64,000 nt of DNA from Lepidodermella squamata. Taxonomy: Eukaryota > Animalia > Gastrotricha. The notes beneath the pieces are model-generated. The model did not search any database. It saw only the letters and a program-made list of their open reading frames with translations, and was not told where the DNA came from. How positions within the stretch are numbered: position 1 is the first letter of the stretch; each line of letters begins with the position of its first letter. Made by a program: the position numbers and the translations under genes. The stretch is taken from positions 124,001 through 188,000 of the forward strand of contig JBLDXI010000010.1 in the NCBI GenBank assembly GCA_047495785.1, in the 5' to 3' direction. Below are positions 1-64,000 of the stretch, one piece after another.

Positions 1-14
1 CTATTTTGATCCTA

Positions 15-1083
15 CTACGCTATATTCGGATAACTAGCGTAGCTGAGAATTCCACACAAGTTCGATCCGCGAGCCATGCGAATGTAGCCCTTGTCACCCC
101 AACCGGTTCCCCAGCTGTTCTTCACGATCCAGAATTTCTTGCCCGTGGCCGCATCCGTGCCGTAGCCAACAACCAACACAGCATGGTTTATAGCGGTCGA
201 GCAGGCAGCGTCATTGTAAATGCCGGACTTGTAGAATTGGAAGGAGCTCAAGCCAGCGTTGATGGCGACGGCAACCGGGCCAGTTTGCAGGGCAACCATC
301 AAAGCGGTTTCGTTGTTCTTCTGAACGTTTGTGAAGCCAGTAATGCTGGAATAGCGAGCCGCCGCGTTGAACTTGCAAGTGTGACTGCTAACACCCGTGT
401 AAGCATAAGCGGAACCCAAGTTGATGCCAGAGACGTTCTTGACGTAGGCAAAAGCTGAATTCATCCAGCCACCATTGCAGCCGAGGTTACCATACGACCA
501 CGTGCAGTCCATGAGATTTTGTTCAGAAAACGACATCAAGTTGCCAGATTTGATCTTGTATCGGCTCTCCAGAGCTCCCGTGGAAGAAAAGGCCCAACAT
601 GATCCGCATGAACCCTGATTTTTGACAGGGGTAACTGCGCTCTTGTTGCGCCAGTCGAGGCTAGCAGGGAGAGCTGCGGACACTATCGATTCGACAAAGG
701 GGGCAGCACTAACGAGCAGCTGTTCGCCGAGAGGAACCTTAGCACCAAGTCGAGTTGCCGCGAGTTCAGCCGAGCTCAGATCGGCAAGGTCATTGACGTC
801 CAAGCTGAACGAAGCTCCAGACTTCTGATTGTGGCTGCGGATGAGAGCCAAATTCGCCTTGAAAGTGTCACGACGGCGGCGCTCTTCATTCTTGTCACTG
901 AAATTCTTCTTGTTCGATAGTTTGAAATCCTCCCAGCCATCATCGTCATTATTGACTGGAGCACATTCTTCAAAAGTGAGGAAAACATAAGTTTCAACAG
1001 AACTTATAATTGAAAATATGGGACGAACCTGTCACGTAGATCAAGGCAAAGACCAAGACTGCGACGTTGTAAAGGTACTGCAT
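15..1083 (-). CDS. CTSL: Cathepsin L-like cysteine protease (papain C1A); exons 1083-1029 and 955-15
   Basis: Signal peptide MQYLYNVAVLVFALIYVT and a phase-1 GT-AG intron. ERFNIN-like propeptide (EERRRRDTFKANLALIRSHN). Mature enzyme motifs LDWR, QGSCGSCWAF (Cys), NHAVLVVGYG (His) and KNSWG (Asn). Confidence 0.95.
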
Positions 1084-1206
1084 TTTTGCAAATCGAAATG
1101 TTGTAAATGAAAAAGTGAAGCGATTGGGATAAGTCGAGAAGTTTAGCTTGTTAGCTTTTTAAGCTGCAAATTGAATGTGATGTTAGATCTTAGCCATACA
1201 ACGAGC

Positions 1207-1214
1207 TTATATAG
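1207..1214 (-). promoter_or_regulatory. Putative TATA box of the cathepsin L gene
   Basis: CTATATAA on the minus strand, about 125 nt upstream of the ATG. Confidence 0.4.
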
Positions 1215-1720
1215 ATTTCTCTTCGCCCGCCTTGGCGTCGTTCCGAGAGAATCGAACAACCAAAACATACGAAACGGCTTGCCAAATTCATCCGTAAACA
1301 TGTTTACCGTTTGTTTACGCCGTTAGATTCCTCGGAATGACGCGTTCATTACCCGTTTTCTTAGACCGTTACACTTTTCTCCACGAAGAACTGTCGCATG
1401 CATGGTGACGCACTTATCGGTACATGAACAAATCTGCTAAGGGAGATGACGTAGGCTCTGGTTAGTAAGAAACACGATACATGTTTTACTAAGAAATTTC
1501 TACACAACTTAATGGTCACAGAAAAAAATGCTTCAATGTATGTTCTGCTTTTAATCAAGAGATGTACCCGGTAACCGTATTTTTACTGTATTTTGATTGC
1601 ATTCTCATGGCAAAGTTTTTTCATTTTATCGCTGCTATTTGCGAATGGCTACAAGTCCTCATATACCTTTGATATCTTTATTTTATTCTAATTTTCTGAA
1701 TTGATTGAAAATCCTTCACA

Positions 1721-3575
1721 TCATCTACCGGGAGGCTCATGAAATGACCGGTATAACGGAACAGTTTTCGACACAAGCTTATTCCGCCTGATAGGGGGCA
1801 AAGATCCGCCGTCTTTCGACATAATCGTCTTGGTACGCCGCTTGGAGTAAGTATCTATCAGTGATTTGTGGAATTTTCTGCCGTCCAAGGAAGCACTCGT
1901 TGCTGCTGACACCAAAGTGTTCGACCGGTCCATAAACTGGGCATGCCTACGCATTCCATGAGGCGGCGTTTCGATTAGGTTAGCCAGGTTGTGAAGAAAT
2001 AGCGGAGATTTCGTAATCGGATCGAATTCCCAAAAAACTTCGCTTGGATAAATGACCCTAAACAATATTCATAAAAATATGCTCAGAATAATATTTTCTA
2101 GCGAATCAGACCTGTCAAGATATGGCGTGACAGTTTTTGCTCTAGCATATTCCTCTCGCCTGTAGCTTCGATTGGCTCTCTTCATAAATGCCGATGAACT
2201 TGCACCTCTTATGATCGGAAGTGGTCGTTTAGGCGTGATGGGTTTTGTCGAGTTATTGCTGCTCGCTTTAATAGACGATTTGCTGCTTCGAATAGTCTTC
2301 GAAGGTCTTCTAGGCGTTAATAGAGAGGTAGCTACGCCAGAATTCAGCAAAGCCTCGGAGATTTCCGGATCATCGTCATCATCGCTATTCGCACTGTTAA
2401 TTGTTAGCCGTTCCATAGTACTATTAAGACCAGAACTTCGCTGAAGCCGAGGGCTTGGCTTGTTACTTCCCCATATTGGAAGCCTTGATAACCGATCTTC
2501 GACATCTTTTTCTACATCTGACGGCAGAACAGAGGTTATAGCGTTCGGCTCGACGAGGCAATCAAAAATCTGAATTGAAAAATATTTTTTTAATAGCTGA
2601 AAGATGAAAGCTGATTTTTGTTACCAAATCATCTTCTGTTCGATTTGTTGTAGTAGTAACAGCGCCACTTTTTCGTTTATTAGCCTCGATCAGCGAGGCC
2701 CCAGGCGAGTTAGGCGGGCAGTTGAAAGAGGGCGTCGAGCCCGTAGTGTAGGATCTGACCTGCATCAAGGCCTTGCGCCAACTCCGCAGTGTATCGGCTT
2801 GTGAAGTCGCCGAACTCAGCTCGATCGCCGGTAAATGCCGAGAAGGTAATTTGGGAAATTTCCGTTGGAAATTAGGAGGGATGGAACGTGATTTCTCGGC
2901 ATCCCACAGGGTGTCTGGCAGATTTTGCTGGGTCAGCTCGTGTTTCAACGCTTCCTCTTCCTCCATTCGCCTTTTCATTTCCAGCGAGGTTAGGAAAGCT
3001 TCGTCAAATGGCGCCGTTTTCATTGGTTCGAAAATGTGTGGGTCGTAGCGGGTCGTAAACTGCGGGTAGTTGATTTTCACGTTTCTCCCAAGTTTCTGGT
3101 AATCTTCGAACGGATCTTCGACCCGTTGTAGCTGGTACATGATCCGATTCATGTAGTTTTTGTTATTGGGATACATCGCCATGATTCGAACACCAGCCGC
3201 TTGGTCTAGTTGCGACTGTCTCTGCAGCATGTGAGAGGTTGATTGAGAATTCCGCTTATCCGGGTTCAAGTAGGAAGGCCTCGCCATTGTGCCCGGGCTT
3301 TCGAGATCGGTCTCCAGGGCTGGTCTTATATCGCCAACTACAGGTATCACAATGCGCTCGAAACCATCTCGCCTCGATTCCGGCCTCGCGAAAATGTGTT
3401 CGTTGCGCTGGGCGCAAACGCGACACGCCGATTTCTTCTTGCGCCTACATCGATGCGGCTTATTTGCCTCGTCTAGCGACATGCTCAGATTATTCATAAG
3501 TACTAAACGCTGACCGCCAGACGGCAAATACGCGTTTAGTTCCCTGTCTAAAATCAACGATTGTGAAGCTGCCAT
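1721..3575 (-). CDS. Uncharacterised basic, Ser/Arg-rich protein; 3 exons (about 3575-2625, 2569-2112, 2057-1721); start uncertain
   Basis: ORFs 2562-3611, 2069-2416 and 1721-2065 join in frame through short GT-AG introns (DL|IFDCL, LDR|VIYPSE). No family recognised. Confidence 0.7.
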
Positions 3576-4966
3576 TATTTTTGCAGCGTGAAATTTCTCA
3601 CACCAATACAAACGCGCCTACCATTTATGTTAGGTCTTTGTCAGCAGTTCCCATGGCGAGGTTAGCACGTTTTCTCATTAATAATTAACTGCTTTTTCGC
3701 CCCGTCTCCACAGCGTGAATCAATTTTTTCATTTCCCTGCGCGAAAATAACAGCCGCAAAAGTCGATATTTTGCCTTTTATTTATTGTTGTTGTTTTTTC
3801 GAAGCATGTCAATCAAGATGAGATGATAGAAATAGTATTATACGGTAAATTCTCCAGTATTTTTTACAAAGCAAAGTTTTGTCAGCTGAGATGGTATTTA
3901 TATATAGTTTCGCACTCATGATGATGATTTGATCTAACAACGAGAAAAACCTCTCTATTCAATCATTTCATCGAAAAACACACGCTGCTGCTCCATCGAT
4001 TCAAATATAAAATCAGAATTATTTTTTCGCAATTTTTTTACAATATAATAATTGATTGTAGAAGATAGCATAATAATGAATGAAGACATAGTTATTGATT
4101 CTCTACAAAAATCATTCGAGGAGGAAATCAAAACAACCAGAAAAAAACGAAGAAAAAAAGCTCTCTGGATCGATGTTTTAGTTTCTTTCCATAATTTCAA
4201 AATTTGCCAACAACAACAAAATTTGTTAGAAGCGCAACTGAAACGTTGAATATACAGGGCTAGAAACGAAGAGAAATATAAATATATCGGGAATAATAGA
4301 TTTATTTTTTATGCATTTAATCATGTAATGAGGCGACTAGGAACACCACAATACCGCAGCGGACAAATATACGATAAAAGAAGTAGATTTTTTCATATAA
4401 TATAGATATATTTTTTCTCTCTGTTTTTGAATCAGTTATATCGGGACCGTCGCTCAGAGGTGTAAAACTAAAAACAGGTTAAAACGAAGCTATCAGCCAA
4501 GTAATTAGTATAATTTTGGTGGTCGGTTTAACAACGAAGGAGGAATCAGCAGAAGAAAAATCATTCTCACACGTCAACAACTTAACATGGGCGGGAGCAA
4601 TTTTTAAAACTGGAGCAATTAATTAAAATTGTGCTTGGCTTCATTCAATAAATAAAACGGAAAATTTTTTGACATGCATAAAATTTGCATTGATTAAGGC
4701 AGTAAAATTGTAGCTTCCTGAATGTTTTTTGATGAAAAAATGGCACAAGAAGAAACGAATGAAGGAAGTAGATTTTTGAACCCCAAGGCGCCGTTATTAT
4801 GTCAAGTATTGCAATAACAATATAATGTTGTAATATAAATGAGATGATTTTTTTTGTAAATTTTAGTTGCAAGATTGTTGAGCTGTTTTTTTCATTGATT
4901 GTTCGAATTTTTTTAAGGAGGTGAGAAATTTTTTCAGGTCGATGTTTTTTTCGGGGGGTCACGCTA

Positions 4967-7900
4967 CTACACACAGCCGAATTCATACCACACACTGCCC
5001 TCCTCGGCACTGCCGGGCAGGCCGTTTGGCCGGATCGCGTCGTCGCTCTGGCCCGAGGCGGATGAAGAAAGCGCGGGTGATAGAAGACTGTGGTGCCCGG
5101 ATCCGGCCGGGATTGTAACAACGGCGACGGCCGAGGCGAGCGACGGCATGCCGCCCATGCCTGGCAAGTTGACCGAGCCGCCGCCGCTCGACGTGCCCGT
5201 CGCGCCGCCCGACGACGCGCTCGACGACGGGCGGTGGCTGTTGTAGGCGTGGCCGCTCGATGAGATCAGCATGTTGATCGGCGATATCGTATCGCCCGAT
5301 GTCAGCGTTCGGGTCGATGCTGTTCCGTTTACGATTCCATTTTTCACTTTTTGAGACCTGGATAAATTAAAATTAGCATAAATTAGCACGAAAATAAACA
5401 AATTGGCCAATTAGGAAAATACACGGAGGTTTTGATAATCATTCCTAGAAGACAGAAATTTCTCGGAGTTATGATCTGGTTTTCTATTTCGAGACCGTTT
5501 CTCGTATAGGCCAAATTTATGCCTTTCAAAATGATAATATTAGGGACTTAGGCTTGAGGAGATTCACGACGAAATCATTGTTTCGATCAAAATCATGCAA
5601 GAATAACCCGGTTTGTGCCTGGAAGATACGGCCACATCTGTGAACAAGAAATCAGTGCTGAGAGTTTTCCGAAAATTTAGGAGGAAAAATCACAATCGAA
5701 TTTACAAAAATTGCGCTCTCACCTTGAGATGTTGAGTTCGAATTAGGTTTAAGACTCGAAATAAATAAAAAATAAAAAATTGAAAGAGGAAAACTACGGA
5801 ACTTTGAATTGCTAATTAAATACCAATTAAATGCCAATTAATAATGAATTTTCATCCCAATTTACTGGACTAATTTTTTGGAAATCAGGAGCAATGATAA
5901 AATCCCAATTGGATGAAATATCTCCAAGACCCTTTCCTTTTGCGAGTTATTTAAATGAAAATAAGGAAAAATAAGGATTATACCGTCAAATAAAAAATGT
6001 CATTCTTGTTATATTTTCAAATAAATTAATTTTTTCAATTTTTCAATTGTTAAAAAAAATATTAATTCTTACCCGTCACTGCCGTTGTAAGCTCTAAGAC
6101 TTGAATCCGAGTAGTTCGAACAGGAATCTGAGCCATTCGGAGGAACGCGGTTGTTAGTCGGCCTTTCGACCGCCACCCAGCGGCCAACATTCGCCTGCCT
6201 CGAGCCGTACTCAGACGGCGCTGTTTCATTGAGTTTCCTCGAAACGCCCTGCGAAGACGGCACCAACAGCGACGAACTCAGGTTATTCGCGTTCGAAATC
6301 GAAGTCGGCGTATTGGACGACGATTGCTGCTGTTGTTGCTGCGAATGCATAGAAGCGGACGATTTCAACGGCGAAGACGTTTTAAACAAATCAATCGACA
6401 AAGACCGGGACATCAAAAACGACGAATTGTGGTAATTGTTATTGCCAGTAGTACCTTCACCCATCTCATCGTCAGCCTGGTGGTGATTCTCATCCGCACC
6501 AGGCGCTGAAATTATCGAGCTATCACCATTCAACTGCGGCTCAGGGCTTTGCAGGCTCCGCTCAACCGAAATCGAGTCGGAATTCGATGTAGTCGACGCG
6601 GAATCAGTCGCGTGTAACGACGCCGAGTCTAAATTGTTCGGAAACATCGGCGAAATTGTTGAAGAATTCGGCGCAGTTAGCAGCGTCGATGATTCAGGGT
6701 GTTTCGACCCAGGCTGCCGGCCGTTACTCGCTGGCTGGCCGTTTTTCTGGAACAAATGCTTCGCCTTCCGAACGAGTTGTTCGATCGATGTGGACGAAGT
6801 CCTTCGCCGCTGTTTATCCTGCTGTTCCTGCCACAATTCAAACATTTTCCCCTCAAGGGCCGTTTTTTGCCGTTGAACTGTCGCCAACATTTCCATGTAA
6901 TACTTTTGCTCGGTGTTATGCTTCTCCGAATCTTTGAGCTTGCCGTTCAATAAATCTTCGTTATGCTTCAGCAATATCCGCATTTGATCACTCATATCTT
7001 GAACAGCCGATTCGAGCCGGTCGTTCATTTGCCGTAGATACTCGATTTTCGCGAGAAGCGCCTCAGGGTTTACGGCCTGGTATTTCCGCAAATCCTGAAA
7101 AACCTGCTTAAACTTCTCCTCCAGCCGAGCGTGGTCGTTTTGAAGAGACGCACGTTGCAGCACCAATTCCTGATTTTCAGCCTGTAACTGCGTTAACATA
7201 GCCGTTGAATCAGACGAAGATCGCTGCGCGGATTCAATCGCCTCGCGCAATTGGTCAATTTCAGCCTGAGACCGTTTGACCTGTTCGGTTAGGACGCGAC
7301 ACTCAGCGGCAGCCGAACGGGCAGAAAGACTTTGACTAACGACCTCGGTTTGCAATTTCCCATTCTCGTCCTTCAATTCCGACATTTGCCGCTGTAGATT
7401 CGAAACTTCAGCCTTCAAGGCGGATTTTTCCGACTCTAAATCGGCTAATTTGTTCTGGCACTGCTCGCGGTCTGTCACCAGGGCGGTTATTCGGTCATCA
7501 GCCGCCGCTAACTCGGTCTCAATTCGCGTTTTTTCGGCTAGCAACTCGCTGCGGACACCCTGCAATTCCGTCATTTGTTCCGAGACCTCGCGCAATTGCC
7601 GTTGAACGTCGCTAGCGTGGATTTTGTAAGACCCATTCTCGCTGGTTAGACTCGCGTTTTGCCGCTCCAATTCAACCAACCGATTTTTCATAGCGACAAC
7701 ATCGCGAGCTAAATCGCCTGTTTTTCGACCCTCTTCAACGCGGACATTGCTCAACTCGCGTTCCAAGCTCTGCTTCTCGCGTTGAAGATCGCGAACTCGG
7801 TCTTCCATGTCCTTCAATTTCGGGTCTGACCACCGAGTGGCGGTTACGAGGCTTTCGACAAGGCGAGGCGCGCCGTCGTCTTGCTGCAGCCGCTCGGCGA

Positions 7901-10900
7901 TTTCTTGAACACCGCCTTTCAGCCCGAAAAATTGGTCCATGCAAGTGTTGACGCGGGCCAACATTGATTTCAACCGATTTCCTTCCTCCTCGGCTAGCCT
8001 TAGAGCTTCGCTGTTGCTGTTCAAGCATTGCTTCAGCCGATCGACCGCCTCTTCTGAATCATTTAGCTGCACCTGAAGGTAAAATAAAAACGAATCGATA
8101 AAATAATTAAGGTGGATGTGAATTTTACTCGATAAAGCACTCGATAAAACAAAAATAATAGAAAATGATGCACCAAAGTATATCGCAGAGGGATTTACGT
8201 ACATCTCGGCTGAAAGTCACTCGCTTGCTGCCAATACAAGTTTGTTTGTAGCTCATTCTACACCAACATTTTAATAATAATAAATCGCATTTGCAAAGCG
8301 CTTAATTTTAAATTCATCTATCAATTTTGATCAACAAAATAAACAGATATTCGTAAAAGGAAATAACATATTAAGCTGGATGGGCCATAAATTTGAGAAA
8401 ATTTAGGGATATCAAATGGATGCGATACTACCAAAACACAAGGCGCTTTTTTCGGAAGTCGGCCTACTCGAATATAAGCGATTAAAAATGTTGTATTTTC
8501 ATGCAGTTGTGGTAGTGGTAGTAGTATATATTATCGTAAACACTTGAGCCGCAGTTATTAAGCCTGAAATACGTTCGATTGAACAAACCGACGATGCTAG
8601 GTAAAAACAAGCGTGTTTTCGCAGGCGCAGGTTTTGGGGCGGGCGCCGCCCCGCCGCCTTGGTCAGTCGGATCGAGCGATCGATTGATCGCGTTGCTAGA
8701 CTGCGCCAACTGGCAAAACAAGGCGAGCGAGTAAGCACGCACGAAATACACGCGCGCTGGCTAATTTCACGCCCCCAAAAGTATAAATAACAAATTGATC
8801 GATAGGGCGTGTGTTTTGTTTTCCAACTGACATTTCGGGACTTTGAACGGCGCAAATTTCAACAACACACGCTTATCAATAAATTAAACGCACGCGCATC
8901 TGCCGCGCACCGAAAAATTTAGGTCAAAATTATTGAAAAAAATTGAAATACAAATTCCACCTTAAAAATATTCAAATTTTCGTACCTGAAGTAGCTGCTT
9001 CTCCTCCGAGAGCGCATTTTGGCGCTGTTGAAGAATGTCGATGGTTTCGACGCATCGCGACAATCGAGCCGATAATAAGTCGCGTTCTTCCACCAGCGCA
9101 ACTCGTTGCTGATCTAAATCTCGAATTCGCTCAGCCCCGCCTTCGATTTCCAAGCGTTTACACTCAGATTGAGCCGCGTTTTTCTCACTCGTCAGAATTT
9201 TCACGTCCTCCGTCAACCGTAGAACCTCACTTTGAAGATTTTGAAGGCATTCAGAATTGACGAGAAGCTCTTTGATTTTAGAATAAAGTTTCTCATCGAC
9301 TACAACGTTTGATAACTCGTTTTCGCCGGTTAACACAGGCGCGCGAAGATCGGCCGAAAACTGGTCGAGCAACTCGCAGATAATTTTCGCATTTTTCGGC
9401 GCAGCGGACGAGTGTTTCGATCCGTTTTTGCTGTTACTAAACGCGAGAAGTTCCTGCTTGATAACAGCGATTAGGCTAAACGCGACGCGAAGTTTCGACT
9501 CGTAACCGTCTCGAACTCGGTCGAGCAAGTGGCGAATTTTCTCGCGGTCTTGTAGCACCTCATTCCTCTCACTCATCGACCGTTCAAGATCGCGTTCTAA
9601 ATCGGAAATTTTCTCCAATTTCGCCTCGAGTTCTTCGCGAAACCGTTGTTGCGCCTCGTCCATTTCTCGAATCAATCGTTCATTTTCCAATTCGAGAGCG
9701 AGTAATTTTGTTGTTACAGACTCTTCCAATTGTTCGCTGAACGATTTTTCCTCGACAAAAGGCGAGCCATCTGTTGCCTGTTCGTATCGCGACTTCCTTT
9801 CATTAGCGACCGCTAGCTCTGATGTCAGATGGGCACATCTCGCTTTCAGTTCTTCGATTAGCCGTTGGCTCGATTCGAGATTTGACCTCAATTCGATCGC
9901 TTCCTTCCGCCTCCGGTCAGCCTCAGACTCGGCGGCCGCGACTCGAGACATCGCAGATCGACCTGTGCCAGCTTCTTCGAGTTTCCGCTCTAGACCGGTT
10001 CGAACATCGATTAAAACACGATTTTCATCACGCAGCTCGTCTAGCCGCTTCTTCATCGCTTCAAATTCGTTCGTTTTCTCGCGTAATTTCGCATTTTCCC
10101 GCTCGAGCCGTTCAGCCCGGGCTGAGTCTTGCTTTGCCGCGTCCAACTCGTCTCGTAGCTCTCGAACCACCCTCGCCTCTCGTTGCAGATCCGCATTTTC
10201 CGCCCGCATTTTTTCGATTATCGTGATTTTTTCATCGATATCTTCGCGGTAGTTGTCGAGAATTTCGGTTTTTGACTCTAGTTCAGTTTGGCACTCGCGT
10301 AATTTGTTCTTCAACTCAGTCACCTGGAGGTATAATTTGGCCTGGTCTTCTATCACTTGACTACTACCGCCGTTTGAATTCGGAGGGCTAGGCGGCCGAT
10401 TTCCATTACTACAACTAGATTTGTTCTGATGATAACCGTTTTGTTTGATGAGGTCTTGAAGATGGTTGAGGCGTTGAACCGAGGCGAGAAGTTCGTTGCG
10501 TTCGTTGACTAACCGGCTCAAGCACCGAGCCGCGTCCTTCAAATCGCTGAGATCTGCCGCGCCAGAAGCGTTGTACAGCGTTAGGCATTCGAGGGGAAAG
10601 ACATTTGACCGGTTGTGCGTGATCGATTCGATTTCGAGGCGCAGCGCGTCCTGCACGTGGAGATCGAGCGTTGTCACGTAGGAAATGACGATTTCTTTCG
10701 TTGTATCAGCCTGCACGGCACAGCCGAGTATCAACCGCAACGCATTCTCGAGTTCACGCCGAGTTTCGGCGTTACAGTGAGTTATGTGATGCTGCTGTTG
10801 CTGTTGATGCTGGTGGTGATGTTGGCCGCTATTATGATGGATTTTTCCATTCGATTTTTTCACCGAAGAACCAGTTGAGGCTAGGACAGTTACGTTCGGA

Positions 10901-13900
10901 GGCGCCGCTAATACGAGTTGTTGCAAAGCAATCTGTAAACAAATAAAAAATTATTTTCGTTCCCACAGGTCATTGAACTATTATATTTAAGGCCATTCAG
11001 ATGGGAGTAGACATTCTTAATATAAGAAAATAATAATTGTTGAATTTAGTCTGAGATTACATTAGAAATTTTATGAAATTAATCAAAATTTAAAAGATCT
11101 TCAAAGTGGACCATGGGCAGCAAAGGTCTTTCAATTCGGATTTTCACGGCCGGAATTCGCCCCTTAAAGCGCAGGTTGAGAAAAAAATGAAACTTTATTA
11201 AAATGATTTGGAAAATTTTAAAACAGCGTTTCTTTCGTTCTGTCTTGACTCTAACCAAATTGAGCAGGATTGATGAAAATTTCATTGAGTGGGAAAATTT
11301 TTGGCAATAAGAAAGACTTTCCTACCATTTTAATGCACCAATTTTTCCAAATCTAACCTCTTCCATATATCATCAAGCTCTTCATTTCAATTAATTCTCT
11401 TTTTACTGACCAAAATTTGAACGATTTCATCTTATGTTGGCGGCTAATTTATCCCGAGTAGAGAATTCCAAGATTCAAAACCCTTAAATTACCCATTCGC
11501 TGCTACTAGAGGTCTTATTGAGTTCTGCACCATAAAAAATGGAATGTCTATCATCCATATTTTTAGTTTTTAAATTATCAATCATCTCATAAGAAAAATT
11601 TACCAAGCCTTGGCTGGCTGATGTTGATTGAGTTCCCGATTTTCCTTTAAAATTTGTAAAATGTCCGCAAGATCCAATTGTTTATTCTTCTAGTTTTTCA
11701 GCGCACCGTATATTTTATGTTGACGCCTCATATTTGTTTATTCTGAACTTGGATACATATTGCAGCCACGAGCCTTCACAAATATTCGAGCTGCGTGCAG
11801 TCTGGCGATTTACTGATGAATTTAGCAGGATTCCAATTTAATTCAATACTTATATCAATCCTTTTAAAGCTGTTTGTTTTCTTCCAAGCGTTTTCAGTTC
11901 ATTTTCACATCCGTTTCGTCTGCCAGTTTCAGAGTCAGTTTCTGCTGTTTGAGGATTGTCACGTATATCAAGGCATCAATTGGAGTCGAAAAACGCTCCA
12001 CTTACTCGAGACGGCACGAGCGCGGCTCAAAACAACACTAATAAGGAGTGACACTTGCGCTTTTGTTTAGTTGTTATTGTTATTACAGTGCATATTGTAG
12101 AAAGTAAAAATATATAAAAATGCAACAGCGACAGCAGAAAACCCCGTTGTCTCGGGTTTCCACGAAGCCGCAAAACAAAGCAGCACCGCGCAGTAGTATT
12201 CACACGTTGTGCCTAGGCAAAAAGGCCGCCGGTCAGTCGGTCTCGCAAACGCACGTAGAGTAGCAGAGCCTGGCAACAAAACACGACACCCACAACGTAT
12301 AATATCATTTTTGCCCAGGTTCTCGTCTACTCTATACCTAGTTTTCTATTGACAAACAAGCGAGCCGCCAATGTAAAGAGGTTAAGGAGGCTATAATATC
12401 GCGTTCTAGCATTTTAGCCCGACGGCTAAATAGCCTACAAATGACGATGGCGAAACAAGTAGTTGTCTTCTTGACAGCGCAACAAAAACGCGTCCAACAA
12501 AAACATACAATTGTTGCGACAGAAAACACACCGCACAAAAGCCGCGCAGCCGCCGCCGCCGTTGTGGTGGTGGGAGGGTAAACACGGCGGAGAAATGCCG
12601 ACGAAAATTAGGCAGTAAGTGAAGGCACAAAGCCCTATGAAACACAATAAATGACGAGTCAAGTAGCCGCAAACACGCGGTCACAGATCCGGCGCATCGT
12701 TCCGTGCGAAGGCCAGAGTAAACATTTGCGTTATCAAGGTGGATAGATGGAAGCGCTCCCACCTGCCGTAGATAATCTGCGAGCGGCGGATGTGTCGTCG
12801 TCGTCTCAGCTCGATAGCTTGTACCGAGACAGCATCATAATTGCATCGTAACACTCGTCGGCTGTCATTAAGTCTAGTTTTTACATCGCGTCAAAAGCCA
12901 GGTTTTGATGACATCAATCTGTACCGACGACGGCGACGCGACCAGGGGGCGACTACTAGTCGTCGCATCGCGATAAACAACGCCGTAGCAATTTGACTTG
13001 CCCTCGAGACATACCCAAAACACGCGCTAATATTTTGATAATTACTAGTCAATTGCTGCGACGCAAAATCTAGCTTGAGAAGAAGACAAGAAGAAGCAAC
13101 GCGTCGTATCACCGGCAAGCCTATCATCAGAATCACGACGACGGTCAAATTCATTTTGAATAAATTTTCGAGTCACGAGCCGCGGTTTGACCTCGCGTGA
13201 AAACACTCACTCAACATCGATTTGATACGAATTCTTATTAAGGTAGCTGTCATTTGCGCTAACGAGCGCTGCTGCTGTTATCTACACACACGAATAAACT
13301 GCAACGGGTCAGTTTACGCCGGACAGGAAGTTCAATTAAGTATTTCACGCTGCATTAAGGTGGATGACACGCACGCGCGTGTGCGCCGAAAAAGAGCCGC
13401 CTTGTTTGTATTTTGCGTGAAAAATTAATAGTAATGTCTGCGCATCATGTGATACAGCAAATATATGGCGCAATAGCACGAATGAAAAATGAGCTGCCGT
13501 ATCATTGCACAAACAAGACGCGCAGCTCAGTGACTGAGTCAAAACATTTTTCAAAAATTAATGTTGTATCTTCCGCGAAAGTGCGATGAATATAAAAATG
13601 CAGACCCAACCTCCTCCCGCATCGCACCCAATAAATATCTCATCTCCACTTCATTTCCGCATACTTCCCAGTCGTTGTATTTTACGCGCTAAGAGTCGCT
13701 GCGGTGAATTTTGTGTTATTTCACTAATAATAAGCTCCGTTGGGAGATTGGCGCAAGATGTTGTGTACAAATCGAGACAATAACAATAAATTCAGTAATA
13801 ATTCACGCCTTGAAAGAAGTGCGAGACGCAGCGGTGGCGTCGTTACGCCGCGCCCGCCCGTGATCAAACGCTCCCTAAATGCAGCTTAAATTACTACTCA

Positions 13901-16725
13901 CGATCGGCGCAACAAATTGATAAAAACAAGCGGCCGTTTTGATTCGGTCAATTTACAACGAGACAATAGACCCCGCGAGTGTTTTTCGAGTCGTAAATAA
14001 ACAGCAAAAATTTGTCGTTTCATCGTTTCTTTTCGCCGTGTCTTGCGTTTCTTTCACGCACATTAATTATGCCGTTATTGCTGTAATGAAGGTAACTTAA
14101 TATAACACGACGACAGGCTTGAATGCAAATATATGAATAAGAAGGTTCTAAACCAAATAATAATAATTTGTTCGCATGGTCGTGTGGCGAGCCGGTTATG
14201 TAACCGCGACTTTGACCCGGGCCGCCTGGCAGCTGCTTGCTCAGAGCTAACAACAAGATGCTGACTTATTTGACCTGGGACCCACCACACAGCTGCCTTG
14301 GTACGTGCTCTAACCGCACTGGTAATGGATTAATACATCACATATATCAATCGCACGTTGCGCGAATATTAGCTCGCGCCGCCCCCCGAAGGGCCAGACA
14401 TCGTATATTGTAACCCGTGATAATGGGCAAGATTATTACTCATATACACGAGATGAAAATTCCCACCCCCGATTCGCTTCCTGGAACAAATTCGCGCATT
14501 AACAAGCAACGAATGACAGACCGGTGCTGCGTGATTCACGCCTCGCGGGCGCAAAAATAGACGATACATTTACCACCACAAATCGGCAGCAGCAAACGTG
14601 CTAAATTGATTACCGGGTACAGCAGCCCAACCGCCTTAAAACATTCCCAGGTAGAGCGGCGCCGATGTGCGCACGCATGTTTATAGCCTGGTCTAATTTT
14701 CCTTTATTCAACGATTCTACTATATTTGTTATTGTTCGACAAAAGAAGAAGAAGAAAGTAATGTTGGTAAACACTTAATTGCAAGAATTTCTAGCAACTA
14801 CGCCTCTGGCAGTAATAACGATGGAACTCGCGCACTACCACCTTTTCTTCGGCCGCAACAATAATAACAAAAACATCACTTGAGCTATTGCATCTTTTTG
14901 CGTCAGTAGTCGGCAGATGTGCTTCAAAAATTGCGAGTTATTTCGCTCATCACTTGAATAATTCGCGGGTATGCAAGAACACGCGTTTTCATTCCATCAA
15001 CGTGTGTTGTTTTTGATCTATCATAACCAGCGGGCAGTTTTCGCTCTCTCTACCTGAGTGATAGCCGCAGTAGTGGAAAACAATTTTTCGCGTGCTGCAT
15101 GACGGACGAAAAAAACTACTGTGGTCATAAATTGAGGGCGTTGTTGTGTGTTTTCTGGTCAAGCACCAGCTGCTGCGCAACTCGTAAATAACGACACGAA
15201 TTATGACGATGGCGTTGAAAATATTTTGTGTCTCATTTTATGGCTCCGGATGCCTTTCGACATGCCAAGCGTGGTGCAAACACGCGGGCAACATACGGTC
15301 AACTCATTAAAAACCCAGTAGTAGCTCTTCCCTACAAACTTCAATGTTTACCCACCCACAATTAAAGGTGAGATATTAAAGCCATATGTCTACTCCCATC
15401 TGTAGTATTATTTGACTAAATATGATGATGAAAATGATATGCAGACCTCGTAGAAGGTAATGAGTGTCCGCACGAGTGTCGTCCATTTGTTGTAGCGAAG
15501 CTGAAACGACGCTGACGAATCGATGTTGTGAATTATCGCTACGGATGACGATGTATCAGCCGGCGATGATTGACCAGGCGAGGCGAGTTGTTGGAAAAGA
15601 GTTTCATTTTCGGCGCACGGCGGCCATCTAAACAAATAAACAAACAAAATTAATCGAAAAAATCAACGTCAAGAGATGTAATTTCATTATTTTTCTTCAT
15701 TTCTTCGTCTCGATTAAAACGGCGCTGTAATCACGGAGCGTGGCCGCGTTTATTGCGATTATTTGTCAACATAAAAATGTAGATTAATAATCGCAATTTT
15801 GATACTAGACTACGTGGGCGCAAAACAACAATCCACCCTTTTATGACCACTGGCGACCAGCAGCAAGCGGAAAACAAATCAATAGAATTTCGCGCAATTT
15901 TCAGCAAGTTAACAACAACAGAACACGGCTTTCCGTTCCTTTCTTTTTCTCCACTAACCCTCATGTAACCTGGCAATAAATATCGCGCTGCTTATAAGCT
16001 CACCTACAAATAACAAATGATGAGGGCCACTTCAGGTATTTGAAACATCAAAACACATCAAGAAAAATAATAAATTTTGAATTCGCACCCGTAATTCAAG
16101 ATGATGAAAACACGTTAGGTCAAATTAGCACCTAAAATAATTATAAGATCATACATTCTCGCCCTATTTATAAGTAATTTAATTTATCCAGATGAGCACG
16201 CCCCGCCCCCAAGATAAAACCGTGTTGTTGTCTCCATCTCTATCAAAAGCCCGAGACCTTGTCGCGAAAGACGACCATTGATGGCATCAGACTATTCACG
16301 CAACCACCGAAAGATATAAATAAAACGGCGCTGAACTTACATTGCTTTCATTAATGAACTGAACAGCTTGCAACTCAAAAGGTCTTCGTATTCCAGCGAG
16401 CCATCTTGCTGGTGTAAGCAGTGAGTCTATAAAGAGACAAGACAAAGACATAACTTGACAATGAAAGTTAATAAATATCGCAGTGGTGATAATGATAAAA
16501 GATAAATGCTGATAAAAGAATGACAGTAAGAAAATTAAGCTACAAACAGCTCTGTCAATGCATACATAATTATATAAAAAGTTAAATTCCAATGTTATTA
16601 ACGATTGCATTAATTAAAGCTATTTACTTCTGCATCAAAAGAAAGCTGAATAAAAATCAACTTACCCATACTACCAAATGAGATCTTAAAAAATCATCTT
16701 CCGTCTGCATCACCGTGTCTCGCAT
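4967..16725 (-). CDS. CCDC88C: Girdin/Daple (CCDC88, Hook-related) coiled-coil protein; exons 16725-16666, 16426-16341, 15627-15447, 10932-8986, 8072-6073, 5357-4967
   Basis: Hook domain spread over exons (DDFLRSHLVVW; LRYNKWTTLVRTLITFYE|IALQQLVLAAPPNV; LRLILGCAVQ). Long coiled coil (LRDELD). C-terminus VWYEFGCV matches the Daple PDZ-binding motif VWYEYGCV. All intron phases are consistent. Confidence 0.92.
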
Positions 16726-18560
16726 TTACATATGAGATAATTGGTCTAAAACTGTAAAGATAAAACATGAAAAAAATTCGTTGAAAAGTGATAAAAATAA
16801 GCAAAGCACAACTATCAGACATCGCGACTATGTGACTAGCATAATGCATAATGATAATGTTCTTTATCATTTGAGCCGTTCATCCCATCGACCTATAAGC
16901 CATTCGAATAACTGAAATTCGGCGTACATCTGGCAAACGCAACTTAACAGAACTGAAAGTTGCCATGATAGAATGCATGGCAATAACTGGGGACGAACAG
17001 CAAGAAGCAAGAAGCAAGATAATGAAGAGAAAAGTAATAAGTAAAAGTAGGAAACCACCTGATATGGTACCGAATATAAGAAAGAATAAATAATAATATT
17101 TTCAATTGGTCGGTGGTTCAGAAAGAATTGGTCGATAAATAATGATGGAGAGCAGTTTTCTTCTCAACGATGGCATCCCAATCGCTTACTTAGTGCGCAG
17201 GTAAACAAAAACACGATCTTGTTGAAAGTTCGAGCACTAAGGCCGGGTTATATTGAGATCTAAAGCTGTGTTCAAGGCAAAAATGCATTATGATACTTTC
17301 TAAAAGAAGTAATAAGCTGAAAAGAGTTGGCGTAAATGAAGCAGGAGTGATTTCTGCAAGTTTTTCACTTACTAAGTGAAGACGAATCTCTAGCCTTATT
17401 GTTAAAAGCTCTGGGGATACTGCTGTGCCTTTATATCCAAGCGACAAAAGAAAGAGATTCGCACGAAAACATGCATAGAAATTGAGATTAGTAGGTATGT
17501 CCATAATGAACGTGTCCTACATCCGAACAAACATATTGTAAACATATCACCGCAAAAAACCTGCAATTATCTTGAGCATATATACCTATGGCATTGTCAA
17601 ACTACGATGTAAGCCAAAAAGCAATAAGGTGCAAAATAGCAATCGCAGAACGAAGGCAAATATTCAGGGAGAGCGCGTCAGGACGAAGCACCAAATCAGA
17701 TTCTACATATGTAGCTGACATAGCGCTGACCAAGCGGGCACAAGGGGCGCAAATAAATGACTGGGCAATATTGAGTATATTGCATATGCCGCACAGTATA
17801 TAGCATATATGAGGGAACATGTGTTGGACAATGCCCAATACCGCAAATAGCGCACAACGGAAATTGGCCGTTAGAGCGCAGCCGGCAAAAAGCGTCCTTA
17901 GAAATTGGCGGCCCTTTAAATTACTCATAAACTGTGCTTTAATTTATCTAAAACATTAATTTAGAATTAATTCGAAATTAAAAAATTATAAGCGTCAAAA
18001 TATGCCGCTCACCGCGTGTTTGAATCGTTTTTTTCAGCTTGTCAGCTGTTTTTAGTTTTCTCCCCCGCGCTTTCAACGAAGGACTAGTTACGAATTAACG
18101 TGATTTTGCGTCTAAATTGCTTGTAATCCCTGCTCATTGAAACTTTTTTGCATCAGCAATCGCGCTGGAGCACAGTTCTTTCGGACTTATCTGGAACTGG
18201 CGAGCTTGCCAGCTTTTGCCTGATTTTTGTATGGTCCAATTGACTCCTTACTCACTATCCGAGAGTAAACTTCAGTTATATTTCAATGATGAATAAATCT
18301 GTTTGCATTCGGCCTATCCTTGTGCCGCACGCCAATGCTGCCTATCTTAAATCCTAGTTCCCAGTGATGTTTCATCAGTCACATCCTACTACCCAATAAG
18401 TATGTTGTATCGTAGATGACTGATGCGTATGTGACTCAATTTGATGCAAATGTTGCATGCTGCATTCTAAGATTTATATATAGCTCATTCTTTTATTATT
18501 TTCCTGCAAATCTGATATATTTTCATAGTTATTTTAGAAATAACTTGCTTCAACTAAAGA

Positions 18561-19941
18561 ATGACTAAATCAGGGGTGAGTTATACTTATTTCCGTTTGT
18601 TCCATATTTCAATACCTGTTATTTTCACAGGTTCTCTACACCAATCCTGAAAATCTTCGCAGCAACAAGATTCTCATTGCTGCTAAATACTCAGGGTTTG
18701 ATCTGAAGAAGGCTGACAATTTCGTTCTCGGTGAAACGAACAAGACCGCTGATTACTTGTCGCACTTCCCTAATGGCTCTGTCCCTGCCTTCAAGACATC
18801 CGATAACAAGTATCTTACCGGTAGCGATGCCATTGCCTACTACGGTATTTCCTTGATATATATTTATCATTAATGTTAGTTCAACTTCTTCATTTTAGTT
18901 GCAAATGAGCAACTCCGTGGCAAGACCGAATTCGACACCGCTCACATTCTCCAGTGGGTTCATTTCGCCGATGCTGAGATTACCCCAGCTGTTGCCGCTG
19001 TTGCCCTTGACAAGTTGGGTGTCCGCAAGGAAGCCGGTAAAGAACTCGAGAAGGCGAAGGCTGCCCTCCAGCACACTCTTGCCGTTCTGGACGACTACTT
19101 GAGGACTCGCACTTATTTGGTCGGCGAGCATGTCACTCTTGCTGACATCTCTTGCTACACCGCCCTCCTCTTGGCAGAGCAGCATCATCTTGTTGATGAG
19201 AAGAAGTACGTCAATGTTCAACGGTGGTACAACACCTGCGTCAACCAACCCCAAGCCAAGGCTATCCTCGGAGAAACTAAGGCTGCTGGTGGCGCTAAGG
19301 AGGAGAAGAAGGCCGAGAAGAAGAAGGAAGAGCCGAAGAAGGCCGCGGCTGCCAAGGACGATGAAGACGATGATGGTGTTGAAAAGAAGGCACCTGAAAC
19401 CGATCCCTTCGCCGTCCTTCCCGCTGGGTATGTTGAAATTGGTTTTAATTGGCAATATCATTGTTAATAATGTTCCCTTTATAGCACCTTCAAGATGGAC
19501 GAGTGGAAGCGCACCTACTCGAACAATGACTTCACCAGCGTCTCTCTCCCTTACTTCTGGCAAAACTTCGACAAGGCAAACTACTCGATCTGGTTCGCCG
19601 AATACAAGTATGCCTCGGACCTTACCCAGGTCTTCATGACCTGCAACTTGGTCACCGGTATGTACCAACGCCTCGACCGTATGCGCAAGCACTCGTTCGG
19701 TGTGATGGCCATCTTCGGCACCAAGAACGACAACACCATCACCGGCACCTTCATCTGGCGCGGTCATGACTTGGCGTTCAAGCTGAGCGAGGACTTGCAA
19801 GTCGATTACGAATCGTACGACTGGCGCAAGGTCGACGCCGACTCAGACGAGGCGAAGCAGTTGGTGCAGGACTACTTCGGTCGTAACGACAAGATGGAGT
19901 TCAAGGGCAAGAAATTCAACCAGTGCTTCGTCTGGAAGTAA
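18561..19941 (+). CDS. EEF1G: Elongation factor 1-gamma; exons 18561-18575, 18631-18844, 18899-19427, 19485-19941
   Basis: N-terminus MTKSG|VLYTNPENLRSNKILIAAKYSG, GST-like domain (TYLVGEHVTLADI, NVQRWYNTC), Lys/Glu linker, C-terminal domain (MDEWKRTYSN...LQVDYESYDWRK). Strong codon bias. Confidence 0.97.
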
Positions 19942-20902
19942 ATGCTTCGCGGCTCCGAACCCCGGTTTTAAGAATATAACATATCCAAGGTCATTCTTGT
20001 TCGTTGAGAGTTTGAAGCTGAGAGGGAGTTTAATAAAACAGAAATGGTATTCATTCTCGCATGCTTGTGCTTATTGACGAGCGGTGAAAAATTTATCTTA
20101 AAGATACAAAATAAAACAATTAATTTAACATTTCGCCTTGATTTTATTTTCTCATATAATATTGACTGATTTTGACCATTACTTAAGCTTAAAGGAAACG
20201 AAGAGTGAGGCATTATCAGGAAGAAATATTGTAAGCCAGCGACTCGAACGTACGATTTGAATGTTAAAATAAGCACCTCAGGAGGCGTCAATTCTCGTCA
20301 TCCCGGGCTTGAAGTCTTCAGCGTTTACGAGACTGGTGGAATCTTTTTAAGCTTACAAGTACGAACATGTGTTTGCGTGAAAAGCTTCAAAGAAGATGGT
20401 TTAAAAAATCTTAATCCTCGTCACTTGTCCACCTGTTAAATTTTCCAATCAGCGATAGATCACTCAGATTTGATCTAAATCGAAAATTTTCACCGAATTC
20501 CATCTTTTCTCCTCTAAAGGAATTTTATAGCTATTGCCAGGATGTTAACTCAAAGTTTCGTGGAATTTCCTATTTTCTGAAAGTAAATCATCATGCGCCG
20601 TACTTAAAGAGTCAAAGATGCGCACTTCTTCGATTGATTTTTCGGTTGTTGGGTGATCTTAACATTCAAAACATAACTCCAACTCTTCGATTGTAGTTGA
20701 GCATGATCCAAAGACATGAAAGTTGCTAAAAGTTGCAATATTCACCGGGTTTATTGAGCAACAGTTTTGTTGAAAGAGAAAATTACCATAAAAAGACTAT
20801 TAAATGCATAAATTAACGTGTTGTAAGTTCTTTGGTTTTCAGATAATTATGACAAGATTCAACGTATATATTTTTCGAAATTTCCGCCGAGTGGATTTGT
20901 TT

Positions 20903-21701
20903 TCAATAGCCATGTTTAGCTTGTGATTCGTTGACTTCGTTGATGTGCTGCAAGTGGCTGCGATCAGGCAGGCAAGAATGACGGCGAATTTCAGCAACAG
21001 CGTCACCTCCATCGTCCTCCTCGTCATGCTCAGCAATTGCCGGGCACAGAGAATTGGCGCTGTCGGGCGAGCTCCAAGAGTGGCCAGTGCCTAAATTGTC
21101 TGAAACAGGAGCCTGGAAAAAAAATTTATACAGCTGAAAAACCGGAATTCCTAAGCGTTTCAAACCAAGCTCATAGCGCGACGCATTGCGAAACCCGCGT
21201 GTCCAGGGCGAGATTTGCGTAGAACGTCGAGTAGTTCGCGCTTTTCAGGGGTCAGGCCCTCGTAGAGTTGGCTCTCGGCTGGCAGAACGCTAACACAGCC
21301 GACGAAAGATGTCGACTTGGAAAGACGCTTGCTGGGCAGTATTCCGACTTGCATATCGGATCCGTCTGTCTGAGTAATTGCCAACTTCTTCTTCTTCCAA
21401 GTCATCCTGTTTCAAAAATTAATATCGTGAAATTTCCGAAAATCTCGTAGTGAAATTCTATGAAATATTTTCTTTTAATCCTATAATAGCTAAAAAATAT
21501 TTTGTACTTGTAAATTCCGAAGGTGACAACAAATGCGATACCAACAGCACCGATAATGCATCCACATACAAGGGCCGTAGTGGCCAAGGGGCTCATTTGG
21601 TCTGGAGATTGAGTTTGGACCATTATCGCTTCGCTGTCCACCTTAGCAGCCAAGATGGGCATGTCGCCGGCATCGGACGAGTTACTTGCAGCAAGTTCCA
21701 T
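20903..21701 (-). CDS. Orphan single-pass membrane protein; 3 exons (about 21701-21508, 21406-21166, 21112-20903)
   Basis: Hydrophobic helix ALVCGCIIGAVGIAFVVTFGIY followed by WKKKK. Three ORFs join in frame via GT-AG introns (GIYK|MTW, AMSL|APVS). Confidence 0.7.
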
Positions 21702-24700
21702 TATAATTAAAGTTGAAACAAAGGCGGTTCTCAATTGATTTTATCGCAAATTCGTGCGGACAAAGGCAACTTCCGAATATCGATCGAGTTTTTTCGCGAC
21801 AACAAAATTTGTTTTCGTGTTTTGCGGTTATTATTTGTTGAAAATAAAACAACGTATGCTATAGGATTCAGGAAGTCGTAAAATTTTTATGAAAAACAGT
21901 GAATTGAAAACTTGCTCAGGGTAGCATTAAGGGAGTGTGCTTGCAAATATAATATAGCAAAGAAATAATATTTTTATAACACATGGTTCAGCCGAAACTT
22001 CTTCGGCACGCGACTTTTTTCGAAATTTCAAGAGCCGCCTGCCAACTTTTCACGCGATCTATCTTTTCTTTTTATTATCAGACGTTGCCCTAATACTTCA
22101 TGGGCGGTACCAACGTGGAACTGGAACATGGATCGCATCAATCTTGAAGTGCTATTTATTCAGCATATATAAAGTAGGATGTGTGATGCGAAAACAAGTA
22201 GGTTTTAGAGCATCAGGATATGGATATAAATGGCGGCTTTTAGCGGTAGCTCAGAAAGCACATCAGTGACACAAAACGGCCTCTTGAGCATTATACTATT
22301 ATTTTCACCCACACCTGGCGGACAGTGGCCGATTATTTTTTGTATTATAGCACACGCACTATAAAATAGGTCGCGGCTTGCTCGGTGCGACTTTTTCCTG
22401 TTCTGGTGGGTAATTATACACCTTTTTATGCAAATCTTTGAAAAATAGCCATCGCACTTCATTTTTTATTTGCTAATCGGCTGCTGCTGGCGTTACAGTG
22501 CATTTTAATATAAAGTGCAATTTTTCTAATAATCGGCCGAACTTTTGGCAATATATTTCGCGAGCGCTTTGATTGACAGCAACGAAAAAATAGACAGCTT
22601 GTAATGAAATTTTCGGCCAAGTATTGTGTTTTTTTGTCGCCGCAATATACAAAGCGCACTTTCACGAATACACCTACGGAGACAAATCTTATTATATCGA
22701 TTTTATAACATTTATCGCATTATATACCATCTCTTATATACTATTGTTTTTCCGTAATACAATTACGTTTTTTCGGTTGGTTGGAATATCATCTCTCTCC
22801 CTGAAATTCAATGCGCGCGACAAATTTTGTTTATTTGCGGCTTGGTTTTTCGGGGGTTAATTATTGACATGCGATTAATCGGTACACAAAAACAACAGTC
22901 TCGAATTACGGTGATATTAGCTTTTTCAAAATGAGGCTCCCGTGCCGGTGGCCAGTTGTCCACACACGCGGCGCCACCTCTCGATTGGCGCTGTATAAAT
23001 TAGTATTAGTGTCATCAGTAGTATTTTTATTTTATATATAAGCATATTCATGTGCTCTCCTCAGTGCCATCAGTTAATTTTTGTTTATCTACAAAAATAG
23101 CCGCAAAACACTTGTGCTAAATGTCAAGTGCCGAGTCTCATCATTTACAAGGTATTAGGATTATTATTATTACTATCTCTCTGTCATTTTTATTTTTATT
23201 TGTAATATTAACATAAAAACCCGCGTGAGAGGAAAATAAAATACTTGTGTTAAACGAACTTTACGACTCATGTTCTCACATTACTTGTTTTTCCTTCTAT
23301 CGACACTATTTTTTTCCTAAATTTTTTTCCCCGCTTTAATTACAAACGTCACGCAAAAGTTGTTGAATTATTTTATCAGGTTATAGGATAAAATCAGGTA
23401 TTATTTTGCCATCTACCTATCCATCAGCTGCGCATTGTTATTCATCCGTCTCGTGTGTGGGAACAATGATGTGTTTTTTCGCCTCCAAGGGTGAAAAATA
23501 CCCTGTGAGATAATCGCGCTTTGCGTCTTTGCGAGCGCGCGCGCGAGTTGAACATTAGCGTTTTGCGAGCGAAAAATAGCAGTATAACCAGCAGTTGGTT
23601 GTAACAACAGTATCAGCTTGGCGGCACAGGTAAATAGCAAAAACGTCAGATTAACTCATTTTCACTTCTCACGCGCTGCCGATGAAGATGATGATGACGA
23701 TGATGATGAATGAATTATTCGCCGGAAAAAAAATATGAACAGGTGATATGAGAGGATCCGCTGCGTGCTAAAAACAAAAAGGATTATTTTTCTCATTTAT
23801 TTTCCCATAAAAATGATAACCGGCTACTTTGCAATATTATATACGAACACTGGTACCACGTTGGTACCTGCTGGTACTTTATAACGGTTACACGTGTGCA
23901 CTCGCCGCTCATCTTCTATCTACGTTTCCGAATGATGAGATGATCGTTATATATTTTATTGATAATGATGATAATAGGTCTCATGTGCCGCTCGTTATAA
24001 TTATTGAGCGTTTTTACCTGAACATGCCCTCTCGCCGCAGAAGGCTAATAGGCTCACGACCGTAAACTGCTGCGTACTATTTCGATTGTATCTATTTCGC
24101 TATTATAAGAGCGCGACTCTTTCAATTATTAATAATATTATATTGCATTGCGCGCACTCTGTTACCAATTTAAACGCATTATCACGCCTGAGATTATATA
24201 CTTATTTAGTAAATAATGATACATCATATAGTATATAGGCAAAAAGGTGTTCGATATTATTTGTAAAACTCTTGACCTGACGCGATCACGCGCGGTAGGG
24301 GAAATCTCGTTATAAACAACTCGCCGAATTTTCTTAGATTTTTAGCGTCGCATAAAATATTATCCGCATTTTAACGCTTATTATTTTTCGGCGAAAATCC
24401 TCTGGCGAAAAATCATCGCATCTCCTCGGAGAGATCAAACGGCGTCGTCAACAAATTAACGCGCCCTTCAACTAGATAAACAAACAAACAAACGAACAAG
24501 AATAGTAACAAAAGTGATTTCGCCGTTGTCTTCGGGATTCAATTACTCATAATTGAAGCTCTTGCAAAAATTGAAAAATTCACCTCGAAATTTCCCTCCT
24601 ATCATCGATTTACAGCCGGTGAAACGTTATCTTTAATCACGAGGTCGGAATCTTTTCATTTTTAGCAAAAGATAATGTGAACACTCTTCTCAGTAGAAAT

Positions 24701-25787
24701 TTGAACTTTTTTAGGAGGATTTTCCAAGAATACCTGTGTGCGCGAAAATTTCCTAATTCCCGAAATATTGTTTACTTCTCTTGAATTTTCATCGAAGCTT
24801 AAAGCTATTCCCAAAAAACCTTGGATATTGCAGGATATTTTCTTCGGAAAATATTTCCGTGAGATCCTAAAGTGGTTTGTTTTCTAGCGAAACGCCAAAA
24901 GTCAACACGTTTTATTGCCAATTATTTTCGCATTTTACTTCTTATAGCCCTCGAAAAATAACTTGTAGCAAATAATATCCCAAGAGAGCAAACAAAGCGT
25001 CACCAATTCAAGTGATTGATTTGCTATGGCCCTTCTAAAGATTCAATCGCTGCGATAATGGCCGGCTTGTTGTTGTTGTCGCCACGAAAATTCGCTCAGG
25101 TGCTGTGTGAATTGGCGCGCGAGGTCACGGCGATAAGACTGATATTATTTATCTCTCTCATTTTAATAAAACGTTATAGCTCACCCAGCTATAGAGCATG
25201 CTGCCTTAAGTCGTATCCGGAAGGAAGAAGATATTTCGGCATTCCTTTTCGTTGTTATTCGACCAGCCGCGCTTATAATATAGACACACACACACGCACA
25301 TGATGGCCCGATGTGTATAAATCTTAATTGGGCCGAGCCAGCATTTAGCGCCGACATCACGCGCGTCCGGGCGGCGGCCGTCTCTGAGGCCATAATCGCG
25401 CGCGTGTCTCACCACTGGGGACACAGCGCTCAAGTTTGCCGACGAAACTTTTTAACAAAATCGACAAGCGCAAACCCCGAGGCGCGCATGATGTGCCGGT
25501 CACTATTGCGCATCAAAATCTGGCGCGCGCGCGCGACCAATGTTTACCAACCGTGATCGCTCGCTCAACGGTCAAGCATGTGGTATTTTAGACCACCCTG
25601 CTGCCGGCTATTTTAAAAAGCAAACAATAACGCGGAAACTTTTTTCACCATCATTACTAATTCCTTTCAACGTGATAATTCCATTGGCCTAAATTATTTT
25701 TCGTGTTTGCTCGCCAAATTTTATTGTTTACTTTTTCCACCGGATATAAAAGCGCGTCATTTTTGCGTCATTTTTATAGACAAAATA

Positions 25788-28004
25788 ATGTCACTTTACG
25801 CCGTTTATGAAGGCGATTTTTACGACGTTGCGCAACCTCCACCTGACATATCGCCAGCAGAATGTGCTCAAATTGTGGCGAAGAAGTTTGCAAATCACAA
25901 AAGCGACGAACTTCAGCAGAGAATAGCCGCCATCTGCCGCGGCGAATCGAACGACAAAATTAACGATGAAAGCGTCTACGACGCGTCACTATCAACCTCG
26001 ACCCAGCCTTCGATCGAAGTTTTGCTGTTGACTGAACTCTCGACGACGACTTCTACCTCGACCTCTACCTCTTCTTCTTCTTCAGATCACCGCCAGCAGC
26101 AGATTATTCATTTAGAAACGCCACCCATGCGTGACCATGCGAGACAGTGGGCCATATCCGAGACGGCCTCGGGGACTGTCAGCGTCGTTGAAGTGGCGCC
26201 GTCTTCGGAGGCGTTCGAGCCCAACTGGCTGCCGTACGTGCTTGCGGCAGTTATCGGCACGTGTTTGTGTGCCGTCGCCATTTTAGTCGCCATTGTTGTC
26301 TTTCGCCGTTTTGCCTCGTCCTCAGCGTCGTCTGGCAGGTTTAGCTCGACGTCTCATAGCAGGTAAATCGTGACAAATTTCACAAATTTAAATTTACTTC
26401 ACGCTCGGGTCCCTCAAAATATGAATTCGACAAAGTTTTTGAATTTTGAAAATACTGATGGTTTTGGATTGGTCATTATCATAGGCAGGATCAGCTTTCC
26501 ATTTTTCATTTCAATTTATACAGTTTTAATTGGCTTCAGAATTCGCAACTCTCCTGTAGAGGTCAACAAGAGTCATTTCTCGAGTTTCAATTTTTCTTTT
26601 ATTTCCTATTTTTTCGACTTCTTTCAGTATAGCAAAATTAGGATGGCAATTAGCCTTGACACTGGGTAACAGGAATAGAAAAATTCGGAGAATTTTGATC
26701 CAACCTGGTGGTACCAATATAATTACTGATCAGTTACTATCGCGCTTGTTCGAATTTTTCCCGATTTAAAATTCAAATTTCTTAAGTGAAAGCGCTGATA
26801 TTGGATGGGAAATGTCCTTCACAGGTTTAAGGTTCAATTAAAAAAAATGTGTTAATTATCTGAAAAAACTGCCAATTCAAAAATGGGACACGCTTTATTA
26901 CTAAGGCGAATTCGGAGTTTCATTTGCTGAGCGGATCTTGAAGTGCGCGAAATTTTGGTTTAATTGTCGCTAAAAGTGGGTGTTCGATCGAAAAATTTGA
27001 AAATTAGTTCGACGCAAATAATTTTCGGAGGAAAAACTCAGATTTTGCCCTCAAATCGTTGCGTTGAAGACCGATTAAAATAGGGGACATTAAGGTGGCA
27101 CTTATTTAGACGTCATCCTTAAGCTTTCATCACCACATCAAGTCTCGAAAATTTTAAACTATCATCGAATTTGAAAAAAATCGAAAAAATGCTGAAAAAT
27201 TCAGGTGATTTTTTTCTTAGTTAATGCCAAATTTCTCCAATCACGTTTGTTTTACTGGATTTTTTTCCAATAAAATGGCTTCTTCGAAATTGGTGTCAAT
27301 AAATAGGGGCGTTTAAGAGCGCAGACCTGCTTATTTCATAATAATATGAAGAAATTGATAATTCTTCTAAGAAAGCCCTTGTATCATTCGCTCTAACCCC
27401 TTCTGCAATCATTTCTAGATCCAACAGACCGTACAACCGGAGCAATGATGAAACACCCGTCATGGAGGTGACATTTCACCGGCCAGAAGAGCTTTTACAG
27501 CACCAAAATGCGCAACTCCTGCCGTCACAGCAGCATTTGGTGTCGTCATCATCATCGTCCACATCACCGCCGGGCACTAACTACACGAACACCAGCCTGA
27601 AAGAGCCATTATTCCGCGGCGTTCTGGCTATTGGTGATGCCATGATAATGGGCAACACCAGCCGGCCGGCTTCAACCAGCCAGACTCGGCGGAAAATGTT
27701 ATTCCCGCCGAAAAATGGCTCCAATAACGACCACGGTTCTACCTCGCTATGGGTCGACTGTGCCGATGAAATTGTTCGGTTGTTAACGGTCGAACAGCCT
27801 GCGTGTAACACGAAATCTTCGACCCCCGAAAAAACTAGTTGCGGCTCGAGTAACGGCTCGGCTAATAGTCACAATAGTACGCTAGCGTTGACGATGATGT
27901 CCTCGGCAGCGTCGACCACCCTGCCGACGATAAGTTGCCATAGCAACGCGTTTGTTACAACATCGCAGGGCCAGCATGCGCCGTATGTTGGCACTTTCAT
28001 GTAG
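25788..28004 (+). CDS. Orphan single-pass membrane protein; exons about 25788-26362 and 27419-28004; may have further 5' exons
   Basis: Ser/Thr-rich stalk, TM helix WLPYVLAAVIGTCLCAVAILVAIVVF followed by RR. Phase-2 intron joins in frame to ORF 27462-28004. An acceptor (tttttatag) precedes the ATG. Confidence 0.65.
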
Positions 28005-29422
28005 CGCGTTTTTGCGATGTGTGGCACGTCGTTAGTACCTATTTCCTAACTCTGTGAAATCTCATGAGCTGCAAAATTTTGTTGCGGTATTCGTTCTTTT
28101 TATAAATACCAAAAATTTAAATATGTCTCGCTTCAAAGTATTTATATTCTTGTAAAATTAATTATAATCAAATTTGTTCTATTCCACGCGCGAATTCGAC
28201 AATGATGACAGACAAGAAAATGATGATGATATGTCGAAAGGAATAAAAAATCATGAGGATGCGTCATTTTTTGTTTATTTTTCTTCCAAAATAGTAAAAA
28301 TAAAATTGAAAAAAGTGAAATTAATATTCTTTCCCTCGGTACAGGCCTAATACTCAACCGAGGCGATTTTCGCCAAATTTGCCAAATTCGAAATGCCAGC
28401 ATCCGCTCAGATTTCAATCGAATTTCATGAAAATATGAAGAATAAGACATTGAATGAGAGGGAATCATTTTAATAAATTTATCGAGATCCAATGCACGGC
28501 TGACCAGCAAAACCGAAAATTAAATTTTGCGTGGCGAATGACCTTGACCTCGTTGAATAGGCGGCCTGCCTCAGTAGATTCGCTCTGATTTCTGATCGAG
28601 CCGATCTAATGAAAGATTCCAAGATTGTTACCGAGAAGTGTAACATCTCAGAGACCGCTGGCGCAACGCACGTTCCATGCCACAGAGCTATTAGTTTTAA
28701 GACTAGCTCCATCTATGTGCCATCCATCCATGTTCCATGCGCGACAGCGTGAGTAACAGGTTTGCAAAATACCACCGCGAACGGGTGAAGAAGCTTGGAC
28801 GAATGGGTGACCTCACCTTTTGACTAGAAACGCAGTTGTTTCGGTGCCATCATTCTGGGCTGAAGAATTTAAAGTATTTACTTGAAACTCTTAATGCATG
28901 AAAGCAGGATGAAAACTTAAATTACAGTTCTCGAAATAAAACCAATTTTCAACCAACAAATTGTTTGTTTCGAAAATCGAAGGTGGTTTTGCGTAGGATT
29001 GCTTTCAAGGGCAATTCCGAGCTGAGAACTACCCATTGGCCTATCGCAGCCATTAACCATGGCCTCATTAGTATTGGGCTACGGCAGGGGAAATGTTGGC
29101 CCTACACTTGGCCTATGGATGAGATAATTTGCATTAGCCCTACCGTAGCCTTACTGATTTCAACCATTTTGAAGTTATTGTTGGTTGTTGGTTATCATAA
29201 TTTTCAGTACGGGAATAATATTATAAGGGAATACTCTATGGCTAGCCATCCCGAACTCGGGGTTCCAGATCGGGGGAAATTTTATTTCTCTATGGCTAGC
29301 TATACAATAATCCTTTATTATTAAACAAATTCGAGGCACACTTTATTGTTCGCGTTTTTTATAGCGTTGTTATGGCGAAATAAGGGAATAAATGTTCCGT
29401 AAAAATGTCCCGTAATGAACGA

Positions 29423-30413
29423 TTAGGTTCTTGAGGAAAAGCGCCGTTGGGTTGGAACTGTGTCGCTTTCCAAGTTCTCATCATTAACCAATAATGTTGA
29501 GATTTCATCGACTGAATAACCTCCCATGCGTCTGTAACGTTGCAAAAAATATACTTTTAGCTAAAATCACAATACTCAATGATCTTGATTGCTCTTACCT
29601 TGTCAGTTTTCGCGTGAAGAATTCTCTTTCGGCATGCCTCCTACCTGAGGTCAGCAAGAAGCAGAACGACGAGATGGCAACCGAGGAGTAACAGAATACC
29701 GTCTCAAATAGGTTCGGCTTCAAATATAGCAGTGGGCATAAGCTTTTGGCTAGTATGGTACCGTTAAAGATACAGCCAGTCAAGGCCAATAAATTGATTG
29801 TTACAGTTAAGAAAAAATTTACTGGGAATTTATCAGAAATTCCTTCGAAGAGCAAATCCCATGGAATACTATTTAAACAGTGCACGAAAGACATGAAAAT
29901 TAAAATTCTGACTATATTATCAATCTGCGAGGCTGATAATCGATAATCCTTTAAAAAAGCGGGAGAAACTACTGCCCTACCAGTAATAATAACCAGTAAT
30001 ACAACTAATACCACAACCGCAATATACATTGCATACAAAGAAATTCGAACATTATCTATTACGGGTTTTATAACCAGCAAAAAAAGCCGTTCAACAGTTT
30101 GAAGTAGTACGAAGTATGTAGAAATAATAATGAGATGAGTGCGAGGCGGGTGTGCAATTGGGCGCCAGTCGAAAACCAGCCATAATAACGAGCAGATCTC
30201 TACGCTGATAAGTGGGCCGATAAGTGAGCCGATAAGTAAGCCGCGAAGTAGGCCATACGTAAAAGTCGTTGTCGCCGTCGGGTTGAAGCTGCCTTGTTTT
30301 AGCCATATCCCCTGCGAAGCCTGTTTTTCAGTTAGATTTACCGGAATGAATGGTACAGCTGATTCGTTCTCAATTTCGCTTCTTATTTCATCAATTGAAG
30401 ACAATCGAGCCAT
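29423..30413 (-). CDS. Orphan multi-pass membrane protein, paralogue 1; exons 30413-29599 and 29531-29423
   Basis: About 6 hydrophobic helices. AG|gtaag donor joins to the tail RMGGYSVDEISTLLVNDENLESDTVPTQRRFSSRT*. Homologous to the two downstream copies. Confidence 0.8.
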
Positions 30414-30823
30414 TAGGGTGAAAGCCAGCGTTGAGGTAGGATTGAATTGAAAAAGTACGAAATTCTCCAAAAGCCAACTCCGCCGTAGAAAATCGTCCTC
30501 TTATCATCCTCTTATCAGTATTTAAGCTATAGCTGTGTCATTTGCCAAAGATAAAACCAATAAATGACAGCTTGGGGGAGTGAGTCAAGCTAATAAAGCA
30601 ATTACTGGAGGAAAAAAGTCAGCATCACTCAATTATTACCACGAGACGTGAATTTCAGAGCTACGATTCGGCTTTTCCGCGGGGGAAACTGTAGCGCCTA
30701 GCCTAAAATATTACTCTGCGTCGAATTTGAATTTTGGGACAAAATAATTAGTCGAGATTTTCAAAATATCTATGCACAAAAACGGTGGAGTATGTATTGG
30801 GTTTTCGGTTTACGAGGTTAAAG

Positions 30824-30900
30824 CAGGGGCGCATTAACGCATGGGCTTAGCAGCCCATGCAGCCTAGGGGCCGTCAGTCAAAAAGGGCCGCCAGCAAAAA
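30824..30900. mobile_element. Degenerate hAT-like terminus, also present at about 36042
   Basis: CAGGGGCGCATTAACGCATGG here and CAGGGCCGGATCAACGCATGG at about 36042 resemble CAGGGCCGG-type hAT ends. No partner TIR found. Confidence 0.35.
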
Positions 30901-32468
30901 TGGTGAAAAGTTCGATTTACTAGAATATTCAGACATAATGATGGGCAATCGGTCAGCATTTCAGTTTCACAAAACGATTTACATTTCTCGGTATTCTCCA
31001 ATATAACAATCAATGGCGAAAAAGCCATTTCAGGAAAATCATTCAAAAACACGCATCTTTTGAAGCAGTTTTACATAGGTAATTATTCACCCTGAATATA
31101 ATGGAATAATACGTTTTAGCAGCGTTGGAAACAGGTCCGGTCGACAGACGCCGTTACCGTTCCTGGTCCTATCGGTCGTCATCGGTCATAGACCATTAAA
31201 AACTGAATTTTAGATTTAGCAGGCTTTTAGCAGGGTCGAGTTAGAAAAACCTAAGGAAAACTAGATTTTCAACTCAACTTTGAGCATTATTAGTTCGGCA
31301 GAGCGTATTCTTCAAACGTATCGGAGTGATGGGCTCGTTCACGGCCTCCGAAACATTTTACTGACCTTGATTGAAAGGCCCTATGGGTCTTACGAGTTAC
31401 GAGGCTCCTAACTCATAGATTGATTTGATTTTAGGTGACTAGAACAATCATTGTATTGTATGCGCTTAGTATCATGTTTTCGCTAATTTCTTGTGATTTT
31501 AAAAAAGCACTTCTAACACCGGTAGAACGGGCCGTTCCCGGCCCGGTCCATTTTCAAATCCACCGTTCGCAGGTCCAGTTTGTGTGTGTATACTACCTTC
31601 CAGGGTGGAGGTATGTAAATTGAATTTCACACTCGTCCGCATTTACCCATGTAAGAGGTGTGGCACCTGGCCAACCGCGTTTTCTCAGCCGCAACCTTCC
31701 ATCTTCGACGGCCCCATATCCACAAACCGCATCAAACCGCGTCGAATTCGCGTCACCCACTGGTATGCAGCAATTTTAGTGAATGGGTGCAATTTTGACC
31801 GGGTTCTATCGAAAATTGTGGCGTACGAAGATACCTGTGAGCTTCCCGCGCGCTCCGTTAATCATGATGGAACAATGGAATTTGGAGTATTTTCATTTTT
31901 GTACCTAGGTACGAATCTACCACGAAAAAACACGCGTTCGCACCTTATGATTTGCACAACAGCAAAACATATAGATAAAAAACATTATAAAACATAGGTA
32001 AGTTTTGAGGTGTTGTTAGTGCAGATCCCAAGCCGATTCGGTCTGATCGTGTCGATCAAATTGTAATGAAGCCGATTGAAACTTACAGGCTGCTCAACGC
32101 AGGGAATTTCGAAGTCGTAAATTCCGAATGAGAATCCCTATAAGATCTGAAATCTGTTTTATTGATTTCAAGCGCCGATAGCGGGGTCTCTGCGATATCC
32201 GAAGTCGCCGTAAGCCGTTAAAATCATACTTTCGTAGGTTGGAACCAGAAAGCCAAGCCTTATTTTAATGGTTTTATGTGAAATACAAAAAAATCTTTCA
32301 CATAGCTTTCCGGGGATCAGCATAAAATCGATGGAATCTGAGGTTTCAGCTGGCCAAATATTCTGAATCGGCGGCACAATATTTACAATTGGCACAGAAT
32401 ATCTTCGAGACTTTCATATTGGTTTCGAGTCCTTGTGCCTTGTTTTGACACTAATGACTAATTACTAA

Positions 32469-33534
32469 TCAATTACCATCAGCAGCCTGAACGCGCCGTT
32501 GTCTGAGAAGTGCGCCGCTTTCTAAGTTGTCATCAGTGACCACTTTTCGTGATGAGACTTCGTTGACATAATTTTCGAATGAAATATTGTCTTCACGTCT
32601 GAAATTTACATACTTACAGCTTACGTACTCGTAAATTCAGTAAGAGAAATACTGAAGGTGATTGCTCTTACCTTGACAGCTCTCGCAAGAACCTTTTTTC
32701 GGCTTTAACAATTCCTGCGTTCAGCAACAAGCAACACAACGAGGTGAAAAGTAAGCAGCCAATGGTGACTGCTTCGGAAAGGGTAACCTTTGGTGGAATG
32801 AAGCAGCAGACTAGTAGAAAACCATTAAATATACCGCAAGTCAAGGCCTCGACATTGTTTGCTACGACTAAGAAAACATGCATCTTCCTAAACATCAAGT
32901 TCGCAGCGGTAGCTCGGGCATAACTGAGAAGCCCAGTGCCTGGAAAATGACTGGCAAAACTAAGTAACACATAGCCAGATGAAGTTAGCGAGTCAGAATC
33001 GAATACAAAATTAAAGACAATTGTAAATATAGCCGAGCATATAATTACTGGTAATAATGATTTGATAGGCAAATAATCGGTAATCAATGAATATACTCGA
33101 ACAGCATGTATCTCAGGGAGTAGGATTTGCCACAAAACCCGTCCAAAAATTTTAATTATGGCGACGTAAAGGAGAGCAACAATAAAATGCATGTATGTAA
33201 GGGACGTGGTTGTACAGAATTCGCAAAAGATTGTTAACACCAATAAGATGTAATACTCTGACCACAATATATTACAGGCAATTAATCCAATGACTAAAGG
33301 AAACATTTCCCTCTTCCTCTTCCTCTCCTCTTCGTCCTCTTTCTCGTCTGCACCTTGTCTCACTGTTATTTCAAATTTCCCCAGCGCATATAAAAATGCA
33401 AATAATTTCGCTGTACGTTCCTTCGAGTGAAGCCCTGGTGAAGCCTGGTTGTCAGGTATAGTCGGCTGGATAAGTGGTCCCGCTGGTTCGTCCTCAATAT
33501 CGCTTATTTCTTTATTCGGAGCGATTCGGGCCAT
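32469..33534 (-). CDS. Orphan multi-pass membrane protein, paralogue 2 (most diverged); exons 33534-32672 and 32598-32469
   Basis: Shares the MAR...EI..E N-terminus, the GIFNG motif, the same phase-2 intron and the tail DDNLES...RQRR. Confidence 0.8.
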
Positions 33535-34667
33535 TAGGGTGAAGGCGAGTATTGGATTAGAATGTTTTGAAGAAGCTTGAAATTCTCTAGCAGTTTACTA
33601 TCTCGACTGCATGTCGTCTAAAATGAGCTAGATATGTAATATATAGTTAAATAATAATCATCCCCTTATCGCAACCTCTTATCAGCCAAAGTAGACTATC
33701 CCTAAACATTTTCTACGCCCAAAAGGACGCTAAAATGACGCCTGTTCTGCGTAGTCAAGCTGAAAAAGCAGTTATTGGAGTCATTCCTATTATAGCTTGA
33801 AATACCGAGCCACTCAGACTCATGTTAGGCGACCAATTGTGACACCTTATAAATGAGCTTATCGATTTTGACAACTATTGAAAAATGAATGCAGATTGTT
33901 GCCGAATAATCTTTTTCCAGAAACAGGAAACACATGCGAGGAGCAGCAGTTTTCCACATTCGGACCAAATAACGGGGACTATCCACTAGCACAATAGTGA
34001 TCTATTTGCTTCCGGATCGCAGATAAAAGAAATGCACATGGCTTCACAATTCTCCCTTGATAAAAATTTGAAAACGTCCACAAAAGCGACCGTGCAAAAT
34101 TGCGGAAAACTGTGGGAAGGGGAGAGAAGTTTTGACGAGCTAAAAGAGCTAAAACCGTTAAAGTATACGTACCTAGGGCCTAAGGATCCCTAAGGATCAT
34201 TTTCAGGATCAGGGCAGAAACACGGTAGAAAGGGTACACAGCAAATTGGGGAAAAATTTGAAAAAGATGAGTACTTAGTGAAAAATTCCACGCACTTCAA
34301 GAATTTTTCTGCGGGTTTTTTTTTAATATTGGCACAAAATTGCAGGCGCACCCTTTTGTCATTAGTAGGCACAGCGCACAGCCGATCGCCCTTGGACGTT
34401 CATTTTTTTCTTTTAAATTAGTGATGTTCACGGTTTCGGGAATTGGGAAAGGTTTTGATCAAAGGTTTTTGAGAAATCTAAGGAATTGACTGCAATCATC
34501 AATCAATTTTGCGTTACTATTTATCACAACTACTTATTCATTACATAAAAATTATAAAATATTATGAAAAAAGTCAAAGAAATTTTTTTATTACGCTATA
34601 CTTCGTAGCCTTGTTTTGACGATGATAAAAAATGTTCCGTTGTAGGTTGCAATCCTATCAAGAACGA

Positions 34668-35602
34668 TCAGTTTCTCGAGGAACCGCGCCGGTTGGTTGG
34701 AACTGTGCCGCTTTCCAAAGTCTCATCATTAACCACTAATGTTGAGATTTCATCGTATGTAAAAATGCCCCTGCGTTTTACATTTACTTCAAGCTCAAAT
34801 ACTTAATGAGATTTATTTTTTTTACCTTGTCCGCTTTCGCGTGAAAAACTCCCCTTGGGTATGCTTCTTTCCTGCGGCCACCAAGAAGCAACACGACGAG
34901 ATGGCAACCAAAGAGTAACGGTTGACCGTCTCAAATAGGGTTGCTGGCTTCAAATGCGGTGGGCTGAAGTTATTGGCTAATATGACACCATTTAAAATAG
35001 CCCAAGTCATGGTCAATATATTGGGTATTACAGCTAAGAAAACGTGGAATTTCCTAGGATTGTGTCCCGCCGATAAATTCGATGAAGCAAGGTAAAAACC
35101 GTGGCAAAACGTAACAGCAGCAATTTCGAATAAATCATCAATCTGCGCTTCGTATGCGACTGATTGATATCTGAATTGAACAACAACAACCAATAGGATG
35201 ATTGAAACTGTTGTCATGCATAAAACTAGTACCATACCCGCAATAGCCAAAACATTTCGAACATCATGTATTACGGGAATTAGAAATAACAACAAAAGTC
35301 GTTCAACAGTTTGAAGTAGTACGAAGTATGTAGAAATAATAATGAGATGAGTGCGAGGCGGGTTTCCAAGTGTCCAACAGTTGAAAATACGCCATAAATT
35401 CCAGCAGATAAACATCTCTGTGCTGAGAACTAAGCCATACGTGGAAAGCGATGCCACCATCAGTTTCGACGTGAAGCTCCCTATCTAGTTTGAGCCATGT
35501 CCCATGTGAAGCCTGTTTATCAGCTAGATTCACCGGGATGAATGGTGCCGCTGATTCGTTCTCAATTTTGCTTATTTCATCAATTGAAACCAATCGAGCC
35601 AT
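34668..35602 (-). pseudogene. Orphan multi-pass membrane protein, paralogue 3, frameshifted at about 35483; exon 2 at 34770-34668
   Basis: ORFs 35303-35602 and 34822-35460 each match parts of paralogue 1 in different frames. A 4-nt insertion lies in the WLK(L)GSF segment. Confidence 0.7.
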
Positions 35603-38001
35603 TAGGATGAACGACTACTACGCCATACAAAATTGTCCTCTTATCACCCTCTTATCAGTCTTTAGCCTACCGCTGTGCCCACTGCTTGGTGGAGGCAAGC
35701 TAGCAAGCAAATTTTAAAGGAACGAAAGCATTTCCAATAGCTTGAAATGCCGGATCACTCAATTTCCCCATAAGACGTAATTTTCAGAGCCAACATTCAG
35801 CTTTTTCGCGGGAGGGGGGGGAGTATCGCGTATTATTAAGCATATCGATTTAAAAGAGAAATTTAAATTATTTTACATGTTTCCGATATTCAAACATTCG
35901 ATGTACAGATACGGTGGAGCATATATCATTGGGTTTCTCATGCTAGGCGTACTCAGAATTCCATGAATCGGACGAAGCAGACGATATACCAATGCCGGCA
36001 TCTGAAACAACCTGTTACACCTTCAAAATCGAGGTTGAAGCAGGGCCGGATCAACGCATGGACTTGAAGGGCTGCAGCCCAGGGACATCAGTCAAAAAAA
36101 GTTCCTGATAAGAAAAAGTTCCATTTGCTAGATTATTCAGCCATAATATGCTGTGCCAGCGTCCGCTTTTCAGTTTCAAGCTTGTTTCGCTTTACATTTC
36201 TCGGTCTACGGTTGTGGCGCACGAACCTCTGAGCTTTCTGCACGTTCTGTGAATCATGATAAAATAAATGATTTCAGAGTGTTTTCATTTTTGTATAGGT
36301 GCGAATCTTCGAAAAAACACGCGTTTGCACGTTGTGAATGAGCGCAACAAAATGAGCGCTCCTCGGTCCCAGGGAATGATAGGGATCAGACTACATATAG
36401 GGAGCTACTGTTGTAAAAACGGCTAAAGATAGCGATATAAAAACACATAAATAAACACCATCATTTTATAGGTAATTTTTTCTCACACATGTTAATTAGC
36501 GTTGACAGGCAAAATTATTTATGATATCAGCACATTAGGGTGACAACAGCCATATGCCAGCCAACTATAGCTGTGTAACACATACACACGTATGCTGTTG
36601 ACTTATTATCATTATTATTACCCGGCTAAAAGCAGTTTATCATCAGCGCACTGTTGTAATAAGGTATATTAGGCGCCTTCTAAAACCCGACTGTCACACT
36701 AGCAGCAAGAAGCTCGCGCGATAATGATGCCTTTTTAGCGTGCATGCCAGGTCGCTAGGTCAAGAGAATGCAGGCAGGTAGGTATTCGGCAAAGTTACCT
36801 ACCAGCAGCCGGCAATCTACATCCGGCGCCGTTTATACGCTGCGTGTCTCGTATTATGCAAATAATAATCTCTTGCGAGTTGTTCGAGCATACGCGACGA
36901 CGACGCCCTCATTCACCTTTTTAGATGGTGGTGGTAATAATTTCTCAATATTATGACGCGCGCAACGTTTAGGTATTGTAATAATAATAATAATGATAAA
37001 ACGCGCGCACGCACTTTTCCTTGTCAACCATGGCGAGCGAGCGGAAATTTGGATACATCTTAACATTGTGCGGGTATTTTAAGGTGGTGGCATGTGCGCA
37101 CTTTCCGGTTGCAAAACCACGAAAAGCCACGTATTAGCCACTTTTCAGCGAAATGTCACGATTTATCCCGCCTTGGTAAACACACCTTCCCATGCACTTA
37201 CAATCAACCTCGCCCCTTATACCATATATAGGGTGACATTTAACAGGTAGCACCGGAGGTAATTTAAACAGTCTTTTATTACTATTATCAAAATATTCGC
37301 GCCTAGGTTAATTATTACCCAAAGCACGTATCATCCGTTCGTTTCGATCGTGCTAGGCGATGTCTGGGTATGCGAAATGCGGAATTTGCGTACTAGGTAT
37401 AATATTACAACAATAACATATATTATTGCACTTGTTGCGCGCGTCCCGGCGCCCGGGCGAGGTGCAAATATTGTAATCAACATCGGCTACCAATTATCTG
37501 TGTTTTCCACCCCGCGCTCATCATCGGCGATTATATTGTTTTGTTTACTTGCCCGGTGTATACGGATATTTCCGCGAATATAACCACCAACAACAAAGCA
37601 GGCCGGTGAAAATATTATATAGCGGAGCCGCTTCTCATCCTCCAATAATGAAACAGATAATGATTTTTATATAATTTGAAGCAGAGCCTTCCTACCTTGT
37701 TTGCGGCGCGCGAATTATGAATCACCGCGCGAAGGCGGAGCCGCGATGATGGCGTCGACTTATTACCATATCAAACACTGGAAAATGGCCGAGTCCCGAC
37801 ACCTTTTAGCAAAATTATTCTTGCTAAATATCTTTCGCCATACATTACCGTTTTGTTTTTGTTTTCCCGCGCAACCGATAACATGTTATTTCCGTTTCTC
37901 CCCCGCTACTCCTTTCAAACCCGTTACCATTATGAAATATTTTTTCTTAGGCTTTCCACTGGCGATTAAGCGATTTTCCTGCGTGTACCGACTTAAACTC
38001 T

Positions 38002-38337
38002 GAGCGGTCGCAACATTTGAGAAATATATTTCGCCATTTTTCTGAGCGATAATTCTGAATTTGGTACGACAATCCACTATGCGACAATTCAGAAAATTAT
38101 CCGCCGATTTTTTTGAATTGCCGCTAAATTCATTTTTCTGAGTTGTCGCGTTCTGAGTTTTCGCTCAGAAAAATAGCGTAATAATCTGCTGAAATGTCGC
38201 ATTCAGATTTTTCTTAGCTAATTCTGAAATGTTATGCTTTCAAAAATTGCGGAATATTTTTCTGAGTTGTCGTTTTCTGAATTGTTCGTTCTGAAATTTC
38301 GATTTCTGGGCCATCCGTTCTGATTTGTCGTAGCGCC
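38002..38337. repeat. Degenerate MITE-like element built from a (TTCTGA..TGTCG)-type motif in both orientations
   Basis: CGACAATTCAGAA at about 38082 is inverted relative to TTCTGAGTTGTCG and TTCTGATTTGTCG copies up to about 38330. Confidence 0.5.
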
Positions 38338-38614
38338 TTTTCTCTGATTTTTGATCATTTTCTTTACCAAAAATTCCATTATTCCAATTTTTTGCTATTA
38401 TTTAATTTTAATTGCTATTTTCCCATCAGGATTTTATAATTAGAAATTACTATTCTGCTTATGCGTTTGTAACCCGTTTCGCGGCCTAAAACCTAAAACT
38501 GCGGTTGCGGTTCATTAGCAACTTGGTAATTGGTTTTGCGGTCACATCATAATTTTGATTGCATCACCGTCGCTATTTTATTAACACACCCGACATTTGA
38601 TATTTGGCGAGAAA

Positions 38615-41062
38615 ATGCGCGGAAATTCTGCGTCTACCAGCGATGTGACGTCATCGTCGCTTCAAGCGATCCGCAGCGCTTTCGGCCTATCGTCATCCTC
38701 CTTAATGAATTCAGCTGAATCAGCGCTAGCCGCTTTGGGAAATATTATCAACTCATCGACGCCGACATCAACCGCCGGGAATAACAGCACGTTGCCTGAT
38801 ATTGAATCGGAGGAAAATCTTTCCACACCTGGCGGTAAAATGTTCTGGCCCAAATTGGGTAGTAGCAGCAGTAAGAGCGGGAAGTCGCGGAGTCAGCAAA
38901 AAATTCTATTGGCGCAGATCGCTCGGCTTCAAACTGAGCTGCAAATCCAGGCGGTTCGGCACCAAAGTGCGATAGCCGAATTTCGCCGACGTCTGGCTTA
39001 TGTCAGCGCTCGGCAACCTCACACGCCTCTAGCGGTCGAAAAAACGCACGTTATCTGGATTCCACTTGCTGGGGTTAATTCTCTGGATAATTCACCTGGA
39101 TGCGATTCGGCTATTAGCGACCTCTCAACCACTGTTGGAGCAGCAGTGGCCAGAAAACTCGGCTTCAGTGTTCTACCAGATGGAACGGTAATTTAAAAAT
39201 TTAAAACTTAATTAATTAAAATTTAGATTAAATGATTAAATTTTAATTCCTTTTTTTAATAAATTTTTCAAATATTTCTACAGGGCCTGGGAGGTGCGAT
39301 AGTTACATCAGTCCTCAGTGAATCTGTGGCATTTGACGCCGGTCTTCATATTTTCGATCGCATCAGCAAAGTTGATGGCATCGATGTCTGCCAGCCCTCG
39401 ATCACTTTCGCTCATCTCGTTGATTTATTGAAAAATTGCTCAAAATCAGTTCTCACGCTGGAAGTTGCGCGGTTCGAAGAACCCTCGCCAAAACCAGACG
39501 CTTTCGATCAATTGCCGCAAAATTTATCCGCAAGTAGCGAGAAGGAAAATCAATGTTCTTGCCAGTGCCAGAAATTAAAGCCAAACAAAGTCACAGTAGC
39601 TAGTGTTGCTGTTCAAACCTTGCCGTGCTTAAATCCTTGGTTTTTAGCGGATGTTAGAACGAATAGGTAAGGTCCATCTTAATTATTTTTGCGTTTTTTT
39701 TATAATTTAATTTCCTCTCAATAGTTGTGCGGTTCGAACTCTTCGAAACGGTGCCCAAGAAAAGTTGTTGAATAAAACTTGCCCAGCACCGGAGCCAGTT
39801 TCTACAGATCTCAAACCTTCTGCCCAAGCTCAAACCGACCATATTCAGCCGTCAAACATCGCAAAACCGCTCGTTTCAATACCATCGGCAAGCTCTCTCG
39901 CTAATTTCATCCCGCCTCCCAACATTTCGATGGTCCATCAGCCGGTCGTGCCCGTAATTTCGTTGTCGGCTGAAACAGAGGAAGTTGGGCCGTGTGGAAT
40001 TTCAGTGAAATGGCCGAGTCAAACATCGGATGATTCAGCCATTAATGTTACTGCGAATCAGAGCGTTGGAGAGCCTTCGACTACAACAATGTTCTCAGAG
40101 AAAACCTGGCGAACTTCGTCGTCTTCTACGACACGTAAGAATTTCCAATAATTTTTTAATTATTTGTTCATGAATTTCAAATTTTAGTAAGCTTTACCAA
40201 CTCGCAATCAGCGGACCACAAAAGCATCGGCTCTGACCGGAGTTCATCCAGCGGAAATAAGGATGCTTCATGTTATTCGTCTGAAACTGGCAGTAATATC
40301 CCTACTCCTGAAAAGAGCACGCCACAAACGCCGGGTGTCGACAATTTCCAACGACCCGTGACAATGTACACGAATAGCCAACATCTTGCTCATACAATTC
40401 GAATTCAGCAACACTTGTTCATCCAAGCTCAATCAAGTAAAGCCAAGTTGGTGGAGGATGATCAGCAGCCAGGTTTCGATGATGAAATCGATGGGTTGTC
40501 GCAACAGAATGCCTCCTGTTCCAATATTGGAAATGATTCGCGCATGAGTGAGCACGATGATGAAGTCGCTAAGCGGCGATTGAGCTCGTTCTCATACGCG
40601 TCCTGTACGTCTTCGCCTATTACGACGCCGCCAACAACGAACCGTTATCGGAAATCTGCGGAAGTGGTTGATGATGCGCTGTCATGGAATGATGGTTCGA
40701 GTTTGGGAGACAAGCGGCGTGATGCCTCTTCGGCTGACGCGTGCCGTGATTTCCGGTGGGTGGTTAAAGTCAAATCAGACGGAACTCGACGAATCGTGAG
40801 ACGTCCAGTCGATGGCCAGAATTCGTCGTTAAGCAAAGAATCTAATGAGAAGGAGGAAATCGAGAGAAAGGACAGATCAAGGCATTCTAAGAAGCATCAT
40901 CGCCATCGACACCACGACATGCTGGACGAATCAAACGCTGGGGATGACGAATCTTTCAAAGAAAAGCCTCATCACAGGAAAAATAAGCGCGAAGAAATTG
41001 AAAAGGATAGGTCGACCACAAAGCGCCGTTCTGATGTTGTACTGGCTGTAACAACCGTTTGA
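38615..41062 (+). CDS. PDZ-domain protein of the PDZRN3/4-PDZD4/Slip1 family; exons 38615-39187, 39284-39666, 39725-40134, 40188-41062
   Basis: PDZ domain (KLGFSV...GAIVTSVLSESVAFDAGLHIFDRISKVDGIDV). Family motifs TMYTN..L.HTI..QQ.LF and WVVKVKSDGTRRIVRRPV, with C-terminal VTTV. Intron phases are consistent. Confidence 0.8.
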
Positions 41063-42210
41063 TTTCTAACTGAAGAGATACTCATTATTCCTTGTTCGGA
41101 AAATAATTGCCTAGATTTTAGTGGTTTCTTTCTGAAACGATTGCTCCATTCTATCTCTTGTATTGCTCTACGTTGCTTGAATAATTTTTAATGCAAAGCC
41201 AAAGAAGACAGAAACAATAAAAAAAGTCAGCAATCGCATATAGCGTCTTTTATGATCTCCCTTGAAAATGGATCGGCTGGTGTCATATTCAGCGCTCCTG
41301 AAAGCTGAAAATTTGTTAGCTTATCTAATTTGACTTCGATTTCAAGCTCGCAGCAATTAGCGCGTGGCTGCTGCTTGGAGGTTTAGGCGTGAAGCTCTGC
41401 CGGACTATCTATCGTCTATCGGATCGCTCAGTTGAACCAATTCTAGATTGCTGTCGTCGCAAGCAGCCAGAAAGTAGTTGCTTATAAGTTTTCAGAAGAA
41501 GATGAACACTTCAGACATTACAGCTCCATAGTAAGCCGGTCGAATTAGCCAAAAGCATACGAGGAGCCCCGTCCTTTCCCTACCTTTCCATGGGCAGGTC
41601 CCCGGACTCCTCCGGGGACTGCTGTTAGTCGGAAGACGAGAGTTTGTCCTTGAAGAATGCGGCAGACTTCCGTCGATTTCCTTGTTAATCTCTTGCAAAT
41701 CTTTTAAACTTTTTTGAATACTCATTCTATTCAATTTTATTTCTATGAATATTCAAATTTATGCAAATTAGGTCTCGCCTAATTTAGAGGAGAGACGTCT
41801 TAGTGCTCGTGCTGGGTTTACCCTCATCGACAGATTTTGTGTAGAGTGAGAGGCGAAAACTTCGACGAGAGCAGCATATTGTTACACGGTTGTCGCGCAG
41901 TCCCGTTTGACAACTAAGGAAGCCTTGCGGAGTGGAGTATTAACTGCGCCACACGAGAATAACTTATTCGAGGGAGGGTTCTGTTTCAAAAGGAGGTAGA
42001 ACAACAAAGCCGCGTGAGTTCTACCCCACTCCGCTCGCCCTGCTCGCTCCGTCTCGCAGTTACAATGTGAGAAGAGAAGCAGTGGAGTTTTAACTGCGCC
42101 ACTGGCGAGACGGTAGGCTCAGAACATCACTCCATCGGTGGGAAGTCTTTCAATGATTTAGTCAGCTGAGTATTTCACTGAAAATCACTGAAGCCTATTG
42201 CAGTTAACAA

Positions 42211-42280
42211 AGAGTCATTTTAGCTATATGCAATCTCATTGCAGTTAACAAATGAGATTGCATATAGCTAAAATGACTCT
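42211..42280. repeat. Perfect 30-bp inverted repeat with a 10-nt loop
   Basis: agagtcattttagctatatgcaatctcatt - gcagttaaca - aatgagattgcatatagctaaaatgactct. Confidence 0.95.
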
Positions 42281-43046
42281 GATTGCGCTTCTGATTCACA
42301 TACGATACTTTTCCAATGCCCCCTCGCCTTCAATTCAACATTAGTAGGCACCAGCATACGATGATCAGAGCAGAACTCCGCGTCACTGAGGTGTGTTTTA
42401 TCACTGTAACACTTACTGTAACACTGTAACACACCGTTCGATAGTAGTCGATCAAATGTCCTGTGTGGAAGACTTCTGATTTTCATTGATCATCGTTTCA
42501 TTCGGTCAACTGAGAGTAAATATATTGCTGTCACACGACGCCTGCAATGCCATTGAAATGTGATTGCAGACTACAATTCCCGCTTCTCTTGTGCGTAGGA
42601 TTCGCAGATGACACACTCTCAACACCCACACTTTTTCTAGGTCAAAAGCACGGTTGCCGTTGTTCAGAACAATGTTCAACATTGGTTACATTGTTTATTT
42701 TTGTTCAACATCCGAACTCCGAACACATGAATTATAGGTTTCAGATCATCTGATTTATAGAAAACATAGCCTAATGCCTCGAGCACACAATTAAGGTTTC
42801 GCTGAACTCATGTCGACTCACGTTTTATTATTATTACAGGATTGCTGCTCCTTGAGGAATCTCCGGAGTCATTCTAGACTTACTTACAGAATTATGTACT
42901 CTTTTATCAATGATAATCACGCTGTGTTATCTTTGAGTTAAAATTAATAACAGATCAGTGATCAGTGGTCAATGACATGTGAGTTTCGTATCTAATAAAG
43001 AGCAAGTAATATCGGAAGAAAGCTTCTCTACGACATAGCTAACCTC

Positions 43047-43500
43047 TATTTATTTATTTATTTATTTATTTATTGAGCATAAATCCCATTGTTGAGAGCT
43101 CGAAGTGTGAAAAGGGGCGAGTGAAAAAACAATTAGGCAGAGATACGGTGTCTAATCAGGCCGTTTCATAAGTCGCAACAATCAGTACACAACAATACAA
43201 CAAATGTAGTAAAAATAATCAACAATTTAAGAAGTGTTTGTAGACTATTTGTCGGCAGTCTTTTGCGCTCGCGCAAGCTTTGAGACCGCAGTCGCACGTT
43301 GGTAGAGTGCCGTCGTAATCGCCAATATCGATTGCTCGATGTTGTGAGCAATGGAAATTGACTGGCAGGGTGTTGAAAAATTTCGGGCCTCGATAGCTCA
43401 GGCTGGCCATTCCGAAATCGAGCCGCATCTTCGGTACCTGGAAGGTTAAGCGCGAGCTGCGAAGGCGACTTGGCTTGCTGACTGTTCAATCATCAGTTCA
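43047..43500 (-). mobile_element. 5'-truncated non-LTR retrotransposon (CR1/L2/Jockey-group-like) 3' end with (TAAA)n tail
   Basis: Minus-strand LRSSRLTFQVPKMRLDFGMASLSYRGPKFFNTLP resembles the ORF2 C-terminal motif. It is followed by a short 3'UTR and a (TAAA) microsatellite tail at about 43047-43074. Confidence 0.75.
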
Positions 43501-44291
43501 ATACCTAACCATCAGTAATTGTTTAGTTTTGTATTCGAAAAACTATTATCAGAAGAACGCTTTTATATGATAGAGCTAATTCCTCTAAGGGTACGCATTC
43601 CGAGATCTAACCTTTACGCATCTAGAGAGAGCAGAAGCATAATGCTGAGAGATGAAGCTACCCTGAGAGGTCTTCGCAAATGGAATAATATTGACATCAG
43701 CCATCAGCCACAATCCAATTAGTTTGTGCTAATGTTATTCCTCTTGAATAATCTTGAACTTCTAGATCTTCTCAGAAATTTACCGGCTGAATTCCTTGGA
43801 GATTAATATATCGAGCGCAATTGTGCTTCCAATTTGGATTTTGAGTTTGCATATTTTTCGTTAGAAGAGTGATAGAACCGAGAGAAATTCTGAGGTCAGA
43901 ATCGTCAATAAGCCCAGAAGTGTAGATGCTTGTCATTCATCATTATCCGCGTTGAACGATCCTTACCTGAGCATTTGAGCTCAACCACAGAAAGGCACCA
44001 TAAAAAGCACAGAGAGACATAAGTTTTGTTCTCTATGCTCTCAAGTTGCTCGTTTACTCGTTTACTAAATGAGTGTTGGCTTTGACTCACTGGTATAACT
44101 TCTTTAAAACGAAGGACAAATGCACTCGCTAACTCACAGTTGGAGTTAAAGTTTTGATTCGATTATTACAGATGGCCACTGCGGTTACGTAAATGTCAGC
44201 GCTCGTGCGAGTTCGAAGTTATCAATTCAATTCAGCATGACATCAACGTGGTCTGTACCAAAACTAAGATATATTAGCTTGACGGCGCAGA

Positions 44292-44733
44292 TACCGTAAA
44301 CTACAGTATAAAGGCCGCATCCTGAATAAAGGCCGCACCCGAATAATCGCCGCAAAAACACCCCATTTTCAACAATTTGGCAATAATAAAGGCCGCGCGC
44401 GAATAATCGCCGCACTTGACAGCGATTAGCAGTCACCCTCAATGAAACACCTGGGGTGACTCCGAGTAGACGGATTATCCGCACTTCTTAGCGAATATGT
44501 AAACTCATAGCGCTAGCTGCAGATCTTGATTACAGTGAGATCCGGCCTCTGGCGCACCTGTTACACCCGTTAGTAGTGAATAAACTGCTAGTTCAGCGTG
44601 ACGGCTGAAAATTCAAGAAAATAAAGGCCGCACTCGAATAATCGCCGCACCTTAATAATCGCCGCATTTTTCACCCCTTTCTGAAAAATCAGGAAAATTA
44701 ATCGCCGCGGCCTCTATACTGTAGTTTACGGTA
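44292..44733. mobile_element. Tc1/mariner-pogo (Tc2/Tigger-like) MITE, 438 bp (44294-44731), flanked by TA target-site duplications
   Basis: TA|CCGTAAACTACAGTATAAAGGCCGC ... GCGGCCTCTATACTGTAGTTTACGG|TA. Subterminal AATAAAGGCCGCA and AATAATCGCCGCA repeats. No transposase ORF. Confidence 0.92.
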
Positions 44734-45552
44734 AATCATACCTCTAGAGACAAATTGAGATACGCAACTGAGCACAATAAAATTGAATGAAGAATTCCGA
44801 TGAGAGCTTGCGGGAGCTTGTAAAACTGAGTTGTGGGAACAGCTGATCGAACGCGCCGATACTCGCTGGTGTCATGCAGTGAACACATTGAAAACGCATC
44901 GTCACGCTGACTGCATGCTTTCACGCTGATCGTCTAGCTAGGGCTGGGTGACTTACTCAATGCCACGAACATCTGACCGCTGCTCTACTCGAACTCTTGA
45001 CTCTTTTGAATGGGAGATCTGATATTTCAAGCTGGCCGCTGGCTTTTCTAGCCGCTGGCTCTTAATAGACCTTTTCTATATAAAACATAAAACTCCTTTT
45101 TTCCGCAAGACAACGCAAGACAATGGGACCTGCCCATTACGCCACGCTGCAAGCGCAGCGCAGCGGCGTAAGAAAATACCTTTCCTCCCAAGCATTTTTT
45201 GCGAAATCCGACAAGGAAATATATTAGCAAGAAGTTATTAGAAGCTGTCTGATTCAATTCCAGAGTGCGCAGTTTTCAAAGGTGAGCGCCAAGATAAGTG
45301 CCCAGGTGCCCACAACATCAACGAGACGAACAAAACAACAAACAAAACGAAAACAGCAACATTATGCTGCAAATAATTTATTGATTAAATAGCGTTCATC
45401 TTCAGTAAAATTAATAATCAAAAGCCATTATTGTTGAATTTGTTAAAAATATTTTTGCTAGCGATCATAGCGTTCTTAGCAACGACCGGCTCCCCTGTGT
45501 TTTCATCAAATTCTTTGAGGTGGAAATTTGACGTCCAGCTTTCTATCCCACG

Positions 45553-48500
45553 ATGAATAAGCAGAAGTCCGAGTAAGTAATTCTATTAAACGCCTTATAT
45601 TTACGTATTTACGCATTTTATTTTCAGTCTCACGAAGTCGGTAGCCCCAAATATGGGATCGTTAACCAAAAAGCCCAGCAATCTTCGGTCGACGATTGCG
45701 AAGAAGCCAACAAATCTAATAGGCGGAAACGCTACCGCGGCGGTATTGCCTGATAAATACGTTTCACCTGTCAGAGTAAGCATGATTAAATGATCTTTTT
45801 CCAGGGAAAATTGCCAAAGAAGCAGAAGGTTTTTAAAATAGTATACTTCTCGAGATCGTCTGTGATTAATCATAGTTATTCGTTTACTAGAGTAACTTTG
45901 ATGCACCCTAGAAATAAGTCCATAGATCAAATAGTAATCAATCTTAGAAATATTTCGGAATGATTTCTTTGCTGCGCGGCTGAATGAATCTACTAATTCT
46001 TTTCAGGTTTATGATGAGAACGGCGTAGATGTGACGCCTTTGCCGCTAACAGTTGTTGGAGAATCCCTGGCAGCCAAGCGTGCGGGTATGCACGACACTC
46101 CGGGGACACCAACTGATGCACTGTCTCAGCCATCATATGCGGCGACTACTACGCTAGGCACACAACTTGGAGGAGGTCCTTTCAGTCGCTCAATATTTCA
46201 ATCGAGCCAAATGATGGCTAGTGAATACATGGATGAAGGGCTCGATATTGGTGGTGGTGGCGCTGATCACGGCGTCTGGACACGTAAATGCAGCATCTTT
46301 TGATTTTAATTTTTCTATTATTGACATTCCAGAATCCTTGCGCAATGAGCTACCAAAGGAAGAACTGACTGAAGATGATCTTGTAAAGGAAGTAGTTTTG
46401 ACTTTGTCTGAGACTGACACGATGTGGATTTTCGAACTGGTGCCGACAACTGTTAATAAGGAGCTGGAAGAGGCACGAGTTGTTGAGGCGAATAATGAGA
46501 AATATCGTCAGGTAAACTTAGTACAATGGCATCATCTGGTTATAAAAATTCGTTTCCTACGGGTTTTAGTTGTGCAAGACTCGCATTGGCAATGACTTGT
46601 ATACCGAGCGTGGAATGAATACGTTTACCGAAGATCCTAAGACGCGGCAAATTCAAACTGACAAAATAACATATCAGGAGAAAGAGGCCATGTGCACAAC
46701 GTGGGATATGTACGATACCTACGACAGTCTCATCGACAAAGGTAAACTTGATATTCACTAAGAATTAAATTAAATTATTTCTCGAACCCCACGTTTTTCC
46801 TTCAATCATTGGATAACTTTCTTCTTGGGTATTTCAGACGCTATCAAACGAAGTAAGCGATATAACCCCATTGCGTGAACAATTTATAATCAATTCACAA
46901 TTTTGCTTGACGATTTTGCTAACAAATCACTTGAATTTAACGTTACATTACTAGTATCCCGCTTTTGAAGTTCAAGTAGTATTGGGTAAGCATATTATCT
47001 AGAGAAAACGTTAAAATTGCCGACAGATAGATGCTTACCTAGCATGTTTACATGAACATTGTTTTTACTGTATTTTTCAAATTGCCCACAGACGTCGATG
47101 ACGAGCCGGAATCTTTCGAAGGTAAAGACGCCAATCCCGAAAAGCAGGCGGCTGAAGGTGAAGTGGTACCCGCGAAAGACGACGAGGAAGACGATGGCAT
47201 CGAGGCTGATGCCGCCTCACTTGGAGCAGCTTCTGCCTCTTCGAGTCGCATGCACAGCGTTATCGCAAGTGCCAATGTATCAGTAGCAGGAAGTCAGAGA
47301 CCGGGCTCAACAATGCCAGATGGCAACACGCCTGCTCCTCTCGTTAAAGTTAACAAATCAGCGTTGAAGGTAAAATTCAACCTACAGCCCGTGAGCATTT
47401 ACTTAAAAGTTGAACTTTCAGTCGGAAAAACTGAAACAAGATTTATTTTACATGGAGCGATGCGTCAATATGAACACCTATCAGCCCAAGCTTGCAATCT
47501 ATAGAGGATTTGAGGTTATCCAAGGTTGGTCTATAAACTCAAATGTCTTTCAAATAGCTACAGCAAATTTCTATATAAACTCTCTTTAAATTAATGTGAT
47601 CATTTCATTTCCAGGATATAAGGGTGAGCGTACATTTTTAGAAGTTGAACAGCCGTATAGTTGTTATAGCCGTGCTGTATTAGGTCCTGTAGCATCAATT
47701 TGATTTGAACATTGTCTGTATTCTCATCGTCCTCCTATATTTCGAAATTATTCCATACCAAGCAATTATATCTAGATTAATGTTTAGTTGACAGTTTCGT
47801 TGATTCCACGAGTCTTAAATATCCAAATAAAATGCAACTTTTTACCGCGCAGAAATGCTGTCGAACGACGAAGCCGCTCTTCTCCTGAATCAGAAAACTG
47901 GTTTCTGCCTGGAGCGTTTGTGGATATACACTTGTGGCATTACAAAACCTCACAATATTTCCTGCCTGGCGTGGAATGGAAAAAATCCTGATATAATTGC
48001 CGTAGGCTACGGACAATTTGAATTTACTGACAAGAAACCTGGAGTTATTTGCTGCTGGTCTTTGAAAAATCCTGAGTACCCCGAGCGTCTATATCATTGC
48101 CCATGTGGCGTTACGGCTCTCGCCTTTTCTCGACAAAATCCAAACCTCCTCGCGGTGAGATTTTTTAAATTCTAAAATAGCCTACCTTTTCATCTTAAAT
48201 TTTGCCAGGCTGGACTCGAGGATGGTAGTATAGCAGTCTATAACGTGATGACACGTCAACCAGATCCAATCGTCGATAGTTTGTGAGTTGAAAATCGTAG
48301 AATAATTGAAATTTTCTAGGAATTTTTAGCTGCATAGATTATTTTTTGTTCATTCACGCGTAAAAATAGCTACTTCATTGTAAAATTTAACTAATAGCGG
48401 ACACGCTGAGAAAAATCAGGGCAAAGCGAACAGGTAAATTTCGATGAATCAACACATTCGCACTCTTTGATCTGAAAACGAAAAAAATCTTCTTTTCCAC

Positions 48501-50119
48501 GCATGAATCGCGTTTCTTTGCATGACCCTGCAACAGTTCACACGCCATTAAATCATTTAATTTTTCAAAAAAAAACGAATAACTCACTATAAGTTTGCAA
48601 CCTAACTGCTGTTCATAGCTGTTCAGTTACCTAATACTTTCTTCTTGAATTGGCATTTGAGAATTTTTTCATTTTATTCAAATGAATTGATTTCAGCGAT
48701 GTAACTTCTCGTCACATCGGTGCCGTATGGCAAATTTGCTTCGTCGAAAGAGACACTGGAATGCAGGAGGGCAAAAGCGATAACATTGTTTCGATCGCAA
48801 CCGATGGCCGCGTTATTCAATGGACTATTCGCAAAGGCTTCGAACAAACAGGTAAAAAATTAGCTCAATAGTGGGACTAATTGTTTCAAAGCGATGATTA
48901 GTGTAGTAAACTTCGTGACTAGTTTAACTCTTCAATTTTCTGAATGTTACGGTTGAATAGCTAATGCAGCTGGTAAGAAAACTTGAATGATGCGACTTAT
49001 GACGAATCCTATTACTTGCCACTCAATTTTAATTTATCAATTCCAAAAAGCCCTTGATTAAAACTCATCTGACCAATCACTAATCGTAAATTTTCTGTTC
49101 TTTAATTTATCAAACAATTTCCTCTACATAATTTTATTCATTTTCGTCGATCACATACGTCCCGAATTATGGCAAAATTTAACGTTGTTGTGTGTTATTT
49201 CGTATCAGAGCTCATGAAAATCAAGAGAACCGCCAATAAGCGGCTTGGAAAATTGGCTCAAGATCGCCGGTTCGAGGCGTTGATATCTCGATATGCCGGC
49301 GCTTTGTGCTTCGATTTCTGGCCGCAAGATAACAACATCTACCTGGTCGGAACCCACGATGGTCCAATTCACAAGTGTTCTTGCAGTTATAACGAGCAAT
49401 TTCTTGAGACTTACTCGGGCCATCGCGATCCAGTTTACCGTATACACTGGTCGCCATTCCATCCAGACGTCTTTCTTAGCTGCTCAGCCGATTGGACGGT
49501 TCGATTGTGGCACCAAGAGCGGTACCAGCCAATTTTGACCTTCACATCGGTTTCTAGCCAAGTCTTCGACTGTTGCTGGTCACCGAAATCAGCAACTCTA
49601 TTCGCGTGTGTGAAAGAACATGTCTTGGAGCTTTGGGATCTAGCTATTGATGTGTTCGTTAAATTGGTCTCTTGATAATTGATTTATGTGAAATTGTGGA
49701 CTAATTGTAGGCTTGACCCTGTTGTGAAGCTGAACTCACCTGTGAACGTCATGTTTTCAACTGTCGCATTTTCATTGAATTCTGACGTAAGTTCAACTTC
49801 CAATTTGAATCTGACGCTTGGAATCTATCGAAATTTCATTCACAGTGCTTACTTGTGGGTGACAGTAACGGTCAAGTAACAGCTTACCGTCTGTATAATC
49901 TACCACCAGCAACCGATGTAAGTCAACCTTTTTCAAATTTTACTTAATTTTTTAATGTCGGATGTTGAATAGGCTGATCGATTGGGTGAAATCATTACAA
50001 CTTCGCTGAGCAGTCAACTTGAAACACTGCCCGAATCTGAATCAAAAGCTGTTGTGCCAGCTGATGGGCAAAAGCCTAACAGCCGCGAAGATACCAGCGA
50101 GGACTTCTTATATGACTAA
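45553..50119 (+). CDS. DNAI4: Dynein axonemal intermediate chain 4 (WDR78); many short introns, with candidate microexons
   Basis: Motifs VYDENGVDVTP, LSETDT, WDMYDTY, MERCVNMNTYQPK, LERLWIYTC, CCWSLKNPEYPERLY and HKCSCSYNEQFLETYSGH, plus WD40 repeats (FLSCSADWTVRLW). Confidence 0.92.
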
Positions 50120-50344
50120 ATTAGTTATATTTTTTCCAATTATTCAGTGTGATATCATTACGTTTCAAGGTTTTTCAAACCAAATATTATTTATTCTGCC
50201 AATAAGAGCACACTTTAGCGAATAAAGACAAATTGCTATAAAACTTGGGGCACATTTTTATTAAATTCGAATCATAGAATTGATAGCAGTTAGACTGAAA
50301 GATCGGGTAAAACTCTTAAGATAACAGCATAAGTGAGCAAACAA

Positions 50345-51262
50345 TTACAAATCTTTCACAACTTCGAGTTGACCTCCAAATAGCATCGGCCGCAATAAGT
50401 CATCAAGAGCCGGAGCTACTAATAACGGGAAAGCGAAGGTGAGGACGACGCATAAGATGATGAAAATCGCACGGCAGTTTTTGTATGTCACTCGATAGGC
50501 AGTGTACAAACTGGTCGCAGCCAAAATGCTGATGATGAAAAGGTAAGAGTGCGATTGCTGGGTCGGAAGCCATACAAGAATGCATAGGCTGAAAATTTTG
50601 ACAAAATTCCCGAGAACAAATGCGTCGAAGTGAGTACGCCACATTTTTCCAATTGCAACCTAATTCCTCAGTAAAATTGGATGAGTTATATTTAATGGCT
50701 GAGCAACTTACGCCTTCCATGATACAGAGAAGTATCAACGCAAAGGACAGACAGGAAAAAATCTCCAAAAAGCTCAGTAAAAACCAATAATAAAAGCGCC
50801 ATTCACCCGGAGCGCGGAAGTATAGAGGAGACTTGGATCCGAATGTTTTTGCCTCCGTGTTCAAGACGGCATTCCTAGTCGATGCAAAGTGTTCATCCAA
50901 TACCCACTTGCAGTAGGCTTCAGCCACGAGAAGTAAAAATATCGAACGGCCAATCTTGAATAAAAACATGAATTAATTGTTATGATATTCGTTCATCGCC
51001 TTACCTTTGAATCAGCATTGAACAACACGTGACGGAAAGCCTTCGCTCGCATCAAAAATACGTCAATCATCACAATGATTAGATCATACTCAATATATTT
51101 ATCAGCGATGTCCAGACACTTTGGCTGGAGGAAATGAAAAATTACCTATGTAAATGGACGTAACAGAATATAACTCACACAGTTCTGAATCTTTATCAGT
51201 CCATTCGGCAGCTTCGAAAACAGAGCTGGGACATCAGTACCACAGCGTGTGCAAACAGCCAT
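50345..51262 (-). CDS. ARV1: ARV1 ER membrane lipid-homeostasis protein; exons 51262-51179, 51124-51005, 50954-50712, 50659-50345
   Basis: Arv1 homology domain MAVCTRCG...KIQNC|PKCLDIADKYIEYDLIIVMIDVFLMRAKAFRHVLFN, followed by TM helices. Confidence 0.9.
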
Positions 51263-51300
51263 TGTAAAAAGTACCTATTCGGGCAATCCTAGTTAAAAAC

Positions 51301-51322
51301 ATGGATGGATGGATGGATGGAT
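51301..51322. repeat. (GGAT)5 microsatellite
   Basis: atggatggatggatggatggat. Confidence 0.9.
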
Positions 51323-52896
51323 GTTAGACCCTGACACCAATTCTGGTGATTTAACAGGGCTTCGGTTGATGAGTTAAAACCTGTCACCGATTATTCGGTG
51401 TTAGGCGCAGAGTGGCACAATAGAATACGAAAATAAATTATAAAAATAGAGCTACGATCTATTTGGTCCATTCAGACACCTGCTCGATGAAGAATTGCTG
51501 CAAGTAGGCGGCTTTGCGACAGGCTTTCGAGCTAGTCAGCTTACGAATGAAGGGGTCGGTCTGACTCCATGCCTTCGAGCCGCGGATGAGGAGGATGAAC
51601 AAACTAAAGTATTCCCGCTGGTCAAATTCGGATATCTAAAACAATAAAAATGCCAGCTCACATCAGCCATCAGCAATTGGAGCTTACATTAGTTTTCACC
51701 AGGTATGGAGACTTAGAAAAAGATTCAAGGTTAGTTCAAGTGAATTCTGGTTAAATTCATATCTAATTGCACTATCTGCTGTTTCTACAGGCCCGGATTT
51801 TGTAACCATACTGGCAAATCCAGCTGGGAGCAAATGCCTGGGGCCTTAAAACAGGCGCATCTCAAGTAAGTATTTCCAGGAGTGTAAGCTGGCGATTTTA
51901 TCTCTAACTCCGCTATATGGCGACAGCTTTCAAGAATCGATTTGGGTCTGGTCTGGTTATTTCCAGCTACTTGAATTCAGTCAAAGCATTTTGATAAAAC
52001 ACTTGAGATTACCGGAGGCACCTGAAGATAAAAAGCATCTGGATTAGGTATTAGGTGTCCTATTTTTAGGAAGAAACTTTATAGATTTCAGATTTCAGGA
52101 CCTCAGACCTGAGCATAGTGATCTGCGTCTGTGGAAGCTCAATACATAGGTATAAAGGCAGGTAACTTGGTACTGATGTGCAGCAATGCGGCGATTTGGA
52201 CTGTGTCAACATGGGCGAAATGCAAACATTTTGAAATAAGCGGGCGTAACATAGGTGAAGATCGCTCGAAGCAATGTCATTGGTTACATTTTATGTACAT
52301 TTTATGGTAGTTATTGCTTTGCTAAAAATATATTTCTGACCTAATGGCAGAATGGGTTGATTCTTACAAAGAAAATGTTGCTAAAACATTTCGGCGACTC
52401 TTGCATGATTTTTTGCACTTGGCAGTTGTCAGTTTGTTCGCGATTCGCGATCTCTCATTCCTCATTCCTGGCTAACTTGATCATCACAATAAGCTCATGG
52501 CTCTTTTACCTTGAAGTGCATCGGCCAGTTTTACTCCCTGCGCTCTTCATCTTTAGATCGTTAGATTCATTGCTAGATCTTTTACTGATGTAATGCGATT
52601 TCGGTGTCAGGCTTGGATGAGCTGCTTGCTGCATATCCAGTTTAGATATATTGGATAGAGCAAGCCAACAAGCTGATATCGAAGCAAGTTGTTGAGTCAA
52701 ATGAATAGTTGTCCGAATGCTAAAGTGAATGCTTTATCGTGTTCATGCTATATGCTCGAATATATTTCCAATCTGTGGCTAGTTCTATTGCTTGAACTGA
52801 AGCCTTCCCATGAAGTTAGGTTGCTCTTAACGGTTGTATTTGCGCAAAAATACTGACCGTTGCTATATTGTTGTATTTATTAGTACCTTGTTACTT

Positions 52897-53232
52897 ATGA
52901 CTAGTGATAAACCTTCTCACGAGTTGGCTAAGTACCTGAACAAAACTCTGAAAATAAACGTTGCTGACGGCAGAACTCTTACTGGACAGTTTTTGTGTAC
53001 TGATAGCAGCTCGAACGTTATTTTGTCGCAATGCGAGGAGCGCTTTAAGCGGAACGGTAATTTTTAACTCCGAAGCTTTTTACTTGTTGCCTAACCGGGA
53101 TATAATTCAGAGAAAGAACACGAGAGAAGCCTCGGTTTGGTTATGGTACCTGGTCGTCACATTCTATCAATTCATTGCTTGAAATCCGAAGTAAACGCTG
53201 AATCTACACCTGTTGCTGTTAGTTCCGAATAA
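52897..53232 (+). CDS. NAA38: NatC auxiliary subunit NAA38/LSMD1 (Sm fold); exons 52897-53056 and 53111-53232
   Basis: LNKTLKINVADGRTLTGQFLCTDSSSNVILSQCEE...RSLGLVMVPGRHILSI. Confidence 0.9.
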
Positions 53233-53233
53233 A

Positions 53234-54932
53234 ATGGAAGACTCTAGTTCTATCGACAGCTCAGACTTTCATCATTTGTTTGAGTCCTGGATTGAACATT
53301 TTAGCCCCGCTGATCCAGCAGAGGAATTGAGCGTTCTTTATCATGTTGTGTGTTTGATGAATGGATTCGTTTCTACCCCAGATCAAGAAGTCGCACCATG
53401 GAGCAGCGGCTCTTCAATTTTGCGTCTCACTTATGCTTTGCAGAATGATGACTCGAATAATATTGTTAAACTGGCATTTATAAAGCAGCGGCCTGACTGT
53501 TTATTAATTCACTGCTTCGTCGATGTCGATGGATCAACTAGGAAAGAATTCTCGTTGGAAATGTCGATGCCACCTCGTGACCAAGCCACTGATACCACTA
53601 GTGAATCTGAGAAACATCGAGTGATGTTGAAATATGCTGAAATCAATGAGAAATTCGCTGGCCCGCTTTTGACCGTCATTTCGCGTCGTATCAAAGGCGA
53701 CCAACTTTGGAACCTTAACTCATTGCCGCCGGAATTGAAAACCCGAATTTTATCGCTCCTTGACGCTCAAAGCTTGGCAAGGCTAATGGCCAGCTGCCGT
53801 TTGTTTTACGCTTTGGGACGTCTGGATCGATTTTGGAAGCCGCTGTTCATCAAACGTTTCGGCAGTGATCCTCGGTGAGTTACTTAGTTTTTTAGTTGAT
53901 GATAAGGTTTAAGCGTTAAGTTTCGCACATTGAATAAAATTTTCGTTTTCCTAAATTCTTAGTGACGTCGTTCGTCGTTTGATAGCAGAGATGAGCGAGA
54001 GGGATATCAAACGTCTAGAGAAAATAGTTTACGATGAGCTTATCGCGACGGAAAGCCCTGAGGCTCAGAAACCGCCGTCGGATAGCCAACAACCGGAACG
54101 TCCGCGTACTCGGAGTTTCGAATTTAATCAAACTGCCTCATCAGTTCTCGGCACGGTGGTTCACCGCGCCTATTCCTACCTCGCTAACCAGCAAAAAAAC
54201 GGGCAATCTGTTACGCCAGTCGCCGTTCAATACTGTGCTACGTTCTTACCTCATCAATTTATGCCGGGCATTACTCCAGCGTATTGCGCACCGCCGTTTT
54301 ATTTTTCTAACTTTCATCCAACGTTGTACCGTCAAAATTTGCTACACGAAGTTGGATTCTACGGTCCTCAGAGCTTCTTCCATGTCTATCCCTCGTTTTA
54401 TTAACAAATCACTAGTAGCTATTCGGTTCAGTTTACTTTTTGGCTGGGTTACTAATGTCTAGTTACAATGTTGATTTTTTCACTCACAGACCAATAGTTT
54501 TATCAATTATTATTTTCTGATTCCGGTTCATTGTTGAGCTTATCATCTTATTATAGTCAATAATGCTGCGAAATTTTTGTTGTAAAAACTTGATTCGATT
54601 TCAGATATTTTTCTCGCCTGTCGAGTTCGGAAGATAGGTGCAACGATTTTTACCAATTGTTCTGTGAGTGCGCATCAGCTGATGCCGCAGCTCTGAAGCG
54701 AATGCGCCAATCTATACCTCGATTTCCTGGGGTGCGGCCATACCCGCCCTGGTCCCCGTTTGCGCCATTTCCGAACCGACCAAACCCGTTTCGACCGCAT
54801 CATTTCATCCCGCCGAGCATTTTCCCGCCATCTAATATCGACCCGGATCGGATGCCTGACCTGGCTCGTCCACACAACCTGTTGCCAAAAATAAATTTCT
54901 ATAATTTTGGCGGCGGAGGCGGTCTCATTTAG
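53234..54932 (+). CDS. FBXO7: FBXO7/nutcracker-like F-box protein; exon 53234-53874 plus last exon 54605-54932 (alternative last exon 53963-54404)
   Basis: FP-like domain (LSVLYHVVCLMNGF...LRLTY), F-box (LNSLPPELKTRILSLLDAQSLARLMASCR...W) and a Pro-rich C-terminus (…DPDRMP). Confidence 0.75.
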
Positions 54933-55036
54933 AAATATATCCTATAAAATTATAATCCCTGTGAAATAAATAAAGAATTCACTACAATAAAAAATCGTGC
55001 TTTTTAACGCGTTTGTTTTTGTATAGTCGAGTTACT

Positions 55037-57794
55037 ATGATTTTCGAGGGAAAACTTCAAAGCTTGCTGGAAGAATTGGCTAGAAATGACTCGGCGAGTG
55101 GAATGGCTTCTATTCTACAAGGAATTACCGAAGCTTGCTCAAAAGATACATTCGAAGCTGTTGAAAATCTGATTAATCAGCTGGGTAGTGAAAACGAATG
55201 CGAAGCAATCTCGAAAATGGCGTTGATTTATTCGGTTGAAGCTTTGTTGAATAACTGTGAATTGACTGGGAAAGATGCTCGATCTTGGCTAACTTTGCCA
55301 GGAAAATTTTCCAAGCTTATTTTCTCGCTACAACCCAAGGAGCGGGTTCATATCATGCTGAAAATTTTACCTCAGCTCGTGTCGAAAATTGAAAACCAGC
55401 CATTACCGATTCGCGCTTCAATTTACATGGAAAAGGCGTTATCAAGCCGCCGAGAAGAAAATTTCGAAACAATCGGCAGCGAGTTGATTTGCATTATTTT
55501 AAATAACCCTGCTGTTTTCACATTGGACGCGGATTTCGTGAAATCGCCTGATGTTTGGCGGGTCATTAAGGAGGGCTTGAGTATGCCTGGAATGATTTGC
55601 CTCCGCGTCTTGAACTCGTTGACTCATTTAATTGCGTTTTGCGTTGAATCGAAAGGAGAGATCGATTGCCGGGTTTCGGTTAATGGCGAAATTGTATTTT
55701 CTTGGTCTAAACTGGAACATGCGAAGGCTTCGCAGTTTTGGCAAACATATCTCGCTCTGTTCACGAGCTTTGAAACCAGCCAATCTGCTCATGTTATCGA
55801 TCCTTTCCTAGCGAAAGCTGCCACTTTGTTCTCGTCTTGGTCATCGCTGAGCATTTCTGAATATTGGATGGAGCTGTTTTGCCAGCGAGCGTGTAATCTC
55901 GGAAATTTCAGTGTTTCAAAGCGATTTATGCACGAGTTGCTAAACTTGGACTACATAGAGACGAACCCAAGAGCTCTCAAAGTAATAAATCCATCTATTT
56001 TTTTCAACAGCCTAATACCTATATTTTATTAGTTTTTGCCGAAAATTCTGGCGGCCGCTTTTACTGAGCACAGGTTTTTCGCGATTGCTCACTCTGCAAC
56101 TTCGGCCCGTTTTCTTTCCAATGGCCAGTCGTATTCCGAGCACCTATATCCAATATTCACAGATCTTTGCCAGTTATTCAAGCGAATTCTCTACGGAAAG
56201 CTTGATATCCAAGTCAAACGTAAGATTTAATAGGAAAAATCGGCATTTCCCTTATTTAATGTGATTAAAGGCGAGTTTTTGGTCAGTTGGTTCGGCACTG
56301 CTAGTCAATGCGTATATTCATCGCCAAGCTTATCGTTCATGCTATTCGCTTGTTCTCAGCCGATTGGGACCGATCAACCGGACTTCGAAAACCTTCGAAT
56401 TTTCGACGCTAAATTTTTGAATGATTTCAGGTTTTCATTATTTTGCATTAGTTCAATATTATGCAAAATTCAAATTTTTAGGGAGGTGGCAAATTCTCAT
56501 ATGACTGCATCCGAGACCGAATTCAAGTTTTTATTTGGCGTTTCCGTAATTCGAATGCTTGTTAATTTTGTTGATTGCGTAAGCTATTATTCATTGGGCC
56601 CGAAATTTTGATTTTATCCTCGAATTTTCAGAAATCTGTTCAGCTATTTGATCTGATGCGATTTGTTACCAGCTTGGCTGGAACTTTGGACGAAAACATT
56701 CAACAATTCCTGTTAGAAATGCTGTTCACGGGACTTTTGATCAATCGAAAAGAGGGATTTTCATTCGTAACGGAATTCGATAATTTTATGCGAAAATTGC
56801 TAGAACAGCCTCATTTCGACAAAGAGCAATCTCATTCGCTGACGACATATGGCGTCGCGTTGATCCGCTTATCAAGCAGAACTCCTGAAACCGAGAAAAT
56901 GGTGGGAAATCTGTCGGCATTTATTGACTCAATTCTCGGAAAAGTGTCCACAAATCCTTACATTCCCGTTCATCGGGTTTTACTAAGCTTGGACATTGTC
57001 TCAAGTGCGGTTCTAAATTCGGGAAATCCGTTCTCAAAATGGGCTAAGCAGTGTTTGGCAACGAGATGTGAAGATATTTCAATATTTTTCACGACCCAAC
57101 TTGCTCAATTAACACCGGAGAACAAGCCTGGATTCGAGTATATTTGGCACAAATGGGTCGATGCAATTTCTGTCTTGGATGGTGGATTACAGTATGATTC
57201 GATTTTCCGAATGGCGACCGCACTATTCGAACAATTTCTCTCATCACCGGATTCAACAATCGGGTCTTTGATAATTAAGCTGTTTTCGAAGATTCATTCG
57301 CATTTGATTGCGAATTTCGGGGAATCTTTCATCATGCAATTGAAAAAAGCTTTACCGATAGTTCAAGCTAAAAATTCAATGCTGGATCTGTTCCGGCTTA
57401 AAACCATGCTGCCGATATGTGATTCGACTGCTTTATCATCTGATTTCGAGTTATTAATCGAAAAAGCTGAAGTGATAGGCACAAATGCCGAAGCAATGTC
57501 CACCGTGTTCATTTATTGCCGTAAAATTATGGTAATTAAATATTTTGTAAAAATTGATCTAGAAATTAAATAATTTTTGCACTTTGATTTTTTTTACATC
57601 AGGACTCGGATAGGTTGTCAGGCGATTCGACTGTTGAGTTGTTCCGCCGAACTGTCGATGTGCTGTTCGGGCAAGTTCACGAGATCGTGGCATCGGCCGA
57701 TCCTAACTGGCGCGTTGTTTTACGCGGCTTCATCTCAACTTTCCTGCAATGCCGCGCGATTGAAAATTTCGGCCTATTTCCAGTCATTGAAAAG
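55037..57794 (+). CDS. TARBP1: TARBP1/Trm3-like tRNA 2'-O-methyltransferase, N-terminal helical part; at least 6 exons; probably continues beyond the window
   Basis: FWQTYLALFTSFETSQSAHVIDPFLAK...YWMELFCQRA resembles the TARBP1 N-terminal region from memory. Spliced ORFs end at the donor GAAAAG|gtgagc. No SpoU domain in the window. Confidence 0.6.
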
Positions 57795-57803
57795 GTGAGC
57801 ATT

Positions 57804-60498
57804 TTAAATGTCGTCTATATCAAGCATACTCCCCACGCCTGTTTCGTCCGTACTCACCCTTACTACGATATTAGGAAAACTTCGCGATAACCGCATGCCT
57901 AATGATGGTTGAAGTTCGTTGTGGTAATTTGGGGGTACGTCCGTTAGACGCCAAAATTCAGACATATCCTCTTGATTGTGCGCTCCATCTGTTACCATTT
58001 GATCGGTATTTTCCGACTGGCGATGGCCGCTCCGGGAATGGCCATTTCCTTTTGCCGCGTTTGAATTGGCGCTGTAGCGCTTCGACGAGCGATGGTCAAA
58101 CGACAAACTTCGCCTTCTTTTGATTTTTTCGCCACTGAAAACGTTCTCTTTATGCATGGTTTTAACAACAGGTTTCCTATGGCCGAATTTTGATTTTAAA
58201 ACTAGCCGAAATCGCTTGTTTAACAGGCAGTAGATGACGAAATTTCCGGAATATTCGAGTATAATCAAGACATAAGCAGTTAGGACTAGGTAGCGGTACG
58301 GCTCTTTATCGAACAGATCCGGCTCTTTCCATATGACAATTGCGCTTATTCTGCTGAAAAGTGTCGATGGAATTTCACCGGATAACGCGAGTAGAGTCGC
58401 GGCGATGAGGGTTATAGTAAGCGAGACGTTAGTCCGGGTAAAGGCACGCGTTGTCATGCACGTTTTCGGTTTTGGTTTACATCTAGAGAAAGACTGGCGT
58501 ATTTCTCGGCGTGATGTTGATCGATGCACGAGGACGATTAACAGGAAGTTGAATGTTGCTAAAACGAGAATGGATCCGATGTTTAGGAATAGTAGCCGTA
58601 GATAAGAGTATATGCTGAACCAGCCGTTAGGTTCCGACGCCCATAGCCGCTGTTTTCGACAGCCTTCACCGTCGACGTACCATGCCACCATTCGTGGGGC
58701 GTTGAGTAAAGCGGCTAGACCGCAAACGAGGGCACCGAATAATCGAGCCCTGCATCGTGGTCCTTCGAGTTGTATCGATATAGGTATCGCATGGCTTGTT
58801 ATTGCGGTTGGGTTTTGAATGAAAACGTATCTGAAAGGAAAATAGCGAATTAGATAATTCTATAGGTAATATTTTCTTTTATCGATAATCACATTTTTGT
58901 CCCAAACGGCTTGTTTACAAGGGAATTGAGCTAAATTCTGTAAAATTCCGCGCAATAGAGTGTTCATAAGGCTTCACTTATCAATTTTCGAGTGCTGGAT
59001 GGAATTCACGAGATTTTTTCTCGATTCGAGACCTTTTTGGCCAGTTAAGCAGGTTGTGTAAAATTTGAAGTGCTGAATTCTATTAAGAGGGAATAAATTG
59101 GAACTATACTCAAAGGGTTGTCAAGTTTGCGCCCTAAATGTAGGGTTCCCGTACTAAGTTGGGGCCCGGGCATTAGATTTTCCCAACATGTGGTTATTAG
59201 AGTTTCAAGTCTTTTAGAAACTCTGAATTCAATTATTATCATTTTTGCGCAATACATCCAACTATTTCACAAATTTTCTGCTATGAGGGTCAGATTACGA
59301 TTGAAACTCATCCTGCGGAGCCGATATCGATTCCTGGTATCGATTTTCCTAATCAGTGATTTTTCCGGTAACTTGGAAGTCAATATTTAATTTTCCCTAA
59401 CTAGCTAATGGTACGAGGTATGACGTAGCTAAAATAAAAAATCCTGGGACATCAATACAGATAGAAAAATGAAAAGCCGAAATTTCAAAGAATCGAAAAA
59501 TGTAGTGCCTGGATGCTTAATTTTAGTGATGGAACCTCGTTTTTATTTAGACCTTACACCCAATTAAGAGAAAGAGCTCAATCGTTCAATGAGCTCAATG
59601 GATTCAAAGGGGTTTTAATTCCATAGGAAAACGCGAATAGAATAATCCTATTAATATAGGCACTTCCGGTATTCTTCAAAGTTCGATTATTCCAGTTCGA
59701 TTATTCCAGTAAAAAAACATGACATTGAAGCTCAAGTAGATTGAAAGCCTATCATGAATATTTAAGATAGGAGCGCGGTAAAAACCAGGAGTCCAATACA
59801 TTTCGAAGTAGCGTCATAAACAGTAGCTAAAGAAATGGGCAAGCCCTCTAATGCATTCATTTGGCAAAAAGGGTTCAGCATGATTCACATATTTTTGGCA
59901 CTGAAGCTCGTTTTCCACCTTCTTTCATTACACAGTGGAGCCTTCTTTCATTACACTTGATCGCAAATCAATTTCCAAGATAGGTACCTCACAGTGCATA
60001 AAACTGATTAAAATTTAGCTTGCCAAGATTTTGAAAATCACTAAGATTTTGCCATAATGAATCATAAAAATCGTTATAACAAAGTAGAAACAAAGTAGAG
60101 ACAAAGTAGAAAGTTATAACAAAGTAGAAGCCTGACCTGTCTATTGTCACGGCAACTGTCAGCAGAAGTGATGAGCATGTACTGATACTGCCAAGCGGGA
60201 GGTAAATGTAAGCTGTATAAATGTTCGACCATAACTGATTTTTAAAATGAATCCGCGATATCAGCTCCAACGAGTAGAAAAGTAGACTGAGCAAATCTGC
60301 GATCGCTAGATAGACCAGGTAAATGTAGGTGGGCGCAACCAGGCGCCGATCGGCTAACACGACAACATTCAAAATGTTGATCAGTACGCCTAGTATGCAA
60401 AGGGTGGGTAAGGCGTAGCCGTACAGCGCATGTTCGACCGGGTGTAGTGATGTTTGATTCGTTGCATTCAGTGCACTGGGACACACCACAGATGTCAT
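57804..60498 (-). CDS. Class A neuropeptide GPCR (FMRFamide/sex-peptide receptor-like), copy 1; exons 60498-60137 and 58830-57804
   Basis: TM1 GVLINILNVVVL, TM2 YLVYLAIAD, TM3 TVAVTIDR|Y, TM6 GEIP, TM7 NFVIYCLLNKRFR. Confidence 0.9.
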
Positions 60499-61910
60499 GA
60501 GTGCCCCGGTACCCGTTAACTCTCTCGTTTTTCTTTTAATTAAATTAAAAACTATATAGGAAAAATATACAAATATTTCGAGGGGTAGTAAAGCAAGCGA
60601 GTAAATTGGTTAGCACCCAGACTATCCATTTATTTATACAAGCCTAAAAGCAGTTGTGGTTTGGCGAGAGGCGGGGTGGTATACATTCTACAGTAGGAAA
60701 GTGATCGCGCATAACGATGTGCAAATATTTTATTCTGTAATCATAAGAAGGAGCCGGCTAAGCTGTAAAATGTGATTAGTTGTCATGAGCGGCAAAAAAA
60801 ATAGATATATAATATTAGAACTTAGGGGGCCTGCTTCTTAGAAAGCGCGCATATCGATCACTTATCCGTCTCAAGATCCACGGGTGTTAATGATGATACA
60901 ATGGCCTTTTTGGCGACTTGATTCGACAGAACTGTGGGCGAAAAAAAATCCGAAAGGAGAATGCTATGGCGCAGTGGTGTAACAGATCTCGTTCTTCTAA
61001 AGCTGATAATGCAATTTCAAGATTTTTTTTGGCTCACGCCTTATCACCGGAAAAATGGCGGTGATGATGATAGGATATCGACGTCAATTTATATTATTAT
61101 TATTATAAGGAGTTTAGCACACATGTTCGGGCGCGCGCGCGATGGGGTGCCAGTTTTTCGTCCCCTGTGGCTTTGCGAAAAATATGGTATATATAATATG
61201 CGGTTGGCCGGTTTTGACATGGTATGATGAAAAAGCAAGCGCGCTATTGTGTTTTCTTATGGCTTTCATCATTATTTCCGATAATACCTGCGTGTTTTTG
61301 CGCGCGCGATTATCTTCAAGGCAGCTTATCAAATAAATCAATGAATCGCTAATTGTACAAAGACATGTTTTTTCATCGAATAACATATGGCCAGCTTTCA
61401 AGTTCTCCTCCTGTATAATAATGACCTAGATGGTCGATGTCGCAAAGTCAGTTTTATCAATTATTAAAGCTGAATTTGAGTTGTTGAAGTGCGAAACCCT
61501 CGAGTATATAAGGTCTTGAAATACGCGGCTAAAAATGCGTCAAGTAGCAAGAAATCCACGCGATTTCTAGTTCCAGTTAAGAAGTCATCACGGATCGATA
61601 TCGACTACTGCTGCTTACTGATATAACATTTGATTAAGAAAACCTTTCATTTTTTCACGTCAAATTACCGTTAGTACACATTTGTCCCGTTGAAAACACA
61701 GCATATTTTTAAGGGAAAAACATATTATTGTAAATTGATTTCCCGTGATAATTAGGAAAAAATGTGCGCGTATACTCTCAGAGTTTTGTCTTTATTCACG
61801 CAGAAAATTCAGAAAAATATTAGTGATGAAAGTATAACAACAGCTAATTATTAAAGTAATTATTATGTATTTTTCATTTTTTCTCACAAAATCTCGTGAG
61901 TTGATTAAAA

Positions 61911-64000
61911 TCACACAACATCGCTTTTAGAATCGGCTTCAACGCTTATAATAATACCGACATCTTGCGAAATTTTGCTACTCCTCTCATCGTTTTCTTC
62001 AATAGTCGGCATTGCGTTTGATTGAGTCGGGCTCGTTTCAGGGTGTCCATTGCTGTCATTATTGCTCATATTTGAATAAGGTGGAGGCGACGACGGGGCC
62101 ATTATCATCGAGTTGCAACTCAACTGAGGCCCTAAATTGGGCAATCCTGAGCTGCTTCGAGTTTGAAGTAACGGAGCACTTGCTATTGACGCGCGTGCTC
62201 TACTCGATCGTTCGTGTTCGGTCATGAATTTCGGGGCATTTGGCGATTTTTCCGCCCAGCCAGGGCATAATTTAAGGCATAGAAGGGCGCGAAATTTTTT
62301 GTTCAGCAGGAAATACGTGATGAAATTGCCGCTGTATTCAAGCAGTAACAGCGTGTAAGCCAGTAGGAATAAGCTGCGAAATGGCTGCTTATCGAGAACA
62401 GCCGGGTTGCCCCATAGTACAGCTGCACTGGTTCGATTGAATAAGGTGGATGGAATTTCACCGGCTAGGGCTAGAATCGTAGCTGCAATTAGGGTCAAAG
62501 TCAGCGATCGCTGTTGGCTACTTTGAGCGCCTCGACTCGCCGCCGATGCGACAGAATCTCGGTGGCTTCTCATCGACGACCGGTGCACTAGAATTATTAG
62601 CAGTAAATTGAACACTGCTAATAAAATGATTGAGCCTGTAAAAAAATTCAAAGGTGTCAAGTTTCTGCCTGGAAATTTAGGCTTAAATTTCGCGCATACC
62701 AACGTTTAAAATCGCGAGTCGCACGTACGAGTAGATGCTGAACCAGCCTTTTGAAGCTTTAGCGTAGTCGCGATACATTCGGCAACCGGTGTTCATATCG
62801 ACGGAGATAGCGAACATGCGCGGGATGTTGATTATCCCGCTTGTGACGATTAGCCCTAGGTTAAGTAGGCGGACTATGTTTCTTTCGCGTTGAGACTGTG
62901 CGCCTGTTTGAACTTTTGGGTCTCGCACGTAGGCGAATCTGTGAAACGAGAAACAAGGATTTGTTGAGGAATGTTCATTTCAGAGTTGAAAAATTAGAAA
63001 TAACCCTTTTTCCATTTTGTTCTTCTCCCATACTTTTTCACTGGTGGAAGAAATTGAAATGAAAATCGAAATTATGGGGAATGGCGTGATGTTGATGTTG
63101 ATGTGAGTGCGATTGTAAAATTTATTTTGAAAAATGGGAAGGAAGGGAAAAAACGTGTAGAGAATTTTTCCAACAATTTTGTTTCCTTTTTCGACGCAAA
63201 ACATCTTCGAGCGATGCGCAACACGTGTTTCAGCGACAAAGAAATACGAGCGAAACTTGTTTCTGAGCTTCGTTCCGGCGGAAACAGTTTTCTAACGGAA
63301 ATATATTTCGTGGAAAAAGCTGTTCGGAGGTTATAGAAAAGCTATTCTGGGGTTTGCGGTTCGGCTTGAGTGAGAAAATATTTTTTCTTGAGATTTTTAA
63401 AAAATATGTCAAAGTTTAAGTAATAAATATTCAAGTTCTGTTTTTGGTTGAAAATTTTGAATTTGAAGTTTAAAGGATAAAAGTTCCTCCTTTAGAATTG
63501 AAAAAATTCGAAATTTTCACAGATTTCCTGCGAATTTTAGAAACAACATTTCTCTCCGATTATTCTCATTTTCCTGAATATTTCCTTATTATTAATAAAA
63601 TTGGCATATTTACCTGTCAATCGTGAAAGCAACTGTGAGCATAAGTGAGGAAGTAGTGGTTACACTGCCAATGGGTAAATAAACGAAAGCCGTGAAAAGC
63701 TCGTGCCAAAACTGCCCGGCGAAGTGAATTTTCGCTACGAGATCGACAAAGTACAAAATCAGCGTGATGAGATCGGTGAAAGCCAAAAATGCTAGGTACG
63801 TGTAGGTGCGTGCCGACAACCTCCTGTCAGTCAGAACTATTATGTTTATAATATTCGCCACCACGCCGAATAGGCTGAGCCCGGGCAGGCCGTAGCCATA
63901 AAACGCGCGTTCGAGTGGCGCGTAGGCCTTGACTGATTTATTGCAAAAAAGATGGCGAGAATTCGAGAGCAGCACCGAGACAACGGTATAGTTCGGGTCG
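61911..64000 (-). CDS. Class A neuropeptide GPCR copy 2, 5' end beyond the window; exons >64000-63614, 62938-62700, 62635-61911
   Basis: Paralogue of copy 1 (GWFSIYSY, GEIPSTLF, LEYSGNF..Y.LLNK.FR), with DRF at TM3. Confidence 0.9.

Follow-up and report, generated by a model that had tools for sequence, protein, structure and literature searches.

A one-nucleotide gap between an NAA38-like gene and an F-box gene of Lepidodermella squamata, and a possible shared messenger RNA

Gene layout and protein identities

The window, which is the whole stretch of 64,000 nt from Lepidodermella squamata that was analysed, contains three genes that are real, lie on one strand and are packed as tightly as an earlier note on this DNA had claimed (Table 1). 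The RNA evidence consists of assembled contigs of two RNA runs, X1 and X3; a further run, X2, is DNA-like. All introns were confirmed by RNA contigs, namely the single intron of NAA38, those leading to the alternative 3' exons of the F-box gene and five in the third gene, and all are of the GT..AG type. The first gene encodes an NAA38-like protein of 93 amino acids. A lone A at 53233 separates its stop codon from the ATG of the F-box gene (53234–53236), which bears out the claimed gap of 1 nt, and the F-box coding region is in the +1 frame relative to that of NAA38.

The F-box gene has two alternative 3' exons. Isoform a RNA runs on unspliced through 54405–54604, as seen in an X1 contig covering 54201–54633, while exon 2b encodes a proline-rich tail. 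Between the stop codon of exon 2b and the ATG of the third gene lie 104 nt, in agreement with the earlier estimate of about 105 nt. The AATAAA signals described there number three (at 54965, 54969 and 54986) and, judging from their position, are likely the poly(A) signals of the F-box gene. The third gene extends beyond the window. X1 contig 5 has five GT..AG joints in this gene, followed after 57795 by a loose end of 255 letters that is absent from the window; the next exon, spliced to 57795, lies outside the window.

Table 1. Features of the gene cluster, in window coordinates.
Feature	Position	Strand	Evidence or remark
tttattAG	52876..52883	+	13 nt ahead of NAA38 ATG; sequence
NAA38-like (LSM-domain) exon 1	52897..53056	+	Pfam LSM 5.8e-8
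NAA38 intron, 54 nt, GT..AG	53057..53110	+	X1 joint 53055>53110, contig depth 240.7
NAA38-like exon 2, ends in TAA 53230-32	53111..53232	+	spliced translation open, in frame
ctgttAG, acceptor of the earlier note, inside NAA38 coding region	53216..53222	+	polymorphic last base
AATAAA hexamer overlapping NAA38 stop codon	53228..53233	+	sequence; candidate poly(A) signal
Stop/start junction TAA-A-ATG	53230..53236	+	crossed by X1 contig 1, X3 contig 14
F-box (FBXO7-like) exon 1	53234..53874	+	N-terminal alpha/beta domain, then F-box residues 161-206
F-box gene alternative 3' exon 2a, stop 54402-04	53963..54404	+	X1 joint 53873>53962, depth 126.3; in frame
F-box gene alternative 3' exon 2b, stop TAG 54930-32	54605..54932	+	joint 53873>54604 in X1 (depth 75.9), X3; in frame
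Three AATAAA hexamers	54965..54991	+	
tttttgtatAG	55016..55026	+	10 nt ahead of third gene's ATG
Large helical-repeat gene (TARBP1 of the earlier note)	55037..57795	+	six exons in window, 827 aa, frame still open

The name NAA38 is supported by the Pfam LSM domain and by human NAA38 (7mx2_C), which was the top match among solved structures with an E-value of 1.3e-9, whereas the best Sm protein, SmB, reached only 3.5e-5. NAA38 of S. pombe and of yeast matched in the same search.

The assignment of the second gene to FBXO7 holds in part. The F-box itself is certain (Pfam PF12937, F-box-like, 6.4e-10), and FBXO7 is its probable, not its proven, identity. The family PI31_Prot_N gave no Pfam match in this protein, even at E 10. 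A low-confidence model of the N-terminal domain (pLDDT 47.6) consists of two helices, five strands and one helix, which is the correct order for an FP domain. The FP-domain structures 4l9c and 2vt8 scored Z 5.2 and 5.0 against this model, values that unrelated folds tie. For the same domain, the PDB sequence search was empty and Foldseek returned no significant match. Atlas features place the F-box protein with arthropod clusters that combine F-box and PI31_Prot_N (score 0.94, 193 shared features). The proline-rich tail of isoform b matched neither Pfam nor the sequences of solved structures, and word searches for relatives of the F-box exon and of NAA38 exon 1 were empty.

The third gene has been likened to human TARBP1, and we take this likeness as an assumption. 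Pfam recognized no family on its exons inside the window, and the + strand of the remaining window encodes no SpoU-type methyltransferase domain. The methyltransferase domain that defines TARBP1 would be encoded on exons past the window end. In two atlas searches the features of the third gene pointed to generic HEAT-type repeats, and HMMER found one remote relative among 1.84 billion proteins (P0001, 30% identity). JGI metagenome scans were empty for the F-box exon query and for the third-gene alignment query. The TARBP1 identity is putative, and the proposed functional link of acetylation, proteasome regulation and tRNA methylation finds no support.

RNA coverage, acceptor-like sites and start codons

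X1 contig 1 (503 nt, depth 240.7) joins NAA38 exon 1 to exon 2 by a splice and extends through TAAAATG into the F-box gene. It begins at 52984 and ends at 53540, so that neither reading frame is fully contained. According to depth-bin arithmetic this contig alone covers 52984–53540, and no contig lies in the NAA38 intron. In X3 contig 14, 16 nt of exon 1 immediately precede 53110. The total X1 depth of the neighbouring F-box-only stretch is 239.9 versus 240.7 for the junction contig, and therefore the NAA38 and F-box cistrons are equally represented in X1. X1 depths add up elsewhere as well: isoform a (126.3) and isoform b (75.9) together account for the shared 3' part (201.5). However, a contig is not one molecule, and mRNAs that overlap by at least 31 bases merge into one contig; with an overlap of ~40 nt, depths of ~200 for NAA38 and ~240 for the F-box gene would match the contig mean equally well.

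At the 5' side, the only contig in the X1 bin 52885–53081 starts from 52984, which leaves NAA38 without coverage over its first 87 coding nt; the preceding bin (52688–52884) has an X1 depth of 5. Inverted repeats, sought at 52200–52950 as a cause of strand-switching contigs, were absent. A low-depth X3 contig stops at 53244, 11 nt past the AATAAA at the NAA38 stop codon, and X3 coverage is absent from there until 53412.

The earlier note had proposed a polycistronic unit of all three genes. This is retained for NAA38 and the F-box gene, which are joined in one cis-spliced RNA assembly, but the gap between the F-box gene and the third gene is not crossed by any RNA contig. X1 contigs are absent from 54887 to about 55173, leaving the 3' end of the F-box gene without coverage, and the third gene has ~8-fold lower coverage. 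Synteny of the F-box gene and the third gene failed in the only relative found, where a retroelement fragment lies upstream of the third gene instead. In our reading, the third gene gives a separate mRNA and is only a close neighbour of the pair.

Each of the three ATGs is preceded by an acceptor-like site, as had been described. The site ahead of NAA38 may serve in trans-splicing or may mark the 5' end of the mRNA. The one ahead of the third gene has T at 10 of the 18 upstream bases and is among the top 2.5% of the window's AG sites, and the reference allele of the site inside NAA38 has pyrimidines at 13 of 18. In the window, ~15% of positions in general, and 16% of ATGs, have a pyrimidine-rich AG 5–25 nt upstream. 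One acceptor-like site means little, and its occurrence at three of three ATGs is only mildly unusual.

The site inside NAA38 is polymorphic. Position 53222 is G in the window and in X2, and A in both RNA runs; the G>A change accounts for a depth of 240.7 out of 240.7 in X1, 4.1 out of 4.1 in X3 and 0 out of 102.4 in X2. With the A allele the AG is lost, and no AG remains from 53190 to the F-box ATG (none within 44 nt). Since this site reads AA in X1 and X3, it cannot be the general route to F-box mRNA. The expected leader sequence was not found either: X1 and X3 contigs have no leader-like loose end at 52883, 53222 or 55026. This absence is weak evidence, because the assembly may trim leader-bearing ends and contigs drop rare variants. 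An Rfam search over the whole window yielded no spliced-leader or other RNA family.

Start contexts were graded by the general rule of a purine at −3 and G at +4, which may not be the consensus of this animal. By this rule, the NAA38 start (cttATGa) is weak and the F-box start (aaaATGg) is strong. Between the two starts lie two ATGs, one of which opens a frame of 5 codons; the other is an in-frame Met at 53143 that begins a frame of 29 codons closing at the TAA of NAA38. Being in a strong context, this latter ATG would be expected to capture scanning ribosomes, which counts against the bicistronic reading preferred below. NAA38 contains 1 out-of-frame ATG, whereas synonymous resampling weighted by local codon usage predicts 5.06 (P 0.007); this null fits both neighbouring genes. 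However, the deficit is gone when the codons of NAA38 itself are permuted (mean 1.77, P 0.39). Likewise, 37% of the 282-nt windows of neighbouring genes hold one ATG or none, which makes the NAA38 count unremarkable. The UGGGA motif of TURBS elements was sought in the spliced mRNA from 52884 to 53260, where TGGGA does not occur.

A possible shared mRNA and its alternatives

The reading that we prefer, with a probability of roughly 45%, is that NAA38 and the F-box gene reside on a shared mature bicistronic mRNA that is translated via leaky scanning or reinitiation. Both genes would depend on one promoter, located upstream of 52884, and would mostly be kept together in one cis-spliced mature mRNA. 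NAA38 would be translated from the first ATG, with its poor context. By leaky scanning, some ribosomes would pass this ATG and reach the well-placed ATG of the F-box gene, while others would resume after the short frame that ends 1 nt ahead of it. Such stop-start reinitiation had been raised in the earlier note, and on a shared mRNA it offers the best fit to the data; the translational step itself is presumed. More generally, we infer both the presence of the two frames on single RNA molecules and the manner in which the second frame is translated. The third gene would be a separate, less abundant mRNA, with its 5' end formed by leader trans-splicing at 55026 or by its own start site. All in all, the pair may well represent a known though uncommon arrangement, in which two unrelated housekeeping genes are made from a shared message.

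The main rival, which we consider less likely, is an operon without intercistronic space that is resolved by a spliced leader. One pre-mRNA would then extend over NAA38 and the F-box gene, perhaps including the third gene, and each pre-mRNA would yield only one of the two mRNAs: either NAA38 is cleaved and polyadenylated just past its stop codon, at the AATAAA of 53228–53233, or the leader is joined inside NAA38, at 53110, 53189 or, with the reference allele, 53222. The position of this AATAAA over the stop codon and the end of the X3 contig at 53244 are in line with such processing, and both count against a shared mRNA. The reference-allele acceptor at 53222 is good, with its 13 pyrimidines, and the AATAAA hexamers 35–61 nt ahead of the T-rich AG at 55026 suggest similar processing for the third gene. 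Moreover, operons without intercistronic DNA exist in Ciona and, as SL1-type operons, in Caenorhabditis (PMC1488885). Against this, leader-like loose ends are absent at every site in both RNA runs, and the F-box gene is well covered even though both runs lack the AG at 53221–53222. The other AGs are at least 45 nt upstream and stand in poor context, or coincide with the cis acceptor at 53110, where joining would leave an upstream reading frame of 29 codons. The equal X1 depth of both cistrons would be a coincidence. Furthermore, the F-box gene and the third gene share no contig, and their adjacency is missing in the relative.

Alternatively, the pair might consist of two independent overlapping units, with the F-box start site in the NAA38 intron or exon 2, the NAA38 mRNA ending in the F-box coding region, and the single contig produced by assembly merging. 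In compact genomes, untranslated regions often overlap, and an overlap of 31 bases suffices to merge RNAs into a contig. In addition, the third gene retains an acceptor-like site and, in the relative, functions in the absence of an F-box neighbour, and therefore independent expression is possible in this neighbourhood. Nevertheless, we consider independent units distinctly unlikely for the pair. The junction contig also holds the splice of exon 1 to exon 2 at a depth equal to that of the F-box body, the contigs contain no additional F-box-only coverage, and a promoter would have no more room than 340 nt of coding sequence plus the 54-nt intron. Far less probable still is a fusion protein made by alternative cis-splicing, from the donor after 53056 to the reference-allele AG at 53222. 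The acceptor context is good and the frame holds (G+TT, then CCG AAT AAA ATG), which would lead NAA38 exon 1 into the F-box protein, but an in-frame match has a chance of 1/3 and the joint 53056>53223 is absent from every run. For X1 and X3, which have no AG at 53222, this absence does not bear on the reference allele.

Comparison with known systems

Neither bicistronic translation nor the leader-resolved operon is new as a mechanism. Dicistronic genes are known from flies. In green algae, bicistronic and polycistronic mRNAs read by leaky scanning or reinitiation are established (PMC7896298). Similar to these bicistrons, the pair described here has a small first protein, a very short gap and a larger unrelated second protein, as far as the contigs indicate. 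The weak context of the first start and, if the depletion is real, the small number of ATGs in the first frame are also features of bicistronic mRNAs. However, the NAA38 cistron differs from them in retaining a strong-context in-frame ATG. Adjacent stop and start codons are likewise found in caliciviruses and influenza B, which use termination-reinitiation with a TURBS element carrying the 18S-complementary UGGGA. In contrast to these viral systems, UGGGA is lacking upstream of our junction, and the first frame is a cellular gene.

Operons of Ciona intestinalis and SL1-type operons of Caenorhabditis elegans have no intercistronic DNA, and their products are thought to be mutually exclusive (PMC1488885), as the earlier note had proposed for NAA38 and FBXO7. 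Our pair resembles both in its same-strand genes without spacer, and the Caenorhabditis operons also in the AATAAA within the upstream cistron. Yet, each mRNA of these operons retains untranslated regions of its own, and the end of the upstream mRNA lies precisely at the acceptor of the downstream one. In our pair, 1 nt separates the two coding regions and no leader was seen; an acceptor would fall within the NAA38 coding sequence and a poly(A) site within that of the F-box gene. Among small marine invertebrates, the chaetognath Paraspadella gotoi has several spliced leaders, with leader genes that reside in ribosomal DNA clusters and operons that were defined by distance and leader reads; the trans-splicing results and operon methods of that study do not describe coding gaps of 1 nt (PMC12460157).

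If the shared mRNA is real, start-codon choice on one message, rather than separate promoters, would determine how much NatC acetyltransferase subunit and how much SCF substrate adaptor is made, and the animal would offer a system for cellular bicistronic translation alongside leader trans-splicing. As a conjecture that we regard as somewhat unlikely, the animal may keep a class of true bicistronic mRNAs, with a small housekeeping protein, such as NAA38, before a larger unrelated gene, inside leader-resolved operons. It is similarly speculative that stop and start would touch in such bicistrons, combining two modes of multi-gene expression in one unit. Annotation calls for caution: where distance is the sole basis of operon calls, the NAA38/F-box pair would be counted among the leader-resolved operons. 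The natural G/A variant at 53222 provides a ready-made test of the importance of that acceptor.

Gene layout and protein identities

The window is eukaryotic, with a G+C content of ~41% and short introns, mostly of 51–54 nt with exceptions of 71 and 88 nt. The evidence from RNA consists of assembled contigs of public sequencing runs, of which X1 and X3 are regarded as RNA because introns are missing from their contigs. The gene models of NAA38, the F-box gene and the large third gene are all borne out by these contigs. Re-reading of the sequence confirmed the junction coordinates of the earlier note, its three AATAAA signals (54965, 54969 and 54986) and its acceptor-like AGs ending at 52883, 53222 and 55026, and revealed a further AATAAA at 53228–53233 that it had not listed, overlapping the NAA38 stop codon. 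A pyrimidine-rich AG lies 5–25 nt upstream of ~15% of all window positions, and hence acceptor-like sites carry little weight in themselves. The motif GTTACT precedes the start codons of both NAA38 (gttacttATGa, 52890–52900) and the third gene (gttactATGa, 55030–55040), a few bases past an acceptor-like AG; either chance or a common 5' element may account for this.

Features of the NAA38/F-box region and its surroundings
Feature	Coordinates	Strand	Remarks	Evidence
WD-repeat gene, axonemal dynein intermediate chain-like	47855–49675	+	upstream of NAA38	translation alone
NAA38 (LSM domain)	ATG 52897; TAA 53230–53232	+	54-nt intron 53057–53110	sequence and RNA contigs
F-box gene	ATG 53234; last stop TAG 54930–54932	+	starts one base after NAA38 stop	sequence and RNA contigs
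F-box isoform a, 3' exon	from 53963; stop 54402–54404	+	RNA then unspliced onward	contigs
F-box isoform b, 3' exon	from 54605	+	proline-rich tail	contigs
Third gene, large	ATG 55037	+	starts 104 nt past F-box TAG	sequence and RNA contigs
Rhodopsin-type receptor genes (two)	57804–60498; 61911–63975	opposite		

The dynein-like gene would point to an animal bearing motile cilia or flagella.

The first protein (93 aa) contains a Pfam LSM domain. In a search of solved structures its top match was human NAA38 (7mx2_C, E 1.3e-9), which beat every Sm protein by four orders of magnitude, supporting its predicted identity as NAA38. The second protein is probably FBXO7-like, an assignment short of proof. 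Residues 161–206 form a clear F-box, one of the protein's two isoforms ends in a proline-rich tail, and its language-model features place it next to arthropod clusters with F-box and PI31_Prot_N domains. The domain N-terminal to the F-box had no Pfam match. In a poor single-sequence model of this domain (pLDDT 47.6), a pair of helices is followed by five strands and one more helix. The model aligned with the FP domain of FBXO7 (Z 5.2) and that of PI31 (Z 5.0), scores that unrelated folds equalled.

The third protein remains open for 827 aa within the window and then continues, its RNA being spliced from 57795 to an exon outside the window. It matched no Pfam family, feature comparison suggests a likely HEAT-type repeat protein, and only one genuine relative, without a name, was found among 1.84 billion proteins searched. 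The methyltransferase domain that defines TARBP1 was not found in the window, and TARBP1 is used here only as the candidate name given by the earlier note. The functional tie between acetylation, proteasome regulation and tRNA methylation that had been proposed for the three genes gained no support.

A proposed shared RNA for NAA38 and the F-box gene

In agreement with the proposal that NAA38 and the F-box gene occur in common RNA, one cis-spliced X1 contig spans the junction of both reading frames. In this contig (record 1; 503 nt, depth 240.7), exon 2 of NAA38 follows 72 nt of exon 1 across the splice, and the sequence runs through TAAAATG to 53540. The contig is the sole one of X1 across its stretch, as is apparent from the exact match of 72 × 240.7 / 197 = 88.0 and 169 × 240.7 / 197 = 206.5 to the tabulated bins. 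The adjoining F-box-only stretch has a total X1 depth of 239.9. Hence, NAA38 and F-box sequences appear equally abundant in the cis-spliced RNA population.

We favour a mature bicistronic mRNA, translated by leaky scanning or reinitiation, with a probability of about 0.45. The start context of NAA38 is poor (cttATGa) and that of the F-box gene is good (aaaATGg). The spliced RNA has only two ATGs between these starts, an out-of-frame one with a frame of 5 codons and an in-frame Met with a frame of 29 codons that ends at the TAA of NAA38. Synonymous resampling with local codon usage predicted 5.06 out-of-frame ATGs in NAA38 against 1 observed (P 0.007), and the same resampling predicted the counts of two neighbouring genes well. 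This deficit is a hint, since it vanished when NAA38's own codons were permuted (P 0.39) and was unremarkable compared to windows of the neighbouring genes. In contrast to viral reinitiation systems, the spliced mRNA lacks the UGGGA motif upstream of the junction.

An alternative explanation, which we consider less likely, might be that leader trans-splicing within NAA38 yields the F-box mRNA. Cleavage directed by the AATAAA at the NAA38 stop would fall among the opening codons of the F-box gene, and a low-depth X3 contig stops at 53244, with X3 coverage resuming only at 53412. Moreover, mRNAs sharing 31 bases would merge into one contig, and depths of ~200 and ~240 also match the contig mean. 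Operons of Ciona and SL1-type operons of Caenorhabditis likewise have no spacer DNA, with products that are possibly mutually exclusive (PMC1488885), and we count them as support for an operon reading of the pair. However, the contigs of X1 and X3 showed no leader-like loose end at 52883, 53222 or 55026, where non-genomic leaders had been expected. The five loose ends listed were homopolymer runs at 52765 and 52862, a short exon 1 piece at 53110, the continuing splice at 57795, and an X2 end at 56808. This absence is weak evidence, because leader-bearing ends may be trimmed in assembly. Stronger evidence comes from a variant at position 53222, which is G in the window and in the DNA-like run X2 but A in every X1 and X3 RNA contig. 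The ctgttAG of the window is thus ctgttAA in both RNA strains, which lose the proposed acceptor AG (53221–53222) and have their next AG >44 nt from the F-box ATG. Yet, the F-box gene is still well covered, and therefore the acceptor at 53222 cannot serve as the general route to F-box mRNA. An internal promoter for the F-box gene seems improbable, and a fusion of NAA38 and the F-box gene by alternative splicing very much more so.

All arrangements considered are of known kinds (PMC7896298, PMC1488885, PMC7986045, PMC12460157). The NAA38/F-box pair adds to these, and the G/A variant found in nature makes its arrangement easy to test. The reference G allele at 53222 creates an acceptor that would put NAA38 exon 1 in frame with the F-box protein; both RNA sets carry A.

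Upstream of NAA38, a low-depth X1 contig ends in 22 non-genomic A past 52862, a position 6 nt downstream of a branch-point-like TACTGAC and 21 nt short of the AG at 52883. Another X1 end has 20 non-genomic T ahead of 52765. These ends could represent adenylated plus- and minus-strand RNAs or cDNA artefacts. Two strand-switching joints (52557/52675 and 52608/52724) occur next to these ends, and no inverted repeat was found to account for the joints.

Two F-box isoforms

Exon 1 of the F-box gene is spliced in frame to either of two 3' exons in the contigs of X1 and X3. The X1 depths are additive, with isoform a (126.3) and isoform b (75.9) together accounting for the shared 3' part (201.5). The alternative coding exons (53963–54932) are mutually exclusive and provide an aromatic-rich or a proline-rich C-terminal tail, while the coding exon of isoform b forms 3' untranslated region in isoform a. 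Contigs of X1 and X3 (records 4 and 16) both break off precisely at 54886, which leaves 44 nt to the F-box stop codon, with no loose end reported; this end may reflect a branch or variant common to both RNA strains.

The third gene and its relative

The suggested cluster of three genes holds for the tight same-strand packing, but no contig joins the third gene to the F-box gene. X1 contigs leave 54887 to ~55173 uncovered, and hence nothing ties the two together. The contig depth of the third gene was 27, compared to ~200 for the F-box gene.

Three metagenome contigs from a single species (L001–L003) carry the relative of the third gene. The relative retains the two opposite-strand receptor genes that lie downstream. 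Synteny with the F-box gene did not hold, as neither an F-box nor a NAA38 gene occurs within 1.2–1.6 kb upstream on these contigs, where the relative has a reverse-transcriptase fragment instead. This fragment is of the non-LTR type with a YADD motif, and immediately precedes the helical-repeat gene (L001 730–876; L002 3–383). An acceptor-like site precedes the relative's ATG by ~30 nt. Leader addition to the third gene is plausible in both species, and would be independent of an operon. The odds that the third gene is part of one transcription unit are about even.

Because the exon to which 57795 of the third gene is spliced falls outside the window, the two receptor genes seemingly lie inside its intron. 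The distant relative shows the same order, with a helical-repeat gene followed by two opposite-strand receptor genes (L001, 4060–9847).
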